DNA from: a candidate division FCPU426 bacterium | GTDB lineage: Bacteria; Oederibacteriota; Muellerivitia; Muellerivitales; Muellerivitaceae | Direction of reading: 5' to 3' | Assembly: GCA_963771075.1 (NCBI GenBank) | Contig: CAVYSE010000016.1 | Span: 23,582 to 87,581 of the forward strand | Length of the DNA: 64,000 bases | Part shown: piece after piece, positions 1-64,000 of the stretch | Layout of the letters: every line of letters starts with the position of its first letter | Position numbering within the stretch: the first letter of the stretch is position 1 | The notes under the pieces: generated by a model | Database searches by the model: none | What the model was told of the DNA's origin: nothing | Seen by the model: the letters and a program-made list of their open reading frames with translations, nothing else | Position numbers and translations under genes: made by a program

Positions 1-421
1 CAAGATGACCCTCGCGAAGGAGACGGCCGACGTCTGCACCGACGTGCTATCACAGGTCATCGCGGCGGAATTTTTCAAGGGCGGGCATTTGCGGGACCAC
101 CTCGAAAAACTCATCGGCACTTACAAAAGCCGGAGGGACGCCATGCTCTCGGCGATCGAGGCCCATTTTCCTAAAGGGGTCCGCAGCAACCATCCCCTGG
201 GAGGGTTCTTCGTCTGGGCCGAACTTCCCGAGGGGCTTAATGCCGTCACCCTCTTCGAGAAGGCGATTGCCGCCAAGGTGGCTTATGTGGTGGGTACGGC
301 CTTTTACACGAAGGAAGGACAGGGCCTCAACACCCTGCGCCTGACCTATTGCACCGCCCACGAGGAAAAAATTAAAGAAGGTATCCAGCGGCTTGGAAAA
401 GTCTTTAAGGAAGCAATGTAA
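1..421 (+). CDS. PLP-dependent aminotransferase class I/II (ARO8/LysN-like), C-terminal part; 5' end lies outside the window
   Basis: Motifs YKSRRDAMLSAI, P.GGFFVWAELP, VAYVVGTAFY and NTLRLTY are typical of the ARO8/MocR-type aminotransferase C-terminus. Confidence 0.85.
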   Translation, partial: KMTLAKETADVCTDVLSQVIAAEFFKGGHLRDHLEKLIGTYKSRRDAMLSAIEAHFPKGVRSNHPLGGFFVWAELPEGLNAVTLFEKAIAAKVAYVVGTAFYTKEGQGLNTLRLTYCTAHEEKIKEGIQRLGKVFKEAM

Positions 422-589
422 TGAATTTCACCACAGATGCAGGGGAAGTAAACCTTATTTGATTTTTAAAAAAGAGCCTTTAAATCTTTCGATTACTAAG
501 CATCACATAATTTCTTTCATCTTAATAAAGCCAATGCATCCGTGGCTAAGTCTGCATTGGCTTGGCCGTTAATAAATAATTGAGGTTTT

Positions 590-1186
590 ATGGAAAATAA
601 ACCGAGTCTCACAGCTATTCCCAAACCCTCGGGCGATAACAAACCCAAGCTCATCATGCTCAACAAGCCCAAGGGCTACGTGGTCACCCGTTCGGACGAG
701 AAAGACCGAAAGATCGTTTATGAACTTCTTCCCGAATGGGCCTATACCGATCACTGGAAGCCTGTGGGCCGGCTGGACCTGGATTCCAAGGGGCTTCTTC
801 TCTTCACCAAGAACGACAAGCTGGCGAATAAAATCACGACTCCCGGAGGCTGTTTGAAAACCTATGAGGTCTTCGTGCGGGGCATCGTGACCTCCGAGCA
901 CATGAAGCTGGCCTTGAAGGGCGTGGAAAATTCGGGCGAGCTATTAAAGGCCTTCCAGGTGCGCGTCATGGGAGGGGGCGGGGCCAAGACCAAGCTGGAA
1001 GTGGTGCTGGACGAGGGCAAGAACCGCCATATCCGCAGGCTCTTCGGCACCATGAAAGACCCCAAGTTCGGAACGCCCCTGAAAGTGCTGGACCTGAAGC
1101 GGGTACAGGTGGGCGGATTACACTTGGACGTGGAATCGGGCAAGTGGCGGTTCCTGTCGAAGGACGACGAGCTGTTGTTGGTTTGA
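590..1186 (+). CDS. rRNA pseudouridine synthase, RsuA/RluB/RluE family (no S4 domain)
   Basis: LNKPKGYV, GRLDLDSKGLLL (catalytic Asp) and EGKNRHIRR motifs; GAGG RBS upstream. Confidence 0.92.
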   Translation: MENKPSLTAIPKPSGDNKPKLIMLNKPKGYVVTRSDEKDRKIVYELLPEWAYTDHWKPVGRLDLDSKGLLLFTKNDKLANKITTPGGCLKTYEVFVRGIVTSEHMKLALKGVENSGELLKAFQVRVMGGGGAKTKLEVVLDEGKNRHIRRLFGTMKDPKFGTPLKVLDLKRVQVGGLHLDVESGKWRFLSKDDELLLV

Positions 1187-1308
1187 TTGATCACTCCTTT
1201 CTCCACCGCCTTTTCATCCCGACAAACTCAACCCACAGGGCTAAAATGATATTCGGTCTCCTGAATACCTCAGGGCTCTATCGCGCCTGGTCCCGGAAGG
1301 TTTAACCT

Positions 1309-3372
1309 TTGGCACTTCTCACGAAATGGGTAATACTCGCCTTTATCCTCCTTCTTGGGATTTGGTGCTTTCTCTGGCGGGGCCAACTTCCCTACCATGT
1401 TGACGCCTATTGCTACTCCTATCCGGACCACGCGGTCAACCTGGAATCCTTTCACCGGCACGCCCTCCCCCTTTGGAACGGGCTCATTGCCTGCGGGACC
1501 CCCCAGTTGGCCAGCTGGGTGTCAGCGAGTTTGTATCCTCCCTTTTGGCTGTTTAACTGGATCGGCCTCCCCAACGGGTTCATGGGGATAGTATTGGCTC
1601 ACGCCGCTTTGGCCTTTTTGGGTTTTTACCTCTGGCTGCGAACCCTCAACCTCCTTCCTTTGGGGTGCGCCCTGGGCGCGTTCGCCTTCGCAGGCTCGGG
1701 TCACTTGGTCAGCTGTTGGAATAACCTGCCTTTTATCGCGACCGCCGCCTGGATCCCTTGGGTTTTTTGGGCGGTGAGAAAGGCCTTGGATCGGCCCGAT
1801 TGGCGCCGATGGATGGTCCTGGGGATCGTATTAAGCTGCCAGACCTTGGCGGGTTACGTCTTTTTCCTCTTTTACACCCTGCTCTTCCTGGCGATTTGGT
1901 TCGAGGCCCAAAAGCCCTCTTGGGCATCCCGTGCGACCTTTGGGTTGACGCTCCTGCTGAGCGCCGGCCTGACCTCCATCCAATGGCTGCCCTTTCTCGA
2001 TTTTTTGTCTTTCGGGCATACCGATCCCTGGCCCAGCTATCCCTATTTCATGAAACCTTTAGAATACGCCACCCTCCTCAAACCCGACCTTTTGGGGTTC
2101 TTGGGCTCCGCCGATTACCGGGGAACCTTCGCCAACGGGATTTTCAACCTTTACTTCGGCCTCATACCCCTAGCGCTCTTCCTGGCCTCCTTTTTCACGG
2201 CCCGCCGAGCCCATTCCCTTTTTTGGGCCCTTTCTGCCGTTTTCTTCCTTGCTTGGATGGGGGGACGCTCATGGTTCATTTGGGATTTTCTCCCGGACCG
2301 CGCGCTTGAGTTCCTGGAACCTTCCAAGGCGGTGGGCCTCTTTCTCTTTTGCGCCATCACTTGCGCGATCCTGAACTTGGATTTTCTTTTAGCGTCCGTC
2401 CAAAAGCGCCGTGAGCTTTGGGCTGCCCTGGCGAGCCTCTTGGTGGTTTGTGACCTTTGCCACGTCCCCTTTGCGCTGTTGCACCGGATACCCAATCTCT
2501 TTCAGGACGCGGAAATGGGGCAAGAGGCTCGCCGAATGAAGAACTTAGTGGGTGATGCCCGGATCTTGACGATCCGTACCAACCGGGACGTTTTTTTCAA
2601 CGGGGCGAATGCCTACGAGGATTCCTATTTGACTCCGATCCGGCAATTTACAGTGAATTCCAACGCGGCCTGGGGGTTCCGTTCCGCCGATGGCTACCAA
2701 ACGCTTCAGGTCGAAGGAGCCGCGAACTTGAAACGCTATGAACTCAAGGGTTGGCCCTTCGCGGGGGATCTGCTGGATGTGGCGGGTGTCCGTTTCTTAT
2801 TAGCGCCTCAAGGCCTGCCCACCACGAAATATAAGCTTTTGGAAAAAGGGGCCGATCACAACCTGTACCAAAACCCGGATGCCTCCCCGAATGTCCGTTG
2901 GGTAGGGGGAAAACGAGAATGGGATAACCGCCCGCGGCTTTTAAACCAGCTTGCCCTTCCCCACAACCCCTGGAAGGAAAAAGTGGATCTGGAAAAGGAC
3001 GGCGGGGGGGGGTATGTCCAGCTTCCACCGTCCCAACGCGTCCTGGCTTGCCCCCCTTCCCAGGACGGCAACAGTGGGATCGCTTCACGATCCTCCTCAA
3101 GCGTTCGGTCTTCCGGGCCGGGTTATGCGGTTCTAAACGAGACCTACGCCCCCGGATGGCGCACCTGGATCGACGGAATTCCCCACCCCATCTTGCGGGC
3201 CTATGGTCTTTTCATGGCCGTTCCGATCCCCTTGGGAGGGGAACATAGGGTCGATTTCCGTTATGAACCTGCCTCATTCCGCTTGGGGGCGTTCTTGGCC
3301 CTGTTGAGCTTTGCCCTGGCAATCCCCATGGTATTTTCCAGGCCGTTGGGGCCCGGACGCGGGATCGGTTAA
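1309..3372 (+). CDS. YfhO-family multi-pass membrane protein (putative GT-C glycosyltransferase)
   Basis: N-terminal PLWN..G.P motif, many TM segments, C-terminal ETYAPGW..DG..G.HRVDFRYEP motif. Confidence 0.75.
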   Translation: MALLTKWVILAFILLLGIWCFLWRGQLPYHVDAYCYSYPDHAVNLESFHRHALPLWNGLIACGTPQLASWVSASLYPPFWLFNWIGLPNGFMGIVLAHAALAFLGFYLWLRTLNLLPLGCALGAFAFAGSGHLVSCWNNLPFIATAAWIPWVFWAVRKALDRPDWRRWMVLGIVLSCQTLAGYVFFLFYTLLFLAIWFEAQKPSWASRATFGLTLLLSAGLTSIQWLPFLDFLSFGHTDPWPSYPYFMKPLEYATLLKPDLLGFLGSADYRGTFANGIFNLYFGLIPLALFLASFFTARRAHSLFWALSAVFFLAWMGGRSWFIWDFLPDRALEFLEPSKAVGLFLFCAITCAILNLDFLLASVQKRRELWAALASLLVVCDLCHVPFALLHRIPNLFQDAEMGQEARRMKNLVGDARILTIRTNRDVFFNGANAYEDSYLTPIRQFTVNSNAAWGFRSADGYQTLQVEGAANLKRYELKGWPFAGDLLDVAGVRFLLAPQGLPTTKYKLLEKGADHNLYQNPDASPNVRWVGGKREWDNRPRLLNQLALPHNPWKEKVDLEKDGGGGYVQLPPSQRVLACPPSQDGNSGIASRSSSSVRSSGPGYAVLNETYAPGWRTWIDGIPHPILRAYGLFMAVPIPLGGEHRVDFRYEPASFRLGAFLALLSFALAIPMVFSRPLGPGRGIG

Positions 3373-3476
3373 TGGAGGTTCAGTCAAAAGACAACGAGCT
3401 GTGGTTGGATTGGATATTCAGCGTTTCCCAGCTTGTCTTGTTTTATTTTTTCAGGGAGGCTTGCCTTTCATTTCGG

Positions 3477-4739
3477 CTATTCCCCCGACAGCAGTTTTTC
3501 CCAGATCGCCTCGTTCAACAGCACCCGTTTGAACAAGTCCCGCTCATTCTCACTCGGGCTCAGGATTTCCGGCTGGACCGGAAAGGTCAGGATGTAACTG
3601 ACGCCCTTTCCACTGGTCCTCGCCTCGATCTTCCCCCCGTGATGGTAGGTGATAAAGAAGCAGGTCATCAGCGCCAACCCCACTTCATGGGGGTTACCAC
3701 TGCGGACGTAAAAGGGGTCGAAGACCGATCGAAGGGCTTCGGAAGGGATACCCGGTCCCGAATCCGATACCGTTATTTCCACTTCCTGGGGCAGGTCCCC
3801 TCCCCCTAGGGCCCGGCCCGCAATAGTCACCACCCCGCCCGTCGGCGTGCTCGCCAGTTCTTCCTGAAGCAGCATCTCAAAGAGCTTGTGGAACTTGGGG
3901 CCGTCCACGTACAGGAAGGGGAGGGTATCCGGCAAATGGTCCTCGAACTTGATCTTCTTTTGGGCGTATGCGTCCTTTAATTTCCCGAAGGCTTCCTGCA
4001 CGACCGCGTTGGGCCTCAACCGGTTTGGGAATTGAAAGGAGGGTTTTTCCGAGCTTTCCCCCAGGTCACTCAGGAGGTTGACGACCTTGTCCATCTGGCC
4101 CTGCACCTTGACGTAATATTCCTTCCAAAAATCGGGGTTGCGGAGCTGTTCCAGGTCCAGGTTTTCCTCCCTCAGCTTCCGTGGGGCGAGGTCCAGGAAG
4201 GTCTTAACCGCCACCATGGAATTACGGATATGGTGCCCCAAACCGGCGGCCAGGATTCCCAGGCTGAGGATGCGGTCCGTGATCATGACCTGCTGTAAGA
4301 CCGACATTTTTTCCCGCAAAAGCTGGTCCCGCTCGGCTTGGACCATGAAAAATTCCAATCCGCGCTTGAGGGTCACTTCCAAGAGGGGGATGTCCCAGGG
4401 CTTGCTGATGTACTTGTAGATGGCCCCGGTATTAACCGATTCGATCGCGATCTCCAGGTCCGAGTAGGCCGTCACCAGGATCCTCACGATCTGGGGCTTC
4501 AAGAGGCGGGCTTTTTCCAAAAGCTGGATTCCCTTTTCCCCCGGCATCCGCTGGTCCGTCATCAGGATGGCGATCTGGTCGCGGTGCTTGCGCAGGAGGA
4601 AATAACCCTCCTCGGCGTTAGCGGCGGTCAGGACCGCGAACTTTTCCCCGAAGGCCTGGCCGAAGTATTTCAGCGATTTCTCCTCGTCATCCACGTAGAG
4701 GATGTAGAACTTCTTGTAATTGTAGTAGTCAATCGACAT
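3477..4739 (-). CDS. PhcR-like response regulator: N-terminal REC plus histidine-kinase-like (HisKA/HATPase) output domain
   Basis: REC (YVDDE, TDQRMPG, VTAY, SKPW) followed by GHHIRN H-box and DSGPG/FDPF boxes; last gene of a phcB-like operon. Confidence 0.75.
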   Translation of the reverse strand: MSIDYYNYKKFYILYVDDEEKSLKYFGQAFGEKFAVLTAANAEEGYFLLRKHRDQIAILMTDQRMPGEKGIQLLEKARLLKPQIVRILVTAYSDLEIAIESVNTGAIYKYISKPWDIPLLEVTLKRGLEFFMVQAERDQLLREKMSVLQQVMITDRILSLGILAAGLGHHIRNSMVAVKTFLDLAPRKLREENLDLEQLRNPDFWKEYYVKVQGQMDKVVNLLSDLGESSEKPSFQFPNRLRPNAVVQEAFGKLKDAYAQKKIKFEDHLPDTLPFLYVDGPKFHKLFEMLLQEELASTPTGGVVTIAGRALGGGDLPQEVEITVSDSGPGIPSEALRSVFDPFYVRSGNPHEVGLALMTCFFITYHHGGKIEARTSGKGVSYILTFPVQPEILSPSENERDLFKRVLLNEAIWEKLLSGE

Positions 4740-7392
4740 AGGCCGCCCCTTTCGCCTCTTTCGAGGGGAACTCCAGGATAAACTCGGTAAACTTCCCCTT
4801 TTCGCTCTCCACCCTGATGCTCCCGCCCTGTTCCTGCAGGATGCGGAAACATATGCTCAAGCCCAATCCCATCCCTTTGCCCACGTCCTTCGTTGTGAAA
4901 AAAGGGTCGTAAATCTTGTCCAGGTCCGCCGGGGCGATCCCCACGCCGTTGTCCCGAACCCTGATCCGGACCTTCCCGTCCACCTGGCGGCTCGTGATCC
5001 CCAGCCGGGGTTCCTCGCCCTGGAATACCTTTTGCCGCAGGGCATCGGCGGAGTTTTGGATCAGGTTCACGAAAACCTGGACCAGCTTGTTCTGGTCGGC
5101 GAGGACCTGATGGCCTTCCGGCAGGTCGATCTCGACCTTGATCCCGTCCTTGATCTCATGGCTGACGAACCTCAGGGCGAAGGAGACCGCCTTCGCCACC
5201 TCGATCCAATCCTCGCTCCCCCCATGGGACGGATGGGTGAAGGTGCGCAGGTCGGACACGATGCGCTGGACCCGGCCAAGACCCTCCGTGATATCCGCCA
5301 GGGTTTCCAAGTAGGGGGCCCGGTCCTCTTCCGGAAGGCGATCTTTTTTCCCCTTCAAGAGGTAAAGGGCCTGGAGGGAATAATTGAGCGGATTGTTGAT
5401 CTCATGAATAATACCGGCGCTGAGGCGGCCGAGGGAAGCCATCTTTTCATTTTGGACCAGTTGTCCCTCCGTTTCTTTCAACTGCTCAAGTGACGTTTCC
5501 AGTGCACTTTTTTGGAGAGCGAGGTCGCGCTGATATTGGTGGGATTCGATCAGGTTCTTGACACGCACATGCAGTTCGGAAGTGGAGAAGGGTTTGGTGA
5601 GAAAGTCGTTCGCTCCGGCGTCCAGGGCGGCGTATTTGGTTTCCTCGTCGGCCCGGGCCGTGAGGAGAACCACCGGGATGGACTGGGTAGAGACCTGGCC
5701 CTTTAATTCGCGGCAGGCTTCGATGCCGTCTTTTTCGGGCATCATCATGTCCAGGAGGACTAGGTCGGGAAGATACTGGCGCCCCTTTTCCACCGCCTGG
5801 TTGCCGTTCACCGCCTCCAGCACCTCGTATTGCTTGGAAAGCTGGGCCTTGAGAAAACGCAGCATATCCGGCTCATCGTCCGCCACCAGTATTTTCTTTT
5901 TGCCCCGCTTCCCGAAAACATCCGGACGGAGGGTTTCGGACAAGGGGTTCAGGGTTGGGAAAAGCTCGGCCCGGCGGTAAAGCTTGGTCAGCCATTCTTC
6001 CTGTTCTTCTTCCGGATCGGGGCCTGCTGGAATTTTCGCCAATTCCGCTGGGAGAGGCGATTCCTTTGCTTCCTCATAAGGCAGGTCCACCGTCATGAGG
6101 GTGCCCACCCCGATCTCGCTCTCGGCGGTGACCTTCCCGCCCTGGGCCTCGGTCAGCTCCTTGACGAGCGCCAATCCGATCCCCGTACCTTGGTACTTGC
6201 GCTGGGCCGAGGAATCGGCCTGCCAAAAGCGGTCGAATATCAGCGGCAGGTTCTCCTTGGAAATGCCCATGCCGGTATCCTTGATCTTTAACAGGAGCCT
6301 CGCCCCCTCCCGTTCCAGGGTCAATTCCACCTTCCCCCCAGCCGGGGTGAACTTCAGGGCGTTGAAGAGTAGGTTTAGGATGATCTTTTCCATCTTACCC
6401 CGGTCCAACATCACGACACCCAGCGGAGGTTGGACCCAGGCGGTCAAGGCCACCCTTTTGTCCCTTGCCGTGCCTTGAATGGACTGGGCCAAGCCCTTCA
6501 CGAAGGATTCCAGTGCCAGGGGCTCCTTGTGGGTTTCCATGCGGCCTGATTCCAGCTTGGCTAGGTCCAAAAGGTCGTTGATGAGTTTCAAAAGGCGCAT
6601 GGCGTTGTTTTCCATGATCCCCAGGGTGTCCCGGGATTCCTCGTCCAGCAGGTGCGATTTCTGTCGCCTCAGGGACTGGAGGGGGGAAATCAGGAGGGTC
6701 AGGGGAGTCCGTAGCTCGTGGCTGATATTGGCGAAGAACCGGCTTTTCATCTGGTCCAGTTCGATCAGCTTGCGGTTGGATTCTTCCAATTGTTTCTGGC
6801 TTTGATCCAATTCGTACCGGTTCGCGAATTCCCGCACCCGGATATTGTTGGTGAAATAACTGGCGAAGGTGGCGAAGAGGGCCGTGGAAAACAAAAAGTA
6901 CAGGTTATTGGAGAAGATGCCCAGGAGAGATATGTTCCCATGGAACAGGCAGGCAGCCAGGTAAAAGGCAATCGAAACGACCGAAACAATCATGGTTTCC
7001 TGGTAGGTCCAAAGGAATGCGATGCACATGGCCAGTAAAACCAGGTTATAACCGGCATAGTAGGGCGACACGAACCCGTCGGTGGAATAGATCATCCATG
7101 AAAAAACCGCCTGGGGGATCAAAGGCAAAATGAGCATCAGCAGACGGTAGGACTGGCCCCCCCACCGGGTGTAAAAAAGGGCGAATAGGGCCAGGGCGAG
7201 AAGCGCGGAGAGAAGCCGCAGTTTAAGAAAATAAGAAAAACACTGGGGATAAATGTTGATGTCTAAAAAGGCGCCCGCCGGCATGGCGAAGAAAACGAAC
7301 CAACAGGCTATTTTGTTCAAGCGGATCCTTTCCCGCTTGTTGTAAACCTCGAAGGCCCGTTCAATTTCCGGGGGTAGGATTGTTTTAGCCAT
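4729..7392 (-). CDS. Membrane-bound hybrid sensor kinase, PhcS-like position (TM sensor-HisKA-HATPase-REC-HisKA-HATPase)
   Basis: About 6 TM helices, SHELRTPL, NALKFT/DTGMG/GTGIGL, REC (DDE, DMMMP, KPF), second HEINNPL, DNGVG, GMGLGL; start taken at MAKTIL, overlapping the upstream stop. Confidence 0.85.
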   Translation of the reverse strand: MAKTILPPEIERAFEVYNKRERIRLNKIACWFVFFAMPAGAFLDINIYPQCFSYFLKLRLLSALLALALFALFYTRWGGQSYRLLMLILPLIPQAVFSWMIYSTDGFVSPYYAGYNLVLLAMCIAFLWTYQETMIVSVVSIAFYLAACLFHGNISLLGIFSNNLYFLFSTALFATFASYFTNNIRVREFANRYELDQSQKQLEESNRKLIELDQMKSRFFANISHELRTPLTLLISPLQSLRRQKSHLLDEESRDTLGIMENNAMRLLKLINDLLDLAKLESGRMETHKEPLALESFVKGLAQSIQGTARDKRVALTAWVQPPLGVVMLDRGKMEKIILNLLFNALKFTPAGGKVELTLEREGARLLLKIKDTGMGISKENLPLIFDRFWQADSSAQRKYQGTGIGLALVKELTEAQGGKVTAESEIGVGTLMTVDLPYEEAKESPLPAELAKIPAGPDPEEEQEEWLTKLYRRAELFPTLNPLSETLRPDVFGKRGKKKILVADDEPDMLRFLKAQLSKQYEVLEAVNGNQAVEKGRQYLPDLVLLDMMMPEKDGIEACRELKGQVSTQSIPVVLLTARADEETKYAALDAGANDFLTKPFSTSELHVRVKNLIESHQYQRDLALQKSALETSLEQLKETEGQLVQNEKMASLGRLSAGIIHEINNPLNYSLQALYLLKGKKDRLPEEDRAPYLETLADITEGLGRVQRIVSDLRTFTHPSHGGSEDWIEVAKAVSFALRFVSHEIKDGIKVEIDLPEGHQVLADQNKLVQVFVNLIQNSADALRQKVFQGEEPRLGITSRQVDGKVRIRVRDNGVGIAPADLDKIYDPFFTTKDVGKGMGLGLSICFRILQEQGGSIRVESEKGKFTEFILEFPSKEAKGAAYVD

Positions 7393-8944
7393 TTTGATTT
7401 TCGTCCATTTCCGTGAAGACCTTCGGGAAAATTCCCAGTCCATGATGGACGGCCACACCCAGGATACCACCCACGAGAGCCCCCGTGATGCCGTGGTTGT
7501 AAACATCCGTGCCAACCAAAGCCAGGCCTTTCACGGGGGTCCTGGGCCCCAGGGATTTCAAAGCATACCTGCGGGGGACCGCTGGAAAACCGTAAATTCC
7601 GCCTTTCCGGTGCCCGGTGAAATGCTCGATGGAAAGGGGTGTGGAAAGCTCGGCGTATTTCACTTCCGAACGGAACCCGGGAATCCGCTTTTCCACGAAA
7701 TCCAACAGGCTCTCGGCGATTGTTTTCTTTAACGCGTCATAGCCGGGGCCCCGGTTCATCCATCTTCCCTTTTTCCATTCCTCGAAAACCTCATAGTCCA
7801 TCGCGGTGATAATTTCAGCCGTTGGTTTTGGGGCCGTGGGGTCTTTCAGGCCGGGGAAGGAGAGGTAGCAGAAAGACGGTTTACCCTCCGCCAATTCATT
7901 CCTCCGGTCCCATATGGAATCCTGGTCGATCCCGTCGTAAATCCAGAAGTTCTGCCCATGTACGCCCAGGTGGGCGCAATCGGATTTCAACCCCAGGTAC
8001 AAGATCACCACGCTGAAGGGCGACGCCAAGGTTATTTCCCTCAATTCCTCCGGGGCCAGGGTTCCCTCCGGGAGAAGGTCGCGGTAGGTGGCCCCGGCGC
8101 CGATATTCGAATAGATTTCGGGGGCCCTGATGATTTCGACACCCTTCCTGTTTTCCACCTGGACCCCGGTGGCCCTGCCCCCTTCCACCAAGACGCGGCT
8201 TACCCGGTTGCGAACTTTCAGTTCACCGCCCTTCTCCCGGACCAACCCGGCAACCGCCTGCGCGATCACGCGGGAGGATCCGACGGGATAATAGCCTCCC
8301 TCCAGGTAATGTTTGGCGTTGGCGGAATGCACACCGAAACTGGCTAATTTCGGCGGCAACCCGTAATCTCCCCATTGGAAAGCCAGGAGGCCTTTCAATT
8401 TCTCATCCTGGAAATGGGCGTTCAGGTAATCCCCGAAGGTCTGGCTGGCTAGCTCGCGGCATTTCTGGTAGGAAAAATTCGTTCCAAGCATTTTCGAGGA
8501 AGGAATATAGCGGCCGATCAGGTTTTCGGCGGTGAAAACCATGTCCCTGAAATACAGTTCAAGGTTTTCCGATTCGGGGGGGAAAAGACCTTTCAACTTT
8601 TGAAGGAAATTCTGGGCGCCGGAAGGAATATCCACCCGCATGTCCGGAAAGAGGACGGCCTCGAAAGGGTCCCTCATCTTGGCCCACTTCACCTGGTTTC
8701 CGGTGATGAAATCCATGGCGGACCTTAAGGGGCTACCGGGGTTCATTTCCCCCACGTAATGGAGCCCCACGTCCCATCGGTACCCGCCGGGTCGCTCGAA
8801 AGTATGGGTGAACCCTCCCAATTTGAAATGACTCTCCAGAACCAGAACCCGGTAGTTCTTGAGCCGGGCCAGCGCCGAGGCCGCGGTTAACCCGCCCATG
8901 CCCGAGCCGATGATGATGGCGTCATAGCCGTTTGGGTCCGCCAT
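7385..8944 (-). CDS. FAD/NAD(P)-dependent oxidoreductase, phytoene desaturase/retinol saturase/CrtISO (COG1233) family
   Basis: IIIGSGMGG Rossmann fold, GGFTHTF, WDVGLHYVG, GGYYPVG, STPLS and C-terminal G.D..HGITGA motifs. Confidence 0.85.
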   Translation of the reverse strand: MADPNGYDAIIIGSGMGGLTAASALARLKNYRVLVLESHFKLGGFTHTFERPGGYRWDVGLHYVGEMNPGSPLRSAMDFITGNQVKWAKMRDPFEAVLFPDMRVDIPSGAQNFLQKLKGLFPPESENLELYFRDMVFTAENLIGRYIPSSKMLGTNFSYQKCRELASQTFGDYLNAHFQDEKLKGLLAFQWGDYGLPPKLASFGVHSANAKHYLEGGYYPVGSSRVIAQAVAGLVREKGGELKVRNRVSRVLVEGGRATGVQVENRKGVEIIRAPEIYSNIGAGATYRDLLPEGTLAPEELREITLASPFSVVILYLGLKSDCAHLGVHGQNFWIYDGIDQDSIWDRRNELAEGKPSFCYLSFPGLKDPTAPKPTAEIITAMDYEVFEEWKKGRWMNRGPGYDALKKTIAESLLDFVEKRIPGFRSEVKYAELSTPLSIEHFTGHRKGGIYGFPAVPRRYALKSLGPRTPVKGLALVGTDVYNHGITGALVGGILGVAVHHGLGIFPKVFTEMDENQNG

Positions 8945-8946
8945 CC

Positions 8947-10386
8947 TCACTCCCCCCCTTTTCCACAGGCCTGGAGAGGCTTACGCACCTCGAGAAAGAC
9001 GTTCACGCCCGTGGCTTCCGTCATGCTGGCGCAGGATTCCGCGGGCGCCGCGTCGGGCTTCAGGGTGGCCATTTGGCCCCCATTCCGGTAGATCAAATGC
9101 CACTCCATGAAACTTTCCATGACGTTTTGGACGGGGTTGGAGGGCGTGACATTGGTCGCCAGCAAAAGGCCGCCGGGTTCCAACCTGTCGTAAAAATAAT
9201 TCATCATCCGTTTACAAATCCGGTCCTCCAGGTAATCAAACAATCCCGCGCAGTAGATCAGGTGGTAGGTTTTTCCCGGGAGTCCGGGAGGTGGGCTGAA
9301 GGATTCCTTGAGGATATGGTTCACCGATTTCTTGATGAGGCGGATCGACGTTTCCCTTTTGTGCAGGGTTTTCAGGTCATCCAACTTTCGGCTCGTGTGC
9401 TCCAGTGTCTCGTCGTTGAAATCCATCAGGTCGAATTCCGCGTGGTCGCTCAGGGGGGAGAGAGCGATGAATTCCTGGATCTCCTTCGCCGGCCCGCAAC
9501 CCATATCCAGGATTCGGATCTTCCTTTTTTCACGGACCGACCTTTCGGTTTCTTCTGTCAGGGTCTTTTTTAAGTGCTTGATGCGGTTTCGGTGGGCCTC
9601 GCAGGGCGGGGCGCTCAGGAAGAAGGTATTTAAAATTTTCGCGAAGAGGGACGATCCCTCAAAGGGTTCCCGCAGCATCATGTTCACCATCTCATAATCC
9701 CCGGCGTATCCCAGGGGTTTCTGGAAACTCCGGTAGACGAAGGGGGAGCAAAGGACCAGGGGATGGATCTGACGGCGGCTGTAGGAGCGGTGGATCAGGT
9801 GGAGATCCGCCGGGATTGCGGAGAGGGTCTGCTCGAACCGCTCGAACAGGGACCCCACCGCGGGCACGACCGAATCTTTTAATTCCAGGATCGCGTCTTT
9901 TTCGATGAGGGATCGGTCGGCGGATGGCTCCGACTGGATGCCTATTTCCACTTGTTCCAGCCAGCGCCGCATGTCCATTAGATAAGTCTGCATATCCGCG
10001 ATCACGACCTTCAAGTGATCGGAAACGTGGTGGATCTTTTCCCATTCCTTGAGGAAGGCGGAGAACTCATCCTTTAGCCTGTCCTTTTGGTGGATAGAGG
10101 AAAAGAGGTCGATATCCAGCCAGCTGTCCTCCAAAGTGCATTCGGAAATCAGAAGGATCCCGGTATTGACGAGGTTACTGACCACCGCCCGGCCCGAGTA
10201 AACCATCCGGTCATTCATGATGATCCTGAAGTCGGTCAGGACCTCGGATAATTGGACAATGCTGTAAGGGTTATAGACTTCAAAAACCACCGTATAGCGG
10301 GTGAGCCGAAGCAAGGTGGCGTGGAATTCCGTACCCTGGCTATTGCGGCAAACAAGGATGGTGTCTTTACTCGTGATAATAGCCAT
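8947..10386 (-). CDS. phcB: PhcB-like class I SAM-dependent methyltransferase (3-hydroxy fatty acid methyl ester signal synthase family)
   Basis: N-terminal RNSQG..EVYNPYSIVQLSEVL..GRAVVSNLVNTG segment, KPLGYAGDYEMVN, ILDMGCGPAKE SAM motif and YCAGLFDYL match my recollection of PhcB; 479 aa; followed by a sensor kinase and a REC-kinase as in phcBSR. Confidence 0.8.
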   Translation of the reverse strand: MAIITSKDTILVCRNSQGTEFHATLLRLTRYTVVFEVYNPYSIVQLSEVLTDFRIIMNDRMVYSGRAVVSNLVNTGILLISECTLEDSWLDIDLFSSIHQKDRLKDEFSAFLKEWEKIHHVSDHLKVVIADMQTYLMDMRRWLEQVEIGIQSEPSADRSLIEKDAILELKDSVVPAVGSLFERFEQTLSAIPADLHLIHRSYSRRQIHPLVLCSPFVYRSFQKPLGYAGDYEMVNMMLREPFEGSSLFAKILNTFFLSAPPCEAHRNRIKHLKKTLTEETERSVREKRKIRILDMGCGPAKEIQEFIALSPLSDHAEFDLMDFNDETLEHTSRKLDDLKTLHKRETSIRLIKKSVNHILKESFSPPPGLPGKTYHLIYCAGLFDYLEDRICKRMMNYFYDRLEPGGLLLATNVTPSNPVQNVMESFMEWHLIYRNGGQMATLKPDAAPAESCASMTEATGVNVFLEVRKPLQACGKGGE

Positions 10387-10458
10387 TGGCCACTTTCTTA
10401 TGAAAATTCCGCTTCATGCGTTCGGGTCATAAACTCCCAAGCTTAACGTCTTATTCCC

Positions 10459-11190
10459 CTAAAGGTTCAAGAGCGCTTCCTCACCCCAATCACAAAGAGG
10501 GTATTGGAGGTGATCGTGATCAGGGTTGTAGGCCACGAGGGCCATGCAGTATCCCTCCGGGTCCGGGTCCGGTACAAAAAACTCCCAAGGACCCAGGCGG
10601 GAGCGGCTTTGGATGGGCAGGGGGACCGTCAAACGGCGAAAGACGGAACCCAATCCGATCCCAAGCGCCTTCCCATAGGCCTCCTTCATCGTGAAGATCC
10701 TGAAAAAAAACAAGGGCTGGGACCCTGAAGGTTGGGTAAACAAGTATTCCTTTTCTTCAGGTGTAAAAAAACGCTCCGCGAGACGCCTCCAACCCGGCCG
10801 GGCCTGGGGATCGGCTTTTTCCACGTCGATACCGACCGGGGTCCAACCGACGGAACAGACCATCCTTCCTGCGGTGTGGGCGAGGTTGAATTGAAGGTTT
10901 GAGCCCGCCAGGGTTGGTTTACCCCTTGGGTTTCGGATAAACCTCAAGGAGGATTCCTCCTGGTGAAGATAACCCGCTAGGATCCGGCGAAGAAACAATC
11001 GGGACAATAGAAATTCCCTTCTCCGCTCATCCGGCCGGATAAGGGAATACTCAACCTGCTCCTCCCTGGGAAGGAGGCCCAATCCGCGCGATTTGGAACA
11101 CCCGGAATCATCCTCCCAGTCGAGGACATGAATGTGGATTTCGCCGACTCGAATCGCCTGGATCGTTTCCTCGCCGTGATTAACCAACAT
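10459..11190 (-). CDS. 4'-phosphopantetheinyl transferase, Sfp type
   Basis: GKP, FNLAHT, VGIDVE and FTMKEAYGKALGIGL motifs. Confidence 0.9.
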   Translation of the reverse strand: MLVNHGEETIQAIRVGEIHIHVLDWEDDSGCSKSRGLGLLPREEQVEYSLIRPDERRREFLLSRLFLRRILAGYLHQEESSLRFIRNPRGKPTLAGSNLQFNLAHTAGRMVCSVGWTPVGIDVEKADPQARPGWRRLAERFFTPEEKEYLFTQPSGSQPLFFFRIFTMKEAYGKALGIGLGSVFRRLTVPLPIQSRSRLGPWEFFVPDPDPEGYCMALVAYNPDHDHLQYPLCDWGEEALLNL

Positions 11191-11261
11191 CTAGCGTCCC
11201 TCCCGTTGCCCGCGACGGCTCACTCCCGAAGGACGGATTTTGGGGACCGACCCTTTCTTTC

Positions 11262-11981
11262 TCATCCGGCACCGCCGTCCAAAACGATCACGCCACCGTT
11301 CAAATAGTCCGGAGCCTCCCCCGCAAGGAAAAGAACAACCCGGGCGACCTCCTCGGGTCGGCAAAACCGGCGCAAGGGCACGGTTTGGAGAAGGACCTCC
11401 CTGGCCTGGGGCGTCATTTTTTCGATCATGGGCGTCTCGACCCCGCCGGGGGCCACCACATTGGCGGTCACGCCGTAGGGCCCCGATTCCTTGGCGAGGG
11501 CTTTGGTGAACCCGATCAGGCCAGCCTTGGAGGCGGAATAATTAGTCTGGCCGGGAAGGCCGTGCAGGCCGGAAACGGAGGAAAGGTTGATGATCCGCCC
11601 CTTTTTCTTTTTCATCATGTCCGTGGCGAACCGCCGCGTCAGGTGGAAGACTCCCTTGAGGTTGGTGTCCAAAACCCGCGACCAATCCTCGTCCGTCATG
11701 GCGAATAGGGGTTTGTCCCGGGTGATGCCCGCGTTGTTCACCAGCACGTCGATGTTCTTTTCTTCCCCCAGGACCTCTTTATAAAACCCGTCGCAGGCCT
11801 CCCGGTCCGCCACATCCAGCCGGTGGGCCTTTGCCTGTCCCGCGAAGCGGGTTTCCAGTTCCCGGGCCGCGGCCTCATTCGAAAGGAAGGTGAAATGCAC
11901 CCTCCAACCGGCGGAAGCGAAGGTTTCCACCATGCTTTTCCCGATCCCCGAGGACCCGCCCGACAGGACGATCTTCCTCAT
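11262..11981 (-). CDS. fabG: 3-oxoacyl-ACP reductase (FabG-like SDR)
   Basis: GGSSGIG, NNAGITRD, YSASKAG, DGG; true start MRKIVL overlaps the fabZ stop (ATGA). Confidence 0.9.
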   Translation of the reverse strand: MRKIVLSGGSSGIGKSMVETFASAGWRVHFTFLSNEAAARELETRFAGQAKAHRLDVADREACDGFYKEVLGEEKNIDVLVNNAGITRDKPLFAMTDEDWSRVLDTNLKGVFHLTRRFATDMMKKKKGRIINLSSVSGLHGLPGQTNYSASKAGLIGFTKALAKESGPYGVTANVVAPGGVETPMIEKMTPQAREVLLQTVPLRRFCRPEEVARVVLFLAGEAPDYLNGGVIVLDGGAG

Positions 11982-12445
11982 GATGTGGGAATTCTTAATT
12001 TGCCGAACAAAAGTTTCCCGGTCGCCGCCACTTCCCCGGCCACGTAGCACTTGCCCTCGACGATGCGGTTGGTGTCGGCTGTCTTGGTGATCCTCACGTG
12101 GGTTTCCAGCCGGTCGCCCGGGGTGATGGGCCTCATGAAATGGAAATCCAAAACCGCACCCATGACGTCGAATAAGCCCCCATGCCCTATTCCCTCGGCC
12201 TGTTCCGTCAGCCGGACCAGGATAGCGGCCGACTGGGCGAAGCATTCGATGGTCAGGACCCCTGGGAAGATGGGGGCTTCCGGAAAGTGGCCCTGGAAAT
12301 GGATTTCGTTGGCCGTGATGTTCTTGATCGCCTTCAGGGTTCCCCCCTTTTCCCACGACAGGACCCGGTCGACCATCAGCATCGGAAAGCGCTGTTTCAG
12401 AAAATCCAGCACCGGCAGGTCCGGGTTTAAGGCCTTATCCGGCAT
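11978..12445 (-). CDS. fabZ: 3-hydroxyacyl-ACP dehydratase (FabZ-like)
   Basis: RFPMLMVDRV and FQGHFPEAPIFPGVLTIE..AQ motifs. Confidence 0.9.
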   Translation of the reverse strand: MPDKALNPDLPVLDFLKQRFPMLMVDRVLSWEKGGTLKAIKNITANEIHFQGHFPEAPIFPGVLTIECFAQSAAILVRLTEQAEGIGHGGLFDVMGAVLDFHFMRPITPGDRLETHVRITKTADTNRIVEGKCYVAGEVAATGKLLFGKLRIPTS

Positions 12446-12683
12446 GGAGGAGCCCTTCGATCACCTTGGAGGCCTTCTCCACCGTGATCATGTTCACCAA
12501 CAGGTCCGGCTCGATCATGACGTTGAATTCGGTTTCCAACTTGGCCAAAAATTCCAGGGCCCTCATCGAGTCGTATTTGGCCATCTCGGGAAACGGCTTG
12601 TCATCCGTCACCGATACCTCCGGGACATCGAACATTCCGGAGATGATTCCCTTGATCTTTCCCTTGATTTCCGTCGTTTCCAT
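12435..12683 (-). CDS. Acyl carrier protein
   Basis: 82 aa acidic protein with DSM (Ppant Ser) and LETEFNV.I; lies within the fab cluster. Confidence 0.88.
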   Translation of the reverse strand: METTEIKGKIKGIISGMFDVPEVSVTDDKPFPEMAKYDSMRALEFLAKLETEFNVMIEPDLLVNMITVEKASKVIEGLLHAG

Positions 12684-13577
12684 TTAACCCTTTCCTTTCC
12701 CGGCGCTTAATTTCACCAGCGTCACCCTGCGCTCCTCGGCCGCCATCGAAGCGACAACACCGGAAGGCCTGCCTGAGGATAAAAAATCCTCCAATGCCTT
12801 CCTCCCTCCCATGCCCTGCTCCCGGGCGGGATCGCCGGCGGCCCCACGTGAAATTCCATCCGGAAGGAATGGACCCAGGGGGGAGCCTTCGGGAAGGGCC
12901 GCCCACTCCACCCCTCCCCAAAAATCGTCCAACCGGCTCCGGAAAGGAAGGGGAATGGTTCCATCCCGCTTCCATTGGATGGAAAGGAAGTCTTCCACGC
13001 CAAAAGAGGTGCCGCTTGATTCCTCCCCCGTCCCCAGAAATAGGATGGCGCCATCCCCGACCGGGGCGGAAGCCCGCAGGAAATTGGGTATTTTTTCCGC
13101 CGCTCCCACCAGGCACCGTTGAAAAAGCCCACTGTTCAAGCCCTCCCATGCGAAACCCAGGGCGTCCAGGAGCGAGGTCCCGCCGTTGGTCAGGGTGACA
13201 TTCGGCCCCTTGAGCTGGAGCCAAATGCCGATACGGCTTCCCGCCGCGTTGGCAACGGTATTGGGAAAATCCATGGGATTGACGGTGTTGGGGCCTTTGA
13301 GGAGGGCCTGCTGATCGAACGCCACGGAGCTTTCCAAGGCCCCGAAGCCGGTACCCAGAACCACCGCACAATGGCGGCGGGCATCCGCTTCAAGGGGTTG
13401 GCTTGCGCTGTCCAGCGCTTTCTTTGCCGCCATACCCGCCATCAGGGAGAGGGGGTCGATGTATTTGGGGGAAAGCTCGGGGAATAATTCCTGGAAGAGA
13501 ATCGGGAGGGATTCCTCCCCCGTCCCATTCACTCCCAAAAGGATTTCCCCCTTGCCCAAGATGAACAATGGTCGCAA
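12684..13577 (-). CDS. Beta-ketoacyl synthase N-terminal-like protein lacking the catalytic Cys (chain-length-factor-like)
   Basis: KGP..VNPMDFPNTVANAAGS..I..LKGPN motif; TNGGTS where an active KS has Cys; no His-His; follows the KS. Confidence 0.75.
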   Translation of the reverse strand: MRPLFILGKGEILLGVNGTGEESLPILFQELFPELSPKYIDPLSLMAGMAAKKALDSASQPLEADARRHCAVVLGTGFGALESSVAFDQQALLKGPNTVNPMDFPNTVANAAGSRIGIWLQLKGPNVTLTNGGTSLLDALGFAWEGLNSGLFQRCLVGAAEKIPNFLRASAPVGDGAILFLGTGEESSGTSFGVEDFLSIQWKRDGTIPLPFRSRLDDFWGGVEWAALPEGSPLGPFLPDGISRGAAGDPAREQGMGGRKALEDFLSSGRPSGVVASMAAEERRVTLVKLSAGKGKG

Positions 13578-13586
13578 CGAAGCCCC

Positions 13587-14798
13587 CTATTTCTTCAGGA
13601 CTAGGCAGGAGGTGTTCCCGCCGAAGGCAAAGGAGTTCGAAACAGCGACCTTGCCCGTGAAGGGTCTGGATCGGTTTGGCACGCAGTCCTCGACGCAGTC
13701 CGCGTCGGGGTTCTCCCAATTGATGGTGGGAAGCAGCGTGCCCCGTTCCAGGCTCAGGCAGGTCATGACCGCCTCAATGGCGCTGGCGGCCCCCATGGTA
13801 TGGCCGATCATGGATTTGATGGAAGAAACGGGAATGGCGCGATCAGCGCCGAATATTTTTTTGATGGCGATGGATTCGGTCTTGTCATTGGCGGGGGTAC
13901 CCGTTCCGTGGGCCGAGATGTAGTCTACTTCACGGGGTGTGAGTCGGGCATCGTTCAACGCCTTTTGCAAGCTGTCAAAGGCGCCCTCCCCCTCGGGATG
14001 GGGGGCGGTCATGTGGTGGGCATCCATTCCCAAGCCGTAACCTGCGACCTCGCAATAGATATGGGCTCCCCGGGTCAAGGCCCTCCCCTTTTCTTCCAGG
14101 AGGAGGACTCCAACACCCTCGCTCACCACCAACCCTTTCCGGTTCTTCGAAAAGGGCCGGCACTTGTCCGGGGTCAGGGAAAGTAGCCGGTTGAACCCGG
14201 TGAAGGCGATCCGGGAAAAGGGATCCACCCCCCCGCACAGGGCCAGGTCCACCTGCCCCTGTCTGATTTGCTCCAGCCCCCAGCCAATGGCGTAATTGCC
14301 CGAGGCGCAGGCGTTGGAAAAGACCATCGACTTCCCGCCCAACCCCAAAAAATCCAGCACCGAGAAAGCAATATGGGATGCTTGCATTTTATGGAAACTT
14401 TCCGGATTCATTTCCCCCGACCGGCCATTGGCCCTGAGCTCGGATAATTTCTCAACGAGCTGGACCTCGCCCATCGTGGTTCCAAAAAAACTTCCCACCC
14501 GGGCTGTTTCCATTTGAATGGCGGGACCTCCCCCGTCCTGTAACGCCTCTTGCGCGGCAAGGATGGCCAATACGGAAGATCGCTCATACCTTCCTTGATT
14601 TTCCTGTTCAAAGGTTTTCAAGCGCCGGAGGTCCTTGATCTCACCCCCGATCTTGACCCGGTAAGGCGTCGGATCAAAGACTCGAACGGGGCCGATCCCC
14701 GATTGGCCTTCCACCATGGCTTTCCAAACGGCGGGGACCCCGTCCCCAAGGGGGCAAATGACCCCTAAACCAGTTACCACCGCTTCTCTGTGATTCAA
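13587..14798 (-). CDS. Beta-ketoacyl-ACP synthase (FabF-like / type II KS)
   Basis: VVTGLG, NACASG (Cys), SAHGTGT (His), KSMIGH (His), SNSFAFGG; probable TTG start after a GGGAGG RBS. Confidence 0.92.
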   Translation of the reverse strand: MNHREAVVTGLGVICPLGDGVPAVWKAMVEGQSGIGPVRVFDPTPYRVKIGGEIKDLRRLKTFEQENQGRYERSSVLAILAAQEALQDGGGPAIQMETARVGSFFGTTMGEVQLVEKLSELRANGRSGEMNPESFHKMQASHIAFSVLDFLGLGGKSMVFSNACASGNYAIGWGLEQIRQGQVDLALCGGVDPFSRIAFTGFNRLLSLTPDKCRPFSKNRKGLVVSEGVGVLLLEEKGRALTRGAHIYCEVAGYGLGMDAHHMTAPHPEGEGAFDSLQKALNDARLTPREVDYISAHGTGTPANDKTESIAIKKIFGADRAIPVSSIKSMIGHTMGAASAIEAVMTCLSLERGTLLPTINWENPDADCVEDCVPNRSRPFTGKVAVSNSFAFGGNTSCLVLKK

Positions 14799-15145
14799 AA
14801 TAAATCCCTCCCGTCTACTTCCCGCTGCAACGGTAACAATTGACTTGATCAGGATTATCGATAAATACCGAGGGGTTATTCTTTTAACTTCATAAGAACG
14901 ATTCATGAACGCCAATTTTGTTGCGCTTCTTTGATTATATGCGCGAATGCTCCGACCGGATAAATCAAGCGTGTAAAACGATATTTATAAAGCATTGATT
15001 AGAAAAAACTGTTGTATTTTTGTCCGATTTTGGCGGGTGGAAGCCTACAGGAAATAAAAAGGAAAACTTAAACCCTTCGGGGAGAAATCTGGAAAACCCG
15101 GAGGATCAAGGACCCATTCCCCGTTGAAAAGCCGCACGATAAATG

Positions 15146-15768
15146 TTAAATGGATTTGGATTTAGCGGGGCGCTTCGTCTGCCCGGAAAGTTGGATGTAT
15201 CGTTGGAGTGTTCTCGGGCTTATTTCCAAGAGGGAGGCTAACGCCTCCCGTGGAAGATCGGTTTTATTGAGAATCAATACCAAAAACTGTTTAAAAAACA
15301 ACCTTCGGGCCTGGGCCAAGCTGGTCTTTTGGTCGATACACCGTTTGACCTGCAAATTAACGAGCGAGGACAGTGGAGCGGGTCTTTTTTCCCAACGCGG
15401 TTCAAGGGATAAGAAAGCCTCCAGTTTGGACGCGAGGAGTTTCTCCTCCATCTGGCAGGAGAGGATATCGGCGAAACCCGATTTGATGGCCGAAACAACA
15501 AGTGATAATTGGGGGGGTAAACCAACGCGACCTTGACGCTCTGGGGCTGTAAATGGAATATCGTCTGGATGTCCCCCATCCCATCGTCGGATGGAAATTC
15601 CCATTGCAAAAGGAGCAGATCAAAGTTTTGGATGTTGGCCGCTTCCAACGCTTCGTCGGAACTTTGAACCAATTGGATTTCGCCCAAGGGACGACAAGCC
15701 GCTTCAAGTTTTATTTGAACCGTGTGATCGGTATGGAAAATGAGCATCTTTTTATTGGAATAGACCAC
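15146..15768 (-). pseudogene. Atypical REC + C-terminal HTH regulator, split by a frameshift at a G7 run (15511-15517)
   Basis: The first frame gives a REC-like N-terminus (FDLLLLQW); the second gives VSAIKSGFADIL (REC end) and LASLLEISPRTLQR (Fis-like HTH); one extra C joins them. Confidence 0.6.
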
Positions 15769-15859
15769 TGGAATGCCTCCCATCACCCAATTCAAAGCTA
15801 CCAGAAAACCGGGTGGAAAGGTATCGTTACGGCCCTGACCCGGGCAGAATTAACATCTT

Positions 15860-16999
15860 TTAAACGGCGCCGGACAAAAAGAGGGCAGAAAAGGAGGTTC
15901 CATGACCCCTTTTGCTGGATACCTTTAAGAGGCCGCCGTAATTGACCATGATCCGGTGGCAAATGGCCAAACCCAATCCCGTGCCACCCATGCGGGTGGT
16001 GAAAAAGGGATCGAATATCTTTTGGATCTCCCTGGGGTCGATCCCCTTCCCGTCGTCTTTCACCGTCAGGCAGATGCCGGGATTTCCCCTTTTTCCCTTC
16101 GGGGCAGCCCGCTTGGCGGAGACCTGAATCGTACCTTTTTCGCCCACGGCTGAAATTGCGTTCTTGAGCAAATTCACTACCAAACTCTCGAATTGGACGG
16201 GGTCCACCTTTAGTTTCAAGCCGGGGTCGACCCTTAACTTGATCTGGATTTTTTTTCGACCCAAGCTGGGCCTGATCAATTGGTGGATCTGGCCAAGAGT
16301 TTCCTCCAGACAAACCACGTCGGGTGCCGGACTACCGCCCCTGGCGAACCTCAGACTTTGGTCCGTCAACAACTCAAGCCGGTCCAGTTCCTTGAGCATC
16401 AGGGATTGGAACGAATCCATGAATGACGAGTCGTTCTTTTTGATCGGCAACAGTTGCACTAGGGTGCTCAAGGCCGTTAGGGGATTTCGAATCTCGTGGA
16501 ACACCCCCGCGGAAAGAAAGCCAAGGGAAGATTGGCGGTCGGTCCTTTCGAGCATTTTCCAAAGTCGGCGATTCTCAAGCAGGTTGCCCAGAACCCAACC
16601 CAGGAATGGCAGGAAAGCCTCCGCCGGAATGGAACTCGAGGACCCGGGATTAACCTCCCCTCCCGCGGCGATACAACCGACCCACTCCTTTCCCCGAAAG
16701 ACCGGATAGAGGCTGGACCCCGGGCCCAATCCGGGGTGAATTCCCCGGTTCAGCTTGAGGGTATTCCTCATTCGCCGGTAACTAGCGTGGGTAGGCTTGA
16801 TCCGCACCTCATTTCCCAGCCAATTCCCCGTTAAGCCCTCGTCTGTTTTTTGGAGGTAGCCGAACGGAGGAAGATGAAACCGCTCCTCGAGGTAATGGCT
16901 CAAGGGAGTAAGATCCAGTTGGTTTTCGCCCTCCCCGTTCGGTGAAAATTCCAGGGGTGACGGAATTTCGGTGCCTCGGCGGCTCTTGACCTTTCCCAT
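15860..16999 (-). CDS. Cytoplasmic sensor histidine kinase (NtrB-like)
   Basis: HEIRNPL, NLLKNA, DDGKG, FDPFFTT, GTGLGL; degenerate GAF-like N-terminus. Confidence 0.88.
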   Translation of the reverse strand: MGKVKSRRGTEIPSPLEFSPNGEGENQLDLTPLSHYLEERFHLPPFGYLQKTDEGLTGNWLGNEVRIKPTHASYRRMRNTLKLNRGIHPGLGPGSSLYPVFRGKEWVGCIAAGGEVNPGSSSSIPAEAFLPFLGWVLGNLLENRRLWKMLERTDRQSSLGFLSAGVFHEIRNPLTALSTLVQLLPIKKNDSSFMDSFQSLMLKELDRLELLTDQSLRFARGGSPAPDVVCLEETLGQIHQLIRPSLGRKKIQIKLRVDPGLKLKVDPVQFESLVVNLLKNAISAVGEKGTIQVSAKRAAPKGKRGNPGICLTVKDDGKGIDPREIQKIFDPFFTTRMGGTGLGLAICHRIMVNYGGLLKVSSKRGHGTSFSALFLSGAV

Positions 17000-17006
17000 G
17001 GAAACG

Positions 17007-18419
17007 CTATAGGCCCTTGAACCCGATCCCACGCGCGCGCCTTTGTATCACGATTTGGCGGTAATCCTCCTCAAGGTTTAATTCCCTCAATTTCCAAATC
17101 AAGGTGTTACGATGAAGGCCCAAGCTGGCCGCGGTGCGGGTTTGGTTCCCGCGGGTGTGTTCCAGGATCTTTCGAACATACTGCCGTTCAAACTGGTTGC
17201 GTACCCTTTTCAATGATATTTTCGGATCCTTCCGCGAAGGCGCCAGGTCGATCTGCTTCAGTAAAAGGTCGATGGGAATGTCTTCCAAACCCAGCTCCTC
17301 CTTTCCCGCGAAAAAAGCCATCATCTCGACGATGGATTCCATTTCGAGCAGGTTACCCGGCCAGGGATATTGGGTTAAATACTGGAGGGCGTCCTTATGG
17401 AAGGCCTTGGCGCCCGTCCGGGTCCTTTGACGGACATTTTTCAAGCATTGGAGGATCAATTCTTGAACGTCCCCCTTCCTTTCCCGAAGGGAGGGAATTT
17501 CGAGGGCGGCCCCGTTTAAGTGTTGGAAGAACTCCCGGCGGAGCGGATGCGAACCGGTTGGCAGGGGTTGGCGGGTTTCGATGGAAGCAATCACACGGAC
17601 GTCCAAATCCTGGGCCGCCTTGCTGTTCAAACGGATGAACTTTTTTTCCCGGAGGACTTTGGATAATTTAGTTTGGATGGGATCCGGGATAAACTCGGCA
17701 TGATCCAGGAAAAGGGTCCCATCATTCGCGAAATCCAATTTCCCGATCTGGGATTCTTTTTTGGGGGAATCCGGCCCCTCTAGCCCGAAAAGCTCACCGT
17801 CCCAATGGTTCCTGATAACGGAGGAAGCATTCAGGCGGATGAAGGGGCCCTTCGACCGGGCGCTCTGGCGGTGTATCTCCCGGGCGATAGCCTCCTGCCC
17901 GCATCCCGGCTCCCCCGTCATCAGGACGGGGACATCCTCCCGGGCGATTCCCTCGATTTTTTTCCTCAAAACCTTGATCTCGGGGCTGGACCCCAGAAAA
18001 ACAAAATGGGAATCATCTTGATGATCCTGCTTCAAATAACGGATTTCCTTTTCCAGGTTCCGTTTTCCCAAGGCCCGTTGGATGACCGCGTATAGCTCTT
18101 CCAACTTGTAGGGTTTGGTCAAGTAATCATAGGCCCCATTTTTCATGCTCTCCAAACCCGTATCCGAATCTTTCAGGGCCGTTACCATGATGACATCCAA
18201 CCCCTCGTCCCTGCGCTTGACCTGCTTGAGAAGATCCAGGCCGGAGCCGTCGGGAAGGAGAATATCGAGCAGGTAAAGGTCGTATTCCCTTTGCTTGATC
18301 GCCTTTAATCCGGACTTGAAATCCTCCGCGAAGGTCAGGTCGTACATTTCCTTAAGTGCGAGACGGAAGGACTCCCGAACGCTTTCTTCATCATCCACGA
18401 TTAAGAGATGGGCTTTCAA
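17007..18419 (-). CDS. NtrC-family response regulator (REC-AAA-Fis HTH) with degenerate AAA+ motifs
   Basis: Intact REC; YPWPGN; GNQTRTAASLGLHRNTL HTH; no GAFTGA. Confidence 0.88.
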   Translation of the reverse strand: MKAHLLIVDDEESVRESFRLALKEMYDLTFAEDFKSGLKAIKQREYDLYLLDILLPDGSGLDLLKQVKRRDEGLDVIMVTALKDSDTGLESMKNGAYDYLTKPYKLEELYAVIQRALGKRNLEKEIRYLKQDHQDDSHFVFLGSSPEIKVLRKKIEGIAREDVPVLMTGEPGCGQEAIAREIHRQSARSKGPFIRLNASSVIRNHWDGELFGLEGPDSPKKESQIGKLDFANDGTLFLDHAEFIPDPIQTKLSKVLREKKFIRLNSKAAQDLDVRVIASIETRQPLPTGSHPLRREFFQHLNGAALEIPSLRERKGDVQELILQCLKNVRQRTRTGAKAFHKDALQYLTQYPWPGNLLEMESIVEMMAFFAGKEELGLEDIPIDLLLKQIDLAPSRKDPKISLKRVRNQFERQYVRKILEHTRGNQTRTAASLGLHRNTLIWKLRELNLEEDYRQIVIQRRARGIGFKGL

Positions 18420-18869
18420 TTTACGGTCCTTGACGCGAGTTGTAGACGGATCATTCGCCGGTACTGTCAGGATTCAATTTTGTTCAAAAGATCCTCGGAT
18501 TTCAACTGCGGTGCCTTTCGAGCCCGCCTCAGATCCCTCCAGAAACATTACAGCCTATTACCGGGGAGGGATTGAAACCGATTCATTCGGATCTTTTCCA
18601 TTTTATTTCCGTCCAGGCCTAAAAAGGAACGAGGCCCCAGGGGGAAAACAGTCGGATAGGATTCATTTTGGCCTTTCGAGGGCTTTCCCGATACAAAAAT
18701 ACGGGCGCATGGGGAGGGTGGAAACGAGGAATCGCCTCATTTTTGGCACCATGAAAACGAATGAACATCCGCACCCAAAACAAAACCTTCATTCAGTGAT
18801 CGTTTCCCTCTTCATCGGGAAAACCGGGACATAAGGAATCTTCCCAAACTTTAACGTCTACAAATCTTG

Positions 18870-19808
18870 TCACCCGTTCTTATGTTTCTTTTTATGTTTT
18901 TTCACCGGCTTCTTCGGCGCGGGCGGGGGTGTCTTATCCTTGACCTCGGGTCCAAGCTTTACCAATTCCATCGGGTTCTTTTGAAGCAGGTCTTTCTTCT
19001 GGTCCTCCGTTAACAGTTTGGTCTCTTTGTGGTTTTTTCGGACCGAGCTTTCGACATAGGAAACGAACTTGGGAAACCGTGAATCCGGGGCGTCCGGCGG
19101 CTTCACTTCTCCCGCCTTTGTGAAGACCAAAGGCCGATAAAGCAAAAAAGTCAAGTTCTCATATTGATATTTGGGTTTTACATCCTTGTCCTTGAGGAAC
19201 CGAAGGCTGAGGAACTGGACCGGGTCGGTACCGGCACCCTTCACGAAGGCGTCTTCTTCCATTTCCGCGTGGTCCAGGTTATAGGCCGTCATGATCCTCC
19301 CCGAAGAGATCAAGAACAATAGGCATTGGCCCTTGGCCCCATAAGGGTTTTCGTCCCGATCACTCTCTGAACCTTCTTCCTGGGTCAATAAGTCACCCGT
19401 GGATTGGGTGTAAGGGATGACGTAATCCGGTTGGCCGTCCCCGTTCAAGTCCGCGGTATAAACCGCGCTTACCTCCGCCCCGTCGGGGATCTCCAGCTTC
19501 AAATCCGGCAGGGGATCGGGTTGGGTGAGTTGAAGGACCAGCTTGTACTTTTTTCGGTCGTCCTGCGTGACGTCCGCTTTAAGGAGAAAGGGAGCGGACG
19601 AATTCTTCAGACCGAACTCCTCCGATGTATTGCAGCCCAGGACATTACGGGCCCGGGTGACCATCGATTCCAGTGTCACGGGCGCCGGTTTCTCATTCTC
19701 GGCGTAGGGGCCGAAATCGTCGAACCAATCCCCGTAGGCGTAAGAACTGCTGGTACCCAACAGGAACAGCAAAGCGGAAAGCAGGCCAGCTCGGCGCCGA
19801 AAGCTCAT
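18870..19808 (-). CDS. Hypothetical exported protein
   Basis: Signal peptide MSFRRRAGLLSALLFLLGTSSSYA; one DLNGDGQPD Ca-binding-like motif; ATGA overlap with the upstream gene. Confidence 0.65.
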   Translation of the reverse strand: MSFRRRAGLLSALLFLLGTSSSYAYGDWFDDFGPYAENEKPAPVTLESMVTRARNVLGCNTSEEFGLKNSSAPFLLKADVTQDDRKKYKLVLQLTQPDPLPDLKLEIPDGAEVSAVYTADLNGDGQPDYVIPYTQSTGDLLTQEEGSESDRDENPYGAKGQCLLFLISSGRIMTAYNLDHAEMEEDAFVKGAGTDPVQFLSLRFLKDKDVKPKYQYENLTFLLYRPLVFTKAGEVKPPDAPDSRFPKFVSYVESSVRKNHKETKLLTEDQKKDLLQKNPMELVKLGPEVKDKTPPPAPKKPVKKHKKKHKNG

Positions 19809-21079
19809 GGGTTGCCTCCTTCCTCTTCCATCGGATAATTTGATTCCTTCGGGAATAATTCCAGGTATTTGGAACGGCTTATATATTGGGGAGCGAGGGT
19901 ATTGTCTTCCAGGACACCGGTTCCCTCGGTTGATTTCCACCGGTAGACCGTTTCCGGGTTCATGGATGCGGGGTTTTCGGCGGGCTTATCCCACTCCACC
20001 TGAATGGGCTTATTTTGCGGGTTGAAGGTGGCCACATAGGTTTGGGCCGATTGGGGGTTTTCCTCTTCTTCCGTTCCCTCATCCCACCGCGAGAACTCTT
20101 TCCACTTGGGTTTTGGGTAGCCGGTGTCCTCGCAGGACCGGCGGTAAACCTCGATCTGCTTGCAATCGAAGGGCTGGAAGCTGTCTCCCGCGAATTTCAG
20201 GCATTCTTCCCGGCCTTTGCCGTGAATGGTGAAATAGAGGTCATCCCCCACCGCAACCAGCATCCCCTCGGTCCGGTACAGGCGCATCGGCGGAAGGACC
20301 CGGGCCTTTCCATCCTTCAAAAGGTACATCTCATGGACGAAGGCGTTGGAATAGACGGGTTTGCCTGTCAGAAAGCGCAGGTAGGGATGGACTTCATCCA
20401 CCAGACGCTCCACCCGGCCCGTGTCGGACATCATGAAATCCACCAGGGTTTCCCCATCCGTTGAGAAGGCCCGGAGTTGTCCGGGAGTACGCATCAGGGA
20501 ATAGCGGGGATAAAAAAGAAAGCCCGCGAGGATGAGAATGAAGAAAAGATAAAGGTAGACGCCGAACCGACAGGCCCATTCCAGGTAGCGGGAGTGTTTG
20601 CTTTCGAAAAAGTTACGGAGATTCCGCAGGTCCTCGGCGTTGAAACAAGACTTCGGATAATTCTCGATCGTATTATTCTTGTTGTACCACATGATCCGTT
20701 TGGGTGTTTCCGCGAAGCGGGCGACATTCTTTAATAGCGACTTGTATTCCGATTCCGCAGTATGGCCGGTGTAATCCACCTCGGTGAACTCAAACTCATG
20801 GTCCAGATTGGTGATCCGGTTCCGGCCGGTCCATTTATTGACGGCGACGATAATGAGGGTGATGACGAAAAAGAAAAATAACTCGAACAATAAAAAGTCA
20901 AACAACACCACCGCCGATTTGAAATACATTTTTTGTTGGAGAAGGGACAACCCCCCGATTTTCCAAAAAATGTAAAGGGTCAATCCGATGACCACATAGC
21001 AAAAGGGCGGGATAAGATAAGCCAGATATTGCCCGACCACGATATCCCAATAACCGTTTTTCGCCTTCACCTTGAACAT
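19805..21079 (-). CDS. Hypothetical membrane protein (YcxB-like segment, three TM helices, soluble C-terminus)
   Basis: Hydrophobic segments; GAGGAG RBS before MFKVK. Confidence 0.55.
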   Translation of the reverse strand: MFKVKAKNGYWDIVVGQYLAYLIPPFCYVVIGLTLYIFWKIGGLSLLQQKMYFKSAVVLFDFLLFELFFFFVITLIIVAVNKWTGRNRITNLDHEFEFTEVDYTGHTAESEYKSLLKNVARFAETPKRIMWYNKNNTIENYPKSCFNAEDLRNLRNFFESKHSRYLEWACRFGVYLYLFFILILAGFLFYPRYSLMRTPGQLRAFSTDGETLVDFMMSDTGRVERLVDEVHPYLRFLTGKPVYSNAFVHEMYLLKDGKARVLPPMRLYRTEGMLVAVGDDLYFTIHGKGREECLKFAGDSFQPFDCKQIEVYRRSCEDTGYPKPKWKEFSRWDEGTEEEENPQSAQTYVATFNPQNKPIQVEWDKPAENPASMNPETVYRWKSTEGTGVLEDNTLAPQYISRSKYLELFPKESNYPMEEEGGNP

Positions 21080-21103
21080 AAGATCTCCTCGAATCAAGGA
21101 TGC

Positions 21104-22153
21104 CTATAAAGCGTGATATTCTTCCATCAAACGCCGTACTTCCTCCACCACTTCCTCCACCTTGATATCCTCCATGCAGAAATACCCATCACTTCTTTTG
21201 CATTCATAGGCCTTGCAGGGAGAACAATCGGGGTGGCGGGTCACCACCTTTACGTGCGGGCCCCATGGTCTCCAAACCGCTGACTCGTTGGCGGCGGAAA
21301 AGAGGCTCAGGATCGGGACGCCCGTGGCGGCCGCCACGTGGGTCGCGCCGGAATCGCATCCAATGAAGATCGAACAATGCTTCACAAGGACGGCCATTTG
21401 CCTCAAATCGAGCTTACCCACCAGGTTGACCACCGGGCATTCCAGACCGTCCAACACTTCTTGGGCGTGGCCCAAATCCTGTTCCCCGCCCAGCACCAGA
21501 ATGTCCGCCTGGGTGGCTCGGTGAAGTTCGTGGATGAGGGCCGCGAAACTTTCCTCGGGCCAACGTTTGGAGGGCATGGCGGCCCCCAGGTGAATGGCGA
21601 TACGCGGGATTCCCGGCAATAGTTCCTGGGAGGGCATATGGTCCTGGGCCGTCTTTTTATCCCGGTCATCCACCCAAAACTCTAGGTTGCGTTCCTTCAG
21701 GGGAATGCCCAAGTGCTGGAGGATTAGTAGGTTTCGGTCGACCTGGTGCATGTCTTGTAAGGGTTGGGGGATTCGGTCCGTTAAAAACCACCCCGCCCAT
21801 CCCAACCGAAAACCCATCCGCCGTTGTGCCCCGGAAAAACCTGCCACCAAGGCATCGAGCCGGCTTTGGTACCGGAAATTCAGGATCAGATCAATCGACA
21901 AGGTCCGCAGGAAGCGGATAAGTTTCAACGCGGATTTCCAACGAGGGAGCGGCTCGGCCCCGGGTTTGAGCCAAAGCGCGTCGAAAATATAAACCTCATC
22001 AAAATAGGGGCAAGCCTTGGCGAGGTCCGCCACTTGCGAAGAGACGAGGACTGAGATGCGGTCGTTTGGATAGGCTTGGCGCAAGGCCCGGTAAGCCGGG
22101 ATACCCAGGACGAAATCGCCAATACGATCAAGCCGTAATAGGACTATTTCCAT
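21104..22153 (-). CDS. Glycosyltransferase family 9 (LPS heptosyltransferase-like)
   Basis: RLDRIGDFVL, KRWP and GCDSGATHVAAA motifs. Confidence 0.9.
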   Translation of the reverse strand: MEIVLLRLDRIGDFVLGIPAYRALRQAYPNDRISVLVSSQVADLAKACPYFDEVYIFDALWLKPGAEPLPRWKSALKLIRFLRTLSIDLILNFRYQSRLDALVAGFSGAQRRMGFRLGWAGWFLTDRIPQPLQDMHQVDRNLLILQHLGIPLKERNLEFWVDDRDKKTAQDHMPSQELLPGIPRIAIHLGAAMPSKRWPEESFAALIHELHRATQADILVLGGEQDLGHAQEVLDGLECPVVNLVGKLDLRQMAVLVKHCSIFIGCDSGATHVAAATGVPILSLFSAANESAVWRPWGPHVKVVTRHPDCSPCKAYECKRSDGYFCMEDIKVEEVVEEVRRLMEEYHAL

Positions 22154-22238
22154 GACGGGGCATCTTACCAGAACTGCGCCTTATCCACAGATTCATTGGA
22201 TGGTGGCAAAATTTTTTTATTTTTCAGGGTAAAGCCGC

Positions 22239-25200
22239 TCATTTAAAGAAAAGGACCTTGACGATTTTGTGGATTTTATTTCCGGATAAAATGTCTGTTG
22301 TCTCTTCCGCGGCCAAATATAGGCCGGATGCCACCGTTTGGCCTGAAAGATTCGTCAAATTCCACGATGTTTGTCCATTCGTCCAGGAAAGCGTTTTAAC
22401 CAAATCTCCAGAGATGGTATAGATCCGCAAAGGCTCGTTTCCGGGTCCGGCGGGCAAGTCCTGGACGAGGCAACTGAAGGTCACTAACCCACCTGTCGCA
22501 ATGATGTTGGGTGATGCGGATAGCTGAATTGGGGTTATGGAATGGAAGGGATCAATATAAACATCCCTCGAGATCAATCTTTGATTGGAAAAATTCGGGT
22601 TTTGGATGAGCTGAACCTGGTAGAAGCCGTTGGGGACGACGTTTCCCTGTTGATTGAAGGAATCCCAAACCGCCACCACCTTTCCATTCACCAGAATGGC
22701 CAGCGATCCTCCGATTGCCTCCGGAAGAGGTTGGTAAGGGCTAAAAGTCAGGTTCAAGGAACCGTTCCCTGGAAAGACACCTGAACCGCACAATTGGCGG
22801 ACGAGTTCACCACGGTCATCAAAAATACTCACAGTTTCGAGGAGACAGTTAGCCTCTGGCGTGGCGGTTGCCGAAAAAATCCATGACGGGGTGAAACTTG
22901 CGGTGGAGACAGGGGTCGCGGTCGAGGTTTGGGTGAAAGGGGTTATGGGAGAAATGGTTCCGGTCCAGGTAAGGGTCGGGGTACCGGAAATGTTCGTCCC
23001 CGTGGGTGTGGATGACGCACTCGGAGTCGGTGTTTCAGTAACGGTGAAAAGAACCGTCCAAATGGAAGTGGGGGTGGATGTTGGGGTATCGGTTGACACT
23101 TGAGTCCAAACCGGGGTGGAAGTCGAAGTCGCGGTATCGGGAACATTCGTCAAGGTGAACGCGGGAGTACCGGTCGCTGTTTGGGTATCGGGAGGGGTAA
23201 GCGTATCTGTCACAAAGGGAGTGGATGTTCCAGTCATGAACTGAGTCGGGGTGGAAGTGACCGTATCAGGCTGGAGGGTCGTGGTGGTTGTGGGGCTTGA
23301 AGTTTGGGTAAGGGTGAACACCGGGGTCCAGACTTGGATGGGAGTCGATGTCGCCGTATTGGGAATATTCGTCCAGGTGGGAGTGGGAGTATCGGTCGCT
23401 GTCTGAGTGTTAAGAGGGGTGGGCGTATCTGTCAAAAGGGGCGTAAATGTTCCAGTCATGGGGTTTGTCGGCGTGGAAGTGACCGTATCAGGCTGGAGGG
23501 TCGTGGTGGTTGTGGGGGTCGGAGATTCGGTAAGGATGAATGTGGTTGTCCAAACCGGGGTAGATGTTTCAGTGGCCGTAACCAATAGAGGGGTAAAAGA
23601 GGTTGTCGGGGTTTGAGTGGTCGTTAAGGTATCGGTTGAAATAACGGTGGGAGTGTCCGTTAGGGTCCAGGTATCGGAAGGCACAGGGGTCAAGGTTCCA
23701 GTCGCGGTAAAACTATTCGTGGACTGGGGTGTCCATGTGCCGGTCTGCGTATAAGAATTCGTCACCGTGGGTGTTTCGGTACTTGATTCCGTTTCCGTTG
23801 GGGTAAGGGTGGGGGTGCTCGTATTCGTAAAGGTGTCCGTTGGGACAGGGGTGAGGGTATCGGTATCTATGGGGGGGGATGTGGATGTTCTGGTCGGGGT
23901 AAAACTAACTGTCGGCACAGGGGTCAGGGTGGAGGTGGAAGTATCGGAAGGAATGGCCGTAAAGGTATCCGTAACCGTATCGCTACTGGTTGGATAGGCC
24001 GTCCAGGTGCCGGTTGGCGTGAAAGAAACGGTGGCGGTTGGGGTATCCGTGGCCGTCCAAGTGGGTGTGGGCGTATTGGACGGGGTAGCTGTCATGGTGA
24101 AGGTTCCCGTCGGGTTCGGAGTGGACGTATTCGTTAGGGTAAGGGTATTCGTCGGCTGGGGCGAAAGGGTCCGGGTGGGTGTGAACGAGCTCGTGTCATT
24201 GGGGGTAAAAGTACCCGTAAAGGTATTGGTGGAAGAAGGGGTTGGGACCGTCGTTCGGGTGGAAGTCAAAGAAAAGGTTGAGGTGAAAGTATCGGTTTGG
24301 GATGGGGTATAGGTGATCGTGCCGGTAGGAGTAATGGTGTTCGTGAAGGTATTGGATGGAAGGAACGTAAAAGTGTTCGTCACAGTAAAACTCGCCGTTG
24401 GAGTCGCGGTGGGAATAAAGGTTCGGGTAAAAGTGAAAGAAGAGGTAATGGTTGTCGTTGGGGTCCATGTAAAGGTTGGTGTGGAAGTGACCGTTCCACT
24501 GGGAGTCGGTGTGGGTGTACAGCCGATGAGGACCGTGCTAACCGCGTTGGATAAAACACTGTTCATGGGCGTTTGGCCATTCAACTCGCCCGTGTTTGCA
24601 AGGGTTAGTCCACAATTGTTAACGGTCCCAACGACCGTGAGGGCACCGGCCACTCCTGCCGCCAAGTTACCCAGGGGCCAAACCACTTCCTGGCCCGTCA
24701 CGGTGGGAGCCCCGCTCGCTGAGGAATAGGTCAAACCAACGGGCAGGGTGTCGGTGACGGTCACGTTATATAGGGGTGGGTATTTCACGATGGAAACGTT
24801 GTCGAACCGGATGGTGCTTCCACTATTGGATTGGATTCCACCTTGGCCCGTGGGGATTAAAAAGGTGGTCGTGCCCGAAACCGCCCGGGTCCCGTTGACG
24901 TACAAATTCATGCTGACCCCGCCCGAGGTCATGGTGAGAACCTCGAATTTCACGGTGCACCAGGTGCCAGCGGTGATATTGGCGCTGCCCGTCGCCACGC
25001 TGGTAAAGGCCGCGCCGGGGTTGTTCCAATAGGCGACGGACACGTTGTTGGCGGTGCCCACGTTGAGTAAAGCCTGGTAATTCGACCCGTTAACCGTCGT
25101 GGTTCCGTCGAACCGGAAAAGCAGGACGGCGGTTTCGGTTGTTCCGGTTTGGATCTTCATGTCGGTTTGGATATATCCGTCCCCCACCTGGGTTCCGCAG

Positions 25201-25544
25201 TTGTTGAGGAGATAGGGATAATTGCCCGCGGCGGAGACTCCCTGCAGGGCCTGGGTGCCGGTCAAGGTGGGGCCGTTGTCGGTGACGATAGTCCAGGTTC
25301 CTCCGGAATTGGTCCATCCAGCCGGGAAGGCGCCCAGTGTGTCGTTTTCAAATGTGTCGGAACAGTTGGTATTGGCATTCGTATTGGCGTAATTAAGAAT
25401 ATAGGTAACGGCATTGCCAGGGGAGGCGCTGGTGATATTCACCGACTTGGTCAGGGTGACTTGGGCTTGCAATAGAACAGGGCACAGGAAAAGAACCGGC
25501 AGGAAGGGAAAAAAAGAACTGGAAACGGCGCGGACAGCTTTCAT
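22239..25544 (-). CDS. Large secreted protein: DUF11-like domain with inserted lectin-like domain, long Thr/Pro linker, two FlgD-Ig/T9SS-like C-terminal modules
   Basis: Signal peptide; LTKSV..PG..VTY and VTVTDTLP.GL.Y; T/P repeat; IYTISGDLVKTL..W..N.SGQTVASGLY. Confidence 0.75.
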   Translation of the reverse strand: MKAVRAVSSSFFPFLPVLFLCPVLLQAQVTLTKSVNITSASPGNAVTYILNYANTNANTNCSDTFENDTLGAFPAGWTNSGGTWTIVTDNGPTLTGTQALQGVSAAGNYPYLLNNCGTQVGDGYIQTDMKIQTGTTETAVLLFRFDGTTTVNGSNYQALLNVGTANNVSVAYWNNPGAAFTSVATGSANITAGTWCTVKFEVLTMTSGGVSMNLYVNGTRAVSGTTTFLIPTGQGGIQSNSGSTIRFDNVSIVKYPPLYNVTVTDTLPVGLTYSSASGAPTVTGQEVVWPLGNLAAGVAGALTVVGTVNNCGLTLANTGELNGQTPMNSVLSNAVSTVLIGCTPTPTPSGTVTSTPTFTWTPTTTITSSFTFTRTFIPTATPTASFTVTNTFTFLPSNTFTNTITPTGTITYTPSQTDTFTSTFSLTSTRTTVPTPSSTNTFTGTFTPNDTSSFTPTRTLSPQPTNTLTLTNTSTPNPTGTFTMTATPSNTPTPTWTATDTPTATVSFTPTGTWTAYPTSSDTVTDTFTAIPSDTSTSTLTPVPTVSFTPTRTSTSPPIDTDTLTPVPTDTFTNTSTPTLTPTETESSTETPTVTNSYTQTGTWTPQSTNSFTATGTLTPVPSDTWTLTDTPTVISTDTLTTTQTPTTSFTPLLVTATETSTPVWTTTFILTESPTPTTTTTLQPDTVTSTPTNPMTGTFTPLLTDTPTPLNTQTATDTPTPTWTNIPNTATSTPIQVWTPVFTLTQTSSPTTTTTLQPDTVTSTPTQFMTGTSTPFVTDTLTPPDTQTATGTPAFTLTNVPDTATSTSTPVWTQVSTDTPTSTPTSIWTVLFTVTETPTPSASSTPTGTNISGTPTLTWTGTISPITPFTQTSTATPVSTASFTPSWIFSATATPEANCLLETVSIFDDRGELVRQLCGSGVFPGNGSLNLTFSPYQPLPEAIGGSLAILVNGKVVAVWDSFNQQGNVVPNGFYQVQLIQNPNFSNQRLISRDVYIDPFHSITPIQLSASPNIIATGGLVTFSCLVQDLPAGPGNEPLRIYTISGDLVKTLSWTNGQTSWNLTNLSGQTVASGLYLAAEETTDILSGNKIHKIVKVLFFK

Positions 25545-25709
25545 ATAGATGTGGTGGATGGGGTAAGGAACTCTTCAAAGTTCCTTAGGGCGTTCGATCC
25601 GAAATCTCCTTTCGTTCATAATAAAGTGCTTGGCGAAATTATACCCTTGTTTCCTCGCAATCATAGGGCCCCCAATATGGGGTGGTGCAGGGGTCTATTT
25701 TCTTTATAT

Positions 25710-26300
25710 CTAGGGGGTAGTGCCACCAGACTTCGTTTGATCCTTGGCGTCCCTGACCAACATCAGGATGGTTTCCAACTCCCCGCCGTCGCACCAGATG
25801 GCCCTGCATGAATCATTGGAACAACGGTCAATCACCACTTGCGTCAGGCTGGAATGGATGGTTTTGCCCATGGATTCCCCGCAAAAAGGGCATTCGATTT
25901 CCGGGTAAGCGTTCCGCTCCTTAAGCGGTCCCCGTTGCTGACTCCTCCAAACCTTAGCCTTTTGAATTTCGTCCTGTTTAAAAGCGCCCGGGTCCCTCGT
26001 GATCAACCGGTCCAAAATCCCGGCCTTCAAAAGATAGCCATTACAAAAGGAACATTTTTCTACCGACGTCCCATCCAGGGTTTGCTCAGTTAAGGAGACC
26101 TTGCATCGTGGGCATTTCTCGCCCGACACCAAGCCCTGTACCTGCTTTTGAAAAAGGGGAACCAAATCCGCGATTTCCGATGCCTTTTGCACATTCTGCG
26201 TGCCAGCTGGGCAGATCCAGGTGCCCGGTCCCAGGGCGCTCATGGCCAAAAGCTGGGGACCCGTATAGGGTCCGGCCCATTGGTTGTTCAGGTAGGCCAT
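25710..26300 (-). CDS. GYF_2-like domain plus two zf-TFIIB-like zinc ribbons; probably the frameshifted C-terminus of the upstream M48 peptidase
   Basis: NNQWAGPY..TWICPAG; CPRC..CSFC and CPFC..C..C..WCDGGELE; this reading frame stays open upstream into the end of the M48 ORF. Confidence 0.65.
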   Translation of the reverse strand: MAYLNNQWAGPYTGPQLLAMSALGPGTWICPAGTQNVQKASEIADLVPLFQKQVQGLVSGEKCPRCKVSLTEQTLDGTSVEKCSFCNGYLLKAGILDRLITRDPGAFKQDEIQKAKVWRSQQRGPLKERNAYPEIECPFCGESMGKTIHSSLTQVVIDRCSNDSCRAIWCDGGELETILMLVRDAKDQTKSGGTTP

Positions 26301-26320
26301 AAAGGAAGCGCCTGCTTGAT

Positions 26321-27409
26321 CTACAGGGGTGGAGGATGCGGTCTGTTTTCCCCAATTTGTTTAGCCTCTTTTTCGTCGATCTGCTGGAGAGTCGCCAGGT
26401 CGCTCTTGGCCCAATTCAATAGTTTGGTCAAGCGTTTGTCCACCGGCGGGTGTGTGCTGAAGAGGTCGGCCATGATTCCCTCCTGTTCGGCCAGTTCGGA
26501 GGCCTGGGGGTCCAGGATGAAAACGGAGGCGTAGGTGGGGGGACAATCACCCCGGTAACGGTGGGAAATCTTATAAAGCGCTTCCGCCAGGGAGAGGGGG
26601 TCCTTGCAGAGGGCCACCCCGTCGGCGTCCGCCAGATATTCCCTTTCCCGCGAGATGGCCATGCCGATGAGCTTGGTCAGGAGAAACCCAATTCCAGAAA
26701 TGACCCAAAGGACCAGGATGACAATGATAGCCCCCCCATTGCCCCCGCGCCTGGAACGGGTCGAATAGGATGACGCGTAACCCGAGTTCACGCCCCCCGA
26801 AAGTAAAGCCCCCAAACCCGCGTGGATCGACCCGAATATGCTGAAGAGGAAAGTGGCCGTGGTGATCAGCCTGGAATCCTCGTGAATCAAGTGGGCGGCC
26901 TCGTGGGCCACGACACCGGAAAGCTCGGGGTCTGTGAGTTTGGATAGGATGCCCTCGGTAGCCCCGATGGCGCAGTTCCCTTTCCCGTCCTGTAGCGAAA
27001 AGGCGTTGCACCCCGGGGTATTGAGGATCACCGGGCGTATGCCGTGAATGCCCGAGGCCGCCTCGGCCTCGGAGACCAAGCGGATGAATTCCTTATGATA
27101 TTGGTCCTTTGGGTCGGCGTTTTTGGCCCCGATGGATTCCAGCATGTCGTCCAGGGTTTTGGCGCGGACATAGGCGAAATGACCGGTCGCCCACAGCGCA
27201 GCGATCAAGGTGGTCAAGACCGCGACACCCGCCGGGGAATAGGTGAGATGAATCCGGGGGTCCAGCGACAGGATCAGGATCACCGAGAAGGCCATGAAGT
27301 TGGCGAAAAAAATATAAAGAAGGACCAGCAGGACAAAGAGGAGCACCGTGGCGCGCTTGGTTCGTTCCTTGGCCTCGAAAACCGTGTCCTCGGGCAATTT
27401 ATAGAACAT
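26321..27409 (-). CDS. M48 (HtpX-like) membrane zinc metalloprotease
   Basis: NAFS, HEAAH (HExxH), SREREYLADA and FSTHPP motifs; downstream of lemA. Confidence 0.9.
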   Translation of the reverse strand: MFYKLPEDTVFEAKERTKRATVLLFVLLVLLYIFFANFMAFSVILILSLDPRIHLTYSPAGVAVLTTLIAALWATGHFAYVRAKTLDDMLESIGAKNADPKDQYHKEFIRLVSEAEAASGIHGIRPVILNTPGCNAFSLQDGKGNCAIGATEGILSKLTDPELSGVVAHEAAHLIHEDSRLITTATFLFSIFGSIHAGLGALLSGGVNSGYASSYSTRSRRGGNGGAIIVILVLWVISGIGFLLTKLIGMAISREREYLADADGVALCKDPLSLAEALYKISHRYRGDCPPTYASVFILDPQASELAEQEGIMADLFSTHPPVDKRLTKLLNWAKSDLATLQQIDEKEAKQIGENRPHPPPL

Positions 27410-27530
27410 GCGGAAACCTCAAAAGAAAAAAACAATTTGAACTGCAAAGTCACGAAGGAAAAAACAAGATTTTAAACCTTATATATTTGCTTTCGCCGTT
27501 CTTTGGGACATCGAGGTGAAATTTTTTTCG

Positions 27531-28094
27531 TTAAAACTTAACTTGAGGCGCTTCCTTTTCCACTTCGGCCGCCTTTAAAAACTCTCGGGCGGTGAACCCG
27601 AATGGACCCGCCACCAGATTGGAGGGAAATTGCTGGATAAGGGAATTGTAATTCGCCACCACGTCGTTGAAGTGGCCCCGCACATAGGCGATCTTGTTCT
27701 CGGTCGAGGTCAGCTCCTGCTGGAGGCCCATGGCGTTCTCGTTGGACTTGAGGGCCGGGTAGTTTTCCCAGACTGCCATCAGCCTTCCCAAGCCATTCGT
27801 GATGTCGTTTTCCGCCTTCAGGCGGTCCGTCATGTTGGAAGCGCCCATGGCAGTAGCCCGGGCCTGCATCACCTGGGTTAGGGTGTTTTTCTCGAAATCC
27901 ATGACACCCTTGACCGTCTCCACCAGGTTCGGGATCAGGTCATGGCGCCGCTTGAGTTGCACGTCGATCTGCGACCAGGAATTGTCCACTTCCACCCGGT
28001 AGCGCACCATGGTGTTGTAGACCGAGATGAAATAAATCGTTAACACGCCTAGGACGACGACCAGGAATACGACAAGCGCGAGTCCTAACATCAT
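27531..28094 (-). CDS. lemA: LemA family protein
   Basis: WSQIDVQLKRRHDLIPNLVETVK, ENYPALK, LTSTENKI, FPSNLVA. Confidence 0.95.
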   Translation of the reverse strand: MMLGLALVVFLVVVLGVLTIYFISVYNTMVRYRVEVDNSWSQIDVQLKRRHDLIPNLVETVKGVMDFEKNTLTQVMQARATAMGASNMTDRLKAENDITNGLGRLMAVWENYPALKSNENAMGLQQELTSTENKIAYVRGHFNDVVANYNSLIQQFPSNLVAGPFGFTAREFLKAAEVEKEAPQVKF

Positions 28095-28310
28095 AAAAGC
28101 CCTCCGAAAACTGGATAACGGCTGGAATAAGTATAGGGTCGCTCAAGGGGTTGGGACAGGTGGTTTTTAAAGGGTGATTCGGCCGTTTTACCGGCGAGAC
28201 CCGGGATTTGCCTTTATTCTTGACATGGTCCAGGGCCTTCGTTACTCTTTGGCCCTTAAATTCAACGCCTCGACTCTCACCGTATCTCTTTCATACCGAC
28301 GGAGGAACCG

Positions 28311-28808
28311 ATGGGCTCTAAAAAGAAAAAAGACAAACAAAAAAAAGCCAAGAAAAAAGCTTCCGTCAAGGCCGTAAAAAAGGGTAAAAGTTCCAAAAAA
28401 ATCGCGCTTAAAAAAGTTGCCGCAAAAGCCGCTCCAATCCGGAAAAAGATCCGCATTGCTCCCGCTTTCAAACCTCTATTGAAAAAACTGCAGGATCGCC
28501 GCAATGAGATCACCGGCCAAGTGAACCACCTGGAAATGGATTTGCGCGAGGAAATCGCCGACAATCAGAACATGCCGGGTGACATGGCCGACCATGGTTC
28601 GGGCGAGTTGAGCCAGCACCTTTCCGTCACCCTGATGGAAAACGACCGAATTGAGCTGGAACGCATCGAACGTGCCATTTCCCGCATGCAGGACGGCACC
28701 TACGGACAGTGTGAGGTCTGCGAGAAGGCCATCCCCATGTCTCGCATGAAGGCCATTCCATGGGCCACCCGCTGTATCCACTGCCAAAGCCGCTACGAGG
28801 GCGCTTGA
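28311..28808 (+). CDS. TraR/DksA family transcription factor with Lys-rich N-terminal extension
   Basis: GDMAD coiled-coil tip, GTYGQCEVC..IP..R..AIPWATRCIHC zinc finger. Confidence 0.88.
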   Translation: MGSKKKKDKQKKAKKKASVKAVKKGKSSKKIALKKVAAKAAPIRKKIRIAPAFKPLLKKLQDRRNEITGQVNHLEMDLREEIADNQNMPGDMADHGSGELSQHLSVTLMENDRIELERIERAISRMQDGTYGQCEVCEKAIPMSRMKAIPWATRCIHCQSRYEGA

Positions 28809-28901
28809 ATCTTTTAGAGTCGAATCCGCGATTGTTTTCCCATTAACCTAGAGGATTTAAGCGGCGTTGACTCGCCTAACCAGGGCCGATAGCATGGCTC
28901 C

Positions 28902-30104
28902 ATGAGATTCCGCTTCATCCCGCTGGCAAGTTTTCTCGCCTGTTTTATCCTTTATTTATTCTTGATTCCTTCCCCGCTTTGGGCAAAACGCCATCATCGC
29001 CCCCCCACCCCCACGCCCACTGAACTCGTTACCCCTACGCAAACCTTAACCCCGACTCCCACGCCCGTCCCCCTTCCCCGTTTCTGGACAGGAGACAAAC
29101 TTTATACCTTCGACGCCTTGTGGGGTTCCAAGGGAACGGGCCTGGGTAAATTCATCGCGCCCGAAGGCATAGCGGTGGGTCCCTCGGATAACATCTACAT
29201 TTGCGATACCGCGAACAGCCGGATACAGGTCTGGTCCAGCGAGGGAAAACCCTTGCGTTGCATCGGCAGTTTCGGTTCTTCCGCCATCTGGCGAAACCCT
29301 CCCCAATTCAACCATCCGGCGGGCTTATGGGTCCTCCCGAACGGCCAGCTTTACGTGGCCGATACCCAAAACCACCGCATCGTGGTGGTGGATTCTAACG
29401 ACCTGGTGATGACCGCTTGGGGAAGCCAAGGCGTCACGGAAGGACAGTTCAATCAGCCCCGGGATATAAAGCAGGACCGATATGGGAACATTTGGGTGCT
29501 GGACACGGGGAATTCCCGGGTCCAGAACTTCAGCAACCTGGGTGTTTTTAACTTCACCCGGGGTTCCCTCGGGAACCAGGACGGGCAATTCAACCTTCCC
29601 CTGGGATTCGCCCTGAACGGGATCGACCAGGCTATTGTTTCCGACACGGGCAATTTCCGCTTTCAGGTCTTTAATGACCTCTCCACGGCGGCCACCAATC
29701 TGATGCCGGTCACGATCGAGGGCTTTTACGGGGACGGACCCTTTCAATTTAAGGAACCCTCGGGCGTAACCGTCAACCGGAGGGGCCAAGTCGCCATCGT
29801 GGATGGCCAGACCGGCCGCGTGGAATTTTTCAACAGTATGTTCGAATTTCTGGGCGAATGGAACGCCAAGGATGACATCCTGAGTGTCAGCTACGCACCC
29901 CGGTACCGGGGTATCGCCTGTGATTCCCAAAACCGTCTTTACCTCACCGACTTGCAAAACGACTGTATCGTGCGGCTAAGACCCTTGAAAAATTCCTCCC
30001 CGGGCCAATCCCTTCCCCAATCCACGACAGCCCCCCTAACCTCTCCCAACCCCACTCCGGAGGACGCAGCCCCCTATGAGGGGGTGGGATACCCCATCCG
30101 TTGA
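28902..30104 (+). CDS. Exported NHL-repeat (beta-propeller) protein
   Basis: Signal peptide, PT linker, repeated G.F..P.GIAV..IY..DT.N.RIQV units. Confidence 0.88.
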   Translation: MRFRFIPLASFLACFILYLFLIPSPLWAKRHHRPPTPTPTELVTPTQTLTPTPTPVPLPRFWTGDKLYTFDALWGSKGTGLGKFIAPEGIAVGPSDNIYICDTANSRIQVWSSEGKPLRCIGSFGSSAIWRNPPQFNHPAGLWVLPNGQLYVADTQNHRIVVVDSNDLVMTAWGSQGVTEGQFNQPRDIKQDRYGNIWVLDTGNSRVQNFSNLGVFNFTRGSLGNQDGQFNLPLGFALNGIDQAIVSDTGNFRFQVFNDLSTAATNLMPVTIEGFYGDGPFQFKEPSGVTVNRRGQVAIVDGQTGRVEFFNSMFEFLGEWNAKDDILSVSYAPRYRGIACDSQNRLYLTDLQNDCIVRLRPLKNSSPGQSLPQSTTAPLTSPNPTPEDAAPYEGVGYPIR

Positions 30105-30196
30105 CCCGGCCCGTCTTTTGAAGTGGAGGCCTTTTCGCCTCTGTGTTAAACTCCACCCTCGTTGAGGCCATTCCACCCTTTTCGGTCCCCAAAACC

Positions 30197-31180
30197 ATGA
30201 ACAAAACATATTCCATTGTTACCGGGGGAGCCGGTTTTGTAGGTTCCCATCTTTGTGACTTCCTCGTCGGCCAAGGCCACTACGTGGTTTGCGTGGATAA
30301 TCTCATCACAGGCAAGATGGAGAATATAGCCCACCTGAAAAGCCACTCCCATTTCCGGTTTGTGAAGCGCGACGTCATTAAAAAGCTTCCCCGTTTCTTA
30401 AGTAATATCACCCGGGGGTTTCCCCGATTCTTTCCCAAGGCGGATTACGTTTTCCATTTGGCCTCTCCCGCATCCCCGGTGGGATACATGAAAAATTCCA
30501 TCCAAACCATTCTGGTTAATTCAATGGGCAGCCTGCAATTGTTGGAGTACTGCCGCAAGCGAAAAACCAAGTTCCTTTTCGCGTCTACTTCGGAAGTGTA
30601 CGGCAACCCCAGTGTGCATCCCCAGGTGGAAAGCTATTGGGGAAACGTGAATTCTTTCGGGCCCCGTTCTTGTTACGACGAGAGCAAGCGGCTGGGGGAG
30701 GCCATCATTTACGAGTACATTCATAAATTTGACGTGGACGCCCGGATCGTCCGTATCTTTAACACTTACGGCCCCCGGTTGAACGAAAATGACGGGAGGG
30801 TGGTTTCAAACCTCATCACCCAGGCCCTGGCAGGTGAATCGCTGACCCTATACGGCGACGGCTCCCAAACGCGAAGTTTCTGCTACGTTTCCGACCTGGT
30901 TCGGGGCCTATGGGCGGCCATTTCCTCGGAGGGAACCCAGGGGGAAATTTTTAACCTGGGCAACCCCCAAGAAACCAGTATCAGGGAATTCGCCCAAACG
31001 GTCTCCAAGCTTTGTGGAAATCGCGGGATCAAAACGATCCATAAGCCCCTTCCCCAGGACGACCCCATCCGCCGTAAACCCGATATTTCCAAGGCCATCA
31101 AGAAGTTGAACTGGAAACCCGTTGTTTCGTTAAAAGAAGGCCTGGGTTACACCATTGATTATTACCGCGGTAGAATATAA
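30197..31180 (+). CDS. UDP-glucuronate decarboxylase (UDP-xylose synthase) family
   Basis: TGGAGFVGSHL, HLASPASP, STSEVYG, GPRSCYDESKR, GRVVSN, DDP.RRKPDI. Confidence 0.9.
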   Translation: MNKTYSIVTGGAGFVGSHLCDFLVGQGHYVVCVDNLITGKMENIAHLKSHSHFRFVKRDVIKKLPRFLSNITRGFPRFFPKADYVFHLASPASPVGYMKNSIQTILVNSMGSLQLLEYCRKRKTKFLFASTSEVYGNPSVHPQVESYWGNVNSFGPRSCYDESKRLGEAIIYEYIHKFDVDARIVRIFNTYGPRLNENDGRVVSNLITQALAGESLTLYGDGSQTRSFCYVSDLVRGLWAAISSEGTQGEIFNLGNPQETSIREFAQTVSKLCGNRGIKTIHKPLPQDDPIRRKPDISKAIKKLNWKPVVSLKEGLGYTIDYYRGRI

Positions 31181-31294
31181 TCTTAACGACCCGATCCATT
31201 TGGGTTTGTTAAAAAAGGGTTGTTACCCCAAAGAACTCTTTTGTTTTTGGGAAGCGACTAGATCGGTCCGGGCTATTTCCCATTTGAGGTCTTC

Positions 31295-32830
31295 ATGAAA
31301 ACCGCCGTTCTTTATCCTCCCTTTCGCAAAAACGGGGAGCTTCCTCTTCTTACCCAAAACCGTCACCTGAAATTCTCCAAAAGCCTGGAAGTTCGTATCT
31401 TCCCCCTAGTCCCGGGACATTTGGCCACCAACCTGAAACATCTGGGGCACGAAGTGCTTTGGCTGGACGGTATTAACCGACGCATGTCCGATGAGGAATT
31501 CGACAAACACCTGGACGATTTCAAGCCCGAGATCGTATTCCTGGAAACCAAGGCCCCTGTTGTCAAGCGGCACTGGGATTACGTCGCGGAGCTCAAGACC
31601 CGATATCCCGGGGTTAAGACTGTTCTCATGGGCGACCATGTGACTTATTTCCCGGAGGAATCCATCCTGAATTCCCAAGTGGATTACGTCATCACCGGCG
31701 GAGATTACGATATTGTGGGCCGCAACCTGGTCCAGCATTTGGCGGGCAAGGAACCCCTGGGCCCGGGGCTTTGGTACCGTGACGCTTCGGGCAAGGCCGC
31801 TACGACCGGACCCCACAAACTCACCGACGCTTTGGATTCCCTCCCCTTTATCGACCGGGAACTCACGCGGTTTCTTGATTATGGCGAGGCCTACCTTCTT
31901 CGCCCAACCGCCTACATCCTCACGGGCCGGGGCTGCGGAGCCTCCGAACATTCCCCCGGGGGAGTGGGGTTATGCACCTTTTGCATTTGGCAACACGCCC
32001 TTTGGGGCAAGACCGCCCGGCTTCGTTCCCCCGCCAACGTGGCCGCCGAGATGGAAATTTGCGTCAACCAGCACGGGGTCTGGGAATTCTTCGATGACAA
32101 CGAGTCCGGGCCCATCTATAACCTCGAATGGCTCAAGGAATTTCATAAAGAACTCAAGGCCCGGAACCTTCTGGGCCGTTTCCAATTCTCGTCAAACTGC
32201 CGGGCGGACACCCTCAATGAAGAAGTGGTGGACTGGCTGGTGAAATGCGGCTGGCGCCTCCTCAAGATCGGTTTGGAATCGGGTTCGGATTACACCATCA
32301 AGCACCTGGCCAAGTGCGAGACCGTGGACCTGATCAGTAACGGCGTCAAGATGGCCAAGGACCGCGGCTTGAAGGTACTGTTGACCACCATGATGGGATA
32401 TCCCTGGGAAACCGAGGAAGACGTACGCAAGACCTACGAGGTCACACGGGAGCTTTTGTATTATAAGGTCCGCGCCGGGGACTGCATGCAGGCCTCGGTC
32501 GTGGTGGCTTACCCGGGCTCGCCCCTTTGGCGGGAATCGGTGAACAAAGGGTGGCTCTTGATAGGGGAGAAGGACTACGAGAAATACGACATGAGCCATC
32601 CCATATTGAGGTCACCCATCAACGCGAGTGAGTGGGCGACAAAGACCTGGAATCTGATGAAACACCCGAAGTTCGTATTAGGCCAGTTATTGACCGTTCG
32701 TTCCTTCCGGGAACTTAATCTATTATGGCGGGGTTTGCAGTCCTTGTTGGGACACGTGAAGGATTATGGCGACCCCTTGCCGGAAAGCGCAGATCCGCAT
32801 GGCACGCCCCAAGTCGAAGCCTCCCGTTGA
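31295..32830 (+). CDS. B12-binding radical SAM protein with atypical Cx12Cx2C motif
   Basis: N-terminal B12-binding-like domain (GDHVT..PEE), GRGC(x12)CTFC, GLESGS, GYPWET. Confidence 0.85.
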   Translation: MKTAVLYPPFRKNGELPLLTQNRHLKFSKSLEVRIFPLVPGHLATNLKHLGHEVLWLDGINRRMSDEEFDKHLDDFKPEIVFLETKAPVVKRHWDYVAELKTRYPGVKTVLMGDHVTYFPEESILNSQVDYVITGGDYDIVGRNLVQHLAGKEPLGPGLWYRDASGKAATTGPHKLTDALDSLPFIDRELTRFLDYGEAYLLRPTAYILTGRGCGASEHSPGGVGLCTFCIWQHALWGKTARLRSPANVAAEMEICVNQHGVWEFFDDNESGPIYNLEWLKEFHKELKARNLLGRFQFSSNCRADTLNEEVVDWLVKCGWRLLKIGLESGSDYTIKHLAKCETVDLISNGVKMAKDRGLKVLLTTMMGYPWETEEDVRKTYEVTRELLYYKVRAGDCMQASVVVAYPGSPLWRESVNKGWLLIGEKDYEKYDMSHPILRSPINASEWATKTWNLMKHPKFVLGQLLTVRSFRELNLLWRGLQSLLGHVKDYGDPLPESADPHGTPQVEASR

Positions 32831-33455
32831 AGTAAAAGCCGCCCCTACGGTTCCATTAAAAGAATCCACACCCCGCTGGAAGGTCTTCCTGGCCCTGGGG
32901 ATTCTGGGGGTCTGCCTGCTGGTCTTGTTCCTCTTTTCCAGCGGGATATTGCGGGATCTCTTTGCCGGGCCCAAAATCCCCCTTCCCCGCCAGGTGGCGC
33001 AAATCACCCTGGGGCAAACCCTGGAGGAACTTCAACCCCGATTTACGGGCCTGAAGAAACTGCTACGACCCTACAATAACGACCCACAATTCCAGATCGC
33101 CACCCTCACGCCCCAAGATGGCCTGACGGGACTTGCCAAAGTGGATTTCATTTTTTTCCATAACCAGCTTTATTTTATCTCCGCGGAATGGGACGGGGCC
33201 GACGCCAAGGCCCTGCCGGTGGAGGGTTGGGCCCACCAATTCCGCCGCTGGAGCAAGGTCCGCCATCCCCAAACCGAAAAGCTGAACGATCAGGTTAAAC
33301 TCAACGAATGGTATTTCGCCGACGGCTCGACGGAAATGACCGTCATGCACCTGGATTACCCCGGCAACAACCAGACCCTCCAACAACTGAGGGACGCCAC
33401 GAATTCGCCCGCCCAGGCGGCCTTTGCCAAATACCGCCTTGAAACGGACGGGTGA
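32799..33455 (+). CDS. Hypothetical membrane-anchored protein
   Basis: Single N-terminal TM helix; operonic overlap with the radical SAM gene. Confidence 0.6.
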   Translation: MARPKSKPPVEVKAAPTVPLKESTPRWKVFLALGILGVCLLVLFLFSSGILRDLFAGPKIPLPRQVAQITLGQTLEELQPRFTGLKKLLRPYNNDPQFQIATLTPQDGLTGLAKVDFIFFHNQLYFISAEWDGADAKALPVEGWAHQFRRWSKVRHPQTEKLNDQVKLNEWYFADGSTEMTVMHLDYPGNNQTLQQLRDATNSPAQAAFAKYRLETDG

Positions 33456-33572
33456 GAATAGACGGCAACCGGTGGTGAATGCCCTTATTCTCGATCCACA
33501 TTCTTTCCAACATCGATTTCCAGGCCTTGAGAATCCGAAGGGAAGTCTTTAAGCTTTTAAGGGGAGAAAACA

Positions 33573-35051
33573 ATGCCTGACAATCTTCGAATTCTATTGG
33601 TCAATCCATCCCGCGTCAAAGGCCTGCCGGTCGTGCGCGAGGAACGCTACGAGCATCGTGATGTAGGCTCGGTTTATCCCCCCCTTTCCATCCTTCAAGG
33701 CGCCGCATCCCTTCGAAAAGTCGGCTTTGATGTCAAGGTTCTGGACTGTAACGGTTTTGATCTAAGGTTGGAGGAAGTAGGCCGCACCCTCAGCTCTTGG
33801 CAACCCCATTTGGTGGTCGCCCGCATGGCCTTCGACTGTCAGGAAGAGGATTTAAAGGTACTCCAGATCGCCAAGGCTGCCGTCCCGAAATGCGTCACCG
33901 CGATTCGAAATAAGATCATTTCCGAGGTTCCGTGGTTCCTGGAAGAGGTCGTCAAACGCCCCGAGGTGGACCTATATATCATGTCCGAACTGGACGTGGT
34001 TTTGCCCAACCTGGCGGCTGTCATGCAATCAGCCCTTTCCGAAAAGGGGGAACTGCCGCCTCTCTCCACTGAATGGTTCTCGTCCGTTCCCGGGCTCGCT
34101 TACCAAACCCAAAACGGGCTGTCTAAAACCCTTCCCGCTCCCCTGATGAACGTGGAGGATGCGCCCTTCCCTGCTTATGACCTTTTGCCTTCCATCGAAC
34201 CCTACCACACGGGCGTTTTCCAGGATCATTTCGTGATGATTCAGACCTCCCGGGGCTGCCCCTTCGGCTGTACCTTCTGCGCCTACGCCCTGGAAAAATA
34301 CCGCCCCCGCCCCCACCAGCATGTCGCGGAAGAGTTGAAATGGCTTAAAAAGGATTTTGGCGCCCGGAATGTCCTGTTCTTTGACGATTTGCTGGCCTTG
34401 AATTCGGCGCGCACCGCCGATCTGGCCGAACAGTTGATCAAAGACGAAGTCAATATGGACTGGGTCTGCTGCACCCGCGCCAACTTGACCGATGTCCCCT
34501 CCCTCAAAAAGATGCGCGAGTCGGGCTGTCGGGAACTGGCGGTCGGCATCGAGAGCGGATCCGAGATGATCCTCAAGAAAATCAACAAGGGCGTGTCCAA
34601 GGACGACATCCGCGCTTGCGCCAGCGCGTGCAAGGAAGCGGACATTCTCTTTTACGGCATGACTATTTGCGGGTTGCCCGGCGAGACGGAGGATACCTGG
34701 CGAGAGACCATCAACTTCATCAAGGAAATCGACCCCTTCTATACCCAATTCTGCTTCTCCACCCCCTTCCCTAACACCGAAATGTACCCATGGTATGAAG
34801 AGAACAAATGCCTGAACCACAAGGATTGGAGCCAATATTCTCCATTGGCTGCCCAGCCGGTCGTTCGCACCGAAGCCTTGTCTACTCAGGACCTGATACG
34901 CTTGCGGCAGATGGCATACAAGGAAATCCTCTTCAGGCCCAAATACCTGCTTTCCAAAATTCGGTTGACCGACCCCCTTTGGACCCTCAAGGGCGGCTGG
35001 GAAATGGCCAAGCGCGGGGCTGCGGTCCTTACGGGACAAGCCGTTCGGTAG
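33573..35051 (+). CDS. B12-binding radical SAM protein
   Basis: YPPLS, TSRGCPFGCTFC (Cx3Cx2C), GIESGS, GLPGET. Confidence 0.9.
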   Translation: MPDNLRILLVNPSRVKGLPVVREERYEHRDVGSVYPPLSILQGAASLRKVGFDVKVLDCNGFDLRLEEVGRTLSSWQPHLVVARMAFDCQEEDLKVLQIAKAAVPKCVTAIRNKIISEVPWFLEEVVKRPEVDLYIMSELDVVLPNLAAVMQSALSEKGELPPLSTEWFSSVPGLAYQTQNGLSKTLPAPLMNVEDAPFPAYDLLPSIEPYHTGVFQDHFVMIQTSRGCPFGCTFCAYALEKYRPRPHQHVAEELKWLKKDFGARNVLFFDDLLALNSARTADLAEQLIKDEVNMDWVCCTRANLTDVPSLKKMRESGCRELAVGIESGSEMILKKINKGVSKDDIRACASACKEADILFYGMTICGLPGETEDTWRETINFIKEIDPFYTQFCFSTPFPNTEMYPWYEENKCLNHKDWSQYSPLAAQPVVRTEALSTQDLIRLRQMAYKEILFRPKYLLSKIRLTDPLWTLKGGWEMAKRGAAVLTGQAVR

Positions 35052-35146
35052 ATTTTTCAGTTCAACGCTTGTGCCAGATTTACAATAGTCCTCGTCGATT
35101 ACTCCACGACACCCACCTCGCCTTTCATCCTACCTCGGAGGTTATT

Positions 35147-35431
35147 ATGTCCACTTACTTCATGCTGGGGAAATACACGCCCGAATCCTTGAAAAACGTC
35201 AGTGAAGCCCGTACCACAAAAGTACTGAGCCAAATTAAAAAGTTGGGCGGACGGGTAAAGGACGTTTACGCGCTGCTAGGTTCCTATGATCTGGTCCTCA
35301 TCGTGGATTTGCCAAACATCGAAGCGGCCATGAAAGCTTCCCTTATCTTGAGCCGCCTGACGGGGATCGGTTTCACTTCCTCACCCGCCATCAAGGTTGA
35401 GGAATTCGATAAATTGGCCACAGCACTTTAA
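35147..35431 (+). CDS. GYD domain-containing protein
   Basis: 94 aa, LGKYT..G..GSYDLVLIV motif; GGAGG RBS. Confidence 0.8.
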   Translation: MSTYFMLGKYTPESLKNVSEARTTKVLSQIKKLGGRVKDVYALLGSYDLVLIVDLPNIEAAMKASLILSRLTGIGFTSSPAIKVEEFDKLATAL

Positions 35432-35497
35432 TTTTCTTTGCTGAATTCAAGTTTTTCGAATTCACTTTGAAACCCGACCAAAATCGTTTTCAGTCTC

Positions 35498-35532
35498 AAA
35501 CAAACATCCACCCCCCAAGTGGATGTTTGTTT
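35498..35532. promoter_or_regulatory. 14-bp perfect inverted repeat (terminator or operator)
   Basis: AAACAAACATCCAC-7 nt-GTGGATGTTTGTTT, followed by a pyrimidine-rich run. Confidence 0.45.
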
Positions 35533-35744
35533 CTCCCTTTTTTGTCCCCATTTTATTTTTTCACGCGAATTCGCAAAGGGTAATCGTTATAACTTAACGC
35601 AAGGAATTTCAAATCCCACAATTTCTCTTTTTAAAAAACTGAAAACGGTCCCAATTTATTTTCAAACCTAACTTTTCTCATTATTATTCCCCTGCCCACT
35701 CCTGAAAGAGAGGGCGTCTTAAAATCTTTTTAGAGGAATTAATT

Positions 35745-37271
35745 ATGAAAAATTGGATTCTTTTCTTTTGCCTCGTTACGGGATTAATCGGATGGAACAT
35801 AGCCTGCGGTCCGAAATCTTCCACCCCTACCACACCGGCCAATAATAATCCTCCCGCCGCGACCAATACCTTCACGGCAACCGCATCACCTACCGCAACG
35901 GGGGTAAATACCGTTACAAGCACGCCGACGAAGACTTCAACGGTTACCAGCACCATCACGGTCACCCCGACCATTACGGGAACCATTACGAGTACCGCCA
36001 CGTCAACCACCACGGGGACCCAAACGGACTCACCCACACCGACCACGACACCTACGCCAACCGAGACTCCAACGGTTACAAATTCTCCCACGATAACTGA
36101 CAGTCCCACCAATTCTCCAACCGTCAGTTACGCCACCTACCAAGCGACCTACACTTTCCCAAGTGATACCCAAGGATTTGCGGCGATCGGACAGATCGGC
36201 GGTAATCAGGTGACTATCCCCACGGGATGGACCAACAGCTTGAGCCCGGCCCCACCCGCCGGTGGAAACGCGATCACGGTGGCCGCTCCCTTTAATCTTG
36301 CGACCACTTGGACGTCCCAGCCTCCCGACAACGTGATCGTCGGCGTGGCATTCAGCACTCCGATCAACTTGAACGCTGGAAGCGTGATTACATTCGCTTA
36401 CGAGTGTCCAGGCAATACGACAAGCACTAGCGCGCAAATTGTCTTATATGCGGCCACTGGTAGCGCCTCCGGGGGGTCTCTTCCTGGCGGCTGGGTAAAC
36501 ACCCTTTCCACAACTTGGAGCCAGTGTGGAATTACGATCAGCAGTGCCGCAACAGGCGTCACGGAAATCGGGATGCAACTCTTATACGGCGGCGGGGCAT
36601 CGAATTACGCGCATGTCGGGCCTGTCACTGTCAATATAGCCTCGGTTTCGATCACCGATGGGCCTTCGGTCCTGCCAACCGCCACCTATACTCCAACCAT
36701 GATTCCCAATTACTCGATCACCTTCGAAGATGGTTCCGTGGATAGTTTCTGGGAAAACAGTCCAGCGACTTCAACGGGGTGTGTAATTTCGGCTCAATCG
36801 TATAGCACCCTGGGAATCACGGGCCTTACAACTCTTACGAACCCGAACAACTATGGAATGGATATGACCAATACAAGCGCGGGTGGTACATGGCAGCAAG
36901 CCGCAATGAATTATATTAATATTGGGGGCGGCACCAACGGGTTCCCCATGGACTTCACGTCTCTGGGAGCCGTAGGCGTCCGTTGCGAAATGTATGCGAT
37001 GCCAAATGTAACATCCTGGGCGGGTGGCGATATTGATATTGTCACAAGCGGAAGTACTTATGGTATCGGTGGCGCTAGTAATCTCGTCCCCGGAGGGTAT
37101 TCCTTTACCAATCTCACGGTTGGGTCGTGGGTAGAAGTCGCTTACGAACCAACAGGAGGTAATTGGTCTACCGACAAAACAAACGTAACGGGACTTATCG
37201 TTGAGGATACCTTCGGGGGCGGACAGGCCGCGACCTCGGACGTCATTGTGGACGATATCGAATTTTATTGA
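35745..37271 (+). CDS. Lipoprotein with Thr/Pro linker and two carbohydrate-binding-like beta-sandwich domains
   Basis: Lipobox-like NIA-C at residue 21; T/P repeat; domains start TYTFPSDTQGF / ITFEDGSVDSF and end VNIASVSI / VIVDDIEFY. Confidence 0.65.
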   Translation: MKNWILFFCLVTGLIGWNIACGPKSSTPTTPANNNPPAATNTFTATASPTATGVNTVTSTPTKTSTVTSTITVTPTITGTITSTATSTTTGTQTDSPTPTTTPTPTETPTVTNSPTITDSPTNSPTVSYATYQATYTFPSDTQGFAAIGQIGGNQVTIPTGWTNSLSPAPPAGGNAITVAAPFNLATTWTSQPPDNVIVGVAFSTPINLNAGSVITFAYECPGNTTSTSAQIVLYAATGSASGGSLPGGWVNTLSTTWSQCGITISSAATGVTEIGMQLLYGGGASNYAHVGPVTVNIASVSITDGPSVLPTATYTPTMIPNYSITFEDGSVDSFWENSPATSTGCVISAQSYSTLGITGLTTLTNPNNYGMDMTNTSAGGTWQQAAMNYINIGGGTNGFPMDFTSLGAVGVRCEMYAMPNVTSWAGGDIDIVTSGSTYGIGGASNLVPGGYSFTNLTVGSWVEVAYEPTGGNWSTDKTNVTGLIVEDTFGGGQAATSDVIVDDIEFY

Positions 37272-37289
37272 GCCGTACACAACACAGTC

Positions 37290-37326
37290 AAAAAGCGGCC
37301 CGCCTTCGGGGTGGGCCGCTTTTTTT
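37290..37326 (+). terminator. Rho-independent terminator (possibly bidirectional)
   Basis: AAAAAGCGGCCCGCC-TTCG-GGGTGGGCCGCTTTTTTT hairpin immediately after the lipoprotein stop. Confidence 0.85.
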
Positions 37327-37382
37327 ATAAGTTTTTTCAACGTGTTCTTGAAGCCTTTCGGTTATAAAATCTCTTCTCACTT

Positions 37383-38471
37383 ATGAACCCCACTAACCTA
37401 TCCCGTCGTAGTTACCTTGTTTTATCTTCCAAGGGTTCGGGCACCGGATGCGCCCTCCGGGCCTTCTATATCGCCGAGGCCTTGAGGCGGAAGGGCCATA
37501 CCGTCCATTTTCCCAAGCCCCTCCCCACCTTGCCCGGTTGGATTGATATGGCCTTCGCGAGTTTTTATTATTTCCTCTATTCCCTATTTGTTCGTTCGGA
37601 CTTGGCCCTTTGTATAAAACCCTACCCCATGGCCGTCCCAGCCCTATGGGTACAGAGGTTAAAGGGCGCAAAAGTTATCTTTGACGTAGACGACGTGGAT
37701 TACGCCTATAGCCACGGGCTCTTCCTCAAATTCCACCAATGGCTCCAAAGGCCCTGGCCCAATTGGGCCGACCGGGTGACCTACCACAATCCTAAACTTA
37801 AGGAAACTTTGCGGGATTTTTTCAAAGTTCCGAATTCAAAAATGCTTCAGTTGTCCCAGGGCGTGGACACCACGATCTTTAACACCGATGCCCTCCAAAA
37901 AAACGAACTCCCTTTGGGTGTGAATTCATGGGATCAAACCCGAAAGGGTCCCCTTTTGGGTTTCACCGCACATTTGAACGTGGCCTGTGATTTGGGCCCG
38001 GCTTTGGAGGCTTTTAGGTTCGTCCTTAAATCTTCTCCTAACGCCAGGCTCCTGGTGGCGGGAGGGGGGCCAGATGAGGGAAAATTTAAAGCCCAGGCCC
38101 AAGCCTTGGGCCTGTCGGATTCCATCCTTTTTACCGGTCTCATTAAGCCCAGTCAGGTGGCGGCTTGCCTGAAGCTATCCGACGTTGTGCTGGTCTACTA
38201 TGCCGACAACCCCGCCAACCAACACCGGTCCTCAATGAAACTTCGGGAATCCCTTGCTTGCGGTCGGAAGGTGGTGGCGACCCAGGTAGGAGAAGCCGCT
38301 TCTTGGAAAAAAGCCCTATTCCTATCTAAAGCTGACCCTTTAAGCTTTTCCAAGGCCATTTGGGGAGCCCTCAAGGCTAAAAAAAACCCACCCCAAGCGG
38401 CTTTACTGGTAAAAAAGTGGGGCTGGGATACCTGTGTGCGACCCTTGGAAAAGGACTGGAACATCCTTTGA
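37383..38471 (+). CDS. Glycosyltransferase family 4
   Basis: DVDD, QGVD, VAGGGPD, SMKLRESLACG..VVATQVG. Confidence 0.85.
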   Translation: MNPTNLSRRSYLVLSSKGSGTGCALRAFYIAEALRRKGHTVHFPKPLPTLPGWIDMAFASFYYFLYSLFVRSDLALCIKPYPMAVPALWVQRLKGAKVIFDVDDVDYAYSHGLFLKFHQWLQRPWPNWADRVTYHNPKLKETLRDFFKVPNSKMLQLSQGVDTTIFNTDALQKNELPLGVNSWDQTRKGPLLGFTAHLNVACDLGPALEAFRFVLKSSPNARLLVAGGGPDEGKFKAQAQALGLSDSILFTGLIKPSQVAACLKLSDVVLVYYADNPANQHRSSMKLRESLACGRKVVATQVGEAASWKKALFLSKADPLSFSKAIWGALKAKKNPPQAALLVKKWGWDTCVRPLEKDWNIL

Positions 38472-39433
38472 TGCGACGCCTTAGTTCTTTCGCCTTCCTG
38501 TTAGGCCCACTTCTTCTTTATCTTCTTTTAAAATCGGTCGACCTGAAGGCCGCTATGCATATCCTTGAATCGGCCAGTCCCTTCTGGGTCATCCTGTCTT
38601 TCTTGTTTATCCTTCCCGAAATCATCCTCAAAGCCTTCCGCATCAGCGGTTTGGCGGGCATATTCCACTCCCGATTGACCGTGAAGGATTCCATGCAGAT
38701 ATACCTGGCGGGTCAGCCCCTATCCGCAGTCACCCCCGCCAAGTTGGGTGACATCGTGCGGGTTCTTGGGATTATCCGCTGGGGAAACTTACGCCCCCAT
38801 TGCGCCTTTGCCGTGCATGTGGCCGATAAGGTATATGACCTGTTGGCCCTCGGCCTCCTGGCGGCGATCGGAATGATTTCGCTCATTCTTCAAAACCAAA
38901 ACCAAGCTCCCGCCGAGGCCGCGCTTCTGGGAATAGGGATTGGAATTATCCTGATGGCCCTGGTCTTGAATCCCGAGTGGATGAAACTGGTTTTGAAACC
39001 GCTCTTGCTGTTACTTGCCCCTAAAAAGCTAGCGGAACAATTCTCGGCCCATGGGCGGGATTTTTATAAGGAACTCCATAGCCTCTTTCAACCCGCCCGC
39101 CTCTTCGGGCCTTTCGCCCTCTCCCTCCTGGCATGGGTCACCGTTATCATTCGCGCTTATTTTTGCGCCCTGGCCTTGGGACTCCCCCTGACCTTCACCT
39201 CCATTGCCCTGCTCCTGCCGGTGGTGATCGTGATAGAATTTATCCCCATCACTATCCTCGGTTTTGGAACCCGGGAGGCCGCCTTGTTCGTTTTTTTCGC
39301 TTCAGCCCTGATCGATAAATCCGGGCTTGTTTCCTTTTCATTCATGATGGTTCTGGCGGGTCCAATCTTCACCGCGCTGGCGGGAATTCCTTTTGCCATG
39401 AAACTCAGCGCCCAGTTAAAGGCGAACCCATGA
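38471..39433 (+). CDS. Lysylphosphatidylglycerol synthase TM / UPF0104 flippase-like membrane protein
   Basis: TPAKLGD, DKVYD and PITILGFGTREA motifs; multi-TM. Confidence 0.85.
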   Translation: MRRLSSFAFLLGPLLLYLLLKSVDLKAAMHILESASPFWVILSFLFILPEIILKAFRISGLAGIFHSRLTVKDSMQIYLAGQPLSAVTPAKLGDIVRVLGIIRWGNLRPHCAFAVHVADKVYDLLALGLLAAIGMISLILQNQNQAPAEAALLGIGIGIILMALVLNPEWMKLVLKPLLLLLAPKKLAEQFSAHGRDFYKELHSLFQPARLFGPFALSLLAWVTVIIRAYFCALALGLPLTFTSIALLLPVVIVIEFIPITILGFGTREAALFVFFASALIDKSGLVSFSFMMVLAGPIFTALAGIPFAMKLSAQLKANP

Positions 39434-40446
39434 AAATTCTCCCTTACAGCGTGGTCATCGCGGTGGACCGTACCGACAAGGAACTTCCGGTACTGAAGGG
39501 ACTTCGTGCCCTGCCGCTTTCCGAACGTCCCCGGGAAATCTTCGCCAGCGTGGGGCGGAATCCCTCCCTCCAACGCAACCTTGGCGTCGGACAATGCCGG
39601 TCCCCATTCGTTTATTTCCTCGATGATGACAGCGTGGTCGCGTCGGGCACCCCCACCCATCTGCTTTCTCATTTCGAGGACAAACGCACCGCAGTGGCGG
39701 GAGGCCCCAACCTGGTTCCCCCCGACGCCTCCTCCTTCGAGCGTACCGTCAATTCGGTCCTGGCCTCCTGGATGGGCAGTTTCAAGGTGCGTTACCGATA
39801 CGCGGCCATCGGATCGGTGAAGGAGGCCACGGAGAGCGACTTGATCCTCTGCAACATGATGGTGCGGCGGGAAGTGTTCCAAGGCCAGAAGGGTTTCCGG
39901 GTCGATTTGTACCCCAATGAAGAGAATGAGTTCCTCAACCGCTTGATGCACCACTCTTACCGTTTAGTCTACGATCCCCGCGGGGCGGTTTACCGCTCCC
40001 GGCGAAAGAGCCTGCAGGCCTTCTGCGTCCAAGCCTTCCGCTATGGCCGCGGAAGGGCCCGCCAGATCAAGGTCTATCCCTGTCTGTCGGACTTGATCCA
40101 CTTGACTCCCCTTTTCTTCGTTTTTTATCTTTTGACCCTTCCCCTTTCCCTTTTCATTTACGTGCCCCATTCGAATCTTTTCGAGGGTTTCTGGTGGTCC
40201 CCCTTTCTCCTATTCGGCGCCCTTTCTTTGGGAACGGGAATTTCCGCCGCTTCCTGGCACCGCCGGGCGATGGATACGGTGAAAGTTCCCATACTGATTT
40301 TCCTCCGCCATTTCCTTTACGGCATAGGGCTTCTGGTTGGTTTTCTGACCGCCCCGCTCAAACCCGTCCAGGAAGCCAAACTATTCCAGGTTCGGTGGAC
40401 GAAAGATTCCTATAAGATGGTGCCTGTTTCGAAAGCTGCGAATTAA
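39430..40446 (+). CDS. Glycosyltransferase family 2
   Basis: QRNLG, FLDDD, GGP, YPNEE, YGRGR; C-terminal TM helices. Confidence 0.85.
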   Translation: MKILPYSVVIAVDRTDKELPVLKGLRALPLSERPREIFASVGRNPSLQRNLGVGQCRSPFVYFLDDDSVVASGTPTHLLSHFEDKRTAVAGGPNLVPPDASSFERTVNSVLASWMGSFKVRYRYAAIGSVKEATESDLILCNMMVRREVFQGQKGFRVDLYPNEENEFLNRLMHHSYRLVYDPRGAVYRSRRKSLQAFCVQAFRYGRGRARQIKVYPCLSDLIHLTPLFFVFYLLTLPLSLFIYVPHSNLFEGFWWSPFLLFGALSLGTGISAASWHRRAMDTVKVPILIFLRHFLYGIGLLVGFLTAPLKPVQEAKLFQVRWTKDSYKMVPVSKAAN

Positions 40447-40479
40447 TTCCAGCTCCCTTAAGAGCCCCGAGGTATCCCG

Positions 40480-42789
40480 ATGGAGGAACAAGCCAACCGC
40501 AAAACCTGGTCCTCGCCCTTGCTTTACGCAGCGGCCGGTTTGATCGCTTATTTCCACTGCCTGGTGCTCAACCAGGCCTATTTCGCCAATGACTTACTGA
40601 ACCAGTACAGTCATTTCCGGGCGATCGTCCGGGACCAGATCTTTTCGGGCCACTTCCCCTTATGGAACCCTTACTTTTTCGGGGGCCAACCCATCTTCGC
40701 CGACCCTAACGTGATGATGGCTTATCCCCTCAATTATTTGACCCTCTTGTTTCCTATCGCCTACGGACTCGGCGTTTTTTATGTCATTCATTTCTTTATC
40801 GCCGCCTGCGGAGTTCACTTTTGGCTGAAGGGGATGCGTTTATCCGAAAACGCCTGCCGCCTGGGAGCCCTGCTCTTTTCCCTTTCCGGCTTTTTCTGGT
40901 GGGAACTGATCCACCCGCCCATCCTGGCGGCGTTCGCTTGGCTTCCCTGGTGGCTGGGGGCCCTGGCAAGGCTCAGCCAGGCTTGGACACCCTCCCAGGC
41001 CTTCGGGACGGGCTTGGCCTTCGCGATGATCTTCGTGAGCGGCAACTTCCAAATGACCAGCTATTTCCTTTACTTGGGCCTGGCTTATTTCCTGATTCTC
41101 GTGTTTCTTTCCGGAGGCAAGGAGGCCGTTTCCAAGGGAATACCCTGGAAAAAAGTCCCACTCGTCCTTCTCTTTGGGATGTGGGGAGGTCTTTTCCTCC
41201 TTGTTCATATGATCCCGACCTATGAGTTTTCCAAATATACCAACCGCGACAGCGCCAACCAAACCTATGACACCTTCAACGCCCAATTTTCAATGAAGCC
41301 CGAAACTTCTTATACCCTGCTTTTTCCCGACTTGGGTCTAAAACAGGGAGAGACCGCGGAACAGGCCATCCAATATTTCGACCCAAAGACCATTGATAAC
41401 GACTCTTACGGTATGTTTGGTTATTTGGGGATCTGGGTGCCTTTCTTGGTCTGGATGGCCTTCCGTCGGAAGGAAAAAATATTGGTTTGGGGGCTCCTCG
41501 GATTGGCCGTCCTTTGCCTGATGGCGGCTTGGGGTAAAAATATTCCCCTCCACCGGTTGCTTTGTACCCTTTTGCCCGGGATCAATCTCAGCAGGGCGCC
41601 CTTTAGGGCGATTGGGGGAACGGTGGCCTGCCTTTGCGCGCTCTCGGCCATTGGATTCCAGTCACTGGAGAAGGCACTGGGGACGGGGGAAAAAATCTCA
41701 ACTTCGCTGACAGTGGCCTTTGGCGGCGCGGGCATTCTTTTTTTGGTGGGTTGTTTGAACCCGGCCAACGACTGGCGGGAACTTTTAAGCCTATTGGCGG
41801 GCGCCCTGGGTCTTTTTCTATGGGGGATGACGGAAGCCTGGAAAAAATTGGGCCGGTGGCTTTTCGTGACGGCGTTGATCGCCCCCCTTTACCTTTCTGG
41901 CTGGGGCGATTTCTCATGGGGGCCCGCCTCCAACTATGACTTCGAGACAAACTTTCCGGCCTTTACGGCACTGAAGTCCAACGAGAAGGACGGAAGGTTC
42001 TTTTTCGATTGTCACGACGGCCGCTCCGACCTTCCTTACCCCGTGCGCATGGGAAACCAAACCTACCGGTGGCATTTCCCCGAGGACGCTCCGATGGTGA
42101 TGGGAATTCGCGACTCAAGCGGATACAACCCCATTTACCTGTTGGACCCCTATAATCTCCGCGCCCTTCCCCTCGAGACCTACACCAAGCTCATGGCGAT
42201 CAAGGGCTTTCTTCTTGGAAAGGATATGGGGAACTTCCCCGGCTACTCCCGCCAGGATTTGGGCGGCGTTTATTATTTCGGTTCTCTTAACCCGCCTTCT
42301 TATCTATACGCTCCATACCAATACAAGGTGAATTCCGACACGAAGAGCGCTATCGCTTATATGAAAGACCCGGCGTTCGACCCCGCCCAAACGGTGGTTT
42401 TATCCTCGGAACTCCCGGACTCGGTGAAAAACCAGCTTTCAGGGAAAAAAGCCGCCTTGAAGTACGAGTGGACCAAGGACGAGATGAACTCCCAGGCCTT
42501 TCAGGTGACCCTGGACCAAAACAGCTTGGTGACCTTTTCGGAAATCATTTTTCCCGGATGGAAAGCTTGGATTGACGGCAAACCGGCTGAACTACTGAAG
42601 GCCGACAACGCTTTAAGGGCTCTTTTCTTGCCTTCTGGAAGCCATTTGGTTGAATTTCGCTATGAACCCTCCTGGGCAATGCCTCTCTTGGCGCTGGCGG
42701 TCGTTTGGTTCATCTCCCTCTTGGGTTATTGTGTCTGGCTCTGGCGTAAGCGGAGCCATCCCTCTCTTGGCGCCTCCCATCCCGCGTAA
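40480..42789 (+). CDS. YfhO-family membrane protein (putative GT-C)
   Basis: GHFPLWNPY.FGGQP..AD, GYNP, FPGWKAWIDGKP..G.HLVEFRYEP. Confidence 0.8.
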   Translation: MEEQANRKTWSSPLLYAAAGLIAYFHCLVLNQAYFANDLLNQYSHFRAIVRDQIFSGHFPLWNPYFFGGQPIFADPNVMMAYPLNYLTLLFPIAYGLGVFYVIHFFIAACGVHFWLKGMRLSENACRLGALLFSLSGFFWWELIHPPILAAFAWLPWWLGALARLSQAWTPSQAFGTGLAFAMIFVSGNFQMTSYFLYLGLAYFLILVFLSGGKEAVSKGIPWKKVPLVLLFGMWGGLFLLVHMIPTYEFSKYTNRDSANQTYDTFNAQFSMKPETSYTLLFPDLGLKQGETAEQAIQYFDPKTIDNDSYGMFGYLGIWVPFLVWMAFRRKEKILVWGLLGLAVLCLMAAWGKNIPLHRLLCTLLPGINLSRAPFRAIGGTVACLCALSAIGFQSLEKALGTGEKISTSLTVAFGGAGILFLVGCLNPANDWRELLSLLAGALGLFLWGMTEAWKKLGRWLFVTALIAPLYLSGWGDFSWGPASNYDFETNFPAFTALKSNEKDGRFFFDCHDGRSDLPYPVRMGNQTYRWHFPEDAPMVMGIRDSSGYNPIYLLDPYNLRALPLETYTKLMAIKGFLLGKDMGNFPGYSRQDLGGVYYFGSLNPPSYLYAPYQYKVNSDTKSAIAYMKDPAFDPAQTVVLSSELPDSVKNQLSGKKAALKYEWTKDEMNSQAFQVTLDQNSLVTFSEIIFPGWKAWIDGKPAELLKADNALRALFLPSGSHLVEFRYEPSWAMPLLALAVVWFISLLGYCVWLWRKRSHPSLGASHPA

Positions 42790-45076
42790 CGAGAACTTGG
42801 CCCACTGGGAAAATGTTCTCCCATGGCTCTATGGGTTTTTGGCCTTAACCGCTTTTTCCCGCTGCCTATTCCTCGGGCAGGCCTATTTCGACAACGACCT
42901 ATTGGCCCAATTCGGGCCCTGGCGGGCCTTTTTAAGAACCCAGCTTCTAAGCGGCCACTTTCCCCTTTGGAATCCCTATCTTTTAGGGGGCTGCCCCTTC
43001 CTCGCCGACCTGCAAAACATGGTTTTTTACCCCCTCAACTGGCTGACCCTCCCCTTTTCCGTACCCACGGGCATGAGCCTTTTTTTCTGCCTTCATTTCT
43101 TTTTGGCCCTTTGGGGAATGGATTTTCTTTTGAATGGCCTGGGGCTCTCTCCCGTCTCCCGGTTCGCGGGAGCCCTGATCTACGGATTCTCCAATTTTTT
43201 CTGGCTGGAAATCATCCATCCTCCGGTTCTGGCGGCTTTCGCCTTGCTTCCATGGATGATGGGATCCATCGACCGTTGGACGATGACCCTAACCCCGAAA
43301 TGGTCTTTCCTTAGCGGATTTTCCTTCGCGCTTCTTTTCCTTTGCGGTAGCCCGCAATTGGCTATCGGCGCTTTCTATGGAGGCCTGTTTTTTTCCCTAT
43401 TCGGTCTTTGGTTTCGCCCGAATCAAGATGCCCCCTTTTCCTGGCCAAAACTTGCGCTAACTTTTCTTTTCGTAATTTGGGGCGCCTTGCCTCTCCTGGC
43501 CCAATGGGTTCCTTCTCTTGAGTTCTCACAACTCTCGGATCGGGGCTCGGGCATTCCCTGGGACCAGTTAAAACATTCCCTTTCCCTCAACCCGGGGGAT
43601 TTCTACCAGGCCTTTCTTCCGCGCATTCAACTTCCGGATCACACCAGCTTGGCGGAGGCGGTTCAATTGCGGGATGGTCCCGATCACTTAGCCACCAGCT
43701 ACTTGGGAATGTGGGCTTTCGCGGGAATCTGGACACCCCTGCTCGTAATCGGCGGCTTAATTCGCGTCAAAAGGAATAATACTTTGTTCTGGGTATTACT
43801 GGCCTTGGCGGGCCTGATCTTGAGCCTGGGCCAATTCACTCCCCTATTCCACTGGATCTTTCTTTACTTGCCGGGTTTTTCCATGATTCGCGTGGCTTAT
43901 CGTTATCTTTATCTTTTCATTTTGCCTGTGAGTGTCCTGGCCGCTTGGGGTTGGGAGACGGTTTTTGAGAAACCATCCGAGCCTTCAATTGGAAGGTTTG
44001 GAAAATATCTGTATTGGATATACGGCATCTTTCTTTTTCTTGCCGCTTGGACGCGTCCCTCATTCAACTGGAGAGAGATAATCGCCCTGGTCTTGGGTCT
44101 TCTTGCCATGGCGGGTTGGAAAGGGTATTTCGGAGGGAAAAAAGGCAAACAAATATTGGCCATGTCGGCCCTGGCCGTTCCGCTGTTTCTGAATGCTTGG
44201 GGCGTCTTCCAGCCCGGTCCCGCCTCCAACTTCGATTTTGAGAAGAATTCCAAAAGTTTGGCCCTATGGGGCAAATCCCTCGCCCCACGCAGGATCTTCT
44301 TTGACAATGCCCATATGTATTACCCCATCCAGGTCAACGGCACGAAATATATCCTGAATTACCCCCAAAATACCGCCGCTGACCTGAGGATAAAAGACAT
44401 CGGGGGATACAACCCCCTTGTGCTGAAAGCCAAAAACGAACTGGGAACCTTGCCCTTTCCCTTGGTGGCCCGCCTCACTGCTATCGGAGGAGTGGTGACC
44501 GGATTTGATCAAAGCTCATTCCTGGGTTTGGATTTGACCCGGAAAACCCAAGACTTTGATTTGCGAAAAGAAGCTCCCTACCAATTCCTTATCCCTAACC
44601 GCTTGCCCTCTTATGTGTTCGCCCCCAAAAATGTTTTAAGCGTGAGCGATTCCCAATCCTCCCTGGCCCTCTTGCGTGATCCGGGTTTCGACCCTGACCA
44701 AACGGTCGTTCTACTGTCCCCCCCCGCTTTTAGTTTTAGCCTGGGAACTGATACCCCGGTTCTTTCATATGAGGTCCTTCTGGATGAGACGGACCGCCAA
44801 TCCTTCGCGGTTACGGTAAGCCGCCCCTGTGTGGCCGTATTTTGCGAGAACCAATACCCCGGCTGGAAGGCCTGGGTGGACGGCAAGCCCACTCCGATCT
44901 TGACGGCTGACCAACTACTTAGGGCGCTGCCTTTGGAAGGTGGATCTCACCGAGTGGAATTTCGTTTCGAACCGTTTTGGTGGCCCTGGGTAACCGTGGG
45001 GCTTGCGGCTTGGCTGGTCTTATCCCTCATGGCTGTATTGTTTTATCGAAAAAGACTTATCCCGGCTGTTTCCTAA
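42767..45076 (+). CDS. YfhO-family membrane protein (putative GT-C), paralogue of the upstream gene
   Basis: GHFPLWNPY.LGG.P..AD, IHPPVLAAFA, GPASNFDFE, YPGWKAWVDGKP..HRVEFRFEP; start approximate (TTG). Confidence 0.8.
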   Translation: MAPPIPRNENLAHWENVLPWLYGFLALTAFSRCLFLGQAYFDNDLLAQFGPWRAFLRTQLLSGHFPLWNPYLLGGCPFLADLQNMVFYPLNWLTLPFSVPTGMSLFFCLHFFLALWGMDFLLNGLGLSPVSRFAGALIYGFSNFFWLEIIHPPVLAAFALLPWMMGSIDRWTMTLTPKWSFLSGFSFALLFLCGSPQLAIGAFYGGLFFSLFGLWFRPNQDAPFSWPKLALTFLFVIWGALPLLAQWVPSLEFSQLSDRGSGIPWDQLKHSLSLNPGDFYQAFLPRIQLPDHTSLAEAVQLRDGPDHLATSYLGMWAFAGIWTPLLVIGGLIRVKRNNTLFWVLLALAGLILSLGQFTPLFHWIFLYLPGFSMIRVAYRYLYLFILPVSVLAAWGWETVFEKPSEPSIGRFGKYLYWIYGIFLFLAAWTRPSFNWREIIALVLGLLAMAGWKGYFGGKKGKQILAMSALAVPLFLNAWGVFQPGPASNFDFEKNSKSLALWGKSLAPRRIFFDNAHMYYPIQVNGTKYILNYPQNTAADLRIKDIGGYNPLVLKAKNELGTLPFPLVARLTAIGGVVTGFDQSSFLGLDLTRKTQDFDLRKEAPYQFLIPNRLPSYVFAPKNVLSVSDSQSSLALLRDPGFDPDQTVVLLSPPAFSFSLGTDTPVLSYEVLLDETDRQSFAVTVSRPCVAVFCENQYPGWKAWVDGKPTPILTADQLLRALPLEGGSHRVEFRFEPFWWPWVTVGLAAWLVLSLMAVLFYRKRLIPAVS

Positions 45077-45148
45077 AGGGGTAAGTGGGTTTATCTAGGC
45101 CTTTCCTTTCATTACAATGGCCCCATTCCATCCGAACAGGATCCAGAC

Positions 45149-46054
45149 ATGCTGACCCGAAATCAATTCATCCGCTCCCACGGTTTGGGCAACGACTACC
45201 TGGTCATGGATCCGGCCCAACTTTCATTCAAGCTGACACCCCAAAACATCATCCGGATCTGCAACCGTAACACGGGCGTGGGGTCTGACGGTATTTTGGT
45301 ATTGGAACCAGCCGAAGGTTCCCTCGCCAAGCTGAGGATCTATAACCCGGACGGTAGCGAAGCTGAAAAAAGCGGCAACGGTTTGCGCATTTTCTGCAAA
45401 TTCCTCTTTGAGCATGGATACACCGAAAAATCATTCTTTCAAATTGAAACCGCGGGCGGCAAGGTCCAGGCCCAGCTTCATTTGGTGGTGGGTAAGGCGG
45501 TGGCGGTTACGGTCGAAATGGGCAAGGCCAGTTTTGACGCTGACAAAATACCCGTGAAAAACTGCGTCGGGGAAGTGGTTCGGTTTCCCTTGCCCTTGAC
45601 CATTCCCCCCGAGGCCGGGGGCTTGAAAATAGAAACGCTGGAAGCGACCTGTGTGACCGTGGGGAATCCCCATTGCGTGGTCTTTTTTGAGACACTGAAA
45701 GAAGCGGATGAGAAAATCCACCTTTGGGGACCCCTTTTAGAGCGCCATCCCGCTTTTCCCAACCGAAGCAACGTACAATTCGTAAAGGTGGATAACGATA
45801 AGGAAATCTCGGTCCGCATCTGGGAAAGGGGCGCGGGCTATACCCTGGCCTCCGGTTCCTCCTCCTGCGCGGCAGCGGCGGCTTGTGTTAAAACCGGCCG
45901 GACAGGCCGGGACTTGACGGTCCATATGCCGGGCGGGGATCTTTCCATCAAGGTGAGCGAGAACTTCGACCTGACCATGCGGGGCCCGGTTGAGGAGATC
46001 TGCCTCGGTCATGTTTCAGGCGAACTGCTTAATTATTTAGAGAGCCATTCATAA
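45149..46054 (+). CDS. dapF: Diaminopimelate epimerase-like protein with Ser at both catalytic Cys positions
   Basis: HGLGNDY, GVGSDG, NPDGSEAEKSGNG, VGNPHCV, WERGAGYTLASGSS. Confidence 0.85.
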   Translation: MLTRNQFIRSHGLGNDYLVMDPAQLSFKLTPQNIIRICNRNTGVGSDGILVLEPAEGSLAKLRIYNPDGSEAEKSGNGLRIFCKFLFEHGYTEKSFFQIETAGGKVQAQLHLVVGKAVAVTVEMGKASFDADKIPVKNCVGEVVRFPLPLTIPPEAGGLKIETLEATCVTVGNPHCVVFFETLKEADEKIHLWGPLLERHPAFPNRSNVQFVKVDNDKEISVRIWERGAGYTLASGSSSCAAAAACVKTGRTGRDLTVHMPGGDLSIKVSENFDLTMRGPVEEICLGHVSGELLNYLESHS

Positions 46055-46075
46055 CCGATTTTTCAAAGGTCTTTC

Positions 46076-48406
46076 TTGAATCAACGGAAACCCACATCGG
46101 CCCCATTTAAAGGTTTCCTTCAAAAGGAAAGCTGGCCGCTTTTGGCCTTGATACTTTCTTTCCTTCTTTTTTTCAAGGATTGGAGCCACCCCTTTACCCG
46201 GTTTTTCCTTTCATTGGACTTGAGTGTTTTATATGAACCGGTTTATTTTTGGGTCCACCAGCACTTGGCCGATGGCAAGCTTCCCCTCATCTGTGACGAC
46301 GTCATGCAGGGTGCCCCCATCGCGGCCTTTTCCATGGCAGGGGTTTTATCCCCGGCCCTCTGGCTGTTCCATTGGATTTCTAATTACACCTTCGTCTTCA
46401 ATCTTCTTTTCCTCACCCCTTCTTTCCTTTACTTGATCGGGGCCTATTTCCTGGGGCGTAAATTAAACCTTTCCCAGACCGCTTCCCTGCTGATGGCCTT
46501 CTTTTGGGCCTATAACGGCCATCAAATGGCCCAATTGGACCATTTGAATATGGCCTGGGCCCATGCCTTCTTCCCATGGGCTTTCTATGCCTTATTGGCC
46601 TATCTAGAAAACACACGAACCTACTGGCTGCTTCTTTCTTCCCTATTCCTTGGATTAAACTTGCTTTCGGGCCATCCCCAGGTTTTTTTTATGGAATGTC
46701 TCTTTTTCCTCTTTTGGGCTCTTTTTTCTAATACCGGCACGCTCAAAAACAGATTGGTCTCAACTTTCTTGTTATTGGCTGGAGCTTTGGTCGTCGCTTC
46801 CCCGCTAATTCTTTTCACCGCTGAAAACCTTTGGGGCGATTTTCAAACCCAATGGAACCCCATTGACCGCTTTTACCACTCCTGGACACCCCTAAACTTT
46901 TTAACACTTGTTTATCCTTGGATATTTGGAAAGACCCAATACGACCGTGCGGATTCCGACTATTGGTGGCAGTACCAGTTCGTAGAGATGCAGGTGGCTT
47001 TCTCCATCGTCGCCCTCTTCTTCATCCTTTATTTCTTTTTTAGAAAAAGCTCCGACCGGAAATGGATATTCATCACTTTTCTATTCGCACTGGTTATGGC
47101 CATGGGCAAGTTCACATTTGTTTACTCCCTTGTTCAATCCTTGCCCTTCTTCTCGTTCTTCCGGGACCCGGCCCGTTATTGGTTCTTGGCCACTTGGGTC
47201 TTAGGACTCGGGGCAGCCTTGGGATGGGACCAATGGTTCGGGGACGAGAAAAACCCCGGAAAGAAATTGGCCTGGGGATTGGCCGGCCTAGTCATTGCCA
47301 TACCTATATTTGCTTTGATCTTGAGGGGCTTGGCTTGGGATTGGTTGATCAAATTGGGGTCGCTCTTAGTTTCTCACTTTATCGCCGGTGACGCGGAGCA
47401 CACCCAACCCTTGAGCGTTTATTTGGACCAGGTGCCAGTGAAATTGAAGATCCTTTTCTTCAACTTGGACCTCATCCAGCCCCGGGTCTTTTTGCCCATG
47501 TTATTCTCATGTGGTTTATTGACGGCGGTTCTGAATCGAAATAAATGGAATATTAAATGGCTGAAGATAAGCCTGCTTCTTTTGGTACTGGTTGATCTTT
47601 ACTGCTTCCGGATGCCATTGGGGAACGCTTTTTACAAACCGTCGGATATAACTGCTCCCCAAGTCCCCGCGCCACAAAACCGGACACTCACCCTACTTCA
47701 CAACAACGTCTCTCCACTTCCTGGGCAATATGGAGAAATGGCATACCCAAATATGAACCTGATGTTTGACCGTCCCAACCTGGTTTTCGACGCCAACCCC
47801 ATCCCCGGCCGTTACTCCAAACTTTGGGCCGATTTAGGCTGGTTCTCGTGGGTTTATAAGGAGCGTGATCCATTGGGGTTTTCGCATAACGTCGATCAAC
47901 TTCGATCATTTGGAATTGACCAAATCGTCTCGGATACACCGTTGAAATTGCCCGATCCTTTTCATACTATTCAAAATAATTACCCCTTTGTCTATTCCCT
48001 TCCGGGAACTAATCCAAGGGCTTATTTGTCTAGTGATTTTCCCCCAACACTGGGCCCGATTCCTTTTGAAAATTTATTTGATTTCAATTTCACCCCTGAC
48101 CCTTCTCTATCGTATCCAAAGATCAACCAATGGGGAGAAGTCTATCTTTCCTTACTAACAGCTTCATCCCATTCAGGAATCCTCGTACTTCAAAAAACAT
48201 ATCTTCCCGGTTGGAAGGCGTCGGTAAACGGAGCATCAACTCTATTTTTCCGAACCTTTTTAGTTCTAACCGGCCTTGAATTGCCCGCCGGCCAAAACAA
48301 AGTGGAACTAATATTTGAACCCGTTGGCCTTCGCCTTGGTTTTTTCCTCTTTTTCGCCTTTTTCGGGGTCTTTACCTTTTTCCTAATTCGCTCCCGCCTG
48401 TCTTGA
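46076..48406 (+). CDS. YfhO-family membrane protein (putative GT-C)
   Basis: Multi-[34 protein letters not shown]. Confidence 0.75.
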
Positions 48407-48467
48407 GTCGGTTTTCCCCGGGGCCTACAATGCCGTCACCTCATCCCATTTCCGAAGGGAGTCAGCC

Positions 48468-50156
48468 TTGAAAAAGATCGACCTTAAGCACCGTTCCGCC
48501 ATCATGACCGAGGGGGACAAGCGCGCCCCAAACCGTGCCATGCTCCGCGCCGTAGGCTTTCAGAATGAGGATTTCAAGAAACCCATCGTGGGCGTGGCCT
48601 CCGCCTGGAGCGAGGTGACTCCCTGCAACATCCACCTAAACGAACTGGCCGAAAGGGCCAAGCGAGGCGTTACTTCGGCGGGTGGGGTGGGACAGATGTT
48701 CAATACCATCACGGTCTCCGACGGCATCGCCATGGGCCATGAGGGCATGAAATTTTCCCTCGTTTCCCGTGAGGTCATTGCCGATTCTATTGAGGTCGTG
48801 GCCTCCGCCGAGCGAATGGACGCGATCGTCGGCATCGGGGGTTGTGACAAAAACATGCCCGGCTTCCTAATGGCCATGGGCCGCCTGAACATCCCCGCGG
48901 TATTCGTCTATGGGGGAACCATCCTGCCCGGCAAATGCGACGGCAAAGATATCGACATCGTCTCGGTCTTCGAGGCGGTGGGAAAACATTCCGCGGGCCA
49001 GATCGACCGGAACAAGCTGGAAGAAATCGAGAAAAACGCCTGCCCGGGCCCCGGTTCCTGCGGGGGCATGTACACGGCCAACACCATGGCTTCCGCCATC
49101 GAGGCCTTGGGAATGGCCCTTCCCCACGATTCCTGCCAGCCCGCAGTGGGCGAGCCCAAACGCCTAATCTGCGACCGAGCCGGCCAGGCCGTGGTGGAAC
49201 TGCTCCGAAACGGCATTCGGCCCCGAGACATCATGACCAAAAAGGCCTTCGAGAACGCCATCGCGGTGGTCATGGCCCTGGGGGGGTCCACCAACGCGGT
49301 TTTGCACCTGATCGCCATCGCCAAGAGCGTGGAAGTAAAGCTAACCATCGATGATTTCGACCGTATCAGTAAAAAAGTGCCCCATCTCGCCGATCTGAAG
49401 CCCAGCGGCAAGTACGTGGCCGCCGACCTGGACCGCATAGGGGGAATCCCAGCCGTCATGAAGCTCTTGATGGAAGCCGAACTAATTCATGAGGATTGCC
49501 TGACCGTGACCGGAAAGACGGTAAAGGAAAACCTCGATCTGGCCCAGCCCCTTTCCAAGAATCAAACCATCATCCATAGCCTCAAGGAACCTCTCTACCC
49601 CACCGGCCCGATGGTGATCATGAGGGGCAACCTGGCTCCCGAGGGCGCGGTGGCCAAGATTTCGGGCTTGAAAGTAATCACTCACACCGGCCCCGCAAAG
49701 GTATACGACGGGGAGGAGGCTGCCTTCTCCGCCATCGAGAAACACAAGATCAAGGAGGGCGACGTGGTGGTGATTCGCTACGAGGGGCCCAAGGGCGGCC
49801 CGGGCATGAGGGAAATGCTGGCTATAACCTCGGCCCTGGTGGGCCAGGGCCTGGGCGAGAAAGTTGGATTGATCACCGATGGAAGGTTCTCCGGCGGAAC
49901 CCACGGTTTAGTGGTGGGGCACATCGCCCCGGAAGCCCAGGTTGGCGGCCCCATAGGTCTTATCCATAACGGGGATAGGATTACGATTGACGGTGAGAAG
50001 AAGAAATTGGAATTGCACTTAAGCGCGGGTGAATTGAAAAAGCGCCGGAAAGCTTGGAAACCTCGTCCCAATCCTTATCCAAAAGGTGTCCTGGCAAAAT
50101 ACGCTTACTTGGTTTCTTCCGCCAGTGAGGGAGCGGTGACTGACGAATTCAAATAA
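48468..50156 (+). CDS. ilvD: Dihydroxy-acid dehydratase
   Basis: [53 protein letters not shown]. Confidence 0.97.
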
Positions 50157-50226
50157 TGAAGCCTATTTCCCCTGAGTTTCTTAATGAATAGTCGTTTAAC
50201 CCAATTATCAACGAGGACCATAGGAT

Positions 50227-50261
50227 AAAAAAAAACGGGTGGACCCTTTCGGATCCACCCG
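50227..50261 (-). terminator. Rho-independent terminator for the small minus-strand gene
   Basis: CGGGTGGA..TCCACCCG hairpin with an A9 run on + (U run on -). Confidence 0.75.
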
Positions 50262-50315
50262 ATCATGAAGTTTCAGGATCATGTCCCGAAACCTTATACC
50301 TGCTTCAGACCAATA

Positions 50316-50576
50316 TTACTTGGTGGCAGGAGCAGCGGCGGCCGGAGCAGCAGCGGCAGGAGCAGCAGCGGCATCAGCAGCGGCAGCGGCTTTCTTGGCC
50401 TTCTTGGCTTTCTTGTGCTTCTTGGCAGCCTTCGGAGCAGCAGCGGCAGGGGCAGCAGCGGCAGGAGCAGCAGCGGCCGGAGCAGCAGCGGCAGGAGCGG
50501 CGGCTTGGTCAGCCAACACAACGCCAGTCGCACCCATGAAAATAGCAGCCATCAAAACGGCAAAAAAACGCTTCAT
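50316..50576 (-). CDS. Small exported Ala/Pro/Lys-rich low-complexity protein (86 aa)
   Basis: AAGGAGG RBS, signal peptide MKRFFAVLMAAIFMGATGVVLA, (AAAAP)n repeats, own terminator. Confidence 0.8.
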   Translation of the reverse strand: MKRFFAVLMAAIFMGATGVVLADQAAAPAAAAPAAAAPAAAAPAAAAPKAAKKHKKAKKAKKAAAAADAAAAPAAAAPAAAAPATK

Positions 50577-50724
50577 TAAAACCCTCCTTGAATTAAACAG
50601 CGGATTCACCGCTGTTTTTACGACCCACCCCATCGTCCCGCCAACCATTAAGTTGGCTGGTCGATTAAAACGGTATTTTAGGGATGGAAATTGCATTGTT
50701 CAATGATTTTGCTTGCTTTCGGCC

Positions 50725-51653
50725 CTATCCCAAGGACTGCAAAGCTAACCTGGCCGCCCCCACCACACCCATATTGTCGCCTAATTTAGCCATTCGGAAC
50801 TTGATACCCTTCAAATGAGAGGAAAAACAGCGTGTTTTTAGTTCTTTCATCATGGGTTTAAGCAATAAATCTCCCGCTCCCGCCACCCCTCCGCTGAAAA
50901 TAACCATGCTGGGGTTAATCAGGTGGATAGCCGAGGTAAGCCCCACTCCAAGCATTTTTCCAGCGAAATTGTAGACTTTCAGAGCCTTGGAATCGCCCTT
51001 TTCAGCCATTTTTTGGAAGGTATAGGCTTCTAAAAGGGTCCCCGCGGGTTTTCGGATGCCCATTTCTTTGGCGAGCCGGACGATACCCGTGGCCGAAACA
51101 TATTGTTCCAAAATACCGCTGTTCCCGTAGGGAGCTTTGGGCCGTTAGGGTCGACCACGATGTGCCCGATATGGTTGCTTACTCCCCATGCTCCTTCGAA
51201 TATTTTTCCATCCACGATAATCCCCCGCCCACCCCGGTTCCTAAGGGTCAGACATAGGACGAACCTCTCGCTTTTTCCCGCGCCGATCCAGGATTCTCCC
51301 AAGGCAGCCAAATTGGCGTCATTCTCGAGAAATACTTTTTTCTTTAACTGCTTTTGTAATAGGGCCACCAATGGCACGTTTTTCCAATTTAAATTGGGTG
51401 TATAGATGATGATTCCCTTTTTAGGATCGAGCGGCCCGGGGGAGCCGATTCCCACGCTAACATGCGAGGACCAGGGTAATCCGCTGGAGACACCGGCGGC
51501 TTGGGCGCTTTGCGCGATGCGGTCAATAACACCCTTCGCCCCCAATGCGGCCTGGGTGGGTCTTTTATCTTTGCCCAAGACCTTTCCGTTTCTATCCACG
51601 ACCGCCGATACGATATTTGTGCCGCCCAAATCAATGCCGATAACCGTCTTCAC
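50725..51653 (-). pseudogene. ROK family sugar kinase (glucokinase-like), interrupted by single-base indels (possibly sequencing errors)
   Basis: GIDLGGT, GIGSPGPLD, ENDANLAALGE; LGTGVGGG appears in a shifted frame near 51222-51245; further shift near 51135 before LEQYVSATG. Confidence 0.8.
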
Positions 51654-51747
51654 GGAATAACCTCCAGGTAAATTCGCCCTCCGCTTCTACGTCGGGGGGA
51701 TGTATTATCCAGAAAAAACCATTGAGGGAAAAGGGAAATTGATTCCG

Positions 51748-53392
51748 CTAAGATTCCGACAATGATCGATAATCCAATTTTGGAAAAAGGGGGCTCAGGG
51801 CCTTCAACCGTTTCAATTCCACCGGTTTAAGGACACCCCTTATCCAGTGTATCCAGTATCAAGTTCATACGCTCCAAATGGGATAGTACCCTGCTCCTGG
51901 CATATTCCCGGTGATGCCCCGTTTTCATCATAAAAGCCCAATCGCTGGCCTGGGCCAACAAGAGTTCCCTTAAAGCCTGGTTAAAGGCCCTTTTCTGGGA
52001 TTCGCCCGCGCGGGGGTGGTCCTGAATGGCCTGGGTCAGCCGGTCGCAAGCCTTCACCAGGAGGGGATAGACCCAATCATTGGTTTCATTGATCCAGAAT
52101 TCGGAATAACCCCCATAGCCCCAGGAGGATGGTTGCGGCTGGACCGTTTGAAGCGCGATGGGGTTGGGAGAGGATCTCCGAGGGGGTGGCGAATCGCAAA
52201 GGCATCCCCTGGGCGTGGAGTTCCTCAAAAAGGCAGGAGATGAAATCCGGTCCCTCGAACCACCAATGCCCAAATAGCTCGGCGTCATACATGCAGGCCA
52301 TGAGGGGCGGGTGCTTCATATAACGGCCGATATCCATTGATTGTTGCATGCGCTTGAAAAGAAAATCCCTGGCGTGCAACCGGGCCCTTTCCAATCCCTG
52401 CCTTGGGATCATAGGGCTTCTTTTCTCCTTCCCCGCCCGTGATGCGGAAATATTTGAGGCCCGTGAACCGGCGTAAGCCTTCGGGTTTCATTTGCGGGCT
52501 CAACCCTTCCAATGGAAGGTCAAAACCGATATCCCGGTAGAAGTCCCGGTAATGGGGATCGCCCGGATAGCCCTCTTTGGAGCTCCAAACTTCCTTGGAG
52601 CTTTCCGTATCGCGGGCCAAGCACGGCGACACCGGCGGGGGTCAGTACGGGCGCGAAACTTCCATAGGCCGCCCGGGGCGAGGATTGGACCAGCCCGTGG
52701 GTATCCAAAAAAAAGTACTCCACTCCGCAATCGGCCAGGACCCGGTCCAAACCCGCCTGGTAACCGCACTCGGGCAGCCAAAAGCCCCGGCTCTTCATCC
52801 CTAACCGGCGCTCATGTTCCGCGAGCGCGGTCTTGACTTGGGCCCGGACGGCGGCCAAACGAACGCCGAGCAGGGGCAAATAACCGTGGGTGGCGGCGCA
52901 GGTGACCAATTCCAAATTTCCGGTCTGGGCCAGCTTTCGGAAGCCCTGAGCGGGGTCACGGTTGTATTTTTTTCCCCAACGGCCCATGCACTCTCGGATT
53001 CGTTCCAGGTACATCTTCACGACGTTTAAAAAGTCCGGCTGGTCCTGGAGGCGAATCACCTCCCTTTCCGCCAAGGCCGTTAAATCATCCGCGTACCGCC
53101 GGAATCTCTTTTGAAGGAGGGGATCTTCCCACATGGCCAGGAGGGTGGGGGAAAGGACCAATGCCAACCGAAAGGGGATTTTTCTGGCGGAAAGGGATTC
53201 CAGCTTACCCAGGAGGGGAAGGTAGGTTTCCAGCATCGCCTCATGCAGCCAAATTTCCTCCAGGAAATGCTCCTGTTCGGGATGGCGCACGTAGGGAAGA
53301 TGGGCGTGTAAAACCAGCGCGACCGTGCCAAAGGGGCTTTTTCCCGGGACCTTCTCCGGGAGAGGCGAGCGAGATATCCGCCCGGGGGACAA
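51748..53392 (-). pseudogene. GH57 1,4-alpha-glucan branching enzyme (DUF1957), about four frameshifts (possibly sequencing errors)
   Basis: HAHLPYVRHPE, WLPECGY, YRDFYRDIG, YDAELFGHWWFEGP, SSWG..G and RELLLAQASDWAF spread over four consecutive frames. Confidence 0.85.
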
Positions 53393-53395
53393 AAA

Positions 53396-54193
53396 CTAAA
53401 ACCGCGACGCGGCGTGCCGGTCCTGGGGTCCGAGCCTGCGGCGATGAAGGGCCGCGTGGCCGCCCAAATCCGCGGAAAAGAATTTCTTGCCCGGCTCAAA
53501 AGATTGCTCGATGATCTCGTCGCTGAAATAATCCTGGATTTCCCCCGGCACGGACCATTCCCCAGGCCGTTCGGCGGCGGAATCAGGACCCATACCCATG
53601 GAAGGCCCGGTTTGGATCGAATTCGTCCGGGCCAGCGCCACGAATTTTCCAGAGGGGGCCTTGTGTCCGATCTCCAGGATATAACTGCCGCCCGCCTCTT
53701 CCAGGTTGACGTACCGGTTCATTTCGCCCGGGTTGACCGTGATCTCCTCCAGCAATTCCGTGGAACCGTCCGCCTTCGTTCGCAGCAATCGCAAGACCAT
53801 GGAACTTCCCTCATATTCATCCATCAACTGGCGGCGGACATCCGCGAGGGTCTCGGGGGTGACTTCCCAATAGGTGAAGATGCAGTTGGGATCGCGTACA
53901 AAAGCCACCAATTGGGTTTGCCCATACCGGGGCAGGCGGGAACGTTTTGGTTTTGAATCCAAGGGAGTCTCAGAAACCCCGGACGGCACCCTGGCGTTTA
54001 TCTTCGTATGGGAAGTTTCTTTCCTGGAACCGGAAACAGCTTTTTTTTCAAGCTTTTTTGGTTTTTCACTCTCTGAAGTCTTTTTCCGGACGGGTTTGGG
54101 CGTTTTGGACTTTTCCTCCGAGGAAGCCTTAACTCGTGGTTTGGAGGTTTTACGCGCGGTGGATTTTTTTTCATCTTGGTTTTTTCGGGGCAT
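53396..54193 (-). CDS. DUF4912 domain-containing protein
   Basis: LPRYGQTQLVAFVRDPNCIFTYWEV..EIG..ARTN; its position upstream of GH57 is a familiar pairing. Confidence 0.8.
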   Translation of the reverse strand: MPRKNQDEKKSTARKTSKPRVKASSEEKSKTPKPVRKKTSESEKPKKLEKKAVSGSRKETSHTKINARVPSGVSETPLDSKPKRSRLPRYGQTQLVAFVRDPNCIFTYWEVTPETLADVRRQLMDEYEGSSMVLRLLRTKADGSTELLEEITVNPGEMNRYVNLEEAGGSYILEIGHKAPSGKFVALARTNSIQTGPSMGMGPDSAAERPGEWSVPGEIQDYFSDEIIEQSFEPGKKFFSADLGGHAALHRRRLGPQDRHAASRF

Positions 54194-54400
54194 AACCGGC
54201 CTCCCTGGCAGGATTGTTCAAAACTGTTTTATCTATTATCCCCTTAATTAGCAAGAAAGGATTTGGGAGGGGTCACGGGAAGGTTAATTCACTAGAAACG
54301 GTTTCTGGCAAGGGATAAAAAGAGTCAAGGAATATGCAAAACCAATCACTTACGGGGATTGTAAAATTTTCCTTTAAATTGCCTTAGGACCCTATTCTTC

Positions 54401-57400
54401 TTACCAAACGAGGATGAGTCTCTTCAGGTGCCGTTCATAGGGTTCGATCAGGTAAAGGATATAGACCCCGCTGGCGCACTTGTCCCCGTTGTAATTCGTC
54501 CCATCCCAGGAATAAGCCTTCGAAATGGGTGTCGTCTTGGTGTTCAAATCCATGTCTTTGATGAATTCACCCGCCGAGTTGTAGATCTTCAGCGAATAGG
54601 GGTCCCCCGGCGCGCTGTATCCCACATAGATCGATACCGGACCCTGTGAGGGCCTCAATACGTTCTGGGAAACATAGAAAGTATCCTGCGACGGCATCGC
54701 AGGCGTCGCCGTCGCCGAGATGGTGGAGGTCGCCGTCCCGCTGGCCGTAATCGTAAAGGTCGTGGTCGCCGTCCGGGTCACCGTCGGGCTCCCGGTCGAA
54801 GTCGGGGTTGGGGTCGAGGTGGCCGTTTTCGTATAGGTCCCCGTAATGGTGGGCGTAAAGGTCGCCGTGGGGCTGTTGGTTCCCGTCGGGGACCAAGTCG
54901 CGGTCGGCGTCCAGGTATAGGTCCGGGTTGCCGTGGCCGTCCAGGTCGCCGTGGGGCTGGCTGTCCAGCTTGCGGTATTCGTCCAGGTGCCCGTCGGGGT
55001 GGCCGTCGGGGTCGCCGTGGGGGTCAGGGTCGGCGTCGGGGTGTTGGTGGAAGTGGGCGTGTTCGTAAGGGTATAGGTCATCGTTTCCGTACGCGTATTC
55101 GTCACCGTCAGAGTGAATTGGATAGTCTGGGTCGAACTTGCGGTGAGGGTCGCCGAAGGTGTCGTCGAACTGGTCGGGGTCAAGGTCGCCGTGGCCGTGT
55201 TGGTAGCCGTATAGGTCGTCGTCACCGTGGCCGTATTCGTCGGGGTATCCGTGATTGTGAAGGTGATGATTGGCGTGATGGTGATCGTCGGCGTTATCGT
55301 AATGGTCGAGGTCGCCGTGGGGGTTACGGTCACCGTGGGAGTTGAGCTGAAGGTCAGTGTCGAGGTCGCCGTCCTCGTCGACGTGCTCGTCAAGGTGGCC
55401 GTATTGGTGTTCGTCGGGGTCACTGTGGGCGTCACGGTCGCCGTGGTGGTCATGGTCTTCGTCATCGTGAATTGCACCGTATTAGTCGAGGTGAATGTTA
55501 CCGTCGGCGTCGCCGTCGAAGTTTGAGTGGGTGTCACTGTATAGGTCGGGGTAGAGGTCGCTGTATTCGACGGGGTCACCGTATAGGTGTTGGTGCGGGT
55601 GACGGTATTGGTCACCGTATTCGTGGCCGTCACCGTCGGCGACAGGGTGATCGTGAAGGTGATGATGGGCGTGATGGTGATTGTCGGCGTTATCGTGATA
55701 GTCGAGGTGACTGTGGGGGTTCGGGTCGAGGTCGCCGTGGGAGTCACGGTTGGGGTAAAGCTATTGGTGGGCGTCACCGTGGGGGTCACGGTGTTGGTAT
55801 TGGTCCGGGTGGGAGTGACGGTAAGAGTATTGGTATTGGTCGTGGTGACCGTGGCGGTGAAGGTATTGGTAGCCGTATAGGTATTAGTCGGGGTCACCGT
55901 GGGGGTTACCGTATTGGTGTTGGTGCGGGTTGGCGTCACGGTGGGCGTATAAGTGTTCGTTGGGGTGACCGTGGCGGTGGGGCTATTGGTCGCGGTGACC
56001 GTATTGGTCTTGGTGGGGGTCACGGTAGCAGTGTAGGTATTGGTCGGGGTCACCGTGGGCGTGACCGTATTGGTATTGGTGCGCGTCGGGGTCACCGTCG
56101 ACGTATAGGTGCTAGTGGGAGTGTTCACGACTGTATTGGTATTGGTCGGCGTCACCGTGGGTGTCACCGTGTTCGTATTGGTGCGCGTCGGGGTTACCGT
56201 CGGCGTGGGAGTATTGGTAGCCGTATAGGTATTCGTCGGCGTGATCGTGGGCGTTACCGTATTGGTGTTGGTGCGCGTCGGTGTCACCGTATTGGTATTG
56301 GTGTTGGTAAGCGTCATCGTTGGCGTCAACGTATTCGTTCGGGTGGGGGTTGCGGTGTAGGTCTGGCTATTCGTCACCGTGTTCGTGGGCGTCACCGTCG
56401 GCGTTTTCGTCGGCGTGTTCGTCGAAGTAAAGGTATTCGAAACCGTCGGAGTCGGTGTCAACGTCCGGGTGAGAGTTTGAGTATTGGTTGGTGTAATCGT
56501 AAAGGTTCGTGTCGGGGTGGCCGTGGGGGTGTAGGTGTTTGTAGAACAACCACCCGCCACGGAAACACCGACGCTAGTGGAAGGATCACTTGGACCGTTC
56601 CAACTCACTGCGGCAAAATTGACTATGGAGCAGGGTGAATTGGCTTCCGTATTGACGTTGACTAAGGGTGCTGAAATTGTAACACAAGCCCCGTCACCGG
56701 CAAAACCATTGGGAAAAGTAAAAATGGCACCGCTGAAAGGGGAGTTGAGTGAGGTCACAGAATAAATCTGGCCTGGTGGATTATTAATGGAGTACCAGAA
56801 TCCGCCATAACCACCGCCAACTCCATTAAGCGTATAATCCCAAACCGTAACTGCGGAAGAATTAACTGGTGCCCCACTGTTACAAACGATGATTGAATAG
56901 GTCACTGGGGTGGTAGTGCTGTAGTCCACTGGATAAGATGAAAAATTAGGTATTTTTTGAATAGTAAAAGAGGGCGGGGTATAAGTCTGGGGGTTTAATG
57001 GACACTCGCCACGATAGTAAATGACTTCAGTCCCTGTGTTACTTAAACCGGTGTTATCAATGGAAGTAAAAGGTTGAAGCTGACCTGTTGCGGGATTGTA
57101 CATTGGCTGGAGCTGTGGATCGTTAAGGGTAACGTTAGCAGATGTGACTTGTACAGGCGTACCTGTAAAGTACTGGGAAATTGATCCTGCTGCATAGCCG
57201 GTTTGATACCAAGCATTCCCAGACCCATCGTTTGCGGGGGCGCTCACCGAGTTCGATGTTCCAGGGATGTCGTCATAAGTCTTGTAGCAAGAATCAGTGT
57301 TCGAGAAATAAGAATGTTGCCCATTGGCGCAGGTCACATCGATGACCCACGCGGCCATGACCACGCTAGGACTGGTGTTGATGTTCTCGGCGGAGATCAG

Positions 57401-57724
57401 ATTGTTCCCGGTGGTGACAAAATCGCCTGGTGGGATGGAATAACTCGGAATCGCCTTACCTAGGCCAACGAACGAGACAGGGGTACCTGTTATTAAATTT
57501 CCGTTAATCCAAACGTCTAATTCATCGTCCGCGTCACCGTAAAGCGTGGCCGCCGTGGGCACGCATTGGGCCCAAGCTTTGCTAAAAGAGGCTGAGACCT
57601 GCCAAACCAATAACACATTGATAAGGACGCAAAAAACCTTAAGCGTCCTAAAATCAACGCCCCAACGTCTCCATTGAAGTTTCTGTTTGTTAATCCTAGT
57701 TTCCAAGAAGTCCTCGAAGTTCAT
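54401..57724 (-). CDS. Large secreted protein with N-terminal globular domains, very long (Thr-X)n repeat and FlgD-Ig/T9SS-like C-terminal domain
   Basis: [11 protein letters not shown] lectin-like N-domain; about 620-residue T-rich repeat; [28 protein letters not shown]; start uncertain. Confidence 0.75.
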
Positions 57725-58241
57725 TACCCGCCTTGGAAAAGTCAGTTCCAAACGGGGTACATAGTAGATATTCACGGGTAAACCTGTAGAACTCAAAACC
57801 AACTATTAGACGTTAACAATACAAACACCTAAAACCGTTTTCCTTTGTTTTTAAAATTATCCCATGATTTTAAGGATTAGTATTTTAACAATAAACGTTT
57901 AAACATAAGCGCTTATTCGTTAAACCTTGAACTTAATTTGTTTTTGAGGGGCATTAATGCAAAACAGCGATCTTACCATGGTAATTCTTTGGGGTCTTTG
58001 AATCATTAACCTGAACGACATAGAGATATAACCCACTTGCGACCTGGGTATGCACTTGGTTTTCAACCCGCCACATCAAGTCATTCACCCCCGCCACCTC
58101 CCCAAACACAGTTCGATTCGCCATTCAAACGATGATTCCGAAGATGCCAATGTTTCTTATTTCCTAAATCGCCATCAACCACAAGCCAAGGACACACATA
58201 AAATGAATTAAATTAACTCCCGTTCTAGTTATACTTTTTAA

Positions 58242-60164
58242 ATGGATCCGATTCCGGCAGCCCATCGTTCGCCACCCCCTAGCAATGTTTTCAAAGCATT
58301 AGTTTCCAATCCATGGTTCTATGTGCTTCTTTCCGGATTCCTATTTCTTATCCTTTTAAGTACACGCCTTATTCAAGACTTGGATTTGGGTTACCATCTC
58401 AAAGGGGGTCAATGGATTCTTGAAAATCATTGTTTCCCTGCAAAAGACACATATACATATACCGTCCCCAAACGCGACTACATTGACAGTCAGTGGCTCT
58501 ATCAGATTCTAATTTATCTTTTGTTTCTTGTCGGAGGTTATTCATTACTTACAATTTTTAATATTATCATTCTTATATTGGTTTTTTTGTTGTTGTGGAT
58601 ACGCCTCCGATCAACAGGCGCACCTTTTTGGTTGGTTACACTTTTAATGGTATGGGCCATCTGGTCGTGCGAAGTCCGTTTTCAAGTCCGCCCGGATATT
58701 ATCAGTTGGATGTTTATTTGCGGACTACTTCTCGTTTTGGAAATGAGGGCCTCGCCCAAAAATACTCCGCTTTTTTTATTACCGATAATCCAAGTCCTCT
58801 GGGTAAACGTTGAGGGATTATTCATCCTTGGATTGGGATTAATGATTATTTTCTTGGTTTCGGATTATTTTAAGTTCCGAAAGCTTGTCTCCAAAACACT
58901 TTTATTTACTGGCTTGTCTTTTATGGCTTGTCTATTGAATCCTTATTTCTTCAATGGCGTGATTTTCCCCTTCAAACTTTGGAAGACGCTTCACTCTAAA
59001 ATTTTCCAACCTAACATTACTGAATTTATGTCTCCCTGGCTTCACAATGACTTTCTTACCATGCAAGACGCTCAATTATGGGGCTACAAGGTTTTTAGTA
59101 TTTTTCTATTCATCCTGTTAATTACGACTTTCAAAAAGCGAAGATTTCATGAGTTTGCTTTAGCGATTATATTCTTTTATCTTTCTTCAACCGCAGTCCG
59201 AAACGTTCCTCTTTTTATCCTTGCTTGTCTTCCAATATTTGCCGATTGTTGGAATGATATGGATTTTAATTGGTTGAGGAAATTCCAAGAAATATTTTTA
59301 GCCAGAAATATTGTCGCTTGGGGTCTTACACTTTTTCTTCTTTGTTTAAGCTTGAGGATTATCTCGAATGACTATTATTTATCCGATTATAGGTTAGAAC
59401 GCTTCGGCCTCGGCATTGATGGCGAAAACCAGCCTGATAAAGCCGTAAGTTTCCTGGTCCAAAACCACCTCAATGGCAGGATCTTGAATTCCTTGAATAC
59501 AGGTGGGTGGCTGGATTGGAAGGCTCCGCAAAAAATTTTTATTGATGGCCGTCTGGAAGTGATGGGGGAAGAACTATTCGCGGAATATATCAATTCCCAA
59601 AATCCAGTGAAGATAACGACATTGGCCGATAAATACTCGGCCGATATCATTTTCTTCAACATAAATGATTCTCTACAATGGATATTCGACCTCCAAAGCA
59701 ATGAAAATTGGCGGCCCGTTTATTTGGATGGAAATTCGGTGATTTATCTTAGGAAAAATTACGCACCGCAAATACCGATGTTAGATGATTCATATGTCGT
59801 TGCGGCAAACAATATACAGCCCCAGATTTTAAATCAATCCCTCGATTTAATAACGAACCCCAGACCATCCTCGTGGAATTGTTTTTGGAAAGGTTTTTAC
59901 GATCCCGTTGATTACCCAAGCGGAATCTTAAATATGGGCAAGTTTTTTTTCGCGAGTAACCACCCAAACACGGCGGAAGCATTTTTCCTGGAAGCGCTCA
60001 AACTCTCTCGGGGGAGATATTGGGATATTTATTGCAAACTAAGTTTTTTTTATTACCAATTCAAACGGTATGATATTTCGCGGCTTTGTGTAGATGAAGT
60101 CTTGAAAAATAACCCGAATAACAATGTTGCCCGCCAAATGCTTGAAAATATTCCAATAAAATAA
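58242..60164 (+). CDS. Multi-pass membrane protein, GT-C-like with C-terminal TPR
   Basis: DLGYHLKGG.WI, RP, LWVNVEG.F, LNPY, FIDGR motifs; TPR-like tail; AT-rich. Confidence 0.65.
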   Translation: MDPIPAAHRSPPPSNVFKALVSNPWFYVLLSGFLFLILLSTRLIQDLDLGYHLKGGQWILENHCFPAKDTYTYTVPKRDYIDSQWLYQILIYLLFLVGGYSLLTIFNIIILILVFLLLWIRLRSTGAPFWLVTLLMVWAIWSCEVRFQVRPDIISWMFICGLLLVLEMRASPKNTPLFLLPIIQVLWVNVEGLFILGLGLMIIFLVSDYFKFRKLVSKTLLFTGLSFMACLLNPYFFNGVIFPFKLWKTLHSKIFQPNITEFMSPWLHNDFLTMQDAQLWGYKVFSIFLFILLITTFKKRRFHEFALAIIFFYLSSTAVRNVPLFILACLPIFADCWNDMDFNWLRKFQEIFLARNIVAWGLTLFLLCLSLRIISNDYYLSDYRLERFGLGIDGENQPDKAVSFLVQNHLNGRILNSLNTGGWLDWKAPQKIFIDGRLEVMGEELFAEYINSQNPVKITTLADKYSADIIFFNINDSLQWIFDLQSNENWRPVYLDGNSVIYLRKNYAPQIPMLDDSYVVAANNIQPQILNQSLDLITNPRPSSWNCFWKGFYDPVDYPSGILNMGKFFFASNHPNTAEAFFLEALKLSRGRYWDIYCKLSFFYYQFKRYDISRLCVDEVLKNNPNNNVARQMLENIPIK

Positions 60165-60314
60165 CAAATCTTAAAACTCTAAATTATTTTAAGGCTACCA
60201 ACTTGGCTGTTTGGCAGATAGTTTCTTGTCCATCCGTTTCTTGTTTGCGGAGCACAGAGTAGAAAAATGGGCGAGATAATGCGCAGTTACTTCCCTTTCC
60301 AACTTCTTGGCGCT

Positions 60315-63300
60315 TCACCGGATAACAACGATCTTCCCTGTATAAATCCTGTGATTTTTAGTGTCATCCACCTGCAGGACATAGATATATAATCCACTGG
60401 CTACGGGTGCGTTTGCTTGATTTTGAATCTGCCAGGCCAAATCATTGACCCCCACTGATCCCTCAACTGTGGTTTGATAGACCATTTCGCCCACAAGATT
60501 ATAGAGCGCTAGGTGAATCTGGGCCGTTTGCCCCAAAGTCACCTTCAAGTCAACCGGTTCCCCATTCCTGGAAACATTCGGCGCTACCACGACCGATTGG
60601 GCCAATATCTCCGGTTTGATCGTGGGTGTGGGGGTGATAGTAGATGTGCATGTCGGGGTTGGCGTCATTGAGGGTGTGAAGACAGATTCAGCTTTCTTAA
60701 TTTTTGAGCCTTCAGAAGTTCCTGTTCCAGCCTGGCACGCAAATTCCAAAACACGAGCATAATTACCATCAGCGACATAAACCCCACCATTGATCCCTTG
60801 AAGCGCTAAAGGCTCATAAATATTATTGGCTTGTGGGGAACTCGGGTAGGTCCCGGTATTCATATTAGGTTGCCCAAGTACAACATCGGCCGGCGGATTA
60901 ACAGTGCCAACCGGAATACTGTTATAAATCAAGACTCTAGCAACATCCGAAACATAAAGCTGACAGTTGTTAGCGCAAACGGCATAGGGTACATCAAATG
61001 AAGTGGCTGAAAAACCTCCAGGCGAAGAAGTAAAGCTACTTGACCCAATTACTGCATCAGCCTGCGGATCACTGGTATTCAAGGTATCGATCCCAAGTCC
61101 GGCATTGTTATACACCAGCACCCGATCATTACCAGCATCAGTAACAAACAGGCTGCCGTTATAGACCCAAATACCTTTCGGGCTAGACAAAGTTTGGCTC
61201 GAGGGATTCCCCCCTTGATTCGACAAATATCCATTAAAGCTAGACTGACCTATTACTTCACTAGCAGATACGCCGTTTGTAGATGGCAAAGTATTATAGA
61301 TTAAAACCCTATTATTCATCGCGTCTGAAACAAATAATCGTTGGCCATCATAAAAAACACCGTAAGGATAATTATAATTACTACTTGTAGGGGTACATTG
61401 ACCCGGCGGACATGCAGAAGAATTATTTGTCGTCATAAGGGACTGGCCGACGACTATACTCGCCGTACCATTTACCTGAGGAAGATTATTTAGGCTGTTA
61501 TAAATAAGAACACGGTTATTACTACTGTCGGCCACAATAAGAATATTTCCGTCACTCCAAACACCGGTAGGTCCCCATAATGTATTTGAATTGAAAGCGC
61601 CGTTTTGGTTGGGGGAGGCAGTCGTGAAAGATGCTTGACCGATCACGGTAACCGCAGCTTGCCCATTACTAGCCGGTACCGGGCTATAGATAAGTACACG
61701 GTTATTGCCATTATCGGATACGATCTGAATATTTCCGACTTGAAATATACCAGCAGGTAAATTCAAGGTGCTAGCATTTACAGGATAGGTGGTTGAGGTA
61801 GTAAAAACTGTTTGTCCCAATACTAAATTGGCGGTTTGATCTGGGGTTAATTGGCAACCATTACATGTGGCGATCGGGCTGACAGTGAAAGTGGGTGTCA
61901 AGGTTTGCGTAGTTGTCACAGTTGGGGTAATTATTGGCGTCGCCGTTGGAACAGCCAAACTACAAGGGTCAAACCGGAGCACAAGGTCATCCCCATTAGA
62001 CACAAAAACACTCCCAGCAGTATCAAAACAAATCCCGAATGGGTAACCCTCATATTGATAAATATTGTTACCAAATTGGCAAATATAGTTTCCAAAGGTA
62101 TCAAATATTTCAGTACGTCGATTACCAATTGCATCACTTACATATATATATCCAGAGTTACCTACCGCCAGGAACCAGGGAGAAGAAAACTGTCCGTTTC
62201 CTGACCCGTTACTTCCCCACGTTAACCGGAAATTTCCGTTCTCGTCAAACTTTTGAACACGATAGTTGTCGGTATCCGCGATATAAACGTAACCACCACC
62301 AACTGCGATTCCATTGGGTGTATTAAATTGCCCATTAGCGCTACCATATCCGCCCCACTCAGTGACATAACCACCGATGGTAGTAAACTTTTGGACACGT
62401 GACGTTACCTCGGGAATTTCTGTGGTGAAAAGATATCCCGCGTTATCCACTGCCACGTCGTACAAACCGGCAAATTGGCCAGTGGAAATCCCACTCGTAC
62501 CCCATTGGGTAACGTAATTACCTGAAGCATCAAATTTTTGAATTCGACTATTACCGCCATCAGCTACGAAAACATATCCATAGTTATCAATCGCCAAACC
62601 AGTTGGATGGCTAAATTGTCCGTTTCCCGAGCCTGAGGATCCCCACTGGAACTGGTAATTGCCGTAAATATCAAAAACTTGCATGCGGTTATTCCCGGCA
62701 TCCGCTACATAAACATACCCATTTATCGGATTCCAAGCAATTCCTAGAGGGGTATTTAACTGTCCATTCCCACTGCCGAATGATCCCCAAGTGACCGCCG
62801 ATTGGTAACAACAATTAAACGTCGCTGTTGCCGTAGGGGTTAAGGTAAATGTAGGTGTTAGTGTAGCCGTTGGTATACAAGGGGGTTGAGGGACCGTTGT
62901 CAGGCAGGGCAGGAACCTTTGCACATTAAAGTTGCTCATGGTATCGGACACGTAAACCCGCCGGGTGGTATCCACCGCGATACCCATGGGCAGGATGAAC
63001 TGGCCCTCGCTATATCCCCAACTACCGCACACTTCGATTAAACCCCAAGGAGTCGTGGTGGGGTCAAAAACGATGTAATCCGGGCCGAAATCATCCGTCA
63101 CATAAACGTTCCCATCCGGACCCTGCGTCATCATCAGGGGGTCTTGATTGAGGCTGCAAAACAAGGAGTTGGAAACCACCGTCGTTGGGTTGCCAAAAGT
63201 CGGGATGCCGGACACATAAGTGATCGGGAACTGCAAGATTCGCTCGTTGCCCGTGTCCGTAACGCATAAATAAGTGACCCCATTCATGGACACGGCCATG

Positions 63301-64000
63301 GGACAGGTCGGCTCTTCAAAAGAATCAGTTCCAAATGTACTTAAAGTCGCCACCGGCTGATAGTTGTAGGAGCCCTGGTTTTGGAAAACTACTATTCGAC
63401 CATAGTCATCGTTATAACCACTATCCGCCACATAAACCAGACCTGTTGCGTCCAAACAAACCCCCTCGGGGCCGTTCAAAGTGGTGGCCCCGGTGTTTCC
63501 AAACGTCGTCTCAAGGTTGCCCGTAGGAAGTCCTCCACCACCCAATGCCACGCTCAGTTCCTGCACATCGTAATTCGTGTTGTCCACCACGAAAAGGTTA
63601 CCCTGGCCGTCTAGTGCCAGGCCATCCGGCCCGGCTAATGTACTATTGGTGAAATAAGTTCTTATGTTGGTATTGCTCGGAAACCCCGGCGCGTAGAAAA
63701 GGGCCACCGCGCCGTTTGGCAAGACGTTGGGGCTAGCGGCCACGTAGAGCCAATTGTTGGCCGCATCCAGGGCGAGGCCATAGGGGTTCGCGCTATATTG
63801 ATTGTCAAGGGTCGTATCCACCACGCAGCAACCCGGCGTGGGCGTCGGGGTAATGGTTGGGGTGAAACTTGAGGTAATGGTGAAGGTATTCGTTTGGGTC
63901 TTCGTATGGGTGGGTGTTCCCGTATTGGTTGGGGTATTCGTAAGGGTCGGGGTATGGGTTTCCGTGGCGGTCTGTGTAATCGTTCGGGTATAGGTCTGGG
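60315..64000 (-). CDS. Large secreted multi-NHL (three beta-propeller blocks) protein with Thr/Pro linkers and FlgD-Ig/T9SS-like C-terminus; 5' end lies outside the window
   Basis: The frame stays open to the window edge (QTYTRTITQT..); NHL repeats; LYNLVGEMVY..W..N..VASGLYIY..KIVVIR. Confidence 0.8.
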   Translation of the reverse strand, partial: QTYTRTITQTATETHTPTLTNTPTNTGTPTHTKTQTNTFTITSSFTPTITPTPTPGCCVVDTTLDNQYSANPYGLALDAANNWLYVAASPNVLPNGAVALFYAPGFPSNTNIRTYFTNSTLAGPDGLALDGQGNLFVVDNTNYDVQELSVALGGGGLPTGNLETTFGNTGATTLNGPEGVCLDATGLVYVADSGYNDDYGRIVVFQNQGSYNYQPVATLSTFGTDSFEEPTCPMAVSMNGVTYLCVTDTGNERILQFPITYVSGIPTFGNPTTVVSNSLFCSLNQDPLMMTQGPDGNVYVTDDFGPDYIVFDPTTTPWGLIEVCGSWGYSEGQFILPMGIAVDTTRRVYVSDTMSNFNVQRFLPCLTTVPQPPCIPTATLTPTFTLTPTATATFNCCYQSAVTWGSFGSGNGQLNTPLGIAWNPINGYVYVADAGNNRMQVFDIYGNYQFQWGSSGSGNGQFSHPTGLAIDNYGYVFVADGGNSRIQKFDASGNYVTQWGTSGISTGQFAGLYDVAVDNAGYLFTTEIPEVTSRVQKFTTIGGYVTEWGGYGSANGQFNTPNGIAVGGGYVYIADTDNYRVQKFDENGNFRLTWGSNGSGNGQFSSPWFLAVGNSGYIYVSDAIGNRRTEIFDTFGNYICQFGNNIYQYEGYPFGICFDTAGSVFVSNGDDLVLRFDPCSLAVPTATPIITPTVTTTQTLTPTFTVSPIATCNGCQLTPDQTANLVLGQTVFTTSTTYPVNASTLNLPAGIFQVGNIQIVSDNGNNRVLIYSPVPASNGQAAVTVIGQASFTTASPNQNGAFNSNTLWGPTGVWSDGNILIVADSSNNRVLIYNSLNNLPQVNGTASIVVGQSLMTTNNSSACPPGQCTPTSSNYNYPYGVFYDGQRLFVSDAMNNRVLIYNTLPSTNGVSASEVIGQSSFNGYLSNQGGNPSSQTLSSPKGIWVYNGSLFVTDAGNDRVLVYNNAGLGIDTLNTSDPQADAVIGSSSFTSSPGGFSATSFDVPYAVCANNCQLYVSDVARVLIYNSIPVGTVNPPADVVLGQPNMNTGTYPSSPQANNIYEPLALQGINGGVYVADGNYARVLEFACQAGTGTSEGSKIKKAESVFTPSMTPTPTCTSTITPTPTIKPEILAQSVVVAPNVSRNGEPVDLKVTLGQTAQIHLALYNLVGEMVYQTTVEGSVGVNDLAWQIQNQANAPVASGLYIYVLQVDDTKNHRIYTGKIVVIR

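Follow-up and report, generated by a model that had tools for sequence, protein, structure and literature searches.

A candidate methyl-ester quorum-sensing operon with its own type II synthase cassette in an uncultured bacterial phylum

Quorum sensing by methyl esters is known from work on Ralstonia and Cupriavidus. The phcBSRQ operon found in Cupriavidus and the Ralstonia solanacearum complex (signals 3-OH PAME / 3-OH MAME) shares with the operon described here a PhcB-type methyltransferase, a PhcS-type multi-pass membrane kinase and a REC protein that lacks a DNA-binding domain. In Ralstonia the signal chain is supplied by primary fatty-acid synthesis (FAS; PMC4549310), unlike the present locus, which has a dedicated cassette of ketosynthase (KS)/chain-length factor (CLF), acyl carrier protein (ACP), FabZ, FabG and phosphopantetheinyl transferase (PPTase). 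The substrate of PhcB is given as free fatty acids in one review (PMC7912708) and as acyl-ACP in another paper (PMC4549310). Signal-biosynthesis genes are tied to sensing in Dickeya vfm, Photorhabdus DarABC/PauR and photopyrone/PluR, as they are here, but these systems, compared by description only, have other chemistry and receptors, and the accessible parts of the sources describe no PhcB or PhcS for them (PMC7912708, PMC13220807). An earlier note on this DNA, which knew of no combined biosynthesis and sensing operon, must accordingly be narrowed, Dickeya vfm being a one-locus precedent (PMC7912708).

The window (the whole 64,000-nucleotide stretch that we analysed) holds the following features.

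13587..14798, minus strand: ketosynthase (KS), 403 aa (Pfam PF00109/PF02801)
12684..13577, minus strand: CLF-like protein, 297 aa, truncated (top PDB sequence match 9s5h_C, E 3e-19)
12435..12683, minus strand: dedicated ACP, 82 aa (PF00550)
11978..12445, minus strand: FabZ-type dehydratase (NF000582 above cut-off)
11262..11981, minus strand: FabG-type ketoreductase (NF009466 above cut-off)
10459..11190, minus strand: Sfp-type PPTase (PF01648, PF22624)
8947..10386, minus strand: PhcB-type SAM methyltransferase of 479 aa, with a beta domain at the N-terminus followed by a helical and a class I methyltransferase domain
7385..8944 (or 8950), minus strand: COG1233 FAD oxidoreductase, retinol-saturase / phytoene-dehydrogenase-like, an optional tailoring gene
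4729..7392, minus strand: PhcS-type hybrid sensor kinase, 887 aa (TM-HisKA-HATPase-REC-HisKA-HATPase; membrane sensor at ~aa 1-200)
3477..4739, minus strand: PhcQ/PhcR-like REC protein, 420 aa, with a degenerate kinase-like C-terminus (HATPase match)
15011..15024, minus strand: conserved upstream motif, presumed promoter region, directly upstream of phcB in cassette-free relatives
15146..18419, minus strand: NtrC-like regulator, kinase and frameshifted REC-like/HTH gene (Pfam)

All ten open reading frames from KS to REC-kinase were confirmed, on one strand and in the order that the earlier note had claimed, and the ~11 kb unit does consist mostly of overlapping or abutting genes: seven of its nine junctions measure ≤9 bp (from KS to REC-kinase: 9, 0, -11, -4, 71, 72, 2, -8 and -11 bp), the PPTase being bordered by 71-72 bp gaps on either side. 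Since the KS-CLF-ACP-FabZ order was found again in 12/12 other cassette-bearing genomes, the arrangement is no chance grouping. The upstream motif (≤2 mismatches) occurs upstream of KS in 9/17 cases, of cassette-free phcB in 4/13 and of cassette phcB in 0/17 (200 versus 330 bp searched; ~0.1 expected per set from shuffles), its consensus having been built from the very sequences in which these occurrences were counted. A regulon could not be read from it, as ~8 further strong copies in the genome adjoin unrelated genes, and a scan for promoters and terminators was uninformative (2 promoter sites where 4.6 were expected, and 24 terminator sites where 20.5 were). The genes at 15146..18419 are probably an associated output module and not part of the ten-gene finding; at least one member lies within ~10 kb of a phc locus or cassette in 7/25 relatives, and the frameshift of the REC-like/HTH gene falls near 15502-15514.

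The proposed PhcB-like identity of the methyltransferase was upheld by comparison with reference Phc proteins from Cupriavidus, Janthinobacterium and Paraburkholderia. It matches Cupriavidus taiwanensis P0301, which belongs to a cluster with members named PhcB, at 38% over 462 aa (E 2e-120), is the only match in the genome of five betaproteobacterial PhcB-type queries, and has homologs bearing the name '3-hydroxypalmitic acid methyl ester biosynthesis protein'; its identity to the tested PhcB relatives is 36-39% only, and the tree that accompanied the five queries contained no distant outgroup. No significant match to it was found by sequence in the PDB, its AF2 model has a pLDDT of 85, and a fold search returned generic class I methyltransferases only (best 3ocj, Z 19.5, rmsd 3.0, 251 aligned). 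A resemblance of its N-terminal domain to PilZ is a lead only (Atlas score 0.84, with 27% of members carrying the family).

The membrane hybrid kinase is likewise present as claimed, with the refinement that it contains two kinase cores. It is the best match of PhcS in the genome, its membrane domain being 30-31% identical to PhcS (E 3e-24) and its second core 36-39% identical to the PhcS kinase (J. lividum PhcS, P. graminis homolog), and it is separated from phcB by one gene here and by none in most relatives. Sensor positions 123, 133 and 173 are changed in cassette genomes, while most cassette-free genomes agree with PhcS, and cassette-specific residues are present in the methyltransferase as well. 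The supposed REC-kinase regulator has a REC domain and a PhcR-like architecture, but its N-terminus is nearer to a PhcQ-sized protein than the earlier note implied: aa 13-157 share 49% identity with the 344-aa product of the fourth gene, an unnamed regulator, of a phc-like operon in P. graminis. It gave no Pfam HisKA match and its ATPase domain is degenerate. One REC-pseudokinase of 420 aa stands here against PhcR (REC and kinase, 368-374 aa) plus PhcQ (REC, 336-337 aa) in Ralstonia and Cupriavidus, from which this operon also differs in the additional kinase-REC module of its sensor, its optional tailoring genes and its phylum. Phc signalling has the LysR regulator PhcA as its output; the single LysR substrate domain of the genome lies on a different contig from the operon.

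Within the cassette, the KS retains C164, H297 and H333 (Cys-His-His) and the CLF has Gly at the position of the KS Cys and lacks the catalytic Cys, an active KS adjoining a homolog without the catalytic triad as is typical of type II KS/CLF pairs. The DSM motif of the ACP, the YxxxK of FabG and the catalytic motifs of FabZ and the PPTase are intact. The cassette is ruled out as the housekeeping FAS: it is an additional set of six genes, and a housekeeping set was found separately, with plsX-fabH-fabD-fabG-fabF and FabI sited away from it (the FabI-like gene on contig C11), lpxC-fabZ on contig C20, and a FabF to which the KS is 37% identical. No other tblastn match to the cassette ACP was found in the genome at E 1e-5. 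The cassettes vary in their tailoring genes, with an extra SDR gene in four and a thioesterase in one (relative G011, where it replaces the cassette FabG) but missing from the other 12/13. The FAD oxidoreductase, present here as claimed, is no constant member of the operon, being missing from 7/13 cassettes; it lies upstream of the methyltransferase in five relatives, its orthologs occur in 6/32 genomes of the order, all of them cassette-bearing, and its homologs are named all-trans-retinol 13,14-reductase or phytoene dehydrogenase-like. A role for it as specificity determinant is unsupported, as its history departs from that of the sensor (4 changes among 5 rows).

Highly reducing type II polyketide synthases (PKSs), such as ishigamide Iga11/12 and aryl polyene ApeO/C, follow a polyene logic with a KS and inactive CLF, an ACP, a ketoreductase (KR), a dehydratase (DH) and no enoyl reductase, and the cassette genes likewise include ACP, KR and DH but no enoyl reductase. 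Aryl polyene clusters carry in addition an aryl starter ligase, a second KS and glycosyl/acyl transfer genes, none of which is among the ten genes; unlike the ishigamide and aryl polyene PKSs, the present locus is without starter-loading ligase or transfer enzymes and couples its synthase to a signal methyltransferase and a receptor. The AF2 model of the CLF (pLDDT 75) has AntDE and ishigamide KS/CLF entries as its closest folds.

Among solved KS/CLF pairs, the closest by sequence is probably the heterodimer of the anammox ladderane Cluster I, amxFabF2/amxFabF-mut (bioRxiv 10.64898/2026.05.19.726425; probably PDB 9S5H/9S5I), which is the best PDB match of both subunits (KS to 9s5h_B, E 1e-113, against 1e-84 for FabF). 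The KS is 44-47% identical to Cluster-I-type loci and groups with them at 100/99 (26 rows), the CLF keeps the F-P-N-T-V tunnel segment, and ACP, FabZ and a COG1233 gene are common to both. As uncharacterised CLFs of 320-370 aa outscore those of ~410 aa against ours, the Cluster I pair is the nearest characterised pair and not a shown sister. The CLF has 297 aa here against ~412 aa in Cluster I, FabG and PPTase set the operon apart, and the oxidoreductase, compared over its full length, shares only 24-28% identity with its Cluster I counterpart, against 42-50% with other homologs. A ladderane cluster was rejected on this non-orthologous oxidoreductase and on the absence among the ten genes of the B12-dependent radical SAM gene, a Cluster I feature present in locus L143.

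The host was placed in a 99-genome GTDB phylum and is therefore, as the earlier note supposed, no betaproteobacterium. Among these 99 genomes (relatives being MAGs of 65-99% completeness) the cassette occurs in 13, all phcB-positive, and in 0/73 phcB-free genomes; the full-length form of the CLF likewise occurs in 13/99, six genomes with partial CLF matches (26-33%) having been scored as FabF-type and not as cassette. The fab genes are conserved with the methyltransferase in 13/13 cassette genomes. The cassette is thus joined to phc here, but the phc core, widespread and mostly in Verrucomicrobiota, is common without it, in 13/26 genomes of the phylum and in 79/79 loci examined outside; FadL fatty-acid channels accompany 48/79 non-family phcB loci.

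In the tree of PhcB-type methyltransferases the cassette genomes form one clade (100/99, 13 rows), as they do in the tree of sensor membrane domains (99/97, 11 rows), and both clades hold under a mixture model with four metagenome loci and five outgroups added. Elsewhere the same genomes are scattered (rpoB 7 changes, regulator 5, kinase 1 7, REC 6, kinase 2 6); the AU test rejects a single cassette clade on each of the three trees tested, regulator, kinase 2 and rpoB (p ≤ ~1e-6), and gain in one sublineage followed by vertical descent is rejected on rpoB (AU p 1.3e-6). From this clade on two trees and scatter on rpoB, kinase cores and regulator it follows that cassette, methyltransferase and sensor domain are exchanged together, as a single block, from genome to genome. 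Between the sisters G008, with the cassette, and G073, without it, the kinase is 82-92% identical over aa 201-600, save one linker window at 55%, but 36-52% identical over aa 1-200, and the DNA upstream of the G008 KS matches that upstream of phcB in G073; the block is thus flanked by a promoter region and a kinase core that both belong to the host. The proposed link between synthase and sensor is thus backed beyond gene order by the trees. Similarly, PhcB and PhcS of Ralstonia cluster according to signal type but PhcR and PhcQ according to phylotype (PMC8578825), synthase and sensor varying in concert and the regulators below them keeping to the host phylogeny.

We consider it likely, if by no means assured, that the operon builds a private and probably unsaturated acyl chain, which after methylation is sensed as a distinct autoinducer. 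A single transcript would begin in the phcB promoter region of the host, the PPTase would prime the private ACP, and the KS/CLF pair would start and extend the chain from malonyl units, with its length set by the CLF and malonyl transfer borrowed from the housekeeping FabD. Following reduction by FabG and dehydration by FabZ, the chain would probably be unsaturated, an enoate or polyene and perhaps 3-hydroxy, because the cassette has no enoyl reductase, unless it is saturated by FabI of the host or by the optional flavoprotein. The PhcB-type enzyme would then methylate the carboxyl, giving a diffusible methyl ester that the co-inherited membrane domain would bind, driving the phosphorelay that the host retains unchanged (from kinase through REC and second kinase to the PhcQ/R-like protein), whose output is probably a sigma-54-type regulator and not PhcA. 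Points that count against this reading include the lack of a thioesterase in 12/13 cassettes, given that one of the two accounts names free fatty acids as the PhcB substrate, the low identity to the tested PhcB relatives and the failure of the oxidoreductase to follow the sensor. The exchange of blocks suggests a new 'dialect' of chemical signal. The fuller proposal, of a mobile block in which a mini polyketide/fatty-acid line, methyltransferase and receptor domain are set on a fixed phosphorelay, with dialects made by tailoring genes and a new polyunsaturated methyl ester as product, we put forward tentatively.

Another possibility, which we hold to be unlikely, is that the product of the cassette is an unrelated, quorum-controlled lipid or polyene while the PhcB-type enzyme methylates a housekeeping 3-hydroxy fatty acid, the cassette travelling with phcB only because it is placed between promoter and phcB. 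Methyltransferase and sensor co-vary in cassette-free genomes as well (Mantel 0.59), so that block movement does not depend on a cassette, and one that is linked to a block could simply be carried along; the distances of sensor and KS/CLF are weakly correlated within cassette genomes (KS 0.15, p 0.17; CLF 0.23, p 0.07), and the gaps around the PPTase and the many cassette-free phc cores fit this account too. Against it, no uncoupling was seen, the cassette being kept by 13/13 phcB alleles of the cassette clade and found with 0/13 others, both enzyme and sensor have cassette-specific residues, and the four SDR-bearing cassettes form their own nested clade in the methyltransferase and sensor trees (97/98 and 100/100). 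Rather less probable still is a methylated polyene or fatty ester serving mainly as pigment, antimicrobial or membrane component, with the kinase serving feedback control only or sensing another ligand: the KS/CLF relatives are polyene-type and ladderane-cluster synthases, the tailoring genes (SDR, oxidoreductase, thioesterase) vary and the operon contains no exporter, but it is the receptor membrane domain, and not the kinase cores, that shares the history of the cassette, and none of the ten genes encodes a transporter, glycosyltransferase or starter ligase. That the product is no carboxyl methyl ester, an ACP-bound intermediate being methylated at a carbon or hydroxyl or the ligand being a free acid or ketone, is very improbable, for although C-, O- and S-methyltransferases all occur among the fold neighbours, none of those on top being clearly a carboxyl specialist, and G011 lacks the cassette FabG, the similarity to PhcB is full-length and the KPLGYAGDY and YCAGLxDY motifs are conserved across both methyltransferase groups.

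To summarize, these data place a methyl-ester quorum-sensing core in an uncultured phylum, in Verrucomicrobiota and in Binatota, and a chain supply replaced along with the receptor's binding domain may be a route to signal diversification, for which natural sister pairs with and without the cassette (G008/G073, G006/G022) exist as controls. The operon would make a relative of the ladderane-cluster KS/CLF available in small and tractable form, and could yield a new class of signal.

ORF calls with Pfam and NCBIfam searches placed all ten genes on the minus strand, co-oriented and in the order the earlier note had proposed (KS, CLF, ACP, FabZ, FabG, PPTase, methyltransferase, COG1233 FAD oxidoreductase, hybrid kinase and REC-kinase), seven of the nine junctions being overlapping or at most 9 bp wide and the remaining two 71 and 72 bp. 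The KS carries Cys164, His297 and His333, and the 297-aa CLF-like protein matches the N-terminal KS domain only, has Gly in place of the catalytic Cys, and gave an AF2 model (pLDDT 75) whose nearest folds are the AntDE and ishigamide KS/CLF entry chains. A separate housekeeping cluster, whose genes we take from their sequences to be plsX, fabH, fabD, fabG, fabF and rnc, lies elsewhere in the genome, as do lpxC-fabZ and a FabI-like gene, and so the FAS genes of the window (hereafter the cassette, KS through PPTase) constitute an additional set. A second small cluster, a FabG-like gene and a KS split over two frames, was found at G000:C4:1854-5716 (genome:contig:positions), beside what are presumably biotin-synthesis-like genes.

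The methyltransferase proved PhcB-like, as had been suggested: it shares 38% identity over 462 aa with a C. taiwanensis protein whose cluster has members named PhcB, and was the only match in the genome to five PhcB-type queries. The first 200 residues of the kinase, its membrane part and putative sensor domain, correspond to the membrane domain of PhcS (30-31%, E 3e-24), and the PhcS kinase is matched more closely by the second kinase core (36-39%), so that the protein resembles a PhcS to which a kinase-REC module has been added. In loci L096 and L116 the kinase behind phcB matches the second core alone, as in PhcS, which suggests insertion of the first kinase-REC module. The proposed REC-kinase regulator stood in part. 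In the N-box motif of its ATPase domain Glu apparently replaces Asn, so that it may be a pseudokinase, and its residues 13-157 are 49% identical to the 344-aa fourth gene product of a Paraburkholderia phc-like operon. Compared with that protein and with the lengths of PhcQ (336-337 aa) and PhcR (368-374 aa) in the RSSC (PMC8578825), it appears to lean to PhcQ in sequence and to PhcR in architecture.

Among the best 80 of at least 591 confirmed phcB stretches in a GTDB scan, 79 lie outside the window's family, mostly in Verrucomicrobiota; a matching kinase follows the methyltransferase in 77 of these, the other two stopping at a contig edge, and none carries the cassette. A FadL/TodX outer-membrane channel gene occurs in 48 of the same 79 (L046-L124), consistent with a fatty-acid-derived ligand; it is at most 3.5 kb upstream of phcB in 33 of the 60 with sufficient sequence, and is in none of 21 loci of the window's order. 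FadL is close to phcB in all three of L072, L080 and L089 (Binatota or 'delta proteobacterium' records), of which L072 and L080 have FabF-like KS genes (36-37%, a separate clade) and L080 also a 7TM-GAF kinase, possibly an independent synthase recruitment.

Within the window's phylum the cassette is tied to phcB. Of 99 genomes searched, 26 have the methyltransferase and 13, all within those 26, a full-length short CLF (six more with only partial, 26-33% CLF matches were set aside). The cassette lies directly upstream of phcB on the same contig in 12, and in the thirteenth (G001) a contig break falls inside the PPTase. Among 80 matches retained from a metagenome scan, 13 short-CLF loci carry consecutive cassette genes as far as each extends; six reach past the PPTase, with phcB next in five and the oxidoreductase in one, though these loci and the MAGs partly overlap (L131 is G023). 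Cassette content varies: the oxidoreductase occurs in 6 of 13, an extra SDR in 4, and a thioesterase (PF00975) in FabG's place in one (G011, L025:6687-7478), which is also the only one among 32 genomes of the order. In the G011 locus a 1.7 kb insert of small ORFs also separates the methyltransferase from the kinase. The G075 MAG has two phcB copies (L226 and L273). One has the cassette; the second is a cassette-free fragment that immediately follows a nuclease gene and lies at the end of its contig. The two copies may reflect a duplication, an ongoing transfer or a mixture of strains.

Genera g3, g4 and g6 each include cassette-bearing and cassette-free genomes. Cassette genomes form one clade in the methyltransferase tree (13 of 26 rows, support 100/99) and in the sensor-domain tree (11 of 24 rows, 99/97; G001 and G003 had too little sequence), and both clades persist when a mixture model is used and four metagenome loci and five outgroups are added (99 and 97). 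By quarters, the methyltransferase gives one cassette clade in three of four, the first needing two changes. The changes required are seven for rpoB (a tree of 27 rows, partial in some cases and lacking G007 and G076), five for the regulator, seven for kinase 1, six for REC and six for kinase 2. In AU tests run without G025, a single cassette clade is rejected at p 6e-73 for the regulator, 1e-12 for kinase 2 and 1e-6 for rpoB. The kinases of G008 and G073 are 36-52% identical over residues 1-200 and 82-92% thereafter, except in one linker window. Distances correlate at 0.70 between methyltransferase and sensor, 0.10 between methyltransferase and kinase 1, and 0.69 between kinase 1 and rpoB. 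The four cassettes with the extra SDR come from three genera and group together as a clade in each of the two trees, and sensor positions 123/133/173 are mostly G, N and I in cassette-free genomes, as also in PhcS, and C, T and F in cassette genomes. Thus the cassette has one history in common with the methyltransferase and the sensor domain, whether transfer brought it in or replacement removed it, and the rest follows the host. The Ralstonia genes show the same behaviour: PhcB and PhcS sort according to signal type and PhcR and PhcQ according to phylotype, synthase and sensor varying together there as here (PMC8578825). A further study detects balancing selection on phcB and phcS and draws a comparison between the locus and agr (PMC6580516).

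The sample comprises 26 genomes from a single order, and related genomes do not count as independent. Linkage by itself could carry the cassette along with a methyltransferase-sensor block, since methyltransferase and sensor co-vary in cassette-free genomes as well (0.59). Within cassette genomes the sensor is tracked weakly and not significantly by KS (0.15) and CLF (0.23), and not by the oxidoreductase.

Seven of 13 cassette-free genomes have a PD-(D/E)XK nuclease gene immediately upstream of phcB, and 4 of 13 cassette genomes have one immediately upstream of KS. In two sister pairs, G008/G073 and G006/G022, the KS-upstream DNA of the cassette-bearing member aligns with the phcB-upstream DNA of the cassette-free one, scoring 75 and 100 against shuffle maxima of 42. 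The stretch immediately before phcB in G008 and G006 themselves shows no such alignment, and a third pair, G074/G073, scored 30, inside the shuffle range. Nuclease position and alignments together place the cassette between phcB and the promoter region of the host. Three further features adjoin the operon in the window:

15011-15024, AT-rich 14-base motif
15146-18419, minus strand, trio of NtrC-like regulator, kinase and REC/HTH gene
15146-15795, minus strand, REC-like/HTH gene whose reading frame is broken in two at seven consecutive C near 15502-15514

The motif recurs at about eight other intergenic sites in the genome, beside unrelated genes, and is possibly a regulator's binding site. The trio is a candidate output module, and in 7 of 25 relatives at least one of its members lies within about 10 kb of the phc locus or cassette, on either the upstream or the downstream side. 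The frame break, judged against a 193-aa homolog in L040, may be an assembly error or phase variation; an intact paralog lies on contig C3.

As to the product, KR and DH without an enoyl reductase yield an unsaturated chain in type II logic, and since the cassette has this composition such a chain would be its likeliest product. The oxidoreductase could add a double bond or take one away, given that its homologs bear the names retinol 13,14-reductase or phytoene dehydrogenase-like. KS and CLF both match PDB 9S5H best, which we infer to be the anammox amxFabF2/amxFabF-mut pair because residue numbering agrees with the preprint (bioRxiv 10.64898/2026.05.19.726425), whose text does not give the code, and the KS of an ACP-FabZ-KS-CLF-PDH-B12 radical SAM locus matches it at E 5e-250. 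The pair described there initiates chains by decarboxylating malonyl-ACP and preferred C6-C8 probes to C16 (same preprint). The cassette KS groups with KS of the anammox ladderane Cluster I type (100/99 among 26 rows), yet uncharacterised CLFs outscore those of that type in a profile search, so that this ladderane-cluster pair, the nearest characterised one, need not be a sister. Two non-anammox KS-CLF-FabG-oxidoreductase clusters, L193 and L195, have a KS sister to Cluster-I-type KS. PhcB substrates are given as 3-hydroxypalmitoyl-ACP (PMC4549310) and as cognate fatty acids (PMC7912708), and the thioesterase of G011 is in keeping with the free-acid route.

The claim of an undescribed combined biosynthesis and sensing operon is narrowed: titles and abstract openings in the open-access literature describe no phcB accompanied by a KS/CLF cassette, but dedicated signal biosynthesis lies beside a sensor in Dickeya vfm (PMC7912708) and Photorhabdus (PMC13220807), and so the locus is a new form and not a new category. 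The locus is real and coherent, and Phc-type quorum sensing with its own synthase cassette is its probable mechanism, working like Phc yet not as a standard member. Its evolution bears the mark of a synthase-receptor specificity block.
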